From Trichosphaerium sp. ATCC 40318 (Eukaryota > Protista > Tubulinea), in the NCBI GenBank assembly GCA_038496445.1, contig JALMLS010000310.1, positions 1 through 64,000 of the forward strand: a stretch of 64,000 nucleotides of DNA, given 5' to 3'. Shown one piece after another: positions 1 through 64,000 of the stretch; position 1 is the stretch's first letter; each line of letters starts with the position of its first letter. A model generated the notes under the pieces. It worked only from the letters and a program-made list of their open reading frames with translations. It made no database searches and had not been told where the DNA came from. The position numbers were made by a program, and so were the translations under genes.

Positions 1-2574
1 TGTGCCACACGCTGTCATGGTAGTTGATTGCCTTTCGCCATAAATCCTACTAAGGCCAAAATCGCATACTTTTACTTTGTAGTTCTCATCAACAAGTAGA
101 TTGTGTCTACGCAGATATTACGAAAAAACACACGCGGCTTACGTTTTAAGATCTCGGTGTATAATTACAGGGTTTGAATTGTGCAAGTAGGCCATGCCTT
201 TAAATGTAAGTTGGATGGAGAAACCAAGTGGAATACCTCTAGCTGTGTCTATCATCATTCTCTTTTTAAATGCATTTCAAGAGAGAAAGTTTTATCGTGA
301 ATAATCCGATACAAACTACCCAAAGGCATAAACTCCATTACGATACCTATCAGACATAAACGAGGGAAAAATTAGCTGCACGTACAAATGTCGGGTGGAT
401 CTGTACAGGCGCCAAGAAATTGTAGTATATTAGGGTGACGAAGAGATCTAAGAAATATGGGTAAGAATACACACCGCAATAAAACGCACTTCATTATCAT
501 CGCTTCTCGAGAGAACTCACGAAAAAATTCTTCTGTCAATTTGTGCGCAGGTAACTTCTTTACAGCTACAATAGTTTTGCGCCATTCGCCTTTAAAAACT
601 TCTCCAAAACTTCCTTTACCTATGATGAAATGTTACATTAATAAATCAATAAACTGGTGTGCCTATTTTATGCAATAGCTTTATCTCAGTGCTGTTTATC
701 TGTTTTACAAAATTTGCGAACTCTGGGTATCGCGGATCGCTACTGGAGGAACCTACATAACAATTAACATTAACTAGTAAGAAAGCACCATTACCTGCTG
801 GAATAAAACTCTCTTGCTCAGCGCTGCCTTGGAATTGGGCATTGCGCTCTAAGCGCAACCTACACGCTTGCCACAACACTATTACACTGACAAACAGTAT
901 TATAGACACTAGTGTGATAAGCACAAAACGACAAGATGATCTCTGTACCTGTGACAATAATCCACACATAAATAGTAATGCCGCCACGTTTGACTTGAAA
1001 TTGTAGCGAATTCGAATACTGCTGGCCGTTGTTTGAAACATAAATCGGAATGCTTTTCTCTGTTATATTTAAGTTATCGCCCATAAAAATACAAATAATT
1101 CTCGTGCTATTCCTACATGTGTTGTGAGAGGAGAGATACAGAAAAAGCATGACGAAATTTTGGAAATGTACTAGTAAAAATCTGCGTACAATACTATTGT
1201 CTCTACTGAGTCACCATTTACGTAACAAACTGTCTCTAAAACGATGGTTTCGTTGTCTTGCGTAATATTACTTGAGAGAAAACCTGTTCCCCTAACTTTT
1301 TGTGAGCACCTAAATGCGGTCGAAAAATTAGCGATAGGTTTGCAACGTACGTAACAGTTATACGAAGTTCTTTGTTAGGATGCCCAGATGGAGGCGATAA
1401 AGATATAATTTGTGCTTCATCTACAAGATAAGAAGGTTAGTGATAACCTGAGCATCGATTTGTACCATAATACGCGAACTCAAAAGAGTAATTGTAGTCT
1501 GAAGCTTGAACCAAAAGTGGCACTATTGGTAGGTCTGCATCACCAATAGGGGCTTCGAACTTTGGAGTAACACAAGAAAATGTGTTCGCATTTACAAACG
1601 TTGCTATGCTTGGTTTGACTCCCGCAATGACACTAACTAAATGTAAGCACGTGCGTTTTAAGAATATATATACACCAATAGACGTAGTCTTCAACCCACT
1701 GCTTATCAAAGAACCTCCCATGTATGTACACTATAGTACCACCTTTTTTGGACCAGCGAGCGGCGTGGCACTTTCCAAGCAAGGCAAGGCTGTTTGAGAA
1801 AAAATTATTTTTTAAATTTCTTTGCTGACAATACGCACGTTGTAAATATGTCATATTCAACTGAACGCTCGAGATGCAGTAGTATGACAAGCATTCTTGT
1901 TGTGGGACATGAGATAGCGTCAACGTATTGTTTTCTCCCACTTTATAATCCAACCAGCCCTGTGGAGGCTGCTTGGTTGAAGAAATTACTGAAAAGGTGT
2001 TTGTGCAGCTCGCTAAGGATGTCAAAAATGTAATTAAAATATGGTACAAACAGTCATTAAATAGCGTCTGAGCGCAACAGCGCATGGTTTTAGAGTAAAA
2101 TAATACAAAAAAAAAAACGTTAGAAATTTCGTACAGCAATTACAGCCATGTCTGTATGGTAGAGGTGGTACGCCATAGTATATAAGTCCACCGCCAAGAA
2201 GGAAAATAACAGAAGCTGGACAACGTTCTGAGCATGAAAGTGCGCCATGAACTGTCGCATTTACCTATTAAAGTAAATACAAGCTTTTCTTTGTGTCATA
2301 CTTGAATTAATAGGTAACCCTGTTCCATTGGATCAATAAACGTTAATTGGCCGTCGAAATCGGGTATACACCCTGAATATGGCATCCACGTTTGATCAGA
2401 CTGGCATTGGCCTCTACTACATTCTGCTTCTTTAAGAGCGACCGGAATTGTCACTTGTCTTGTCTCTGTCTTACGGGTATCAGCACCACGTATGTTGTTT
2501 TGGGTATTACATGAAGGTAAAGTCTGCTGCGTTGAAAGTACTACAATAAGCAATATCAATGCCGCTAGGCGCAT
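1..2574 (-). CDS. Receptor-type tyrosine-kinase-like (TKL) protein kinase, multi-exon; 3' end runs off the window start
   Basis: Signal peptide MRLAALILLIVVLS; TM segment FVLITLVSIILFVSV. Kinase motifs IGKGSFGEVFKGEW..VAVKKL, LRHPNILQFLGAC, IHRDLK, NLLVDENYKVKVCDFGLSR, TMTACGT are spread over GT-AG exons. Confidence 0.92.
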
Positions 2575-2714
2575 AGAGAATGGCGTACTGCCGCTCTGTA
2601 TTCAAAAGGCTTGTTACTTAAAGTAGACAGTTTATTTAAGCTGTCGCGAAATCTTGCGATATTTATTAGGTAGGTGTCTGTCATACTTACAAAACCGTAA
2701 GTGCCTTCAAAGGC

Positions 2715-3523
2715 TTACCAAGGAAACGGGTATTGCCCGTCCAATGCCTGTTTTAAATAGCCTGGCCAACGAATTTTGCCTTTGTCTTTATCACACAAAT
2801 AGTTGAAGTACCGACCTTTTATCCGAAAGAAGAAGTGATGATTGTTTTCCTTTATGAATTGCATGTTGTTCAGAGGTATCTTTTCGCCCTTTGTCCCTAG
2901 ATAGATACTGAGACACTGTTAGAAGGAGATTTATGCTGTGTACCCCACCACCTGTATGTTGACACTTCAATGTTCTTCTTGTTAACCAGCACAATTCTGG
3001 ATACGAAGCGACACCCATAAACGTACCTACCTGTCAATAGAGTACCAGCGGCAAAGGCACAGCTACAAGTGTCAGTTGCACAATGTATAACAGGTTGCCT
3101 AGGGCGTACGCTAATGGAACTGTGACACGGTGGTAAGAGTTTCTATCAGTAAGCATCGCTCTGGCATACATATCCGCCGTGTTTGCTAGAAATAAAAGAG
3201 ATAGACCTGCTCCGACCTGTCGCGGCGTCAAAACGATAAAATAACGCGTTTGCATACAGTGAGTGTATTAAAGAAGGCAGATTGGTCAGTTTGAAATAAA
3301 ATGACGTCTTCGACCTTGTGTTGCGTTCTCTTTATTTTTTTGAGCGTCTACACAGGATTTAGACAATTTTGAGTGTAACTTTAGTTTACTTGTCTTGTTG
3401 AGTGGTAAAAACTACAATGCGTTAATATTCGAGTCAGTATAACTTCAAATACCTTCGTTGTAGCTTAATTCGTGATTGGCGTTGAATATTTGACACGCAG
3501 TGCGCGCTTACAAGGCCTATCAT
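2715..3523 (-). CDS. Small two-TM mitochondrial-type membrane protein (TMEM70/186/223-like), multi-exon
   Basis: Basic N-terminus, two hydrophobic segments, then FVSRIVLVNKKNIEVSTYRWWG...YFNYLCDKDKGKI. Spliced ORF ends at TAA 2715. Confidence 0.5.
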
Positions 3524-3637
3524 ATTAGACAAGCATCGTGCGACTACTTCAGTTGTCAATCTACACTACAAAATACGAATACAGTCGTGCTGTGTCAAAA
3601 TACTGTTTTACATTTTTATTGTTAATTACTGTACATT

Positions 3638-4171
3638 TTATAGGATCGCTTCTGTTGTAGTGCGAAATACGTCACTGGCCACACAGTATTGGTTTGAATT
3701 TGTGGAATCTTGTATCAATACAAAAGTTTGGCTGAATTGATGAACACCAGCGCCATACTCTACTACTCCACTAACGGCTACCATAACCTCGCCTAATGCC
3801 AAGTAAGCATTAATTTAAAAACCAACAGCGAGCTAGCAACCTGCTCTTATGGGTTGTGCGTCTATGGACTGGACTCTATGCTTAGAAGCTGGTAATTCTT
3901 TCCACCAATTGCTAATTTCGTTTAACCCGTGTAAACTCCTTCCATTCCAAACCACTACGCGACATTAGCGTAATCTACTCTTTAGACGCACCTGAAGTAG
4001 CTTCCTTGTAGATATTTATTAATTGCTACACCAGAATTAGTCTTGTAGTCTCCTTTGTTGTTGTACCGCTCTTTTGGCTGAATCAAAGTACTTGTAAAAG
4101 TAATCCAGGACGAAAGTCTCACCACGCCTTGCGTAGCTCGCTATATCTTCTGGTGACAGCACTCTCCTCAT
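3638..4171 (-). CDS. NXT1: NTF2-related export protein (NXT1/p15-like)
   Basis: Spliced translation GETFVLDYFY..WNGRSLHG..ISNWWKELPASKHRVQSIDAQPI..VMVAVSGVVEYG..FSQTFVL..YCVASDVFR is the NTF2/NXT signature. Confidence 0.8.
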
Positions 4172-4252
4172 TCCAAGCCGTTGTAACAGATGTGCCTTAT
4201 GATAGTTAAGCTACGAAGGTTTAAACCAAAGCTTTTGGTACAACGAACCACA

Positions 4253-5039
4253 ATGAGCACAGTATCTCCTTACGACATAAAGTATCTACTAAAAGAGGTT
4301 TGTAGTTGCTTTTTTGTTCCTTGTGCTTAGTACGCGTTACTAGGCTAAGATTCTCGGTGAATCAACTGGCGTACACATATGCTTGTTCGTAACGAGGGAA
4401 GGAAGAGTACGTATATCATGGCGCAGTGTAATTGCATTGTAACGTTTATAAGTTGCACTCCTATGTCACAAGGAAGTTTTTACCGCTAGTACAAGATTAT
4501 GCAAGTAAAGTTATGATTGCAAAACTATTAAAGTCTACCCTACGTGGCGGCTTGGTACAAGGTAGGTTTACTCGTATGCAGCATAATCCGACAGCGCTTA
4601 GATGCCACTGATCAACCAATACCGGAAGACGAAGAAGCAGTTGCAGAGTTTATCAAAGATAGAACAGCTAGGCTAGCGAAATTCCAAACTTCACTACAAG
4701 CAATTAAAACGCGAGTAAGTCATTTACTCGGCATCCGGTGGCATTTACTGTATCGTAGTTAACGCCAAGAATTAAACCAAGTCACCCAAATGGAGAAGAA
4801 GCATTATTGATTGTGGCTGCTCCAGGTGGTCAGATATTCAGGTAAGACAAATAAAGTATTTCGACGCCTTATAGTATTCCAGAGTGAGTTCTCCTGCTTT
4901 TGAACCTATGGTTGGCACACAGGAAGGTCAAAAGATGTTCCAAGCACTCCTATCAGCTCCCGATGATCACGAATACAAGCCTGCAATAACACCTAATCCA
5001 ATTGAACATCTACACAAGAACTTTGATAAGCCAATTTAA
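4253..5039 (+). CDS. Degenerate SRF/Mcm1-type MADS-box protein with two tandem MADS+SAM-like units
   Basis: 6 exons (4253-4297, 4344-4406, 4453-4561, 4602-~4714, ~4759-4841, 4883-5039). Unit 2 EFIKDRTARLAKF...ALLIVAAPGGQIFRVSSPAFEPMVGTQEGQKMFQALLSAPD aligns with Mcm1/SRF. Unit 1 is LLKEAKILGESTGVHICLFVTREGRLHSYVTRKFLPLV. Confidence 0.72.
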
Positions 5040-5150
5040 ATGGTACCTTGTACAATAAACCCAAATATTTTGTGTTATAAAATGGAGCCACAGTTTACAG
5101 AAGCTGTCGTTCAGAGTGAGAATGTAAACATACTTATTGAAACCTCACAT

Positions 5151-7383
5151 TTATTGAGATGGGATTGCACAAACATTTTCAACTTTCTCGATAAACTTGA
5201 TGTTCATAGTTTCGAGTTCATCCAAAATTGGATTGTACAATTCAGGAATTGTTGGGATTTGTAACCCAGTGAGCTTGATTTTACCTTCCAAAACAAGACG
5301 GACAGTAATAGCAACAGGCAAGGAAACCTAAAAAGGCAAAACGAATAAATATTTGGAAACAACGAAAAATCTAAGACATACAGTTCTGCTCATTGATGAG
5401 TCACCGTTCTTGATACCAAAGTCAATCAATTTGGAAGTAATGGTCTAAATTACAATTAACACTTGTGACAGCTGGTTCAAAACGTACATGGCGCTCGTTC
5501 TTTTCTGGATAATCAGCAGTGAAGGTATGCTTCATCAACAACATGTCACGTTCACCTTTGACAAATGTTAACAAATCACTGCTATTGGAATGACTGTACC
5601 TTCAGCATATCTCATTTTATCAATCATAATGTGACACAAAGCGTCCAAAATGGTGTCAATACCAGCAGGTATCTAAGAAAAAGTAAGATCTTTGAAAAAT
5701 CGAAGGTTCAGCAATCAAAGCTCCTCACTTTTTCGTCTTCGTACAAACCCAACCATGTCATGGCATCCTTGATGCTCTTTTCAGTTTCCTATAAATCACT
5801 AAATACAACATTCTACTAATAATAAAAATAATGATACGTACAGCATCCTTTGGTTTTACGGTACTACCAGATACAAGTTTTGTAGTAAGTTTATTGTATG
5901 TGGTACCAGACAAATCAGTCTTATCCAAAGAGAGGTACCCTTTTACGGTTTGTTAGTTAACAAATCAACAGTATGGAATGGTCTACTCTATCTTCGAGTT
6001 TCGAATTTACCTCCAACTACTATCTCGTGGCAAGTCAAAGGTGTTACTTGAAGAGAAAACCTCAACAATACAACACACAGGCCAGAGAACTCTCGCGGAG
6101 GATACAAACAAAGATTTTCGATTACAAAAGTAAAACGTCGAAAATCACGTGACAAAACTGTAAAACTTACCGATATCAGCGAACCTCTTCACAACAGCGC
6201 ACCACCCTATTGAATAAATCAATGGAGGAAGTATAAGAAGAACAGTACCTTTGTTACGGTATGTACCACGAATCATGGTCTTGCAGTCTTTAAGGCCGTA
6301 GATGTCTATGTATTTAGTGCTGTCGCGGTTAGGGTATACCTCGTATTCGCCCATATCACCGACGGATTCAACAGAGTAGCTATCAAACAAGTCTCCACCT
6401 CCAATAGTACATTTCTTACCATCTCTATTTCAGAATTAACATAGATTGATTGGTGTCGTTCGTACTTGAGGAAAGTAGCAGAGTTTCGGCTCGCCAAAAG
6501 TACACCGCGAGGTGCCCAAGAAAATTTGTATCCGAAAGGGTTGTTGTTGTCTTCTGGAGCTGGGAGACCGCCGCAGTAGCTGGTAAAGCCAGTAATCTGC
6601 CCTCCTTTGTCACAGAGTTGATGACGCGCATGGCACTAGAAGAGTGAGACGCGAAATAGGCGCATAAATTATAAAACGCAAAAAGATGTCAAAAACTCAG
6701 TGGGATTTTATAATCATAAGTCATTGGAAACCTGTGTTATTCTATCATCGCATTTTAGGGAAATTTGTGGAAAATACAGTTATAGTGCGAATTTTCAAGC
6801 GAATATAACGTTATACTATAGTGCGGCTATGACGAACCTCATGTGATCGGTACCAGGGTCTACACCACATTCATTAAGGAGAATAATGCCAGCATCTTTA
6901 GCTTGTTGCTCGAGCTCTTTCATAGCATCTGACACGTATGAAGTGGTGAAAAAATTGATTCTAAAAGAAGTTAGTACATATTAAAGTAGGAAAAAAGTTG
7001 TGACACGCGTCTAGCAGTTTTGTAGTTTGCGAACGCCAATAACGTAGAAACGTACTTGAATTCAATGGCGACTTTAGCGACAGCGACATGGTGGATGTAT
7101 GGCAATAAGGAGACAATAGCAGAAAATTTTGTCTAGGCAGTGTTAAACGTGATAACATTGCGCAGAAAGGTACCTCAGCTAGCAATTTAGCGAGTTTTTC
7201 CAAACCGTCTTTCTCTACGTCGATTTGTACTGCTTTAGTGTTCTTAATGCCTGCGATTAGTTTTTGAGCTTTTTCTAAGCCTCTAGAACCAACATAGACG
7301 CTATAGTCATTGTCGGACATATATTGTACGATTGGCTTTGTGACATAGCCAGCACCAAGAATGAGAACGTTTCCTTTGGACAT
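5151..7383 (-). CDS. LYS9: Saccharopine dehydrogenase (glutamate-forming, Lys9-like), multi-exon; one apparent frameshift near 6606
   Basis: [91 protein letters not shown]. Confidence 0.93.
6003..6104 (-). ncRNA. Candidate intronic H/ACA-type guide hairpin (snR191/U19-like target in LSU helix 69)
   Basis: Lies in the 231-nt intron 5940-6170. Lower stem CCTCC/GGAGG; pocket GAGAGT / TAGT complementary to ACUA-(U)G-ACUCUC; upper stem TCTC-TGGC/GCCA-GAGA; AAA box 14 nt downstream of the pocket top. Confidence 0.55.
6690..6758 (-). ncRNA. Weak candidate intronic box C/D snoRNA
   Basis: Lies in the ~200-nt LYS9 intron. ATGATA (C-like) ... ATGA (D') TTATGATT (C') ... CTGA (D), flanked by AAAAT/GTTTT. 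No target recognised. Confidence 0.25.
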
Positions 7384-7550
7384 CTTACTTCGTATTAAGA
7401 AAAAATGGTAACTGGAAGAGAAAGCGTTTGATTTATTTATTAATTTTATTTGGAACGTTTATGACAACACGCCACTCTACGAATAGTATGTGCACTACGC
7501 TATTCTGTTAAATATCTCAGTAGTGCAGGGTGTTTTTATTGTTTTTTCGC

Positions 7551-8272
7551 ATGACAACTATACAACTCAAAAGCGGTTGCGTTATTACAAGTTACGAGCA
7601 GTTCTTAACACAAAAAGAAGCCACGGAGCTGTTTAACGTGCTAGAAAAAAACCGAGTTGTACAATAGACTGGAGGCAAAAGAAGGTTCATGTTGGCGATC
7701 GAGAGGTGACTGAACCACGATTTACGGCTTTCTTGGGAGAACGAGATGGCTTAGACTACAAATACAGTGACACTGTAAATACATCGCAAAAGTGGCCTGC
7801 TGCGGTTGAAGAGGTGAAAGATAAGATAGAAAAGGTGACTGACCAATGTTTTAATGTGGTGTTGCTTAATTGGTACCAAAACGGGTCTCATCACGTTGGA
7901 TGGCATGCTGACGCTGAAGAGGATCTTGTAGAAGGTGCTGTTATAGCTTCCCTCTCGTTAGGTGCAACGCGTACGTTTCAGCTGCGACACCTTGATGACA
8001 GCCAAAAGGGCGCGTTAAAAACTCAAGCGCATACTAAAAGAAGGAAAGGTATTGCCTTGACGCCGCAAGAGACCGAAGTGCTGGATTACGCTCCTGGTGA
8101 AGATCCTGAAATGAATCGATCAATGCTTGTTTGTCACGGAGATTTGTTGATTATGGGTAATACTTTGCAGCGTTACTGGAGGCACCGTGTTCCTCGTGAA
8201 AAAGGTGATGTTGGTCCACGCATTTGTATGACTTTTAGGCTTGTCAAACAATCAAGTATAGATAGTAAGTAG
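7551..8272 (+). CDS. AlkB-family 2OG-Fe(II) DNA dioxygenase (ALKBH2/3-like); 1-nt frameshift in A-run at 7645-7651
   Basis: FNVVLLNWYQNGSHHVGWHADAE (HxD), IASLSLGATRTF, GDLLIM..WRHRVP, RICMTFR. Confidence 0.9.
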
Positions 8273-8737
8273 CGTAAATAAATTATTAAAGTGTGTAAAA
8301 TCAGAATTTTCTTCCCGGCCGCGTTGTGGTTTACTGGTTTGAAGTACATGGGATTTAAATATATACATACCTTTTGGGGAGTTTTTTTTTTTTTTGTTGG
8401 TGTAAAGGTGGCAAGAGGGGTGTTGGTGTGTGCTTGTTGTGGTGGTGGTGGGGAGGGGTAAAACGATTAAAAAAAAAAAATGTGCCCGGAGAACATCCAC
8501 GGTAAGGACATGCGATACCCCCGCTCGAAAAATCACAGAAATCACAGAAATTTGAGTTTTTTTGAAAAAATGTAAAAAATATGGGGAGTGCTTCACACAA
8601 GTGTCACGCCATTACAAAATCATGCAATGCCAAATTAAAGGTTTGTGCATGTAGGCTATGGTCATGGGCACACTGTAGAGGCAAAATAATATTTGTAGCA
8701 TGTTGTGTGTGGCATGTGCAATTGCAAAAAGTTGAGT

Positions 8738-8808
8738 TGCACCGGCCGGGATTTGAACCCGGGTCACATCCATGGCAAGGACATATGATACCCCTACACC
8801 ACCGGCGC
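8738..8808 (-). tRNA. tRNA-Gly (GCC)
   Basis: GCGCCGG-TG-GTGTAGGGGTATCAT-A-TGTCC-TTGCCAT-GGATG-TGAC-CCGGG-TTCAAAT-CCCGG-CCGGTGC-A folds as a 71-nt cloverleaf; T5 terminator 7 nt downstream. Confidence 0.93.
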
Positions 8809-8934
8809 TGTTATATATTTGTAAATATTTCACTTGTATCATCCTATAACGTCTGTATAGCGCAAATCAGCTTCTTTTTGGAACTTTTTTTCAGTTTTCG
8901 TCTCTTTTGAAATTTTTTCATTTTTTTATTTAGA

Positions 8935-10902
8935 AAAAGTATAAAATGTCCCAATTCTAGGTAAAATGTCCCCACTTTTCAATTTTAAAATGCCTCGCAG
9001 AAGTGCCGCAAAGGCTAAAAACATGGCAGAGGCCACAAAGGAAGTACTTCATAAACTAAAGAAGCGTAAACCTTCACAAACACTCTCAATTCGTCAAATT
9101 TGCATCACAGTGGCTAAAAAACACTGTGTTAAATCAGAATCACTACGAAAGCGTGTTCAGAGGGCATTTGCAAAGGAGAATTCGGAGAATTTCAAATCTC
9201 ATGGCAACCAACTTTTTACGGATTTTGAAGAAGAAATGTTGGTTGGCTACTGTTTGAGTTTTAGCGGGCGTCATATGCCTCTATCACGTGCAGCCTTGAT
9301 ATCTATGGCACAAAGTCTGTACAAGAAGAAGAAGTCGACCAGTATGGAAGCTTGGTGTGATGGCTTCACTGAAAGACACAATATTGAACTCAAAGCCACT
9401 GTTTCGAAGACAATTCGCCGCTGCCGTGTATCTCCTGTCACTCTGCCACGTGTAGAAGCTTGGTGTGATGGTTTTGAGCGATTCTCAGAGATGTATTATA
9501 TGAACCCAGATTTGATGTTCAATTGTGACGAAAAGTTGATAACAGCATCAAGTGACAAGTATCAACACATTACCTTTCAAGATAGAACGATGAAAATTGC
9601 TGGGCGGCTGAACAATAACACAAGCAGCCCTCTCACGTTGATTCCGTTTGTTTCAGCCTCTGGATGCGTACTGGTGTCAATTTATATAATGGCAGCAAAA
9701 AACAAAGGTGATGAACAAAAAGTGCATCAAATGACAGTACCCAGACCAACAAATACCCGCTCTTCATGGCCTAGATACTATATATTTCATGGTAAAGGGT
9801 ATGTGACCAACGAAATTTGGCCAAAAATTCTTGATGTGTTCTTAAAGCACTTGAAAATTTTTCAAGGGGACAGGGTTGCATTTTTATTCCTTGATAGATT
9901 GGCCAGCCACATTAAAACAGAATCGTTACAAAAATGCCTTGAACAGCATGTACACACTATCACATGGGTGCCTCATACCTCACATTTCACGCAACCCTTA
10001 GATGACAAGCCATTTGCTACCCTAGCTCAGGCATATAAATTAAACAGGAAAATTACAATTGAAAGTGGCACAGAGATCAAACATAAAACACGACGTTATG
10101 ACATAATGGCTGTTGCAGCTGCAGAGACCAAAGCACTGTCTCCCAAAATCTTAAAATCGGCATGGAAGTCCGTGGGTATTGTACCCTACAACAGAAAGTT
10201 GATCTTAAATCATGCTTCAAAAAATGTAGGGGTCCAACCTAAACAATCACCTTCCTTCATCACCGATACTTCTAAAAAAGCCAAAAACGCTATGGATGAG
10301 CTATACAGCCACAGCAATCAAGTAAATGCCCTAACAATCGGTCCAATGACAGTACCAAAAGGGGATGCTTATATTGCTACCCAAATGGTTGAATTAGCAA
10401 AAAAAAAAAAGATAGATAAAGAACAAGAAATTAAACACAAGGCAGAGCTAAGGCAACTCAAGAGAGATGCTAAACAAAAAAAAATTGAGGAGGAGAATGT
10501 TCATAGAGAGGAGACAAGACAGAAAAAAGAAAAAAAAAAACAGGAAAAAAAACTTGCTGCTGCTAAGAAGAAGTACAAAAATGAATGTGAGACCTGTCAG
10601 ATATGTGGCGAGCGCTTATGGAGGGGAGGATCTACGTGGGTGTGGTGTGAAGTCTGTGATCAGTATGGGTCATGCCCATGCTGCTTAAAAGAATTTGATG
10701 GAAAAAAAATGGTTGAAATGCACGAAGAAGAATGTACAGGAGGGCGATCTTTTGGTAACTGGTACTCAACGCAAATGGACACATCATGTTAAAATCAGAA
10801 TAAAAAAGTATTTTTTTTAAGAGCGTAGCATCAATTTTTTGTTCAAAAAAAGTGTTGAAAAGTGGGGACATTTTACCTGTGGTTGGGACATTTTATACTT
10901 TT
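8935..10902 (+). mobile_element. pogo/Fot1-like (Tc1/mariner superfamily) DNA transposon
   Basis: 48-bp inverted repeats 8935-8982 and 10855-10902 (44/48 identical), each with two TAAAATGTCCC motifs. TA dinucleotides lie 2-3 nt outside. The repeats enclose a single intact transposase ORF. Confidence 0.9.
8966..10792 (+). CDS. DDE_1 (pogo/Fot1) transposase, DD35D, with CENP-B-like HTH, Lys/Glu coiled coil and C-terminal Cys-rich (PHD-like) finger
   Basis: FNCDE (D1), LFLDRLASH (D2), PHTSHFTQPLD (D3; 35 aa spacing); C-terminal CQIC..WVWCEVC..CPCC. Intronless. The first ATG lies inside the TIR; ATG 8990 is the likelier start. Confidence 0.92.
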   Translation: MSPLFNFKMPRRSAAKAKNMAEATKEVLHKLKKRKPSQTLSIRQICITVAKKHCVKSESLRKRVQRAFAKENSENFKSHGNQLFTDFEEEMLVGYCLSFSGRHMPLSRAALISMAQSLYKKKKSTSMEAWCDGFTERHNIELKATVSKTIRRCRVSPVTLPRVEAWCDGFERFSEMYYMNPDLMFNCDEKLITASSDKYQHITFQDRTMKIAGRLNNNTSSPLTLIPFVSASGCVLVSIYIMAAKNKGDEQKVHQMTVPRPTNTRSSWPRYYIFHGKGYVTNEIWPKILDVFLKHLKIFQGDRVAFLFLDRLASHIKTESLQKCLEQHVHTITWVPHTSHFTQPLDDKPFATLAQAYKLNRKITIESGTEIKHKTRRYDIMAVAAAETKALSPKILKSAWKSVGIVPYNRKLILNHASKNVGVQPKQSPSFITDTSKKAKNAMDELYSHSNQVNALTIGPMTVPKGDAYIATQMVELAKKKKIDKEQEIKHKAELRQLKRDAKQKKIEEENVHREETRQKKEKKKQEKKLAAAKKKYKNECETCQICGERLWRGGSTWVWCEVCDQYGSCPCCLKEFDGKKMVEMHEEECTGGRSFGNWYSTQMDTSC

Positions 10903-10939
10903 CACTAATTTCTTTTTTTTCCATTTTTTGTACATCATT

Positions 10940-11300
10940 TGTGTAATAACCACCCCTTTGTCTTTTGTCATTATTCCACCCCCTTTTTTTTTTGAGACAA
11001 ACACCTCAATGCAATGTTTTTAAAATACTTTTTTTTTTTTTTTCTTGTTTTTTTGTTTTTGAATTCTCAGACCCCCCCTCCCCCACACGCTCGCTCTACA
11101 ACCAGTTTCAAAAAACAAATAAAAAAAAGCATGGTTGCCCACCACCTCTCTGACAACCAAGTGTGGTTTTTTTTTTTTTTGGAACACTTGATTGAACGAA
11201 ACAAAAACAAAAACCAACCCCACCATCACCACCTCCTCCTCTGACACCACCACCACCACCAACGAGCTTGTTGTGCAAAACGATAAAAAACCACACCAGT
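10940..11300. repeat. Low-complexity C/A-rich and homopolymer tract ((CCA)n, CCACCTC..TGACA repeats)
   Basis: Visible (CAC)n runs and long A/T runs. Mirrored by a (GGT)n/T-rich tract at ~8375-8480. Confidence 0.7.
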
Positions 11301-11419
11301 GATAAAATTAGACATACATACCGCTTTTAGCACACAGTTTAGGTACAAATAAAAGGGTGTCCCAAACGGCACGTATTAACTGTCACCCTCAACACATTGC
11401 TTTACCGCACATGTACTTA

Positions 11420-12470
11420 GAAAAATATGTACTGCAGCTATCACTATGATTGTATGCCCTTGTCCCTTTGCGTTTTTGTGTGCAAACATGTACACCTTTG
11501 GTTAGTAAACAATAAGAAAACAAAGTCGTGATTGAGCAAAGGTAAATCGGTTTGTTTTACACATCTTCAAGCTCAACATCCTCTTCTACGACTTTAACAC
11601 CTGTGGCTAATAGAAAGGACTTCTTTTTTCTAGAAATCAAACAACAATACCTTGCTGCAGTAGCTATACAAGCAGCCTAGATACAACAAAAGTCACTACC
11701 AAATTAATAAAATAAGTGTATGAGCGTACACAACAGAACACAACAAAGAATAACGATGCTATTGCCAATGTGCGAAAGAACTTTTTGTCTTGAATTGTCG
11801 TTAGTCAGGTAACACGTTTAGATATCGGAAAGAAAGGCGTACCGCGTTCACAGTATTGTTCGTTGTCACATTGGAATTCTGTAATACCAAGGACTCCGAG
11901 CAATGACTGTGCAAAGATACCAATGCCTCCAATACATAACACAACAATATACTACAACAAAATCGCGTTAGCGTTAGTGCTTTCAAAGAGCAGCAAAAGA
12001 TCTTCTCTTTAGAACACAAAAACAACGTTAAACGTACTAAGACTGTAAGAGTCACCGATTCCCATCTTGTTGCGGCAATACCTAACCCAGCTGCGGAGAA
12101 GTAGAAGACACAAAGAACAAATAACCCTATATAAACTACAAGCATCTTTAATACGAGAAAGCTATGTATATCACGTGCCTTCTCCTTGACTTGCGATAAA
12201 AATACCAAAACCAAACTGCAGGCCAAGAATTGCCTATGAGCAGCATTAATCACGTGGTATATACGGATTTAGACGCCAACGCACCAAAAACGTAATAGCA
12301 CTACCAACAACTGCCTTTCTCCAAGGAGATATACTACGGTTGATATCGTAATACATTAGAAAGAGATACTGACGCTGTATAACTTGAAAAGATTGCGATT
12401 AAGGCAATCCCGACTTGTACTTCTTTTGACAAAATCGCTGGCTGTAAAACTACAAAAACGAGATGATTCT
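11420..12470 (-). CDS. Multi-pass membrane protein, unknown function (boundaries approximate)
   Basis: Several short hydrophobic exons separated by GT/GC-AG introns. Confidence 0.35.
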
Positions 12471-12749
12471 ACACTGAGTAGTAACTTGGAGATAAATAAG
12501 TACATTTAACGTTTTTCAATGTCAAATGTTCACGTGCTAGAACTGACATTTCGTACGTGTCAAAGGGTAAAACTACATTCTAACAGAAAAACAAGTTTCT
12601 TAGTTTATCTAGGTGAAACCGCTAAAACTGAAAAAATACGCAAAAGAAATTAGCGAAAACTCAATTCCGCTTTTTTTTTGATGTACGTTTAAAAAACAAT
12701 CCAACCCGCTTTACTGTTTTGTGCAACTGCTTGTGCAACATTTTTTACT

Positions 12750-13553
12750 ATTTACAAAAGGGGTATTTTTTTGTACTGTACCTGCACTAGTACGCCTGTC
12801 GATACGCAAAATGCTTACCGATACGCAAAAATTGTGACAGGTCCAGCAAACTTGTCTGGATCCATTCTTTCGTCTTCTCCGTCATGCTTTTTACGAAATA
12901 TCTCGAATACAAGCATACCAGGCTCTTGTGTATGGTATTCAAAGTATATATTTTCTTCACCAGACCCTATGGTCATGTATTTGCGATCAGCGAATGAATG
13001 ACGCCAGTAAACAACGTAGTGGTTTGAACTAAACGTTAGTTTCTCGTATGTCACTACATCTACACCATCAGACCCCAAAATCTTGATCACACGCCTTGGT
13101 TTACCACTGTTGCTTTCAGGACAACCCTATAACGTAATAAGATCGTGAACTAGAAAAGGAAATGAAAAACTGTGTTTTTCGCTGGTACAAATACGAATGT
13201 AAGTTTTAAAATGATCCTGTACGCGTGTATACCTGAGCGTCGTGTATAATAAACCTAACCCACTTTACTCTACAAGATACTTCTCTATATTGCTTTAGTT
13301 TAGCTTTCATATGGTCATTTTCTCGTTTGTATTTCCTTAATTCTGCTTCTAATCGATCCATACGGTCTACAACTCTCGAGAGTTTTTCATGATCCAAATG
13401 ATAAGCATTATCGCTTTGTGATCGTGCAAGCTTCTTACTAAGCTTTGGAGTGAAGCTTCTACTGCTACCGTTGCTTTTACGATACGAGTGCTTTTTCTTT
13501 CTCTTTACTTGCAGCCCTTCACTACTTGCACTACTGCTAAGCATAGCGCACAT
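12750..13553 (-). CDS. Hypothetical protein with basic Ser-rich N-terminus, coiled coil and beta-rich C-terminal domain
   Basis: ORFs 13206-13553 and 12815-13090 are in the same orientation with intron-like gaps. Confidence 0.5.
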
Positions 13554-13843
13554 ACCCCCTTTGTTCTTTTTGTGTACACTACGCGTTAACTAAAAAAGGT
13601 CTCGGCGTAATTATGTTTTTGTGTTTTTTCACCTGAACTCTACAAAACGGTACATTCGCGTATTTTCAAAAGCAATCATGTACGATGAGAATAAAAGCGT
13701 TTTTTAAAAGAAAATGGGCTCACAAAACGAACAAGTTCGAGTTTTAAAAAAATGTTTTTGATTGTTTTTCTTACTATCCTACAAGTGTTTTTGTACGTCG
13801 TACAAGACTCCTAGCGTATAATCGTTAACCAAATTCGGTATTT

Positions 13844-16240
13844 TCAGAATGTTGTGTACTTTTGCGCCTTTTTTGAGCTTCTAAATTTATCTAATTCCCA
13901 TTCTACGCCAGGATATCTCTTTTGAAGTACATGTGGTAGTATTGACATTATACTACCACCTCCAATATTAACAAGATGCTTAGAGGAAACAAAATGCCTG
14001 TAGGCAGTAATTACATCAAAAACCATTACATTCAAAGCTCGACTTTTGGAAAAAAAGAAAACATCCGAATGGAAACGGCATTGTGACACGGCCTGTGTGT
14101 AATAAAAATGAAATTTTCCTCCAGGTACGAAGCGTTGTACAGCGTCCAAACTGGCACTAGAAGAGCGCCAAAAATAAAATTTTCACTGTTTTATAAAAAT
14201 AAAGTAAAACGAATACTAAAACATAGCAGTGCGACAAGACCTATGGCCATTAAGATGGCCAAAGAAAAAACAAAGAAAAACGTACCAATCATAAGGAGAG
14301 TCAATACCTAGTGCTACTTCTGCTTCATCAAGAAAACTAGTAATACTATCTTCTTCATGCCAGAATCTCTGTGGAGCGTTGCTAGGCATCAATTAGAAAT
14401 AGTTAATGATTGTTTAAAGGTACATGAATCTTCTAGTGTCCCAATTGAACCGAGGATATATTGTTTGTAGAGTCTTGACTAGAGAACCATTACACCTTTT
14501 TTTGTAGTTTTTTCGTCAAAAAACCATTCACACATTTTAATTAATTACTACCATACCTATTTAGTATCCACCCGCCACCTATTTCACATATTTGTTGTGC
14601 AGTAACACCATAAAAATCGTCTAGTGACTTCAGCCCAAGTTTTTCGCTAAATCGAGATATGTTCGATTTAATTTGGTCTATGTATTCTATAGGTAATGCT
14701 AAGAAGCTTGCACCAACCACTGAGTTATTGGACTTCTTTGTGTTAGACCTACCAACGGTTTTAGTACTGTAAAAGGGTATCATATAGCGAAATAAAAAAG
14801 AATTTTGAAGTAAGAAAACCTGCTTGCGAACACGTACTGCAATGGTATCCAAGTCTTCTCGGGATACAATACACAAAGTGCTTTATATATGGATCCTTGA
14901 TGCATGTCAAGGATGTCATGGAAAGGAATATTTTCAATTTGATGTAATGATATTCGAAACCAATCATCTGTACATTTTATGCTGTAACTTTCTGCTATGT
15001 CATCAAACGTTGACCTTTGACTAATCCAACTACGTCTCTTTTTAAGTTCATTGCTTCTACAGTAGACATCTATAAGTCATCACAAAAGAAGCAACGGGTT
15101 CTAACCTAAATTTCCACTCTTGCCAATTTTGCAATGGGTACAATGTCATTAGCATGTCATTGACATCTTTATATCTGTCTTAGTTTAGCTTAGAGTTGTG
15201 TATTAACACATGCTTACCTTTCTAATATATTACCTCCACCATGTATAATGATTTGTTCTGGTGATACATGGTACCATCCTTTCGGTTCAGAGATGCCGAG
15301 CTCTGATCCTATAGAATGGATTTTTTTCTTTTGATTATTTACATCATCGAAATACTTCTTGTTCTGTACCCTAAATACAGATTAATCCTTTCGATAATAA
15401 CAACATTCATCGCACACTTCTATCTTCTTGGACCATGTGTACTCATTGTAGATTGTAGAGAACGCATGGAACGGAGAATCGTACCTTAAAAAATTAACAC
15501 CAAGCTGACTGGAAATGTACAGCAAAAAAAGTAAACGCGCACAATGCCAACAGCCCTCCTCCACCTCGATCAATTATATCGTTCTTGGTGACACCATGCC
15601 ACTCACCCGATGTACGTATAATAAAATCTTTTGCCATAACGTCAAAAAAGTTACGTTGTGCGATAAGGTTGTCCCAATAATTGTTTCCTCTATTTTACGA
15701 AGTTAAAAAGATTGGATTCTAATGTCATATTGTACTTGAACTGCCATTCAATCCAATCACAGTGTGGATACACAGACTTTAACAATTTTTGTACGCTTGC
15801 ATTGGATCTAAGTACGTCAGAAAGGTAATAAAACAGAAGTTGCGTTAAATTGTTTTCTCACGTGCCAGGTCATTTCGTACCCTGTTACTAGGCCACCACA
15901 TAGTGGTTTGAGCTGGTTGAGGGTACAGTTGTACCATTCGCCCATTTCTTTAACGTTTAACTGTGGAGCAACATATTTGTCCATAAAAATGCGTCTGTTA
16001 GCGTTGGAGAGCGAAAGAGGTGTTACTGGGAGTATTCTGTGCAAAATGAGTTAATTTGCTAAATAAGGGTTATAACTAACTCTTTGGTTTGTTGACGCAG
16101 CAACTGTGATATGAACGCCGTCTTGTGCGCTTTTCGCTCTGAAGTATTTTCTTTATTACTTTTAGCCCGCGCTCTAGGTGTGATACGCTATTACATTAAT
16201 AAACTTGGAGAATTAAGGCGTTAGATCGTACAGCGCGCAT
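13844..16240 (-). CDS. Tandem-repeat protein (repeats of F/W..LG(I/L)...W/FY...GG..L..Y.S...L..(I/V)YP...W), probably organelle-targeted
   Basis: The same ~70-aa motif recurs in at least 5 exon groups (e.g. QLNVKEMGEWY, ELGISEPKGWY, KLGLKSLDDFY, ALGIDSPYDW). Arg/Lys-rich N-terminus. Confidence 0.6.
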
Positions 16241-16412
16241 GTTGTTAACAAATGCCGTTTTCGGTTTCCATTAGTGGTTGTAAATTACTCAATTAATTTG
16301 CTGAGCGACTTATGATTGCAATAAGTGATTGGCAGAGTAATTCAAGTTCTACAATATTTGACTTTTATTACAGAAAACACGGCTAAATTCACCAACGTAA
16401 AAACGCCGTAAA

Positions 16413-17964
<1,552 letters not shown>

Positions 17965-18062
17965 TGTATAAGATTCACAGTATAGAATAGTATATTTCTC
18001 AAACAAACAACGTTACCATGACAACAAAGCTACAGAATACTTTGGTTTTTATTGTGATACTT

Positions 18063-18738
18063 CTAAACAGGTTTGTTTCTATTTCGTCTCCTTTCACCTC
18101 TCTCCATTGGAGTATACCCACTCTTAATACTCGCCATGACTGTCTTATCACTACATTTTGTACAAATACGATACGTGAGCCTGTCTTCTTTCTCCAGTAT
18201 TGTCTCGAAACTGTGACATTTGGAACAAACTACAAAAGTATTGATATACTTTTTGAGAACATTCATAAGTTTTTTCGGAACGATTCTCTTCTGTAAGATT
18301 AGCTGTCTTGAATCTTTCTTTACTGAAGCGGCGACTTGGATTTCGACGCTTATAAATAACGCCACATGCTCTGGATCACGTTTTATAAGGTTGCACGTGG
18401 GTACGAAATTATCCCATGAAACCCTTTTGGCTTCTCTGCTTACTTTTGGAGCAGGTAAGGATCTTTGAGCTTCTTTAACTTTCTCCTTGTAAATCATCGT
18501 AAAAGCACGTGACATTAAGTCTTCATATTGAGGATCAATATCATACTTTATTTCTATAAAATGATTAGCTTCATGAAGCTATACGTTGTTGTGAAGACGT
18601 ACCTTGAGGTGTCGGCAAAATACTTGCATCTTCGAAGCTTTCATAATCTTCAAGTTTTATCTTCTTTCTAGCATGCGTAGCTCGCTTTTTCTTCTTTTTA
18701 CCTTGGAAACTAGGTGTGGTCATTGTGTCGATGTTCAT
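18063..18738 (-). CDS. Translation initiation factor eIF2-beta-like
   Basis: Poly-Lys box GKKKKKR, YEDLMSRAF, WDNF..CNLIKRDPEHV, KKYINTFVVCSKCHS..T.L..CTKC zinc ribbon. Confidence 0.85.
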
Positions 18739-20212
18739 TTGAAAATGATGTGGAGCTGCACAGAACAGCAAAAACCCAGTTGTAAATATCTAGGAAAAAC
18801 ACAAGAAAACCAACACCAGCCTTTTGGTTTACCATAAACGATTTACTCTATAAAACTTGTTATTGTTGCAGTGTACCACGTGCATAGGCATAGTGTATGA
18901 AACCCAACAATACAAGTTGTTCTTCGTCTGTAGAGAGTGAATTACGGGATTTTAACGTCATTTGTGCCTAATAATAGTTGTTATTGAATGGCTATTGGAT
19001 TAAATTGGTAGCCAATAGTAAACTTGACATCTTTTTAGAATCGGATATTGTAAACTCGTTATCGTAACAAAAAAAAATTACATGTAACATGTTTCAACAA
19101 AACTCACTATTGACCACTAAAATGACCTTAAACGATGTTAATTACCTATTACAACCATGTAAAAGTGCAAATAAGAGGAATAAACACCAATCTGATACAC
19201 TGTTTAACAATAGCGCAAATACGCACAGCATATGATTTTTTAGCGCCTAATAAACGTTGAATACCGCTTACAGCAAGGTTTACAAGAAACCGTTACAATA
19301 AGCTAACACAAGCGTAAATTACGCTAAAAGTAATGTTGAACGAATTAAAGGTGCTGAGACGATAATAGTAAGCCTTGTCATGGTCATTGGCGTACTTTAT
19401 CGCATAAATATTTGTTTAATTGTAACCCTTACCACTAATACCGAGGCCAGTACATCTTCGCACTACCTAGACACTTGTTCGAGTGTAGTATGTTGGATAG
19501 CTTTTGAGAAAGAACAATACAGTGTGGTCAATGCTCACAGTTGAAATTTTGAACACGTGTTGAATTGTAGCACAAAAACAGCTTTTTAAAAACATGCAAA
19601 TATCACAAAATTCCATTTTCTGGACGTGCTGGTAGCTAATTCTTATTCAAAATTCAACTGTATAGCTTGCATATGAGCTATATATACCGACTAGAAATAG
19701 ATTTAGTACAATTTAAATTCTCGAGTCAGCATACCATGCAACAAATTTGAAAAAAACAAGAAAAAAATTCTTTGTAATTTTTGCAATGTGACCCAACTCC
19801 ATTACTATTATAAAACATTCCATTTATAGCTTTTATTATTGAACGTCATTCACTAAAACACTTATAAGCTTAACATAGTGGTGCTTGGTCAAAAGATGGA
19901 ACATAAATGTAAAATTATAAACACTTAGCGAATAAAGTGGAAAAATTGGAATCAGTTAATTGATTCGACAGCTTTGTTGGCAAATGCTAAATTCATTGTG
20001 GTATGCGCTTCACACTTACAACCATGATTGAGATGGATAATGTTTATATCAGAGAAATTTGAAAAGAGGGCGCTGAGAAATATGCATGGGAAAATTTGTT
20101 ACAGGTAACTTTTTTTGTTACAGGTAAAGAGGTAAATAGTAGAATCATTAATTTTATTGTTCTTGTACAGATGTAACAACAAATAGTATGACAAAACGAG
20201 TGCTGTCATTAC

Positions 20213-22411
20213 TTATTGCACGCATGGATAAGGACACCACCTTGTAGTACTTGCATACTGACCTGTCTTTGGAACTGAGATCATTGAGAAGGTTGTCTGC
20301 AGATTCAATGTTGGCTTTTCCTCCAAAATCTAGTTACGCAAAAAAGGTAAGTTTAAATCTTAGAACATTTGTAAGGGGGTAGGGCTTACCTTCATCATTG
20401 ACTTGGCATTGATGTTGTCTTGTCCTAATGCTTCCATATGGTAGTTACCAGGTACACGTCTATCATCCCACCAAGGAGCAGGGTTCCAATGATCGTAATT
20501 TGTTTGAAGCAAATACCATTTTCCTGGCTCATCTCCAAGTACCCATGGGTGATTTGATGTATCATTTCTATTTCTAGATAATACAGTACCTAAAAATTCG
20601 AGGGGTAAATTTAGGACGAAGTGGTAAGTTTTGTATGAAAAGCATCGAAATGTTTGTGCCGTTGGTTTTTTGTTCGTTTTTTTTACCTTGTCCTGGGCTC
20701 TTTCCTCCTATTGTGTAGTAAACATCAGCGATCAACATATCTTTACTCAATTGATCTACAGCAGCAGGGAAATCGTTTTCGTTTTGAAGAACATGACGTG
20801 TCAAAAAAGTGACAAGGCTTGCATTTTTTTCCTCAATGGCAGCTACTGCTTCATAAAATAGTTGCTTAATGCCTCCAGGATAGTTACGTGTATTAACTGA
20901 CACAGAAAACTCTCCAGGCTTTTGTCCGCTCAAAACACCAACGTATCCTAAATTAAACAAAAACACGTGAGCGAGATCTATAAATAGCAAAATATCCGTA
21001 CCAGCAAAAGTTGTTGTCTTGAATAGTGTTTTGTTGTTGCGTTGATAATGTGCCTCATAAGCAATGTCTTTTAGCGTATCAGTGAATCCCATACCAGCCC
21101 AGAAATCCATGTTACGTCCATGGTAGATTGTTCCATCTTTTCCTTGAGCAACAATCGATGTACACGCATCACTAGCAAAGACTAAGAAAATGGCTTGCAA
21201 CTCCGGATTGCGTACGTTAATTCGTATCCTAAGTTGAAAAGTGACAACCAACCTGGAGAAACACCTACTTGTTTAGCACAACCACGTATTCTAAATGAAG
21301 CAGTCAGTACACATAATTTCCTGAGTTTTGCGTACTCTGCGGCTAGTTCTGTTGGAAAGTAAAAGTAATTTAAGGCATCACCCAAATCAGAAATAACTGG
21401 AGCTACATCACCCAACAGTTTTGTTACCTGAGAAAACATCTTAGTAAATATATTTTGTTGTTCTTGCTTGATACGCACTGTGTCCACGAGGAAATTTATG
21501 TTTGTCTTAAAGCTAGGAACAGAACATACTTCAGTATCTAGAGAAAAGGTTGGTAACAATAAAGATTTGTTTTGTGCACGTCACTCACATCTGTCTTCAG
21601 GAGCGAGATCCAAGTTAATAAAATGAATATTCACTGGTGAAGGATCCACGTGAGTCTTAAACGGAGCACATTGACCAATCTCATAGCAAATACGAGAAAC
21701 GGTCCACTGCTGAGTGAGCATTTTAAACTACAGCAGAAGTGAGAAAAAAAAGGTCGTTGATATTTCGCCTTATTTTTCAAAATAGGCAATTTTTTTGTGA
21801 CCTTGAAACGTCACCACAAGAAGCTTATAAAGGCTTGTAGCCCATTAAAAAGGATTTTGTTGTAACGTTGGGTGTGGTAACATGAAAAATACCATGGTGC
21901 GTACAATATCTGGGATTGTGTTGACAGTTGTCATACATATTGTTTTAAGCTCTCCAGAAAGAATATTACATAAATCTTGTGTTAACTTTTCTGTAACTTC
22001 AGTCTCAGTAACGTTCTCGAGTAATAATCCCTCAAGCTCATTTATAACAATGCCACATATGGCGCCTGGAAAAGAACATGAGTGCGAAATTTCAAAAGTG
22101 CAGTAAGCGGTGGAAGAAAAAACTAGGGTGAACCAACTTTAGGCCTACTTTTTGAAGGTGAGTGTGCCGGTATGTTTATGCCACGTGATTGAATCCAGGC
22201 AAAAATGAATTTTGATCGTAGTGCCGTAACTTTAGAACGTACAATCAAAGGTTAGATCATCCGGGTTTGCAGCTTTTATATCCGCAATCTCATTAAACGA
22301 CTGCTTAGGTATTTTGTTCAATATCGCCTTCAAAGAAGGTTTTTGAACCGGGTATAATGCGGATATTGCACTACAGATACAAGCAAGAACAAAAATGAGC
22401 CGTAGGTCCAT
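20213..22411 (-). CDS. Acid ceramidase/NAAA (Ntn hydrolase) with N-terminal saposin B domain
   Basis: Signal peptide; saposin DCAICGIV..DLC..TIC..RICYEIGQC; INLDLAPEDR; CTSIVAQ..GTIYHGRNMDF; GYVGVLSGQKP..FSVSVN; LQTNYDHW..DDRR; C-terminus RWCPYPCVQ. Confidence 0.92.
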
Positions 22412-22516
22412 TGTGTTAGGCAGTCAGGTAAAAAAAGGAGCAAACTTAAGCGTACACATTAAGTCCGTCAATTAAGACTGTTGGCTTGCAACACGATACG
22501 CCTGTTAGCTACGTAC

Positions 22517-23435
22517 ATGAATGGAAACTCAAGGTACATCCGTAGACGCCAACCGAGAAACGTACGACACTTAAAACGACAACAGTTAATAAAAACGTTC
22601 AAAACGTTTTTTACGCTCGCTGATAACGTAAAACGGCGGTTAAACACTTCCTAAGATTTGAAGAAAAATGTGTTGTATAATTTATTTCTAAAATTGCTGT
22701 AGGTTGTTACTCCTGGACTTGCCTCTTGAGATACAATGTGCGATTCACGAGCTTGAGCCAGAAGTTTTTGAAAAATGGCCTCTTCTTAATTTTCACACTG
22801 CCACTTCATCCAGGTTTGATAATAACCTTTGTAAAAATCGCCTATGGAAAGCTTGGTGTAAGGGGACTCTTGTAAGAACACAACGATTTGATCATGGGGA
22901 GCAACATGGTAAAAGTTGTGTTTATTATAATAGTGGACAAATTGCATTTGAAACTCATTTTGTTCATGATGTACAACAAGGAAAGTATAAAGAATGGACT
23001 TTTGGTGGTAAACTTTATGAGAAGTGTTACTACAAAGAAAATTTAATAGAAGGCGTTTTACTACAATGGCATAAAAATGGAAAAGTCAAAAAAAGGTGCT
23101 ATTATGTAAAAGGAAAGAGACATGGTGAACATACTTTTTGGTACCCTTCAGGATCACTTCGTGAGTTATGTTATTATAAAGACGGTATAGTAGAAGGTGA
23201 GTACAAAGAGTGGCATAAAACAGGAAAATTACACGTGCATACTTTCTATAAAAATGGTGAAAGACATGGAGAGTACAAACAGTGGTACAGTAATGAACAA
23301 ATTTGGAGACACTTAAATTATGATAATGGTGAACTTAATGGAGAATGTAAAGAATGGTCTACAACAGGGGTAATGACAGCTTTTATATTGTATGATCATG
23401 GCGAACGAACTCAAGATCTCATGCAACAAACTTAA
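22517..23435 (+). CDS. F-box-like + MORN-variant (MORN_2) repeat protein
   Basis: Short exon 22517-22533 plus exon 22703-23435. LLDLPLEIQCAI followed by ~7 repeats of G.Y.EW..NG.L.....Y..G..HG. Confidence 0.8.
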
Positions 23436-23605
23436 CAACACTGTTTACAATCAATCAACTTGCGAACAGAGTACTAAGAGTGCTTGTTACCACTTTGCTG
23501 TTTGTTTATCGTACCTTATTGATTCTCATAATAAACGCAATGGATAACCTGTAGAGTGTTAGTGAGTAAGTACTAGCAAAATAAAGGGAGGATTCATCAA
23601 TTGAT

Positions 23606-24610
23606 TTATTGAGTAGTCGGTTTTGATGCTTTTTTACTCCGCTTAAACGCAAAGAGTTTAGTGCGTATAAAATCATTGTCCAAGCTACAATGGACATTCT
23701 CCTTTACATCAACAACGCCTACAGGTATATCTTTGCAATCGAATCCATGTTCAGTCCCAAGTTCTAGTAGCTTTTGTAACGTCGTTTCTGATCGTACTTG
23801 AAAGCATAGCAAGAAAACAGCTTGTGGGTTTGTTTTAGAGAGAAATTCATCAACGACTTTCCAGAGTGGAATGATACTGTGTTCCCAAACGCTAAGAAGG
23901 TACTTAGGCGATACACAAGCGTAAAATATAGTAGTTTGAGATTTACATACAGCGAGTAGATGATGTCAGCACCGAGGATTAAATCGAATTCTGTGTGGCC
24001 CATAGCACGCAGTTTATCATTGTCTGTACCCCATTCTAGTTTACAAGATGTATGTGTTTTACCTTCAATCGCATTTTCTTCTGTGTTTTTTTCTAAGAGT
24101 CTCATGACTACAATAAAAAGTCAACGAAACTTACACCTCGAACCTTTTGTACCGATGTCTGACCCATCTGTTACTACCACGTAATCACTGTATTGCATTA
24201 ACAGTATTCCACAGAGTCCAGGGCCAGCTCCAAGCTCTAACACGCGTGTAGATGCCATATTTTGAAAATCAGGGCTGTTGGCTGTTATTTGTTGCGTCAA
24301 GTACTTGCAAAGCATGTCTGAGGAAGGCCACACTGTATTTGTTTAAAAAATATTAACAGGCGTTAAACACGCGCCTTCTTGCCCAGTTGTGCTCCAGTCA
24401 ACTAAAAATTGGTTAGAAAACAAGCTTATAACTATTACAACCTCCTGAATCATTTTGGTTCAATACTACTTTTTTATCGCCGTATTTGAATACCTTTTGC
24501 TCGTATCTACTACATTAGAACATAAAAAAACGAGTTAGCACGTACTGTTCTACAACGAACATAGAATCCATAACAGCGGTGTAATCATCATCATCGCTTG
24601 CGTCTGACAT
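23606..24610 (-). CDS. METTL21/EEF1AKMT-like protein lysine methyltransferase (Methyltransf_16)
   Basis: TGQEVWPSS..L, RVLELGAGPGLCG, VVVTDG, KLEWG, FDLILGADIIY. Confidence 0.9.
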
Positions 24611-25102
24611 TATTATGGGCGCGTTTGACACCTCTAGACCAAATTCTATCGAAAAATTCAAACAGCTTTTTTGACTCGAAACAATATCTGTTCTAAACAT
24701 GTGTCGTCATCGCACTGGCTACTGCACTACTCTTTAAGCACGCAATGCTGCATAGAAATAAACAAAGGCAATAAGCACGGAATACCAGCAAATAAAACGA
24801 TTTGTACACATTTAACCCGCCTGCCACATTGACAATTGTAGAGTCACAATACTACATGCCTTCCTTTTTTAATTTGTTATTCTCTGTAGTTATCGCCCAT
24901 TTGGTAAACGTGACTCCTCGGCATCTCGGAGAATCGACAAAGTTTTGTTAAACTCTGGTATGGCGTACACAATTACAATCGTTGACACTTCAAATATAAT
25001 GGCAATTAGGGGAGTGAAGCGTGATAAGTTTCTAAATTAGTCAAAAAACAGGCTAAACACCTTAAGCTCTCCAAGGTTGCAAGGTGTCTGGTAAAACACA
25101 AA

Positions 25103-25699
25103 TGAGCAACAAAACTACCAATAAAAAGTGGGTTCTACCACAAATAGAACTCAACCTTGTTTTAAAGGCGCAAGTAGGCCCTATGGGTACAATAGCGCGG
25201 TAATAACCTACAAACTAATTGTTTTGTAGAATCATCAACATTGCAAAGAGCATTATCAGTAGATAACACACATGAAACAGGGTACGTTAAGCGAAGCGTA
25301 ACACGTCGTCTTTATAAAAAATGAAATTGCAACTCAAATAAAACTCGAAAAAAGCTCATTTTGGCTTTAGAATACTTCATACGCCCAACGGACAACACTG
25401 GAGAGATTCTTTTGAGTATTTCGACAAAAACAGTGACGGTTTCGTTTGCACAGAAGATGTTAGGAAGACAATGAAGGATCTAGGTGATCCTATGACAGCT
25501 GCTGATATAAAAGAAATATTTGACGAAGCAGATAAAGATGGTGACGGCAAGGTGCGCTTTATTTTTTCTTCAATTCTGTTTTATGCTGTGATAGCTTATG
25601 ATCGAGTAGCTTTGTTTTGATGAGTTCAAGAAATTTTGTCTTTCAACTGACCTGCTTTCGCCTCGAACACCCCGTGTTCCAACTGGAAAGTTGCGTTGA
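25103..25699 (+). CDS. EF-hand protein (calmodulin-like lobe); 5' end uncertain
   Basis: SFEYFDKNSDGFVCTEDV and IFDEADKDGDGK|LCFDEF. Confidence 0.75.
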
Positions 25700-25991
25700 T
25701 CAACACCAAAATTAGACATGTAGTGTCACTTCTATATGGCTCAATAAGAAAAGAAGATTGACATGATCATAAAAAAAAAACCAAAATTTTTCGAATGCTA
25801 TCTCATAATTCGAGCTGTAAATTAAGCTGTAATAATAAACCTAACCTAATGGAATGTATACAATATAGTCGCACAATAATACAATATCAATGTGTAACAA
25901 TACAAAGGAAGAAGAGCAGTATCCAGCGAAAAAAGTATCATTTATTTACAATTACACCTTATATTGTCAAGCTACTGGCATCACTTGGATT

Positions 25992-26434
25992 TCAAGGATT
26001 ATCGTCATCTTCATAACATGCCAACATAACATAGCCAACCATAAACAAGTTAACTACTATCACAGCACCAACGGATGCTACAGCTGAGTTCCATTCCTTT
26101 TCAATACCAACGAATGTGTCTTTAGTTTGTCAAGGTTAAAACGTGTAACAATTAAAAATATAGGTTAAAAAGGATACAGTCTTGGTAAAATAGAAGCGCA
26201 AAGACAAGTAGAGGGATTATAAACATTGCCGTTGAAACAAGTACTAATTTCGAGACTACACGCTTGTTTTTCGCCGCTCTACAATATTATTACGCGTACT
26301 AGGTGGTTTTCGTACTGTTCGGGTGTAATTATTACTGCTGGCTTCTTGAGTTTATCGTACTTATCATCCTTCTCTTCCTTACCATCTTTTTTAGCTGGAG
26401 GCGGTATTTTATCCTTTGCGATATTTCGCTTCAT
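25992..26434 (-). CDS. VMA21: V-ATPase assembly factor VMA21-like
   Basis: Spliced VVSKLVLVSTAMFIIPLLVFALLF...SAVASVGAVIVVNLFMVGYVMLACYED matches the VMA21 two-TM pattern. Confidence 0.75.
26120..26177 (-). other. U12-type (minor spliceosome) GT-AG intron
   Basis: 5' site GTATCCTTT; branch-like AACCTTGAC 9 nt from the end of the intron. Removal joins GAC T|AC in frame. Confidence 0.8.
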
Positions 26435-26673
26435 TTTTTCACAATGTTTTTTTGGGGTTTGGTTTAAGAACTCACTTAGTCGAGTTAAGTCAGTAGTCAC
26501 GTGCTACAAACCTTAGCATATTCTTTCTCGGGTAATAATTAATCACGTTAGCTGAGCATCGTCAGTCCCAAACGCGAGCAGACCGTGGATTGACTAAACA
26601 ATACTATCTCAATTTTTTTTTTCTCTCAAAGTCGGTGATTTAGAAAAGAAGGTCGCAATACGCTTGGAAAATA

Positions 26674-27831
26674 ATGTTTAATGCCGTTCGAGCTAGATAC
26701 ATCTTTGGGCGTAAAGTTGTTACCACAAACCGTGTCAAGACAAACCATACGCCTCCAATACCTTCGAAAATATCCTCACCCAAGCAACGAACTCACATAA
26801 GCTACAAACAATCTGTATGTCATTTCACCACTGCAAAACACGCCAACATTCGCATCAGAGCTTTATTATACCAACAAACTCTTCCCACAACGCATTTACA
26901 ATTTATTTAGCCTTATACAATACAACCTCGCTTTTACTGTTCTACAAAAGCTACAAATGACGGTCACACGTTCAAAATCGGTGTTATTCCGTACACATAT
27001 TCAGGAGAAATGAAGGACGGCAAAAAACACGGCGTGGGTAAAGCCACATGTCCAAAGGCTCCAACGTTTGAGGGAAGATGGGAAAACGACGCTTTCATAC
27101 CAACTGATGGAGTTATGACGTTTCCAAATGGTGCTGAGTACATTGGAACACTTACTGATAAATACCAGTTTCTAAAGGGTATATGGAGTATTGGTCCATT
27201 AACGTGGGAAGGTGAATGGGATGGTAAAATGTTTAACGGAGTTGCAACGAATACTTTATCAAAAACAGAAAAAAAAGGTACCTTCGAGAACGGTAAACTT
27301 AAGTCAGGTCATTTGAAGGAGAAGGGTGTTTTATACAAAGGAGAGTTTGATAAAGAAGAAAAACTAGTATTAGGTACTGTTGATGATGGTAAGACTATTA
27401 AATCAGGTGACTGGGAGGAAGGAAAGTTAACAAATGGAAAAATTATATTCCAAAATGGTGAGATTTATGAAGGGAATTTAAAAGATGATATGTACCATGG
27501 AGAAGGTATATTAACTGATTCAACAAAAGATGTTGTATTTGATGGACATTGGGTAGAGGGTGTATTTACTGGAAAAGGTGAAAGAAGGCTTCAAAATGGT
27601 ACTCTGTATAAAGGTACTTTTGAAGATGGAGACTTACATGGTTATGGAGTTATGGAAACTCCTGATGGTGTTAGTTATGACGGTGAGTGGGTTAATGGTT
27701 CTATGGAAGGTTATGGTGTAGGTAAGATGCCTAACGGTGTTGTGTATGATGGTATGTGGAAGGATTGCCAGTTTGTTAGAGGTAAGACAATAGATGAAAA
27801 TGGAGTTGAACATTTCGCAGAAAATAAATAA
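26674..27831 (+). CDS. MORN-repeat protein with probable mitochondrial presequence
   Basis: YxGxWxxGxxxGxG repeats. Intron 26815-26910 joins the two same-frame ORFs. Confidence 0.85.
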
Positions 27832-28045
27832 TAGTATCGCAAGTTAATAATCTGTCATATCAATATTACAAGTACTTCTCACTTTTTTTTGAAATCATGT
27901 GTTAACATCCAAAGCAAGGGTTATGCGGCAAATCAAAAGTAAAGCATTGCTGATGCCTTTTGTATGTTGTACAAAACCGATTTCTTCACAATGTGTCTTT
28001 TTATTAAGTACAGATAGAAATTTGTTTAAACCATTTTATCGCTTT

Positions 28046-30492
28046 GATGGAGGTATAAGTTTAAGTGGTAGAACTGTTGGTAATGGTTTGCCCTTTTTAG
28101 CTCTATAACATAAGAACAAAGCTAAAATAAATTCATCAAGATCTAATGAACCATCTAAAACAAAGTAAGAATTGCATTAAAAAAATATCTAAGAAAAAAA
28201 CAGGAAAAACACAAAGTACTATCAGCTAAACGCTTACCTTTGTCGATATCTGATAACGTCCATATTTGTCTAAGGAGCTCCTTCTTTACTCCAGTTTCAA
28301 GTAGAGGTTTTCTAGCAAGAGAACCAAGAATCTAAGAGTTCTCAGTACACCAAAAAAACAAAAAAACCCAAACGCAAATGATGTAAAACTATACGTACCT
28401 TTCCGCCTTGTTCTAACTTTGAAAAGGCTTTAGTATATTTATTTCTCTGATCTATAGAGATTGACCATTCAGCTTGACCTTCGGCAAATGGGTTTGTTTC
28501 TTCATGAACTTGTTTAGAAACTGACTTTAGCAACATAGGAAGCTCTTGTCCTAAGGCTTTATCGATACCTATAAAACAAAAAAACCCGTTAGTATCATCA
28601 CTAGATAGTGTAATTTGGATTTAAAAAGAGAAAGCAAAAAAGGCCAAAGCAGTCAAAGGAATAAATAAAAAATTTTGCGAGTTTGTGACATCAACATGTA
28701 TAAAAAAAATACTTACCAGCAACTAGCTTAGCATCAAACAATTGAAATTTGTCAAATTTGTAGTCCACAAGCAATTTTTGAAACTTTTTTAAAGGTGGAA
28801 AATCGCCTGGAGGTAACTTATAAGCACGTGTAATATCCTAAAAGTAATCAATCGACAAATCTACAGAAAAAAAAACACAAAACAGCCCAAATTTTTTGTT
28901 AAAAACACGCACTCTGAACTGTTGTTCCATAGTTTGAATCAGTTTTTGTTGCTTCTTTTCCTTACCAAACATTGCTAGATATAAAACGTCATTATAACAA
29001 AAGAGATAACTTAGCTTCAAAAGACAATGGACGCACGCATTTGTTTTTTTAAGTGTCCAACAATTATTGAGTGTACTTTAACTTGTCGTGCACGTTTTAC
29101 TATTTCATTCACTTTACGTGTAGCAGAATTAAAAGGTAGGTCTTTAAGATCTTTAATTAGATCCTACTATGTCTTTAGTTCTCAGATAAAAAAACAAACA
29201 AAAAAAAACAAAAAAAAAGACACACCGTTTGTTCTGCTTCAAATAGCTCACTAAAAGCCGCATTCTTGAATTCTTTTCTCCAAAAAGATCCAATATATAC
29301 ACGTAATACTTCTGGGTTGCTTACAACCTTACCAAGTGACCACATAAGAGCGCCATAACTAAAAAGAAAATTAGAGATTCCATAGCTCAAAAAAAAAACA
29401 AGTTTGACCTACACACGCATGAGTTGCTGAACGTTTACAGAATCAGCTTTGTTCAATACAACGCGTATCTTATCATCATGTCCTTACGATATAATAAGTA
29501 AAAATGGAAATAAAAAAAAGTGTCAAAATGTGACACATTGCAAAATTAATAATAACTCTTGTCCAATGCCTTGTTTACCTTTTAAGATATTTATTGTGCG
29601 CCTGAATTCATCTGAAATATCAAGTTTGTGCGCATCAAAGAGTAATAAAATAATATCCGCCTATGTAATTGTTAAAGGGTTGTTCTCAAACAACAGAGCT
29701 GACAAGAGATTTAATTTCTTGGGTTTTTTTTGAAAGAAAATTTGACACCATTTCAAACGTACTCTTCCAGCAAACCACTCAACAACCCCTTCAAAGTCAT
29801 ACTGGCGTCCTATTCTCTGTTTTGCACCAGATAACACACCAGGTGTATCGATAAATGTAACGTGCTCTAGAATAGGAGCTGTACACTCTGCAGCCTAATC
29901 AAAGCCGTTAACAGGACGCACAACGTTAACATCTCTTTAGTTTACCTCAAATCGGGAAAGAAAGTTACCACCAAAGCGATTTAATGCATGAAATGGTTTA
30001 GAATCGTCAACAGCGAGCGCATTACCAGGTATTACTCTAAAAACTCCGCATTGGTAATTGTGGCTCGTGTTTAAGCTTACCTGTCCTCATCACCCTTCAT
30101 TACAGCGACAAATCTATCTGTTGTTGGTTCTGGTCCAATACGTTGTCCAGGGAACGATCTAAAGGCAATCAGACGTATATCTCGTTCTTTACGCACTTCC
30201 CGAGCAAATACTCAATAAACGACGTTTTACCAACTGAATATTGGCCTAATAACAACACCATGGGTTTTGCTTCAATGTCGCAGTGGCGCAACGCCTAATT
30301 TTAAAATGAATTGCACAATTCGTGATAACGTTCCGCAGTGTATCTTAAAACGCGTACCGGACTATGAAAGTCCTCATACTTGAACTTTTGTTCAACAGGT
30401 TTGATTCTCTTGTCATAAATACGTTTAATACCATCAATGACTTGTGCAAAGTTACTAGGAGCCGCCGCTACGTCTACATCAAACGGATCCAT
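28046..30492 (-). CDS. EHD1: EH-domain-containing ATPase (EHD1/RME-1)
   Basis: [74 protein letters not shown]-terminal EH domain. Confidence 0.95.
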
Positions 30493-31427
30493 TACGCCAA
30501 CAATAGATTCTGACGTTTTTGAATGTTGTCTGTTTGTATTTGACTGTAGTTTGACTATAATTCATTACTAGCGTTTCAAAGTTTCATATCAGTATGCAAC
30601 ATAGCAGTAGTTTGAAATGAGTGTTGTGGTAGACGTTTTAATTCAGCAGGTTCCGATTTGGTTATTTTGCAGATCCGCTACTCCTTTCCAAGGCTGCTAA
30701 TATTTATGGTCAACGTATGGCGTATGTATCAATGCATTTTGCGTGTAACAAGAAGCGAATAAGTTCTTTCGAAGTTTACAACTTGCCCTAATTCGAAAGA
30801 AGTTAACCTCAGTAGTCAATACCACGATGATCTGCCTATTCTCAATTTTAGTAACTCGAGAATAAACCAAAGTCCTGATAAGGACGCCCAGAGATGATTT
30901 ACAACGAAGGTAAGGTGGGTTTGCGTTTGTGGAAACAGTCTCAACATGTTTTTCCTTTCTTGATCGTAATAGGTGAATATCTAAGGTCGCTACACCAAAA
31001 CTGAACCATCGTAACTATTTTGATCCACATCTAGAAGTGTTAAAGTTAGCAAGTCGTAGTTTTAGGTAAGTCAAACATGCCTGTTCTTCTAGACGTTGTA
31101 GAGGTATTACGACAGCATCAACAATGCCACAAATACAGCAAAACGCATACATCACTCCGTAGATATCACCACGTGTGGAATCACGTGGGTTTGTACTCTT
31201 TTTAGGTTGTTAAAATATTCCAAGCTGACAAATGAGTATTATCGCCATGAAAAACTAGGAAATACCTGGGCTGCACAGTATGTATTCGTTACGGATGATT
31301 GAGTGCTATCAACAGCGGTTGTCTCGAAACACAGAAATTATTAGCGTGTGAACTTGACGTATGCCCATATGGCTTTCAACAAGCTCAATGGAGCTAAGAG
31401 AGATCAGTCGTATTACTTTGAATCCCA

Positions 31428-32192
31428 ATGGCTTTAACAACTAATGGAGAAGATCGTATAGTCGTACTGATTGATGCAGATAACGCACAATTAAGTAAAT
31501 TAAAGTACATTCTTGAGGAACTTTCGAGATATGGTAATATCCTTGTTAAACGTGCTTATGGCGACTGGTCTCATACTAGCCTCAAGAATTGGCCGCAAGC
31601 TCTTAACGAACTAGTAATTCAACCAATGCAACAGTTTGCATACACTAAAAAGAAGAACGCTACGGACATTTCAATGATAATTGAAGCGATGGATTTTTTA
31701 TACGAAAAAAAATTCGAACTGTTTGCTTTAGTTTCATCCGATAGTGACTTTACAGCTCTTGCTATACGTCTAACACGTGAAGAGATAAAGGTGTTTGGAT
31801 TCGGAGAGAAGAAAACACCTGTATCTTTTTGTAACGCATGTGGGACATTCATCTACACGGAGAACTTGGGTCCTATAGGAGGAAAAGTAGCAAATGTTGA
31901 AAAAGTCGAAAACTTCATTCCTGTCCTTGAACGTGTTTGGGAAGATAAACAAGATCAGTTCGAATCAGGATGGGTTAATATTGCAGGTCTTGGTATTCTT
32001 ATTTTAAGGTTAAAGCCTGATTATGTTCCGAGGAATTATGGATGTAAAAAGCTTCCTGAAATTTTATCAAAGTTATCCAATTACTTTATTTGTATAAAGT
32101 ATAAGGGTAAAGGTACTGTTAAGATTATAGTGTATAAACTTCTTAGTCAATATGTAAAAGGAGAAGAGAGTTGCTTCGATATTGTTAAATGA
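31428..32192 (+). CDS. NYN (LabA/DUF88 PIN-like nuclease) + OST-HTH/LOTUS protein, intronless, bacterial type
   Basis: VLIDADN, KRAYGDW, QQFAYTKKKNATDISMIIEAMD, LVSSDSDF..LA.RL, GFGEKKTP; LOTUS GWVNIAGLG..PDY.PRNYGCKKL. Confidence 0.9.
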   Translation: MALTTNGEDRIVVLIDADNAQLSKLKYILEELSRYGNILVKRAYGDWSHTSLKNWPQALNELVIQPMQQFAYTKKKNATDISMIIEAMDFLYEKKFELFALVSSDSDFTALAIRLTREEIKVFGFGEKKTPVSFCNACGTFIYTENLGPIGGKVANVEKVENFIPVLERVWEDKQDQFESGWVNIAGLGILILRLKPDYVPRNYGCKKLPEILSKLSNYFICIKYKGKGTVKIIVYKLLSQYVKGEESCFDIVK

Positions 32193-32541
32193 TAGATGAA
32201 TAGAACTTTAATTTAGAGATTTTTTTTTTGTATTTTGTTATAAATTCCTCTCACGGTGTGTGTACAAGATTTATTTTAAAGATGTTCCCACCAACTCGTT
32301 TAACTATCTACAGTGACGATTTAATATTTTCCAGTTTAGATGCCGTAGACGTATTGGTAAAACTGATACGGTATAATCACGGCAAACTTGTTAACAAAGT
32401 ACCGTTATGAGTATTTATTTTCCATATTAGGTATTAATTATTTTGACAATTGATTCAACTCTTCATTCGTAATACTATACTTTGGCGGAACTACAAAATT
32501 ACAAAGGGCATAATAAAATAGTTTATTTTTATTTTACGTGT

Positions 32542-33577
32542 TTACAATCCAAGTGTGCTGACATACCATGGCAAGATTTCTCTTGCTTTGGCTTCCTCGA
32601 CGCTGAGTGTGATAGCATTCTTTTTACAATAAGAAGGTACAGTGAATTTCTAAAAAAGCGATGAGAACAAGGAAGTTGTGGTTAAGGTTCTTGTGGTTAA
32701 GTTGTTCTTGGTTTTCAAGGCGAAAACTCTTACCTGATCAAGTTTATCAATGTTTTCTTTACCGACCTTCCAGAATGCATAGTGTATCTTAGATTTTGGT
32801 AATGGTAAATCAAGGTATACAGGACGACCTGAAGATACGGATTCATAGTAAACATGCTTTAATTTTTCCCATACTAGAAACAAAGTGAGCTTCATTTTTT
32901 TTTCATTTTTTTTAAACATACCGTTGCAGCAAACGTCATCTTGTATTCTTGTGCCAAGGTATTCAGCGCCACGGAGCCAAGTTGGAACTGGTGGTAGAAA
33001 CCCAATAGGTATGACAGCACAATCTTGTTGATCAGCACGGAAGTAGTAGAGCTAAACGTATGTCAACGTTTAAAAAAATCTGCAAAAAAAAAGATCATAC
33101 TATTTCTCCTATATGAAGAGTGGTTACAGCTTGTCCGAAAGAGTTATCATACATATCTCCTGGGAATACAGAGCTAGGACCAAGGTGGTCCATACGAAGG
33201 CCGTTAATATCAGCATGATTCCTAGAGAATAAAGAAATCAATATTCAAGCACGTCTTAAAGAAGATTGATCGTTATTTGCAAGCAAATTAGATGCGGTGT
33301 CTTTTACGCACCAGAATGATTGAGCACATTCCATCACCTCAGAGCTGTTTGTTGTCCATGTAAACGATCTAGCTGTGTAATAAACATTTGGAAATACAGG
33401 AGCTTCAGTTGGGACTGGGTCGGGTTTGGTACATTCATAAGTGGGTGTTGCAATTATAAACGAAATACACAAAACAAGAGCAGTAGCTAAAATGGCCTAT
33501 TATATTTTAGTACTTATTAGTACGCGTATGGGTTACGGGTTAGCGTATAGATTAGGTATACGTACGTGTCGCAACAT
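32542..33577 (-). CDS. Secreted ependymin-related/LolA-fold-like protein
   Basis: Signal peptide, P.FP..Y, LRMD, LYY..C, P.WL.GAEYLG..CNVW.K..YY..GRPV, C-terminal FTVPSYC. Confidence 0.55.
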
Positions 33578-34223
33578 GGAGAATCTTTTTGGTAAATAAA
33601 ACAGCTTGAAACGGAGAAATAGTTTAAGTTACAGAATAGGGCATTCTATTATGCGAAAACTGGTTAAAATTTCGGAATACAGTTCTGTTGGGGTTTAGAA
33701 ATCCCTGGGATCTATTAGTTTACCGACTGAAGCGCATAAATGATGTATTGATTCACAATGCTTGTGATCGCTAACAACGAATTCTACACTTCACGGACTT
33801 TCTTTTAGCTTAAGCTTTACCATCGTTGTCTCCAGTGTAACTGGCATCATGTTCACAAGGAGCTACTGGCATTAGGATGTCAGTTTGGCCATCATCAGTG
33901 TAGCTTCTTTATTGTACCAGCATTGAAGAAAATTAGCAACAACTGCGGGTGTTGAAATAATAAAGTGCGGTTTTTTAAAACGTACCACAAGTCTTCACAA
34001 AAGAGATTGAGAAATATTCCGCTAGCATCCTTCTCTACGTTGTAACAGTAAAGGAACTAATTTGCCTACATTCACGTGATATGGTACTCCGTGTTGTACC
34101 TAAAGTTCTAAACCCACTTGGTTATACAAGCCGTATGGCATCAATGCCTCACATTTATCTACGCTATTTTATTTCATTTTATTTATTTTATCTTACAAGC
34201 ACGTGATAAATGATCTTCTCCTA

Positions 34224-35267
34224 TTATAACTTCAAAACAGTTAGTTGAGAAAATTCACGAGTATTGCCTAAAGGTATCAAAGTCCTAGGCTCAACAGCAC
34301 AAATTTTAAGAGTAGACCCTGATTTAACATACTCGGTTATACTTCCATTTGCTGTTTGTCTGTTTTTGCCACTTCCATAAACACAATGTATGCGTCTACC
34401 GTTTATACAGAGTCCATAGGATACAGTATAATCATGTGGGTTAACAATATGACAGTGTATCAAGTAGAAACCCTCCTGAACAATATTGATTGTCGTTTTA
34501 TCTTTTGAAAGGCAAAATTGATCAGGACGATAAAACATCCTTGAGGATGACCATGTCATAAATCCTTTTGGATTAAAACCTTCTCTCGTTACTAAAGATA
34601 ATAGTGTTGGCCTAATCTTAGCTCGTAAACGATCAGTGGTTCGCTCTAAATTCATCAAAGCAGAATTTCTTTCCTTTCGTAATTTCGATATATAATTTTT
34701 CATTTCGTTTTGAAGAGCGCCATGTGCCTTGATGTTATCGGTTTTTGCTCGTTTGATGGCTTCAATAGACTCCAATCTAGCCATAATACCCTTGGATCGT
34801 ACCATAGCTTTTAGACCAACGACTTCTCGTTCTAAAGCCGAAGACATTTTATCAACGTTTTCTTTGCAATACTTCTGAAGAGATTCGTTCATCTCTTCCC
34901 CATTTGCCTTTATTTCCTTGACCGTACGCGATGTAGACGCCTTAAAAGACGCATAATCTGTAATAAGGTCAGTTTCAAAGGTGCCTTGGGCCTTTAAAAG
35001 TTGATCTTTCAGTGCAACGTTCTCTGACTTTAACGCATCAAGCTGAGCCGATGTCTCTCTTCGTAGTTCATCAAATGAAGCTTCTAAGGCCTCTATACGT
35101 GAATTGGTACATCTCAATTCCTTCAATTTTACTTTCATGGCATCATTATCACGTTGCAAGTCTTCAACGACCATTTCGAGATGTGTCATTCTTGACACTT
35201 TGACAGCCGATAATGACAAAGAAAACGTTTTTTTAGAAATGACAGTGACTTGAAACACCAACGACAT
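34224..35267 (-). CDS. Intronless coiled-coil protein with C-terminal C1q/TNF-like beta-sandwich
   Basis: ~190 aa heptad region, then INIVQEGFYLIHCHI..LCING..GSITEYVKSGSTLKI..SQLTVLKL. Confidence 0.55.
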   Translation of the reverse strand: MSLVFQVTVISKKTFSLSLSAVKVSRMTHLEMVVEDLQRDNDAMKVKLKELRCTNSRIEALEASFDELRRETSAQLDALKSENVALKDQLLKAQGTFETDLITDYASFKASTSRTVKEIKANGEEMNESLQKYCKENVDKMSSALEREVVGLKAMVRSKGIMARLESIEAIKRAKTDNIKAHGALQNEMKNYISKLRKERNSALMNLERTTDRLRAKIRPTLLSLVTREGFNPKGFMTWSSSRMFYRPDQFCLSKDKTTINIVQEGFYLIHCHIVNPHDYTVSYGLCINGRRIHCVYGSGKNRQTANGSITEYVKSGSTLKICAVEPRTLIPLGNTREFSQLTVLKL

Positions 35268-35323
35268 ATCAGACGCCTAAAAAACTCAGTCAGTACAAAG
35301 AACATGTGAAGTAGTTTTTCGAC

Positions 35324-36106
35324 TTAAAAAAACAAAGGACGAACCATGGGATCCTTAATGATAGCCATGTGTACACTATTATTTTTTTTATCCAAAGACG
35401 CTGCAAATAAATCTTTGAGTTCAGTAGCAGAGGACACCACATGAGCTGTAGCTTGTGCTAGAGCCTCATTATTATATGTATTCGTAAAGTGATTATGTGA
35501 TCTAATAAAAATACATAAGAGAAGGAATGTTGAAGTAAAAGGAATGCTTACTTTGAAACCGTTAAAGTTACATATTTTTTTTCGTTTTGAATACGAATGC
35601 TATACTCTCCCTGAGAGAAGCTATGAGTCTCCTGGGTGATTAATTCGTCTTCTTCAGGGTATAGTGGGTGTTTTGAAGACTTTTGCGCATTGTCTGGAAC
35701 GGCAGAAGGCGTAGAAACGGAGGAACATTTCAGAGAAAACAACTTTCGAAGAGCATCCTGATCCTGTGGCTGTAGAGCTGAAAATCCAATAAGATCTTCT
35801 TCCCTGGTCACTAATGAACCATATTTCTGCAACAACGAGGTTAAAACGGAACGCAAACTTACTAAACGCAATAAAACATACCTTTTGAAACTCCTCTGGT
35901 AGAAAGTACGCGTAGTATTCACCTCCAAACTTCTTGGACCAATGGCGTCGCCCAAGGCGTACTTCACCAAACTGTATTGTTTTATTGCTCCAGCGGCACT
36001 ACCAAGGTTAGTAATGCGGTTTACGCCTTGACAAACTAATTACAATTACCTTTGAACGATTACTCCTGGCATACTCTACAACTAGTTTTGCCTTTTTTGT
36101 GGCCAT
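35324..36106 (-). CDS. Protein with degenerate PARP-type zinc-finger domain
   Basis: MATKKAKLVVEYARSNRSK|CRWSNKTIQFGEVRLG...YFLPEEF..EDLIGFSALQPQDQDALRKL. Confidence 0.7.
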
Positions 36107-36559
36107 TTGTTGCGGTTAACGAAAAAACCGGCAATTCTAGCATGGCTTAACTCCTTATATTTACAAGTTGCAAACAGCCAGCATTTTGAAAGGACATAAG
36201 GCATATCAGCAGCTTCAAGTGCTTTTTTATTTGAAAACGTATTTACAAAGTGTACAAAACTGTTTTTTTTGAAAAGAAGAACGAAAATCACGAAATGGTG
36301 ATTCCAGGGCAAGATTCTGACTTCGCCAATAACACATGCTCTCCGCCCACTTTTTTAGGTACCAAATCAACATAAGGAACGCGGTTTATACCTTCTGAGT
36401 ATGGTTTCCAATCCTAAACACTTTTAACAATGACACACGCATACGTTGGATAATTGCACGCGCAAGGTGTCAATTAAAGCGTGATAAATTCACGTGGGAT
36501 GATTTAAAAATTAGTTTTGGAATTAGCTTGTAACGTACTTCAGGCGGTGATGGCGGTGG

Positions 36560-36974
36560 CGATAAGAGATAATTGGTCGCTTTTAGTGGCAAATTTAAAT
36601 GGCGTGGGCTGTAAGTAGCTGGTCCTAGAAAAGTCGCCGTTTCCTTGATAACAAAGCGTTAGGAATACGAGTGTGGCTTTGATGTACGCACCACAACCAA
36701 AAATGCTTTAAAACCGCGAACATGTTGTTTAGCGCGTATTGCTTGTTGCCGCGTAGCGCACTCAACTACAGCCATGTCGAACGCATCAATAAAATCTATT
36801 TGTATAACTTGTACACCATTAATACCTGCCAATTGTCGTTTAAGGACGTCATAATTACGTTGTAAATTATGAACAACGAGTTGACGAGCTTGCGTAGCTG
36901 CCATAAAAGCAACAAAAATAGTAAAAGTGTTAAGTGACACGACTTGTGGAATTCATTGGTACCATCGAGCCATT
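36560..36974 (-). CDS. Small RRM-like protein (boundaries approximate)
   Basis: RQLVVHNL...MAVVECATRQQAIRAK resembles RNP2/RNP1. Confidence 0.35.
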
Positions 36975-37206
36975 AGGCTTATTTCATTGCGCTAGATACT
37001 ATTAGATATCCTGATTCTCTTATGGCTCTGTTGTAGTCCATTTTTCGTTTGCAGAAACTGAACAGAATTGACCTCACAAATTTGATTTTTGTTTTGGTGA
37101 GTTTTAATGCTAAGTCGCCTCTCGTATAGGTCTACGTATGCCTTGCGCAGTCGAAGTTTGCGAAGGTACGATAAAATTTATGCTCTGACCGCGTAACACT
37201 ACGACT

Positions 37207-38442
37207 ATGCCACACAGAGTAACGCTGGGCCATATACAACTTATTTCGCGTAGATTATACCACTCAAACTACGAAGAGCGACCTAACCGCCCTACACGCA
37301 TTCCTTTAAAAAGTAGGGCGGTTTGGAAGGCATTGAAGAATCCAGACGTTGAAAAATGGCGTAAAGTATATTTCGATAATAAAAACACACCTAAGTACCC
37401 TCCTATGTCTCATTGGACATTTTCAATGTCACGTATAAAGGATTATGACTTGGCTGTTTCTGAACTAGAAGAACTCAAGCAACGTCCAGATTTTGTGATG
37501 GATCGTAGGATATTAAACGTACTTATAAGGCTATCTCCAGATGTAAAAACAGGAATGGATTTTCTACATAAATACATCGATAGCGACGATCCTACAATTG
37601 CTCCAGACGTAGTATCAGTTACAAGTGCATTGGAAATATGTTGTAAATTTCGAGATCCTGAGTCCGCTTTGAAACTAAAAGCTCAAATGGAAGAGCGCGG
37701 TATTGAACCTGATTTTTTGACGTATGTTGCACTATTGAAGATGTGTTTGCAAGAGAATCTACCAACAGAGGGACTGGAGTTTGTAGCAGAGTTGAGACAG
37801 AAGGAAATACGGCCTAATACTTTTATATATAGCTCTGCTATTACTTTTGCATTTGCTCTAGAAAAGAATGAATTGGCTATGGCTTTTTTTGAAGAAACAA
37901 AGAGCTCTGTTGGTTGTAGTGTTGCTATCTATACAACTGTTTTAAAACATTCTCCTGATGCAATGTTTGCTTGTAGGATTATGTACATGGCTAAAGCGGT
38001 ACGTGTTTGGTTTTTTTTTCTTTTTTTCACTTTTTTTCCTATTTTTTTCACTTTTTTTCTTCTTTACTGTCGTCTTCTGTGATCAACTTTTTTCAAATAT
38101 CTTTGCAATACCGCGATTAATTATTTTTGTCTATCGCATAATTGTTGATTTTATTCGCAGGACTCCGCCAGACGTAAAATTTTTTTGAACATGAAATTTC
38201 TTCAACAATTTAAAGAAATTGTAATCAAGTTTGGACCTATCGACGACTCTTTATTGCCAAGAATTGTTGATGAAGATGTTGCACCAGATGGCACACCAGG
38301 GGAGCTATCAAGAGGCCAACAAGTAATGCTATGGGATGATTTTGATAAGTTCTTTTTGCATCTACGTGAATCAGGAAAGGTACCCAAAGAAAATTGGAAC
38401 AAAAAACCTATGGAGAACGTAACAAGCAAATTTGACTTTTGA
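37207..38442 (+). CDS. Pentatricopeptide-repeat (PPR) protein, probably mitochondrial
   Basis: PDVVSVTSALEIC, MEERGIEPDFLTYVALL, IRPNTFIYSSAI, SVAIYTTVL; presequence-like N-terminus. Confidence 0.85.
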
Positions 38443-38725
38443 GAAATGAAAATCTTTGTAAATTAAGTAGCTAGGTTTAGACAACCTAAGTTGACACCAA
38501 AATAAATCTTTAAAATAGTCTCTGAGTATCAGGTGCAGCTGGAGTTATTCCAGTTTATCTGTTTTAGCAAGCTGTCAATAGTGAGCGTAGTTGCAGGTAT
38601 TGTATGAGTTTGGCAAGCTTATTGAGTTGCACGCACTTGACAGGCAAAAACTTGAATACATTTTCTGGTCTTAACGAGCGTTAAAAATCTAACCAATAGC
38701 AAAATACGCGATACAAACCTTTAGT

Positions 38726-40836
38726 ATGCTATTTAGACGTGGTTTGCAACAAAAGTCGTTGATAATTGCCCGAACGCCGAAACTCGCTCAAAACGTTCAA
38801 AGATATCAATGTACTAAACGTACGCGTGTAGTTATCTTCAAATGTAACTATTTGGTAGAGGAGCCTAAGAAGAAACCATCGTTGGTTGTGTTAGGCAGTG
38901 GGTACGCACCATTTATCTAAACTCAATGAGACTTATTTGTTTACACGTGCGTAGTTGGGCGGCTTACCGCTTAGTTAACGATATAGATAACAAAGCATAC
39001 GATATAAAGGCTAGTCTACAAAACTAATTACCGTTAACCCATTTTCAGGTTGTTTCACCTCGAAACCATTTTTTATTCACTCCGTTACTCGCATCTACAA
39101 CAGTGGGCACACTAGATTTTAGATCAATAATTGAGCCGATCCGCGTCAAAAAGGTTCGCTTCTATGCATAGCTTGGTTATTAATATAGTGTCAAAGAAAC
39201 AATGGCGCTATTACCAAGGGTACCTGGATGGAATTGACAGAGAAAACAAGAGAATAATATGTAAAGGTATGAAGCCTCCTTGATTACTTCTCTTACAACT
39301 TGCGACAGGATTTTATGACAGCGCCCCTTTCTCAGTTAGTTATGATTACTGTGTTGTTGCTATTGGAGCTGCTAATAATACCTACAACATACCAGGCGTT
39401 AGGGAAAACACTTTCTTTTTGAAGGTACAAATTACTTTTTATAGTTCTTTTGTAAATGGGTTCCCTCTTATGTCAATCTCAGGAGCTAGATCATGCTAGA
39501 GCCATACGTCGCCATATAATAAAATGTTTTGAGCTCGCTTCTATACCGGGTAAACTTCCCTGCAATACAAAAAAGAAAGACTTTCTAATATGAGATTCAG
39601 GGCTTAGCGAAGAAAGAAGAAAATCTCTGCTACATTTTGTTGTAGTAGGTGGTGGACCGACAGGTGTAGAGGTACTTTAGATGGCGTTCAATGCTGCGTA
39701 CTAAAAGCTTTGCGTGTAGTTTAGTGGAGAACTGTCAGACTTTCTTTCTGAAGATATTTTTTACTATTTCCCTGACGTAAAACGTGAAGAGGTAGCCGGA
39801 ACAAACAATAAAAGTTCGACTTCATGATAATAATTTTAGGTCAAAATGACGCTTCTTGAAGGCAGTGAACGGATCTTATCACTTTTCACTTCGGAGTGCG
39901 TAATTTTCTTCGTGATAGTCAAGTAACTCACGTCTAGCCTCGTTAATCACGCAATGAAGAAACTCAGGAAAAATGGTGTCAATCTTATGCTCGAGACTTT
40001 TGTGACGAAAGTGGAGAAAAACAAAGTAAGTGTTCTTCATTTACGGTGCTGTAACATCATTGTATAGGTACATCTCGGGGATGGCACGGAAATAAACTGC
40101 GGTAAGTATGAATCTAAAAATAAAAATAAACTCGACTAACACGTGACCCACCCACAGGCACTATTATATGGAGGTACTACCGCTACAAAATGGGTGTCTT
40201 TTGCATAAATAATGCCTCAATACTGTTGATCTGACGTATTGTAGTACAGGTATTGGCGCTCATCCCGTGGTAAACACGCTCGGTTTTGAGCTTAATAATC
40301 ACGGTCAAATCAGAACAGATGACCACCTTCGTGTTCTAGGGACAAAGGTACTATAAAGTTGTCAGAAAAATACTTAATTCAATACAGGATTTTTTCGCTC
40401 TTGGTGACTGTGCTGACATAGATGGTAATCCGTTACCATCAACAGCGCAAGTGGCAGAGCAACAAGGGAAGTACCTAGCCAACGAACTTACGAAAAAAGC
40501 AAGAGGAGAAGTAGTTGATGCTTTCAAGGTACGCTCGTGATTGTCGATGTACTTTGCTTTAGTTCACACAAGTATTGTAGTTTAACTTCTTGGGTATGAT
40601 GGCATTCATCGGGCACTACGATGCTGTAGCAGACTTTAAAAAAGGACCTATACTAAGCGGGTTTGGTGCTTGGTTCTTGTGGCGTTCAGCGTATCTTACA
40701 AGACTTGGTAGTTTAAGAAATAAAATGCAAGTCCCAGTTAACTGGTTCAGGCACGTTAATGTCTCTAACCTCTCTATGACTAACTCCTGTAATCTCCAGA
40801 ACTCTCCTTTGGGGCCGAGACGTGAACTACTTCTAA
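38726..40836 (+). CDS. Type II (alternative) NADH:ubiquinone oxidoreductase
   Basis: [68 protein letters not shown]. Confidence 0.95.
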
Positions 40837-41277
40837 ACTGCAAAGATACCGAGAAGCATCGTGACGTGGAACTCGATTTTTTTAATTCACTTTGGAGCAC
40901 GGGAATCCACGATGGCTGAGATGACTGACAAAGATCCTAGAATTATTGTGCATTCACTCAAACGTATAATGAAGTTCATTTAAGCAAAATAGCTTTACCT
41001 TCCCCAAAATACAGGCTAATTTCCGCGTGTGCGGATGTGAAAATTTCTATTTTGGTATAGCACATGTAAAACTGAACCTATCGTTTCCTTATGGTGTATT
41101 GACGCGTTTGAGCGTTGCTTGTTAATATAGGCATTCTACCCGTTTACAAACCAGGTTCCCACTCTAGAAATAGTAAGTGTATAGCTATTAACGCAATGGT
41201 GATCGCTTGCAAGAACGTACTAGACCTTTTTGATTGGCAAATTACCATTTTTTTGTAAACTTGCATTTAATTGGCAC

Positions 41278-42954
41278 ATGTCGAAACGTACTACTTGTAA
41301 GTCGGTGTTATCTAATTGTACTCACTAGTAAACTTCTGTATTGTTGGTTGTGGGCGTATTGGCCAAGTTCACGCTCTTAATGCTAGCAACTCGCTTCGTA
41401 CTTCTGTCGTAGCCATTGTAGACGCTTTTGAGGCTACGAGAAACGTATGATGGTGTTTATTAAGGCTTTTAACGCTGCTACAGGAATGGGCTACAAAATT
41501 AGGTGCAAAACCTTTCGCTTCGCTTCAAGAAGCGCTTGACAGCGATATAAAGATTGATGCTGTAGTTGTTACAACACCAACAGCAACTCATCGCGACAAC
41601 GTTATTGGTGCGTGAATTAGCGTCAATTACGCTTGTATTCATTAATTCTAGTGGCGCTAAAGCAGAAGAAACCAGTGTTTTGCGAAAAACCTATTTCTTT
41701 AAATTTAAAAGAGGTAGACGAGTGCTACGCACTGGCGAAGCAAATGAACACTCCGTTGCTATGTGGTATGTAAAAAAATTGTAGTTTGTTGTGTTCACCG
41801 TTTGTAGGCTATCAAAGACGCCACGATCCTTCGTTTAGCGAGCTAAAGAGAAGATTAGTAGAAGGCGTCATTGGGCCTGCTCATATTATCAAAACAACGT
41901 CAAGAGACAACCCTATTCCTTCTATCGCATATCTCAAAACAAGTCGTACGTGACACGCTCATTGAACATTGTTTTGTAGTTTTCTTCCGTTCAAATGTCA
42001 TCATCAAACGAACTCCTAATCCAACTCCTAGAGGGTCTGTTCCATGATTGCGCGACGTATGATACTATTACAACGTCATCATTAATAGATTGTAGGCATG
42101 ATTTGGATGTTTGTCGTTGGTTGGCTGAAGAGGACCCAACAGAAGTATATGTCGCTGGCACAGCGAATTACAAAGATATTGGAGGTATTTTGGAGTCAGA
42201 TACTGATTTTCTCCAAGTTTTCTTACTGGTTCTTTACAGCAATTCCAGACGTTGACACTGCGATCATAGTACTTCGTTTCGCTTCTTCTAAAATAGCTAC
42301 TATTGATTTGAGTAGAAAGGCAGAATATGGTTATGGTAACCACTTGTGGCGCTATTTTTTTACGTCAATGTTATTTTTTGAACGGTTTTGTCGTAATCCT
42401 AACTTCTCATAAACTAGATCAAAGAATTGAAGTACACGGGGAAAAGGGCATGCTTAAAGCTGAAAACCCTTTCAAGACGTCTGTTGTATCTTGTACTAAG
42501 GATGGACATAACCAGGACGTTGTATGTGAATCATTGATAGTTTTGTTTTAAGACTCTTACTTTTTGTGTAGAGTTCTTTTAGTTTTCAACAACGATACAT
42601 ACAAACATATGCTATCGAATTGAATCATTTTATGGACGTTGTAGAAGGAAAAGCTGAGCCAATGATATCACATGATGACGCAAGAAAGGTACTAACCTGA
42701 CCGAAGAAAATCTTTGTTCTACCTTTTTCTTCGATCGTTATCTAAAAATAACGATCAAAAAATAACCTGACGTCAGGCATTCATTGGTTTTTATTTATAA
42801 AATTATTCAAACTACGTCAGTTTTTTGTGTTTTAAGCTGAAAGGAACGCACATGTGATATTTATATATTTATATTTATTTAGGTATGTATTCTGGCAAAC
42901 GCCTGTGATGAGTCTTTAAAGACTAGCCTACCTGTGAAAGTTGTATACAATTAA
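41278..42954 (+). CDS. myo-inositol 2-dehydrogenase-like (Gfo/Idh/MocA)
   Basis: IVGCGRIGQVH, VFCEKPIS, GYQRRHDP, TTSRDNP, GLFHDCATHD, IDLSRKAEYGYDQRIEVHG. Confidence 0.9.
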
Positions 42955-43355
42955 TTCAATAAAAACTTTGTGTACCGACTGAAAAATTTTTTTTACCGAA
43001 AAAACCGGTTCATTCGCCGATAGCGAAATAAGTTTTGCAGTTTTTATCATAAACTATTCTCATGAACCCATTTGCCGTAATCTCGGTATGAGTCTGAACC
43101 TTTTTAGGCTGTGATTTCCATTCTCAGAACGTATTTCTGTGTTCTTCTTGCGTTACACAAGTTTTCGCGTGAACTCCTGAAATTGTGCTAAATCGTGTTT
43201 CCAACGAATTTTACGCGTATATGGAACGTGTGATTTGGTCTTCGGTTTTGCGGAGACTCGAATTTCCACAATTTTTCAATTCATTTCACTGAAGAGTGAC
43301 AGAATGCGTTAGGTGAATCTTGCGTTGATAAAAGTGAAATCTCCAAACACCCCGA

Positions 43356-44375
43356 GTGGAACGCAACATTTCCCGAACATCAAAACAAATGACAGGTGGA
43401 CACCACAGCAACGTTTCCAACATGGCACAACACGTTAAACAGTCCAAGCCCTCCGCTAATATTAGAGTGTACCACGACTCTTTAAACAACCTCATGATAA
43501 AACATATACCTCTATTACTATCTGCAAACGATTGGAAAGTTGGTTTTGACTGCATTAAACATACAGGACTCAGAACCATACAGACGATGTTTTCAAATGG
43601 CACCAGTAGCGAGAAACAACAACAAGCAATAGTTTTATCGCGTCTTTGGAATCAATTAGTCACACCAAAAGAAGATTCTTGCTTAAATCTACAAAACCAG
43701 TCGTCCAAGGCTCCAACGAAACCTAAACCGCTCACATTCGCAAATGCAGTCTTTGAATATCTCATGCTTCAAAAACGCCACAACTTGGCTCTCTTCCTGA
43801 TGAAACTTTTATCACGCATAGAATCTCATGTTTGGGGTTCAAAGAGAGGCCTTTTATACATTGTATACAAGTTCCAAGAACTCCTATCCGAGTGGTGTTC
43901 GTTTAGAGGCTGCAAAACGGAATCAATGCAAAATGCAGTCCTAACGATACTACGATTCGCAAGCGAACATCAGATTCAAGCGATCTTTACACGCGCATTA
44001 CGAATGTGCCTCCCTGCCAGCAACCCAAAGAGAAAGCTACTCTTACGATGCATGGAGCGTGGTATGTCAATGAGAAGACGAGGTATTACAACTCACGGCA
44101 CAAAATCATCCTCTCCATCCAGGAAACGCAAATCTCCATCCCAAATGCGCAGACGCTCTTCAAAACAAAGAAAAATAGCACCATGCCCAGTTGTGATGAT
44201 ACACGATGACGACAGCTCAGATAGCCCATTCAAACCAATCAAACAAGTGCAACTATCCTTCGCGCCTACTTCCAACACTGAGACACACACTACCGTCCTT
44301 GGTATGCCTGCTCTAGCACAATCAAACTCCTTTAGAACACTACCTGTACCGGAGCTTGTAATGGCTGATATCTAA
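43356..44375 (+). CDS. Intronless hypothetical protein with basic NLS-like C-terminal region
   Basis: 339-aa ORF; no family recognised. Confidence 0.55.
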   Translation: MERNISRTSKQMTGGHHSNVSNMAQHVKQSKPSANIRVYHDSLNNLMIKHIPLLLSANDWKVGFDCIKHTGLRTIQTMFSNGTSSEKQQQAIVLSRLWNQLVTPKEDSCLNLQNQSSKAPTKPKPLTFANAVFEYLMLQKRHNLALFLMKLLSRIESHVWGSKRGLLYIVYKFQELLSEWCSFRGCKTESMQNAVLTILRFASEHQIQAIFTRALRMCLPASNPKRKLLLRCMERGMSMRRRGITTHGTKSSSPSRKRKSPSQMRRRSSKQRKIAPCPVVMIHDDDSSDSPFKPIKQVQLSFAPTSNTETHTTVLGMPALAQSNSFRTLPVPELVMADI

Positions 44376-44661
44376 AGCTGTTTGTTTTGTTGCGCGATTT
44401 TGTGGGCTGCGCACTACTGATGTACATACTGTATTCTAAAAAATAAATGTAAACTACCAACCCTAAACCGCCTCGTTCTTCGTTTTGTAGAATTGATCTT
44501 TTTTTTTGCGACGTCCGTCCAACAAAGCAACTGCGTGGTTAGCACGATTCCAGTCGTTCGATGATGCGTTCTTTATTATGACGCAATGTTAGTGGCAAGG
44601 ATTCAGTCACAGCTGTTTCAAGATACATTCAACGAGTTGAATAAAACGGCGCAATGTAACG

Positions 44662-47015
44662 ATGGAAGTTAAAAGCATTTACAAACAAATTACTAAACGG
44701 CAAATAAATGGTTTTAATTATAACGGCTTTCCACGCTCTCCTGTTGCGTTCGTGACCTCTCTGGCATCCAACGTTTCACTTGTATCACATCTTCAGCAAT
44801 TCGAGTCTTTACAGTCCCATAGTGGGTGCGTTAACACAGGTGAGCATATTAAACAGCTTAGTACGTTATTTTCTAAACGATTGAAGTTAATTGGTCCGCT
44901 GATGGTAATAAACTCGTCTCTGGGTCAGATGACACTTGTGTTTGCGTATGGGAACCTTTTCAAGGCACAAAAACGCAATCTCTACTTTCTTCTGACACTT
45001 TCTCAAAAAGAGAATCATCTCGCTTTGAAATTCTACTCAGGACACCGTGCCAATATATTTTCTACAAAGTTTCTACCTTTCCAAAATGATAACTTAGTAA
45101 TTTCTTGCGCTGGAGTACGTATCACGTGATTGAAAGAAATACAGAAGTTGCCTGGCTAAAAACTTTATGCATTTGCATCCAATTTGACATTTTGTTGAAA
45201 ACAAGTTGTCTTAATCTACTTAGGATTGCCAAGTGCGTGCTTTTTACTTGCACCAACAAGAAGAAGGAATGGTAACTCCTTATTTTGTATCCAAGCATCA
45301 CAAGTACGATCACAATTTGTTGTGCTTCTTCTTCACCTGTTTTTTTTACAGCATGTAAAGTTTTCAAAATCTTCTCGTTGTTGCTAGTGATTATCTTATA
45401 TCTGTTCTAGTGAACGTGTCAAAAAACTAGCATTCTTTAATGATTCTTCATTCACGTTCTTGAGTGCTTCAGAAGACTGTACAAGCCTCCTATTTGATCT
45501 ACGTACTACTAATGTATGTTATTGTTTTCTATTGTCTTACTAATTTGGTCCTTCTAGAGGAGTCCATTGAAGGTTATTGATTTGGCTCAAGGAAACAGAA
45601 CTGACGCAGTAGAACTAACTTCTGTTGCGATAAGTGGGAATTACATAGCAGTTGGAGGACGTAAGCGTTTTTCTGATTATTATGAAGATTAGTTTACTCC
45701 TATCCTCCAGGCGACCCATTTGTACGTGTTTACGATAAACGTATATGCCGTAGCGAAACAGGAGATAGGTATTTACTTTGAGAACGAGAGAATCTTTCGC
45801 GAACTAGTTTTATTCACAAACCACATTGTCTGACGCTCACTTTACATTAGACCTGCAGGAAAAGATGACTTTGTGAAGCGGTTTGCGCCAGAGCATATAG
45901 TAAAAGCTCAAATTGGATCAAGCTACATGCGTCGGGGTTGTATAACAAGCGTGGCGTTTTTTAGAAATGAGATTTTGTCCACACATGCAAGTGCGTAATG
46001 TCATTAGCTAAAAAAATTTCTTGAGCGCTTGTTTTTTTTCTCACATGCTATAACCTTAGATGACGATATTTTTCTTTATGACATTAATGAAACGAAATCT
46101 TGGGATGGTAATGAAGATATACACACACAAGACGATGATGTGGATAACCCAGAAATGTTTTTGTCACCTCAGGTTTACTTTTATTACACATCTTGTGAAA
46201 AGTATTCACGTAATTAGTGTTAACAATGTCTTCGTGTAGGACAGTTCCCAATATTATAAACATACATACCAAGGTCATTGTAATATACGTACAGTTAAAG
46301 AAATCAACTTCTTTGGACCCATGGGTGAATACGTTATTTCAGGTAACCAGTTTCGGGTCCTTCTTGGAAGAAATTTTTTTTTGGTTTTCAAACCCAGACT
46401 TCATATTAATCACCTTTGTGTTTTTTAGGTAGTGATTGTGGTAACATATTCATATGGGATAAAACTACGCGCCGTTTAGTTAATGTAATGCATGGAGATG
46501 AAGGTACGTTAAAAAACACAATTGTAACGTGGTGTGACACAAAACTGCAAATTTCATTTTTTTTTCGCAAAATGAAAACTGTTTTTTTGTTTATTAGCTA
46601 ATAATTTTTATTTTTAGATGTCGTTAACTGTGTTCAAGTAAGGCCGTTAAATGAGCTTCTGCGCCTTGTCTAACACGGTTTTTTTTGTAAAAAGGGTCAC
46701 CCATATCATTGTTTGTTAGCAACTAGTGGTATTGAAGATGATGTGAAGTTATGGTCACCTAATTTTGATGTACCAAAACGAAATGATGAAGAAATGGCGA
46801 AATACTCCAAGGAGAATAGAGAAAGATATAAGACATCATCATCTGAACGTAGTGTTCATATACCTGCTTCAATTCTACAAGCTCTTATGAGGGGAGACAT
46901 TGCATTGGGTGCGTTTTTTGTTAATTTCTTTTTTATTGCATCGATGATTGTTGTTTTTTTGCTAAACTCGCGTTCAGACGAGGAGGATGGTCCTTCAGCA
47001 TGTAATCCTCAATAA
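44662..47015 (+). CDS. WD40 DCAF8/DCAF6-like protein
   Basis: HSGCVNT, SGSDD, GHRANIFSTKFLP, YQGHCNIRTVKEINFFG, GSDCGNIFIWDK, VVNCVQGHP, LATSGIEDDVKLWSP. Confidence 0.92.
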
Positions 47016-48252
47016 ATGGCGTAAAAACCGCTATTACACTGTTATTTTAACACTGTAAGTTGTTTTTTTTTGCTTTGAATAGGAACTGGTTTGGTTTTTT
47101 GTCCGTTTACTGTTTTGCTTTGTTATTTTTCCTTAAATATTCTTAAAACCAAGGCAATGAGATGTTTCGTTGAGCTGCTCATGGCGAAAAACCATTACCA
47201 CACATGTGTATACCTCACGGGATAGTGATATTTTGTTGAGTTAATCATTAACTGTTGAAAGCACAGCATAAGACATCAGACATCTGAGTGTAGTGTTCAT
47301 AAGGCAGTAGAAAATTAAATTCGTTGTGTTACAATTGAACAATCGCTACGATAAAGGAATTACAAGTTGTATCGGCAATGAATACGTAACAATCGCGTAC
47401 GAGCATTTTGAGAAAAACTGTGGTAAGAATAAAACAAGAACTGAACGTGTTAGAATATCATTATCTAACAATAAACATAGGACATTTTAGCACCATGAGT
47501 GCTTGTGTCTCTGCCAGTTTTGGTACCAGGTGATATTAATGCACTTGAACAGAAGCGGATTCTGCTCCTTTGACTATTGGAGTTTTGGCTACTGTACGCA
47601 TCCTCAAGGCTCTTATTTTGTGCTTAACTTCTGCTATTAGATGATGTCTAAGTACTGGGTTCATTTCTCACAAATTCCACAACATGCTGCTATCGCAAGA
47701 AGAATCGCAAGAGATCATGCTTCCCACGAAATATTTTATACTCCAGGAAATGGCAATATTTTAAATTTGAGGGATTGTCAGCCTCGTATTTTGCGTTCAG
47801 TATGTATGTTGATCACATACCCTAATTGTTTGTAAATAAACAATCTACCACAATTGTTGTATTGAGTATTTATTGACTTCATTTCTTTTGTTCACAACGC
47901 TATACCACCGCTTGTAAGAATAAAGTAGGAATGAACAAGTTTTTCGTACTATAGCACCGTTTCTCACCAATCATAAACTGGTTGTTTATGTATGTAATTG
48001 TTCTTCAGGTTACCAATATTAGAACCTCTTTCACTTACGCTCTTTCTAAAGCGGTTTTGTCGCAATCACATTAGCCAATAGCATGTCTTGCAATTGAACT
48101 GACCTTCAGGAATTTGTCTGCATCCAGAACTGCGCTTTAAAACTTGTTTTGTTTTCAAAAATATTTGAATTGAGTTCTTTTATGTAACGTGTTTTCTCAT
48201 TTATCTCAATAAGTGGGTGTAAGAACAACAATATTCTTTTATTATGTACAAA

Positions 48253-50849
48253 TCAAAAATGAGTTTCCCATTGTAAGATAACACTTGCAGTATGAGAAAA
48301 TTGAGAATTCTTATTTTGCATGATAACTTTCATATCTTCAATATCATCAAACAATTCATCATTCACTTTACAATACTTTCTTATGATTGCTATACTAATT
48401 AAAGCAAGACCAACTGGTCTACCAAGTTGAAAAGAGTATGAGCCAGTAGTAACAAACCTAGAAAAGAAACAATGAGCTCATTGATCCAACTATTAAAAAA
48501 AGATGAAAACGTTGTCCGTTTTTTTTGTTCGAAAATCTCATACCCTGCAAGAACTCTTTCTCCATTTACATCAATAAAAAGCCTTGTTTGTGGATGTGGG
48601 GTACGTTTTTCACCATATACAATACCAGAAACGAACTTCATGTTGGATATGTCCTAAAACAAAATAAACTTTCAAAAAAAACAACTGTAGATTTTCCTAA
48701 TTGAACAAAAACTTACGTCATCTATGCAACGTGCTACTGCAGCTACAGCTCCAACACGATTTGACTCAATCTGGGTGTTATTTGAATCTAAGAGTTTGTT
48801 CCATGGTATTTTAAACGGTGAAGCAATCCTAGGTAAGTAAGTATAAAGTCAGACATGCTAAAAACGAAAACAAGAAAATTTTTTCTCGTACTTTAAAGCA
48901 TCATAGTTAACACGTTTACTAGGTGGCTTAGACATCCACTTTTGTTTGTCCTTCTTAGCCTCAGAATCTGACCATTCAGTATAAGCAGGAGAGTCGATAA
49001 AATCAAAAGGAAACCGAGGAACTTGCTGCTCAAAGCCAATTCTAGAGCGATCTCTAAATCCCATAACACGAGCTCCTTTAAATAAAAGAGCTTTGAAAAT
49101 AGGTGCTCCCCATGAAGATGGTGCAATTATTGACCATCCAGAACCGAACCCATTTCTAGCGCCAGGTATGGTATACATAAGAACAGATGTTTTAGGTGGA
49201 TTCATAATTTCAGTAAGAGACATATTTGTTTCTTTTGTTCCTTTTCCTTTTTTTTTTGAAATTTTTACTTCTGACCTGTACTGACTACCCCACATTTGTG
49301 ATTGAACATAGCTATCTTTTATATTTATCATTGGTTCTTCTGAATTCACTCTTACATGTGTTGCTATCCATTCAGGTACCTTGAAGCGCATAAGTGTTTA
49401 ATAACTGAAAAAGAAAAAAGTTGGTTTGGAATCTTACTTCGTTTGATGCTGACGTCGTTCCCTTCTCTATGCTTTCTCTGAGACAAACATAAGAAGGATG
49501 CTTTAATGTAGCTCCGATGAGTGTTCCATAAGGTAATGAACCAACCCTGGTACTAAGCATCTTATCAACAACATGAGCATTGACACCGTTCCCTTCCTCA
49601 GCATCTAAGAACGAAAGAGATCTCTTGATAATAGACCCAGCTTGTGGGCCAAGAACTTCAATAAATATCAAGTCGTCCAGCTTGGTAAAAATAATCTCTT
49701 GCATTGCGTCTGTAGAGCAGAAATCAGCAAAAAAAAAGATATCAAAAAAAAAAGAAAAAACATTTGAATTTGCTTTAAGCAGTTTCTCTTTCTCTTACGA
49801 TCATGTTACAGACTTTTTTTATATGCACGTACCCTTGTTGAATATATCCAAACGCTCTTTGAGGAATTTACAAGCAAGAGTAGCTCCAGCTGGATGAAAA
49901 ACTAACCAACATTTTTGTTGTTCCATTTTTGGACCAAAAATAACATCAAGGACAGACAACACTTCTCCCGTTATTGTATCCTTCAACAACAGATTATGTA
50001 TTACCCCACCAGGTTTTCCCATACATAAATGATCTTTTGGGAGTAGCAATAGTCTTGCAAAAGCAAGAATCGTGTCGAAATCTTTACAAGAAAGTTCAAC
50101 AACCGTTTTGTATGAAGCGTCATGTAAGACAGCTGATTTACTAACGCCACGATAAAGAGCACGCTCTGATTTATCTACAGGAGCCCATGGCTATCAATAG
50201 AGTAAGCTTGATTACGCTGTAGGCGATAAAAAGGAACGAGATCAAGAATTGTATGCGTACTATTTTAAATCCCCACAAAGGCCTCATTTTGAACCTCTTA
50301 GCGTGCCAAATATGTGTTTCCAACCATCTAGTTATTGTTTAAATGCTAACGCGTCATTGTTTTGATTGTACTTGAACTCTCGCTGCCTGTCTTCATATCC
50401 ATGTCTCAATAGCGCGTGACGTCGCTTAGAAACGCGATATTTGTGTTTTGACCCCTTTTCTTTTTTAAATGGTACTCCGCCGTTGCGGTGCTCTCGCATA
50501 GCAGCACCACGCAACCGGTTTGGCAATAAATAAACGTTGTGTGACATTTGGCGCCTACGTAAGAATCTCGGCAATTTCTGCATGCCAGTAAGTATACAAG
50601 CGTAAATACCGGCGTGTGTAGGTTTTCGTTAATAATTACCTGAAACACTCTTCCTCTTGGCTCTTGCTTTACGTGGTCTTGTAGAGCTTGTATTTCCTTA
50701 GCTCTAGCCTCATACAGCATTCTGACATTAACCACTATGGGCGCAGCTTCATTTTTACCAGCTATACGTGTCCCAGATTGCTTCTTAGTATCCTTTTCCA
50801 TAGTACTACCCTTCTTTCTGCGCTTAGGGTTTGGTTGGTTATCGCTCAT
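48253..50849 (-). CDS. POP1: RNase P/MRP protein subunit POP1
   Basis: ARAKEI..L, FQKLPRFLRRRQMSHN..LP.RLR, WLETHIWHAKRFKM..LWG, LHDASY, GSGWSIIAPSSWG, FPFDF.DS, KPPSKRVNY. Confidence 0.95.
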
Positions 50850-51487
50850 ACCGCTAACAAGGAAGAACAGCCTAAAAAGAGCAAAACTTAATCACGATTT
50901 ATTAAGGAAGCGAAAGCAAATCCTATCAACGTGTGGTTACGACGTGGTTACATACTTGATATGCAACAGCATTAAATCACGTGTCAGTGCTCTCTAGTAG
51001 TTTTTTTTTTTGGCAATTGCACTGGCTGTACTGCTCTGCATACGCGCAACATGGCGCTTTTCAATGTCACGTTTCAGTATTTTAATTGACATTTGGAATC
51101 AAGCCAATTTGTTTTGTACATGTGTACATAGCACTATGAAATGGTATTGTTGAAACTCATTAGATGCTTGTTTTAGTGTGAAGACTTTGTAATTCTATCA
51201 ACAACTTTGGCACCTAGAACAATAACTGCAATACGTATACACGGTTTGTTTAGGGCGTATTCTACCAAGCGCCAGCTTTAGCAACTACCACCATATTTAT
51301 GGTTTTTTTTGTGCAACGAAATCTCGAGGTATTTGAATTTCTACCACACTCCACAAACACTAAAGCACTTTATTATAAAACTCACATTTACCACTATCTA
51401 CCACCACACCTGCTTTCAATAAACGTACGGTATAATAGAAAAACAACTAAAACGCTAGTATAACTTTGTTTAAATACTACGTAGGGT

Positions 51488-52485
51488 ATGAAGCTTACCT
51501 TAGCGAAATTATTGTTTTGTATTGCAGTTTTAACCACAGTAGCCGCTAATGTACATGGCATTCAACGTAAGTACTTCATTTACTAAAAATACGCAGCGGA
51601 AGGCCCCTGTGTGCATAAAAAGCAGCAGATTCCTTAAATGTGTTTTTTTTTCGAATTCTACAAAAAGCTGTACTAACACCCGATTGAGGTACTCTAGATG
51701 CTAGTCAAACCAACACAACAACTAAAGATTATAACGGACAAGGTGATAATAAATCTTCAGGTATAGGTAAAATAGTTGGCGTAAGCATTGGCGTAGTTAT
51801 AATATGCGCGTTGATTGTAACTGGCGTAATTATTGCAATTGTTTATTTGAGAAAATCAAAACACCAAAAACAAACCTCACCAGCAACACTCACACCCGAT
51901 ATTTCTGCTCCTATCGGTACACCCACACGTCTTGGTGGTAATAATGGATATGTGTCGCAACAACCTTACATTAATTGCTCTTCGCACGATCAAAGCGTTA
52001 CTATGTACAGTGACAGCGATATGGACATGATAACAGAAAAGTTTCATAAGGCTACAGTGAGATATGGAGCGCTGCCAAAGCTAACGCAACCAAGCTTGAA
52101 TCCGAATAGAGCTAACTACTACGCGCCACTACCACCACATGTCCGCGAGCTAGGAAGTATTGCTGAATCATCGCCTGAGACTGCTAGGCCACCAGCAAGA
52201 CTAACTAGACCTAATCCCGAGTACGATACAGCAGCCTTGAATAGTCCACTGCCAATTGTACCAGGAGCGGATGAAGTAGAGCGAGGCTATCCCGTACAGC
52301 CTATTGAACATAAAATCGAACAGCCACCAGATGTATATCCTTGTAGGCTTTGTAAGAAGCACTTTTCGGTACCAGATATGAAAATCTTGAAAGAGCACCA
52401 ATTTTGTAAACCTTGTTATGTCACTATAGTTGATAAAATACGCCAACGACGGAAAAACACTCAACAAATAGCCTTTTTTTTTTAA
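51488..52485 (+). CDS. Single-pass type I membrane protein: very short ectodomain, Tyr/Pro-rich tail, C-terminal Cys finger
   Basis: Signal MKLTLAKLLFCIAVLTTVAA, TM IVGVSIGVVIICALIVTGVIIAIVYL, tail CRLC..HQFCKPCY. Confidence 0.7.
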
Positions 52486-52554
52486 GTCAACTAGTTCGTA
52501 CAGTGCTAAGCGAGAGTGCCACAAGACTTCAATTAAAACGGTTGAGTGTATGGG

Positions 52555-53929
52555 ATGAAAATATACGCTCACTTTGAGGACTATGATATCACTATCATTA
52601 TACGCTGGAGTAATTCAAAAGGGACTTTCTCCGATTTAAAAAAGGCAAGGCTAAACGTAAAACCTACGTAGTTACGTCAAACATAGGCGTTTGTAACTGA
52701 ATGTGCTGCCAAAAAAGAACAAGTGTTTGTGCCAAAGGATTTGATCGTCACTAGCGAAAGGTAGCGTTAAAATAGACTAAAACAGCAACATAAGAACGTT
52801 TTTCTTATTTGTTGCGAAGCAAAAAACCTTTTCAGCTCTCTGCACGCGTCGAAAGCACGTTAGATAACGGTAGCGATGTATTCTTTTGGCACAAATCAAC
52901 TTTCAAGAGAAAACCCGTCACCAAAAAGCAAATACCGATTCCTTCACGTCAACGCGTACAAAAACCATTAGGTAATCGTTTAACAGCCTGAATTTATTCT
53001 AACGTATGCAAATAGCTACAACAGCATCCCATAAAGTGTCATCTGATCTTAATCCTTCCGTGTCATTACAAAAACCAAAAATCAAATTAACAGGATTTTG
53101 TGCTGTTTGTGGAGAGATTTTAGAGTTTGAACATGGAGCTAAGTCTTTAAATTGTACATCTTGCAATAGTAAAAACTTGGTTGTTACATTTGGTACGCAG
53201 AAAATACAAACCGACGCGGTGCACGTGTACCGTTATAGTGGTAGTTGTTTGTTGAAAAAACATTAAACCGATTTTCTTGTCTGTACTTTTTTTTTTTGGA
53301 TCAAAAGGAGAGCACTAGCTTCCTACTTTATTAAACTTTAATTTCGATATAAATACTTTTAGCAGAAATAATTACTATAATTTTGAAACGTCCAATAAGG
53401 TGGATAAGGGATAACTTAAAAGGATAATTTGGGGCAATTCATGGAGGGTTTTTTTCTGAAAAAAGAAATTTGACATTTCTATCGTAAATCTTTTGCTGAC
53501 TCACTTCTGTAGTTGACGCCCAAGCAGAGTGCAGATGTAAGAATACAATATTTAGAAAGAGAGGAGAAACAACACTGGTTTGTCCTAATCCAGAATGCAA
53601 CCATAGACTTTGTGTCATTCAGTGTCCAAAATGTAAAATGCCGTTTGTATTCCCTGAAGGTACACTTGACATTCTGAACCACATACATCAACAACTTCTT
53701 AAGGATTACAGACTATACCCTGCGTTGGCTGTCACGCACAGTTATCTCCTAATGATTCTCATGGATTTAAGCCTAGACCATTAGGACAACTTCATCATCT
53801 GTACGTTCACATTTGAAGTATTAGGAACAAACTCTTACACATCTTATAGTGTTTACAGTGGAGGTAAGCAAAAATTTCAAGTTTTTTTGTATTTTAGTTT
53901 ACAGTTTCTACTATATTTCAGTTCTTTAG
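52555..53929 (+). CDS. Ubiquitin-like domain + three LSD1-type C4 zinc fingers
   Basis: CAVCGEILEFEHGAKSLNCTSC; CRC..CPNPEC; CPKCKMPFVFPEGLQTIPCVGC. Beta-grasp-like N-terminus. Confidence 0.55.
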
Positions 53930-54009
53930 TCGCTGACATTCTTCGGATATCCTGCATGTTCTAGTGTTCTTTATGACCATGAATTATGTTTGAGACCATT
54001 CGCATACAT

Positions 54010-55041
54010 ATGAGCGATTTGGTAGGCAATTTATACTCACAACAGCATAGTTAACGAACCAAGTGATTACAAAAAAAAACCTAAAACGAAAAAGAAAATA
54101 AGTTTAGTTGTACAATATTACAGAGATAACGATATAGAAAGACAGAAAGAATATGATCTATGCATGAAAAATAATATAGAAAACTACTATATAGACGAAC
54201 TTCATGTTTTACTGGAGACGGACTTGGATTTTTATGATTATTTTCAGAAGGAAGACAAGGTGCAAAAAAAAAAAAAGCAAACAAAAATTGCCTCTTTTTA
54301 CTCGATTGTTAATGCAGTACATTGGATAAGCATTACTAATTTAATCTCTATGTAGATCAAAATTACAAATATAGGACACCGGATAACGTTCAAAGAAGCA
54401 ATAGAATACTGTAATAGCCATTGTAAAGACCACATTTGCATTCTTGCAAACGCAGATATTTACTTTGATCTAACATTAAGGTCAACTACTTCATAGACAC
54501 TAGTAACATTCTATAACTCAAATGAATTGTTTAGGTATTTACATAGAGGTATAAAAATGAAAGGAAAGTTCCTAGCATTGAGTAGACATGATGTTTTAGA
54601 GGTATGAATACCACAACATGTTCATATAGGGGTTACTTACAAGTCTATAGAATGGTCAGGCTTTACGATTCAACGAATTTACAGCTCCAATTAGCCAAGA
54701 CGCGTGGATATTTGGTAACTAACAACCGAGTTTCTACAACTAAGACTATTCTAGAAAGCCCAGTAACCAATATTCCTATGGATAACGTAGACTTTTTTTT
54801 TGGTGTACCAGGTTGCGATAACCGTATCGCCTACGAGTTTAAAGATAACGCTTACCATGTTCTAAATCCTGGTACGCATAGTCATGAAAAATCTGTTAAC
54901 AGTCAAAAATTACTCACGTTCTGTTCTTTAGCCCTGAAAATTGTAGCCAGACATGTTCATGCAACTGAAAAAAGAAATTATACTCAAGCCGATAAAGTAG
55001 TTGGAAATTATGCAACAGTTCCACCTTGTGGTGACTTATAA
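54010..55041 (+). CDS. GT-A-fold glycosyltransferase-like protein
   Basis: ICILANADIYFD, FLALSRHD, SQDAWIF, FGVPGCDNRIAYEF, RHVH. Confidence 0.65.
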
Positions 55042-55177
55042 TCACGTGATAAATTATTAAATTGAAGTTGCAAACAATATATTGGAAGTAATTCCTTATT
55101 TATTCATGATACTGGTCAGTAAGTACTTATCAGGGACCACATCTGACAAAAAACTTGGTTTTGTTTTTTTTTTGACT

Positions 55178-56153
55178 TCAGTACAATGGATCGTTTTCTT
55201 GTTTTATTATTAACTTCTCCACTAGTTTAGATAAATCTGCCTTCTCCATCTCAAGTCTCTTTTCAAGCTTGTGTATGCGGACTTGTCTTTTAATAATGTC
55301 TTCTTTCAATTCATCTGTAGATTGTATACCATTATCTACAGTATTATCTGCTTCTTGAAACAAGTCAACGTCGTCCAACTATTTTTGTGTAGAGTGAGTT
55401 TTGGTGCTTGAAATAATGAATCAGCATGACGTACATCCATATCAATATCATCGCCTTTGAATAACTCCTTTCTGGTGTCATCTTTTTCATCGAAAGTTAA
55501 GTCTACGAACTGCGGCGTTAAGTCGGCGTAGCAAATTTCTGCCTTTGTTTTAGGGTTGACTAGAAACAAATATGGGTAGAAGTCTAGGTGGGGATTAGTA
55601 TTAGAGTATTTAAAGTCAATTTGCAAAAAGACGTTATGTTAATTTGCTTTTTCGAAGAGAAAGTGCTTTTAGAGCTTACCATTCGTTGATACGTGCGTTG
55701 CGGCTTTACCACGTAGTTTAACACATAGAACTTGCTTAAGAAACGCGCTGAGAGAGTAAAACTGCGCCTTGGCGTTTTTCCTTGGTTGGTATTTAAATAA
55801 ATGGCGTTTATCGGTTCTACCGTTAGCTTCGGTCGCAACAGTTGCTTTTACAACAATTGAAGTTCCTGGAGGCGTTTGCCCTTTCTTACTGGTTGCAACG
55901 CGTTTCCAGCACCATTGAGTGTATCCTTGCTCAACTAGATCTGTCACCTTTTGGCGCGTTTGTTTATTAGAACTCTGCGGTCCGCGTTGAGTTGCTTTTT
56001 GTGTTTTAGGCGTCAAAAGCCCATCTTCTGACTTCTCCATGGTTGGTACGTTATTAATTGAAATTGGCTGCCAAAAACGCCGATCATTTTCCACTCAAAA
56101 GCTGTAGAATTCTTCTTTTTCGTTTCTAGCAAACGAGTCTACAGTACTGCCAT
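55178..56153 (-). CDS. Hypothetical protein with C-terminal coiled coil
   Basis: Spliceable ORFs 55669-56094, 55336-55626 and 55178-55378. Confidence 0.45.
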
Positions 56154-56296
56154 ACTATTTGATTTCGTAAAAGTTTTCAGGCCTCTTATGAGAAATCTCA
56201 AGCAGGGTTTTCTCCTCAGAAATCAGAAAAACTGCACAAAAAACTAATTGTGTTTATTTACAGGAATGTACAAGTTCAAAATAAATGTAATATTAG

Positions 56297-58122
56297 TTAA
56301 TATTGCCTCTCCCTGAACTGCAAATTGAATCTCGCGTAACCAAACGTTTTTAAGTCATTCCAGAAAGAAGGTGCCTAGATATAAAAAGATAAGAAAACAG
56401 TTTCTTTTTTTTTTCAAAATGCTTTTCTATGGTTATCTCTTGGCCACGTACAGTGTACTTATGTACTTTCTCAATTCCATGGAAAGTATCTTTACCATTA
56501 AACAGGACAACATCGCCAGACTGAAGTCTCATATCTAAGAATAAACGTTGAGTAATGGATTTTTACAAAGACAATTATTATCATACCAACACGTCCTTCA
56601 GTGCCTTGTGAATTGCCTGCAACATAGAATGTAACATCATTACCCATTGTGGTACTTATTACCCAACCGGCTACACCATCTTGGTGGCAGTATAAGCTAC
56701 CTTTTTCTAGAAAAAAGGGTGAGAAAATAAATTTGAAGAACATTCCAAGTATTTGCTTGTTTTCAGCGCGTTTAAGAATGCTCCACTGCGCTAAATTGCA
56801 TAATACACGCCACATACCAGGATACAACAATCCGATAAGTTGATCAGGTTCGAATGTTGTTGGGTGGCGAAACCTTGCATCATTTGTATCCATTAACATG
56901 TTACTCTGTTTGGCATAATAGTAAGCCTTTTTATACAACCCTCCACCCCATGCTAATAAATCTTTTGGTTTAGCAATAGCACCTTTAGGTCTAAAATAAA
57001 AAACTTCGTTAGGGACAACCAAAGACATTGTAGACTACTAGAAATAAAGAACAAAAAAAAACTTACTTTGCATAATTTGACCAGTTATACATTAACAGGT
57101 TAGCAGGGTGAGTTTGCGCAGCGGTGGCTTTAACAACAGCTAAATTTTCATAAGTACGAATGAATAACTTGAGGGATTACTAACGGTTGGTCATGAGTTC
57201 TGAGCACATCGTGTAAATACCAACTTGTTCACTCTTGAAAAAAAAAATAAGTAAGACCCAAAATCTGCACTATTTATCACGTACCACATTTAGGTAATTC
57301 TTAAATAGAATGACACCATACTCCAATGGGATCACTTGAGCAGTTTTATCAGGTAAAGAGTACACCGGTTCTTCGCCTCTGTTTTGTAGATAAAAAGCTT
57401 AAAAAAAATAAATAACAGTAACTTCTTGCAATGAAACTTGTTATACCTAGTGCATAATCTTTATCTGCTTTAGCTTGTTCTTGCTTTTTTATTTCAGTAT
57501 CAAACTCCTTCTGCATCTCACGTGCAATATCACTGTCTGTTCGAGAGATGATAACTTTTCGTTTTTTTGGTTTTTTCTTTGTGGGCGTATTTTCTTCTTG
57601 TGACATCTACAAAAGCAATATTAAGACTCAAGCACAACACGTGACAAAGGTTTTCTTTGAAATCGTTTTAGAGAAGAAAAAACGTGCTCGTGTTATATCT
57701 GTAAGTTCGTCTTCATCGATTACATCAAGTTCAGGTTCGAAGTCATCAAACGCGTCTGGTTTTTTACGTTTTTTATTTGGCTTTGGAGATTCCGGTAATT
57801 TAACGGATAGAGGAGTATCCTGACCTTCTTTTTCCCATAGTAGGAGGGTATCAGCGTAATTTAGGGGCGTTTTGACGCCCTTAGGTACTTCTATTGTATC
57901 ACCAACGGTTGATGCTACCATACATGCCGATACATTATGCTACTACGCGTGAGGAGAGTATTCGCGGTATTTAAAGCGCTGGGATAGAACCCAGAACGAA
58001 CAGTAGTGTACCTTTATGTAAAGCTGCGCTCCAGAGCACCAAAGCGCCCACGAAGCTTCTTTGTCAACTTCAATTCCAGGAAGCTCTGTAATATCAATAT
58101 CCATTGCAATACTGTCAGTCAT
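56297..58122 (-). CDS. AlkB-like 2OG-Fe(II) oxygenase with FHA-like N-terminus and UIM/MIU-like motif
   Basis: LYCHQDG (HxD), VISTTMG, LQSGDVVLFNG..FHGI, RFNLQFR. Joined to upstream exons through a GC-AG intron at 57607-57687. Confidence 0.7.
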
Positions 58123-58305
58123 AGCGCTTTGTGTTATGTAGGCGTCTTGCGTTAGTTTGAACGCAAAACAATTTGACACGAAAAAATCAAAAACACAAAC
58201 GGACTTAAACCCAATAAAACACCATAAAATTAGCGTTTTGTAAACACCTTTATTGGCTACTTAAAAAGAATAGTGTATTTGATTCTACAACGTATTGTAT
58301 GTGCT

Positions 58306-59308
58306 TTATAGTACAACGCAAGAAAACCTGCGCGTTTTTGCGACGCTTTCAACGTAAGCTGGCCTGCTAACTCGTATACGCCTAACACATTCCTCAAAAA
58401 TTTCGCTTACATTTATCTTTGATTTTGCGCTTGCTTCAAAAAATGGTGCACCTAGATACGTATGTGTCAATGCAAGTTATTAAGGCGAATATTAAGAAAT
58501 TGTAGAATGAGTTTTATAGCTACGCGTACAGATGGATTCACCAAATTGTTCTCCTACAATCTTTGTTATTTGTCGTTGGTCTTCTAGATCGCTTTTGTTT
58601 CCAACGAGTACTGAAGGTATCTTAGATGAATCATCTTCATCTCTTACGCGCATAATCATCTCCCATATTGCTTCTAAGCCATCAAAAGAAGCAGCGTCTA
58701 CAATCGAGTATACAAGCAAAAACGCATCCGAAGAATGCATATATGCCTCTCTTACAGCGCTATAATCTTCCTGACCGGCTTTATACAATTAATAAGTGGC
58801 ATGGAAGTAAGCAATTTGTTTTTTTCTTAATTTGACATGAAATTCGAGTTTTGTACCTGTATCAAGAATATCCATAATTCCAGCCTCTCCGTCTATAGTA
58901 ATTTGTTTACGATAAGCATCTTCAATCGTTGGATCTATTTGAGGTTAATAAACAAAGATCTGTAAACAAACCAACAAGGATTTTGCAGTTTTATGCTCAT
59001 GCAATAGATACAGCGGTATTGACAACAAAAACGGTAAAATGAGTTTTGTAGGATGTTGTATTAATCCTACAACGTAATATTCGGTAACACTGCATTCTTT
59101 ACTGCCATACAACGCAAGTAGCGTAGTTTTTCTATTTTTTTTGCAGTTGAAGTTGCACGTACCATATTCTTTCAAAAAGTGACCAGCAACATACTGTATA
59201 GTCAATGCTGATTTCCTAGCATCACTTTAGCTCCCATAGGAATTATTGCTTTAGAAAAAGGCTGTACCCAACACCACCAACTCCGAGGATGCACACTTTA
59301 TATTCCAT
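58306..59308 (-). CDS. Ras-subfamily small GTPase
   Basis: [58 protein letters not shown]. Confidence 0.96.
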
Positions 59309-59587
59309 GAGTCTTTACTTCGTCATTGATGTCTGAACTTCAAATTATCGAAACGTTCACCAAAGCATACGACTTAAACGTACAAACGCCAAAACCACTC
59401 CAAATCCGCGTGAAAAGTATTATTAATGCTAGAGTAAGGTCGTAATATTGTTATTTCAGTCACATTCCTGTTTATGGAAATAAAGTTGTTCGTCAGGGTA
59501 TGTTGGCTCAAATACACAGTGTAACAGTACCGACTAAGAAGCGCTAAACAAAAGTGGAGTACAAAGAAACTTGCAAAGAAGTTGTCC

Positions 59588-59598
59588 AAAAAAAAAAA
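59588..59598 (-). terminator. Oligo-T Pol III-type terminator candidate
   Basis: T11 immediately after the 3' strand (CACCAC) of the outer stem. Confidence 0.45.
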
Positions 59599-59830
59599 GT
59601 GGTGATCGCGTCAAGTGCCTCCTATTGTTCGAAGTTGTTCAATAGCCATTTGTGCACCAATATATCACCGGACATGTACGAAGTAATTTGATCTTGGGAG
59701 TCAAACGCCTATCCAATCGGCCACTCCTCACATCAATTAGAGGAGGCAGGAATCGAACCTACTTAATTTTGTTTTTTGTTGGTGGAATGGTAGCACTGCG
59801 GATTGAGACACTTTAACTTTATTGCACCAC
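59599..59830 (-). ncRNA. Candidate ~230-nt structured RNA containing a circularly permuted tRNA(Leu)-like module (59676-59762)
   Basis: Order on the minus strand: T-arm GTAGG-TTCGATT-CCTGC, 3' acceptor CTCCTCT-A, 7-nt linker, 5' acceptor TGAGGAG, TG, D-arm GCC-GATTGGATA-GGC, G, anticodon arm TTTGA-CTCCCAAGA-TCAAA, variable arm TAC-TTC-GTA. Enclosed by nested stems and followed by T11. Confidence 0.65.
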
Positions 59831-60277
59831 GACTATCCAAGTCAGTGTATTTCTTTTAACTAACATAAAATACTATCTAAAAAAAAAGTGGGTTTCTAGC
59901 AACATTGCCATAGTACAAGGCGAGCATATTGAGGTGTTAGGACCAAAGATTTTTTCTTCTTTCAAATGGCTCGAACGCCAAAAAGAGTAATACACTTCAA
60001 TACACTTAGTCTATAACTGTATGAGTTCTACGTAAGTATTTCTTGCTAATTTTGACGTGTAGCCACGTGTAAGTTGAGTATATTAATGAAAGGTGTAAAC
60101 TAATTTTATCTATCACTGAATTGTGCAACTTTGTGTTTCAGGTGGTGTTTAATGGCTACGGCTTGGTAACCATATCACATACGAGCAAAGAATGTACAAG
60201 CATGACACATAGATTTTTTGTTGAAAGAAGTGTCGCTCATTTAAAAATAACTTGGTGCATATCAAGTGCAGTGTGAT

Positions 60278-62291
60278 TTAGTAGTTTATTACATGTTCGC
60301 ATTTCAGTTTTTTATCATAATTATAGTTCAATTCTCTTTCGCCTTGAGTACACGAAACTACCTATTCCATTTCAGTAAGCAACTAAGTTAAAGAAACCTT
60401 CAAATTATGTAGCAGCAATCATCCCTTTTTTGGAAGCAAAATCCAACAAGTCAGAATTTTTTCTTTTTTCAACACTCTGTGAATGAAACGTACGTGGATT
60501 TGTGATAATATACTAGGTGATATATAGCTAACATGAACAGGGTAGAAAATTTTGTTAATATCTTCCTGGTTGTTATCGATTTTCAAGGTAAACGAAAGAC
60601 ATCCAGATTCTTCAGATGAAGCTGTAAGACGTTAACAAACAGGTGGATACAATTTCTGTCTACAACACATACTTAAAAAGGGTATATGCCACTCTAAAGC
60701 ATTACGGATACACTCAAAATTATAAGCACCTCCAGATAGTTCCGTTACTTCAGGCATGAACCTAGGGTTGTTTTTGGTTAAGTTTCTGTTTCATTTTCTA
60801 TTGTAACACATACGGTACAGGAATCGAAATGCATACATCTTTCAAAGGAGCATAGAAGTTGTTTAACGTGTAGTCTACATTGACTATAACAACTCCATCA
60901 GTTCCACATGAAGGCCAAATATCCACTGTAAAAACAAAGTAAGAAAACTTTAAGAGTAAAAAAGTATACTTACCAACTAGTGGAAAATTCTCTTCCTGGT
61001 CGCTACAGTACCTCCACTTAACTAACGTTTGAGACTCTCCCAATTTAGTATTCTTCCTCAAAATTATTTTTCCTTCATCCCTCCAAGCTGCCTTGTTTGT
61101 GAGAGGGTGCACCTTCAAGACAATTATTAGTTCTTTCTCTTGAGTTCATTAACACTACCTTGTATCTTAATCCTTGAATTGGCTCCTTGGTTAACTCAAT
61201 AGCGGGCAATGTAGCGTTTGAAACATTTGCTGTATATTCAAGACACCCAGTAAGATCCATCGAAGCCTGAGAGCCATTCGATAAAATATTTAACTTTTCG
61301 CGTAAGATAATAGCACTTGAGAACAAGTTCAGTAAAACATATACTAACACTAAGCAGCTCACCTTTCGTTGACCTCCTGCAGATCCTCAGTTTCAAACTC
61401 ATTGCTATCCGATTCAGGCATTTTTTGCATGTAACGTGAGGCTTGTAATTGCGCACTATCTTGATGTTTTTTTAATACCATCCCAGTGCTTTCAGGCTCT
61501 GTACTAATGCTATCACGTGACGTTCTTTTCATCCTATCAACCTCAACTATTTTGGGTTTTATATTATAGCCTAAGCGACCTTGCGGGTTTTTCATATGCT
61601 TTATACGACCGTCTTTGATTCTATTGACGTGGTGATGCATATTCGTTAGTACACGTGTATGTATTTCCTGTAAAAAAAAACATTAACAAAACTGGTTGTT
61701 TATCTTCCTTAGTACCGATAGAGCTTTATTGAAATTAATCTCCGATATGCTATACATCTTTTTGGAAAATTCCTCGACTTGATCGATTGAGACTCTGTTG
61801 GAGTATCCATCCACTGACACTAACTCATCAAAACCGAAAATGATTTCGAACACGTTTTTTTTGACTTGTTCCTCCGAAACACATTGATCACAAAACCGTG
61901 ACATCTAATAAAACCGTCAATTACATTGTATAAAGTTGTTTTAGTATGCTTACCAGTTTAGTACATAAGTTTAGAGTATTCAAATCGTTGAACACGTTGC
62001 TGTTTTTTGTTGTCAATAAAATGACTTTCAAGTCATTTACTGCTTGATACAAGTAACGGACGTGGTTTGCTTCAAAGTAAGTGTGCTGACGTTGCCCATT
62101 TTTTCCGTTGTTATAAATATAATACAGACCTTTAAACGATTGTAGTAATGTAGTGATACGTCTTTTAGTGATATCAACAAACTGTCTTGAAACCAGAACT
62201 ATTTTTTTGGTTTTCGTCAGCAACTCAACTTGTTAGGTTAATACTAACCTTTTCCTGTCTTGGACAATACAGATACCGCTAATATAGTCAT
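60278..62291 (-). CDS. ARCN1: Coatomer delta subunit (delta-COP), divergent
   Basis: MTILAVSV..LVSRQF..QHTYFEANHVRYLYQ..TTKNSNV..DLNTL, FEIIFGFDELVS; mu-homology domain HP..K..W, LVKWR..PL.VDIWPS, SGCLSF, FYP..V. Confidence 0.85.
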
Positions 62292-62999
62292 GTGGTCTAA
62301 TCTATTAAGCTGTTATTATAGTGTTCCATCAATAAAATTAATAAACAATGAGCGACGTGGTCATTTTCTCCAAAACCCCATCCATTCCAAAACTGGTTTT
62401 TCATTTTATCTCACGTACTTACCTCAAAAAACTGCCCTTATTTTGTGTACAAAACACTGTCGCTTGTTCTACTAGGCGCCACAACTAAATCCCCCTAGCG
62501 TTAAGCACGAATTCTATTAGCACGTGATAAATGTACTGAAAACTATTGCGAGCAAATACTAAGCTGTTCGTTGGAATTTAGAAATAAAGGTCCACTAGTG
62601 GTACGTAGAAGCTGGATTACGCACGAAAAAACTAATATAATAGTTCAAGAAGTTAAATGATGTCTACATAAGAATTTTTGACGTCATCTCGCATGTTTGT
62701 GGTTAACTTTGCGTACACTAGGCTTAATAACGAAATTGGCGCACTCACACCATCTACAGGGCGTTTCTATACCTTTTAAGGGGAATTTTTTTAACAAGTG
62801 CACGCAGCGACTAAAAACGTACAAGCACGTCAAAAACGCCCAATACACTAGTGCACAAAGGTTACCTTCCTATTTCTACCTTCTCAACAAAAAATGTCAC
62901 ACATTGTTAAATTTCGAATCACTTAACTGCGCGAAAACTCGTCAAAAATAGACTGCGTCAACTGACGAAAAAGCAGTATAAACAAGCAGCTCTACAACT

Positions 63000-64000
63000 A
63001 TGGCAACACAAGAAGGCCGATCTCTACGTAGAGAACTATCTCATCAACAAGACAGTTATAAGGAGTTTTGGCTTCGAAATGAAACTGAAGATCTCTCTAG
63101 CGTGCCAAGAGAAGCCTTAGAGAACGAAGTACGCGGAGAATTCAAATTTTCTTGAATTACACTTCACTAACTATCTCGCTAGGTATTAGCTCTACGCAAA
63201 GAGCTCAATGTAAAGGACAATATACAGATGAATACTTATCACGAATACAGAGACGTTTTATCTCACGGCACAACCGGAAAACATCCGTCAGACTACCTCC
63301 ATTTGAACCAAACAGTATCTTCAGATGCTTCAGAGACAGTGTCTATTCGTGAAACGCTTCGGAAAGCAGGTAAGTTGGCCGACTTTTCGTTTTTTCAATT
63401 TTTTCACCGCAAACCACTATAGAATCGCAGTAAATAACATAGTAATTAGGTAACCGTGCTCTTGGTGGTGGTGTACTTGGAGCCGCAGCTATGGGCATGC
63501 AGGTAAGGGAGATTTTTGGGTTTTTTTGATTTTGGATTTTTATCACGTTCTAACTCCTTTTCAGGTTACAACTCTCATGTGGATGAGAACCACAATGAAC
63601 TACCAGTACCGCCACGGTACTACAACAACACAAGCGATTAAACACTTGTACAAGGTAACATTCTCTTTCCTATTCCAATAAAATCGCTTGTTTACCCTTG
63701 TAACAGGAAGGAGGGTTACCAAGGTTTTACAAAGGGTACCTACCAGCTATGTTCCAGGGACCTCTAAGTAGATTCGGCGATACAGCCGCAAACGCCGGAA
63801 TTATGGCTCTTTTGGATTCGAATGACACTTTAAGGAATTTACCTGTCATGGTTAAGACTGTCGCTTCTTCAGCTACTGCTGCTCTTTGGCGTATAGCACT
63901 TATGCCTATCGATACATGTAAAACAATTATGCAGGTAAGAAGGATAAAGGAAAAAACTGTTCTAATTTACTTCACAATTTTTCTTTTTTTTTATTGTATC
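63000..64000 (+). CDS. Mitochondrial carrier family protein (runs off the window end)
   Basis: ALGGG..GAAAMGMQVTTLMWMRTTMNYQYRHG, EGGLPRFYKG..QGPLSRFGDTAANAG, MPIDTCKTIMQ. Confidence 0.92.

Follow-up and report, generated by a model that had tools for sequence, protein, structure and literature searches.

A transcribed, permuted tRNA-like RNA on a predicted rod in the amoeba Trichosphaerium

The locus and its neighbourhood

The window analysed here is a 64,000-nt stretch of the genome of Trichosphaerium sp. ATCC 40318 (contig JALMLS010000310.1). Its GC content is 37.6%, its introns measure 52-228 nt and the cDNA is from single cells, all in line with the published Trichosphaerium genome (GC content 37.69%, mean intron 75 nt, Takara low-input kit); the paper describing that genome never mentions tRNA (PMC10521059). 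An ordinary tRNA-Gly(GCC) gene occupies 8738-8808 (-), with a Tc5/pogo-type DDE transposase frame at 8966-10792 (+) starting 158 nt upstream of it on the opposite strand. Other frames carry choloylglycine hydrolase (20574-21251), MORN_2 (22704-23435), MORN (27010-27831) and PPR (37207-38082) domains. An exon at 48858-49391 (-) encodes the POPLD domain of the RNase P/MRP subunit POP1, so that an RNA-based RNase P/MRP is likely to be present. The intronless gene at 31428-32192 (+) encodes a NYN and OST-HTH protein (LabA/DUF88-type) that is 56-59% identical to proteins of marine gammaproteobacteria and was likely acquired by lateral transfer.

Near the far end of the window, a 243-nt unit extends from 59830 to 59588 on the minus strand (Table 1). 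Its tip is a cloverleaf in permuted order, with the 3' half of a tRNA ahead of the 5' half. The original prediction had described the cloverleaf as a permuted tRNA(Leu)-like gene at 59762-59676 (-) and had not included the surrounding unit. Each of its elements was found where it had been placed, the reversed order and the single occurrence of each arm were borne out, and the spacer is indeed 7 nt.

Table 1. Features of the unit and its immediate flanks, in the order of the minus strand.
Feature	Position	Strand	Basis
AT-rich TATA-like stretch, about 35-45 nt ahead of the closing helix	59866-59873	-	sequence; weak
Closing helix, 5' strand GTGGTG (partner 59604-59599)	59825-59830	-	pair probability 1.00
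Leader, 5' arm of the rod	59781-59824	-	folding
Leader helices	59817-59814, 59812-59805, 59801-59799, 59796-59793, 59791-59788, 59784-59781	-	folding
A-rich single-stranded linker; end repeats AAATTA of the anticodon stem/variable region	59763-59780	-	
T arm with a TTCGATT loop on a canonical 5-bp stem; B-box match as well	59746-59762	-	
3' acceptor strand (59745-59739) and discriminator A73 (59738)	59738-59745	-	
7-nt spacer closing the acceptor stem	59731-59737	-	
5' acceptor strand; 6 Watson-Crick pairs and a U1.U72 mismatch	59724-59730	-	
U8-G9 and 15-nt D arm: 3-bp stem, A14, U15, G18-G19	59707-59723	-	
Anticodon arm: perfect 5-bp stem, 9-nt loop (59700-59692)	59687-59705	-	loop also in cDNA contig
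Possible short variable arm (3 bp, probability 0.10) or start of the trailer, 11 nt	59676-59686	-	
Trailer, 3' arm of the rod; side hairpin (59645-59622) and 3' strand of the closing helix	59599-59675	-	folding
T11 run, RNA polymerase III terminator-like	59588-59598	-	sequence
cDNA contig cover, depth 4, template-switch adaptor at the 59820 end	59618-59820	-	

A permuted cloverleaf at the tip of a rod

A scanner for permuted cloverleaves reported this site as the only one in the window and found none in 5,200 simulated 64-kb sequences (order-3 Markov) scanned on both strands; the T, acceptor and D part alone occurred 10 times among the same simulations. Where the full permuted pattern appeared in 1.5 Mb of retrieved loci, prokaryotic and viral, it stemmed from tandem tRNA arrays; unlike in these arrays, the outer tRNA halves are absent at the amoeba site. 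Read in its native order, the sequence gave no match at the site with ARAGORN or Rfam, and an Rfam search of 501 nt with E values up to 10 returned nothing for the unit. Once re-ordered, it is called as a tRNA by ARAGORN. The exact permuted pattern was absent from the viral contigs searched. Looser patterns, run against metagenome, viral and prokaryotic collections, retrieved only tandem tRNA arrays, ordinary tRNAs and bacterial YrlA-type RNAs, with no orthologue among them, and BLAST against phages yielded nothing beyond 21-nt T-arm matches to tRNA-Asn.

Folded within the whole unit, the T stem, acceptor stem, anticodon stem and D stem pair with probabilities of 0.94, 0.93, 0.96 and 0.64, respectively, and an alternative pairing of the anticodon arm with the leader has a probability of 0.00. 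The z-score of the module folded alone (-0.5) is not significant. Of the tRNA consensus, U8, A14, G18-G19, U33 and the T loop are kept, with departures at U1.U72, U15, the 9-nt anticodon loop and an unclear variable region. These departures sit in loops and at the open acceptor end; all stems are perfect.

Two details of the original prediction, the leucine identity and a fixed break at 48/49, are not supported, and a third, the type II variable arm, is not secure. Against ARAGORN's default cut-off of 100, the join first proposed scores 99.7, or 104.5 with one more base, and class I joins that take their variable loop from the leader reach 104.8 and 107.1 (119.2 for the window's normal tRNA-Gly). 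The end of the leader repeats the AAATTA of positions 41-46 in the 5' half and thereby makes the join ambiguous, with workable solutions from about 40/41 to 48/49. The supposed variable arm, with its 3-bp stem and pairing probability of 0.10 in the whole unit, is one of several possible readings of this region. As for tRNA-Leu(CAA), A73 is present, and the long variable arm and a CAA at positions 34-36 are not. The 9-nt loop can be read as Leu(CAA)+2, Trp(CCA)+2 or Gly(CCC)+2: CCA is central, CCC follows U33, and CAA takes its place only once two C are removed. In a comparison with 608 prokaryotic and viral tRNAs, a set biased by the search pattern, the body came nearest to Gln(CUG), Tyr and Ser rather than Leu, so that an isotype from alignment settles nothing. 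No amino acid type can be assigned. ARAGORN's Gly(CCC) call implies a 2-nt intron, which is too short to be credible. A 37/38 join was likewise discarded, being without an H helix and needing an A31.A39 mismatch, as does any 7-nt anticodon loop here.

The cloverleaf is borne by a predicted rod. Leader (59830-59763) and trailer (59675-59599) form a duplex of -35.5 kcal/mol (z -3.4), matched by 4 of 2000 shuffles and by 9 of 2126 genomic controls, its own site being among these controls. The 6-bp helix that closes the rod with a probability of 1.00 has the T11 run directly 3' of it, an arrangement that suggests a polymerase III gene. Of 71 segments lying ahead of a T8+ run in the window, the unit is the most stable; its folding z-score as a whole (-1.55) is not significant. 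The T11 run (59598-59588) is clear, as in the flanks of permuted genes, and the upstream stretch at 59873-59866 is AT-rich only; such stretches, like the A-box-like word at 59829, are too frequent to be taken as evidence. At about 51070-51303 (+), the last six bases before another T8+ run also pair far upstream (-51 kcal/mol), with no tRNA module between. Three further elements lie ahead of the unit on the minus strand: a small B-box-like hairpin (approximately 59980-59967), a second CCAC-T9 end that copies the unit's own (59891-59879) and a segment that agrees with the D-loop region 59716-59705 at 11 of 12 bases (59840-59829). The hairpin and the second end have no RNA coverage. The segment may be what is left of the first member of a tandem pair, but repeats of this size also arise by chance here.

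Transcription and the competing readings

One study covers the stretch. Its run X1 is cDNA, as it skips four introns of the adjacent Ras gene. One cDNA contig of depth 4, present in one of the three runs of the sample, spans 59618-59820 colinearly with the gene order and passes uncut through leader, module and trailer. Its loose end is what we take to be the SMART template-switch adaptor. The Ras reading frame, on the minus strand, has this adaptor at its 5' end, which suggests that the unit is also read from the minus strand, contigs by themselves proving neither strand nor ends. In the Ras gene (59308-58500, -) the adaptor abuts the start codon; a very short 5' UTR, or else truncation of the cDNA, would explain this. 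The contig has no indel in the anticodon loop; the 9-nt loop is therefore no assembly slip. At 59841-60300 there is no RNA coverage. A ligated or back-going joint was not seen in this single depth-4 contig, and its absence proves little, since an oligo-dT library would miss mature tRNA.

Contig and window differ at 5 of 202 places, compared with 2 in about 600 nt of the Ras mRNA, and the contig may represent an allele or a second copy. One change, G64 to A, replaces G.U by A-U in the T stem, another replaces A-U by G.U in the rod, two others add pairs, and none breaks any. With 105 of 600 random mutants folding equally well and a chance of about 0.2 for four non-breaking changes, the pattern lends weak support to selection on structure. 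A permuted tRNA-like RNA at 59762-59676 (-), transcribed and set on a rod, is real.

What this RNA does is less certain. The reading that we prefer, at a probability of roughly 0.45, is a tRNA mimic that is stable and does not decode, with the build of bacterial YrlA but outside that group. A small gene at about 59840-59588 (-), with RNA polymerase III and its promoter presumed, would yield an RNA of ~245 nt, its two ends paired as a long rod and its tip formed by a head in the shape of a tRNA. The head would run from T arm to loop-closed acceptor stem and then to D and anticodon arms, retaining the elbow makers (U8, A14, G18-G19 and the T loop) and, with its 9-nt anticodon loop, U1.U72 and U15, lacking the features required for decoding and charging. 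It probably derives from a tandem pair of tRNA copies whose outer halves were lost. Such an RNA would presumably be stable and have binding partners. The duplex statistics and the closing helix speak for this, as do the uncut and jointless state of the only RNA seen, the four contig changes that keep or add pairs, and the lack of a strict BHB at any join. So does the YrlA layout: a pattern derived from the amoeba element retrieved YrlA loci next to a Ro60 gene, a likeness of layout. Against it stand the reliance on one depth-4 contig of oligo-dT cDNA, the weakness of structure-keeping changes as evidence, the missing Ro60-binding motif, Rfam match and known partner, and a complete anticodon arm that is unexpected in a YrlA-type mimic. 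The adaptor also lies 10 nt inside the predicted closing helix.

The same four departures from the tRNA consensus (1:72, U15, the two extra loop bases and the unclear variable region) would befit a decaying copy of a permuted tRNA gene family, still transcribed from its kept promoter and terminator into a low-level, oligoadenylated RNA that is degraded and has no job. We regard this as somewhat unlikely. The low depth in one of three runs agrees with it, the contig is more divergent than the Ras mRNA, and capture by oligo-dT would suit a tailed decay substrate. Against it, the four tRNA stems and the rod are all intact, and every pair is unbroken in the contig. The damage is confined to decoding and charging features and spares the stems, which favours the mimic over both a decaying copy and a working tRNA precursor.

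Rather doubtful, in our view, is a working tRNA matured by a BHB-free route. Here the rod would be cut near positions 41-49 and the ends ligated, or a two-piece tRNA left, RNase P and RNase Z would open the acceptor loop, CCA would be added, a Thg1-like enzyme would repair U1, and the 9-nt loop would serve a reader of frameshifts or odd codons. Each arm is present once, the 7-nt spacer and downstream T run are as in Cyanidioschyzon merolae (PMC3978253), class I joins pass ARAGORN, and A48 from the leader could pair with U15; variable-arm hairpins are moreover tolerated in engineered tRNAs (PMC7590224). The joins add one weak helix in its favour. As the original prediction had remarked, no clear BHB is visible: the 1,470 joins scanned contain no strict one, and of 14 H=4 hits a single one leaves the arms intact, an A-U-only helix with 1-bp flanks at chance level that would give a 73-nt product joined at 59683/59762. 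R15:Y48 and the 1:72 pair, which known permuted tRNAs keep, are missing, the cDNA confirms the 9-nt loop where a 7-nt loop would need its mismatch, and the contig has no joint. Between a new permuted-tRNA pathway and a tRNA mimic, the alternatives of the original prediction, the second has the better support for this copy.

Very improbable is a fossil join of neighbouring organellar or bacterial tRNA genes (a NUMT or lateral transfer), or an error of assembly. The body of the tRNA looks prokaryote-like (with Gln(CUG), Tyr and Ser closest in the biased set of 608), bacterial tandem tRNA pairs show the same pattern, and the window holds a bacterial-type gene. Yet the outer halves are absent, the flanks form a rod ending in T11, the neighbours are intron-rich nuclear genes, and the cDNA contig follows the assembly through the module; misassembly and two whole adjacent tRNA genes, which had been named as possible refutations, are excluded by the contig and the absent halves. 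The least probable reading, a tRNA-like signal, in the manner of MALAT1/mascRNA, for cutting a longer polymerase II transcript at its 3' end, would draw on a same-strand upstream gene that appears to end near 60420 and on an adaptor that can sit anywhere in truncated cDNA, and is countered by the lack of coverage at 59841-60300, by the unit's own closing helix and T11, and by a permuted order that mascRNA does not have.

We hold more tentatively than the non-decoding mimic itself the possibility that the unit belongs to a whole family of amoeba polymerase III RNAs, of many tRNA types, carried back half first on a rod and free of BHB. These could be either the first eukaryotic YrlA-like mimics or permuted tRNAs with an unknown cut-and-join or two-piece maturation, the unit described here being an odd-loop member.

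Relation to known permuted and tRNA-like RNAs

Our literature search found no paper on permuted tRNAs in amoebae, and the original claim of novelty outside algae and Thermofilum held. A 2026 review of photosynthetic organisms names permuted tRNAs for algae and archaea only. Reported permuted tRNA genes come from a few algae and one archaeon, all with BHB, and reported permuted tRNA mimics (YrlA) from bacteria and phages.

The known permuted genes have breaks at 15/16, 20/21, 37/38, 50/51 or 59/60, spacers of 1-74 nt, a downstream T run and an upstream TATA-like element, and they keep R15:Y48 (PMC3978253). With those of Cyanidioschyzon merolae, prasinophytes, the Bigelowiella nucleomorph and Thermofilum pendens the amoeba unit shares the order, the 7-nt spacer, the T run, the AT-rich upstream region and the single set of arms. 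It differs in lacking a strict BHB, in a break between 40/41 and 48/49, in the ~70-nt leader and the trailer that form the rod, in its non-canonical loop, 1:72 pair and position 15, and in its amoeba host.

Animal Y RNAs resemble the unit in the polymerase III-type end and in the single-base bulge of the terminal stem. On its 3' side, the rod's strand CACUUGAC is presumably reminiscent of human Y3; the likeness fails on the 5' strand. The strand read by Ro60, GGUCCGA, is absent from the 5' arm, no Rfam match was obtained, A takes the place of C as the bulged base, and a tRNA head is not part of animal Y RNAs. Two-piece (permuted) tmRNA shares the permuted order and an acceptor loop that RNase P could open into two paired pieces. 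The unit, however, has no G3.U70 alanine acceptor and no tag reading frame, it has an anticodon arm, and neither ARAGORN nor Rfam called a tmRNA.

The nearest likeness of layout is to YrlA (Rfam RF02553), with its paired ends, a T arm ahead of the D arm, a closed acceptor stem and no anticodon loop (10.1101/312249, PMC4201824). A long stem replaces the anticodon stem, and the Ro60/Rsr motif GNCGAA(N)G lies near the 5' end (PMC4201824). In Mycobacterium smegmatis, RNase P opens YrlA and CCA is gained, a precedent for a two-piece form. The amoeba unit has the same end-paired long stem, T-before-D order, loop-closed 6-bp acceptor stem and elbow bases. In contrast to YrlA, it keeps a full anticodon arm, its rod leaves from the variable region, it is about twice as long, and its host is a eukaryote. 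GNCGAA(N)G was not found in the 5' arm (best match with 2 mismatches, at 59817), and RF02553 gave no match in the 501 nt with E values up to 10, the control loci scoring 72 bits. At locus L001 (1140-960, -), as well as at L013 and L015, a further YrlA-like RNA and the beginning of another, both below the Rfam cut-off, adjoin a Ro60 gene and a YrlA called by Rfam. In a phage tRNA cluster, locus L193 (732-800, +) holds a permuted T arm, a closed 7-bp acceptor stem and a D arm, with no Rfam match.

Between the permuted genes and YrlA stands this amoeba's permuted tRNA, which is transcribed, lacks a BHB and sits on a rod. It exposes a gene class missed by ARAGORN and Rfam, and it makes testable, in a strain kept in culture, the route by which tandem tRNA genes are proposed to have given rise to permuted tRNAs and Y-like mimics.
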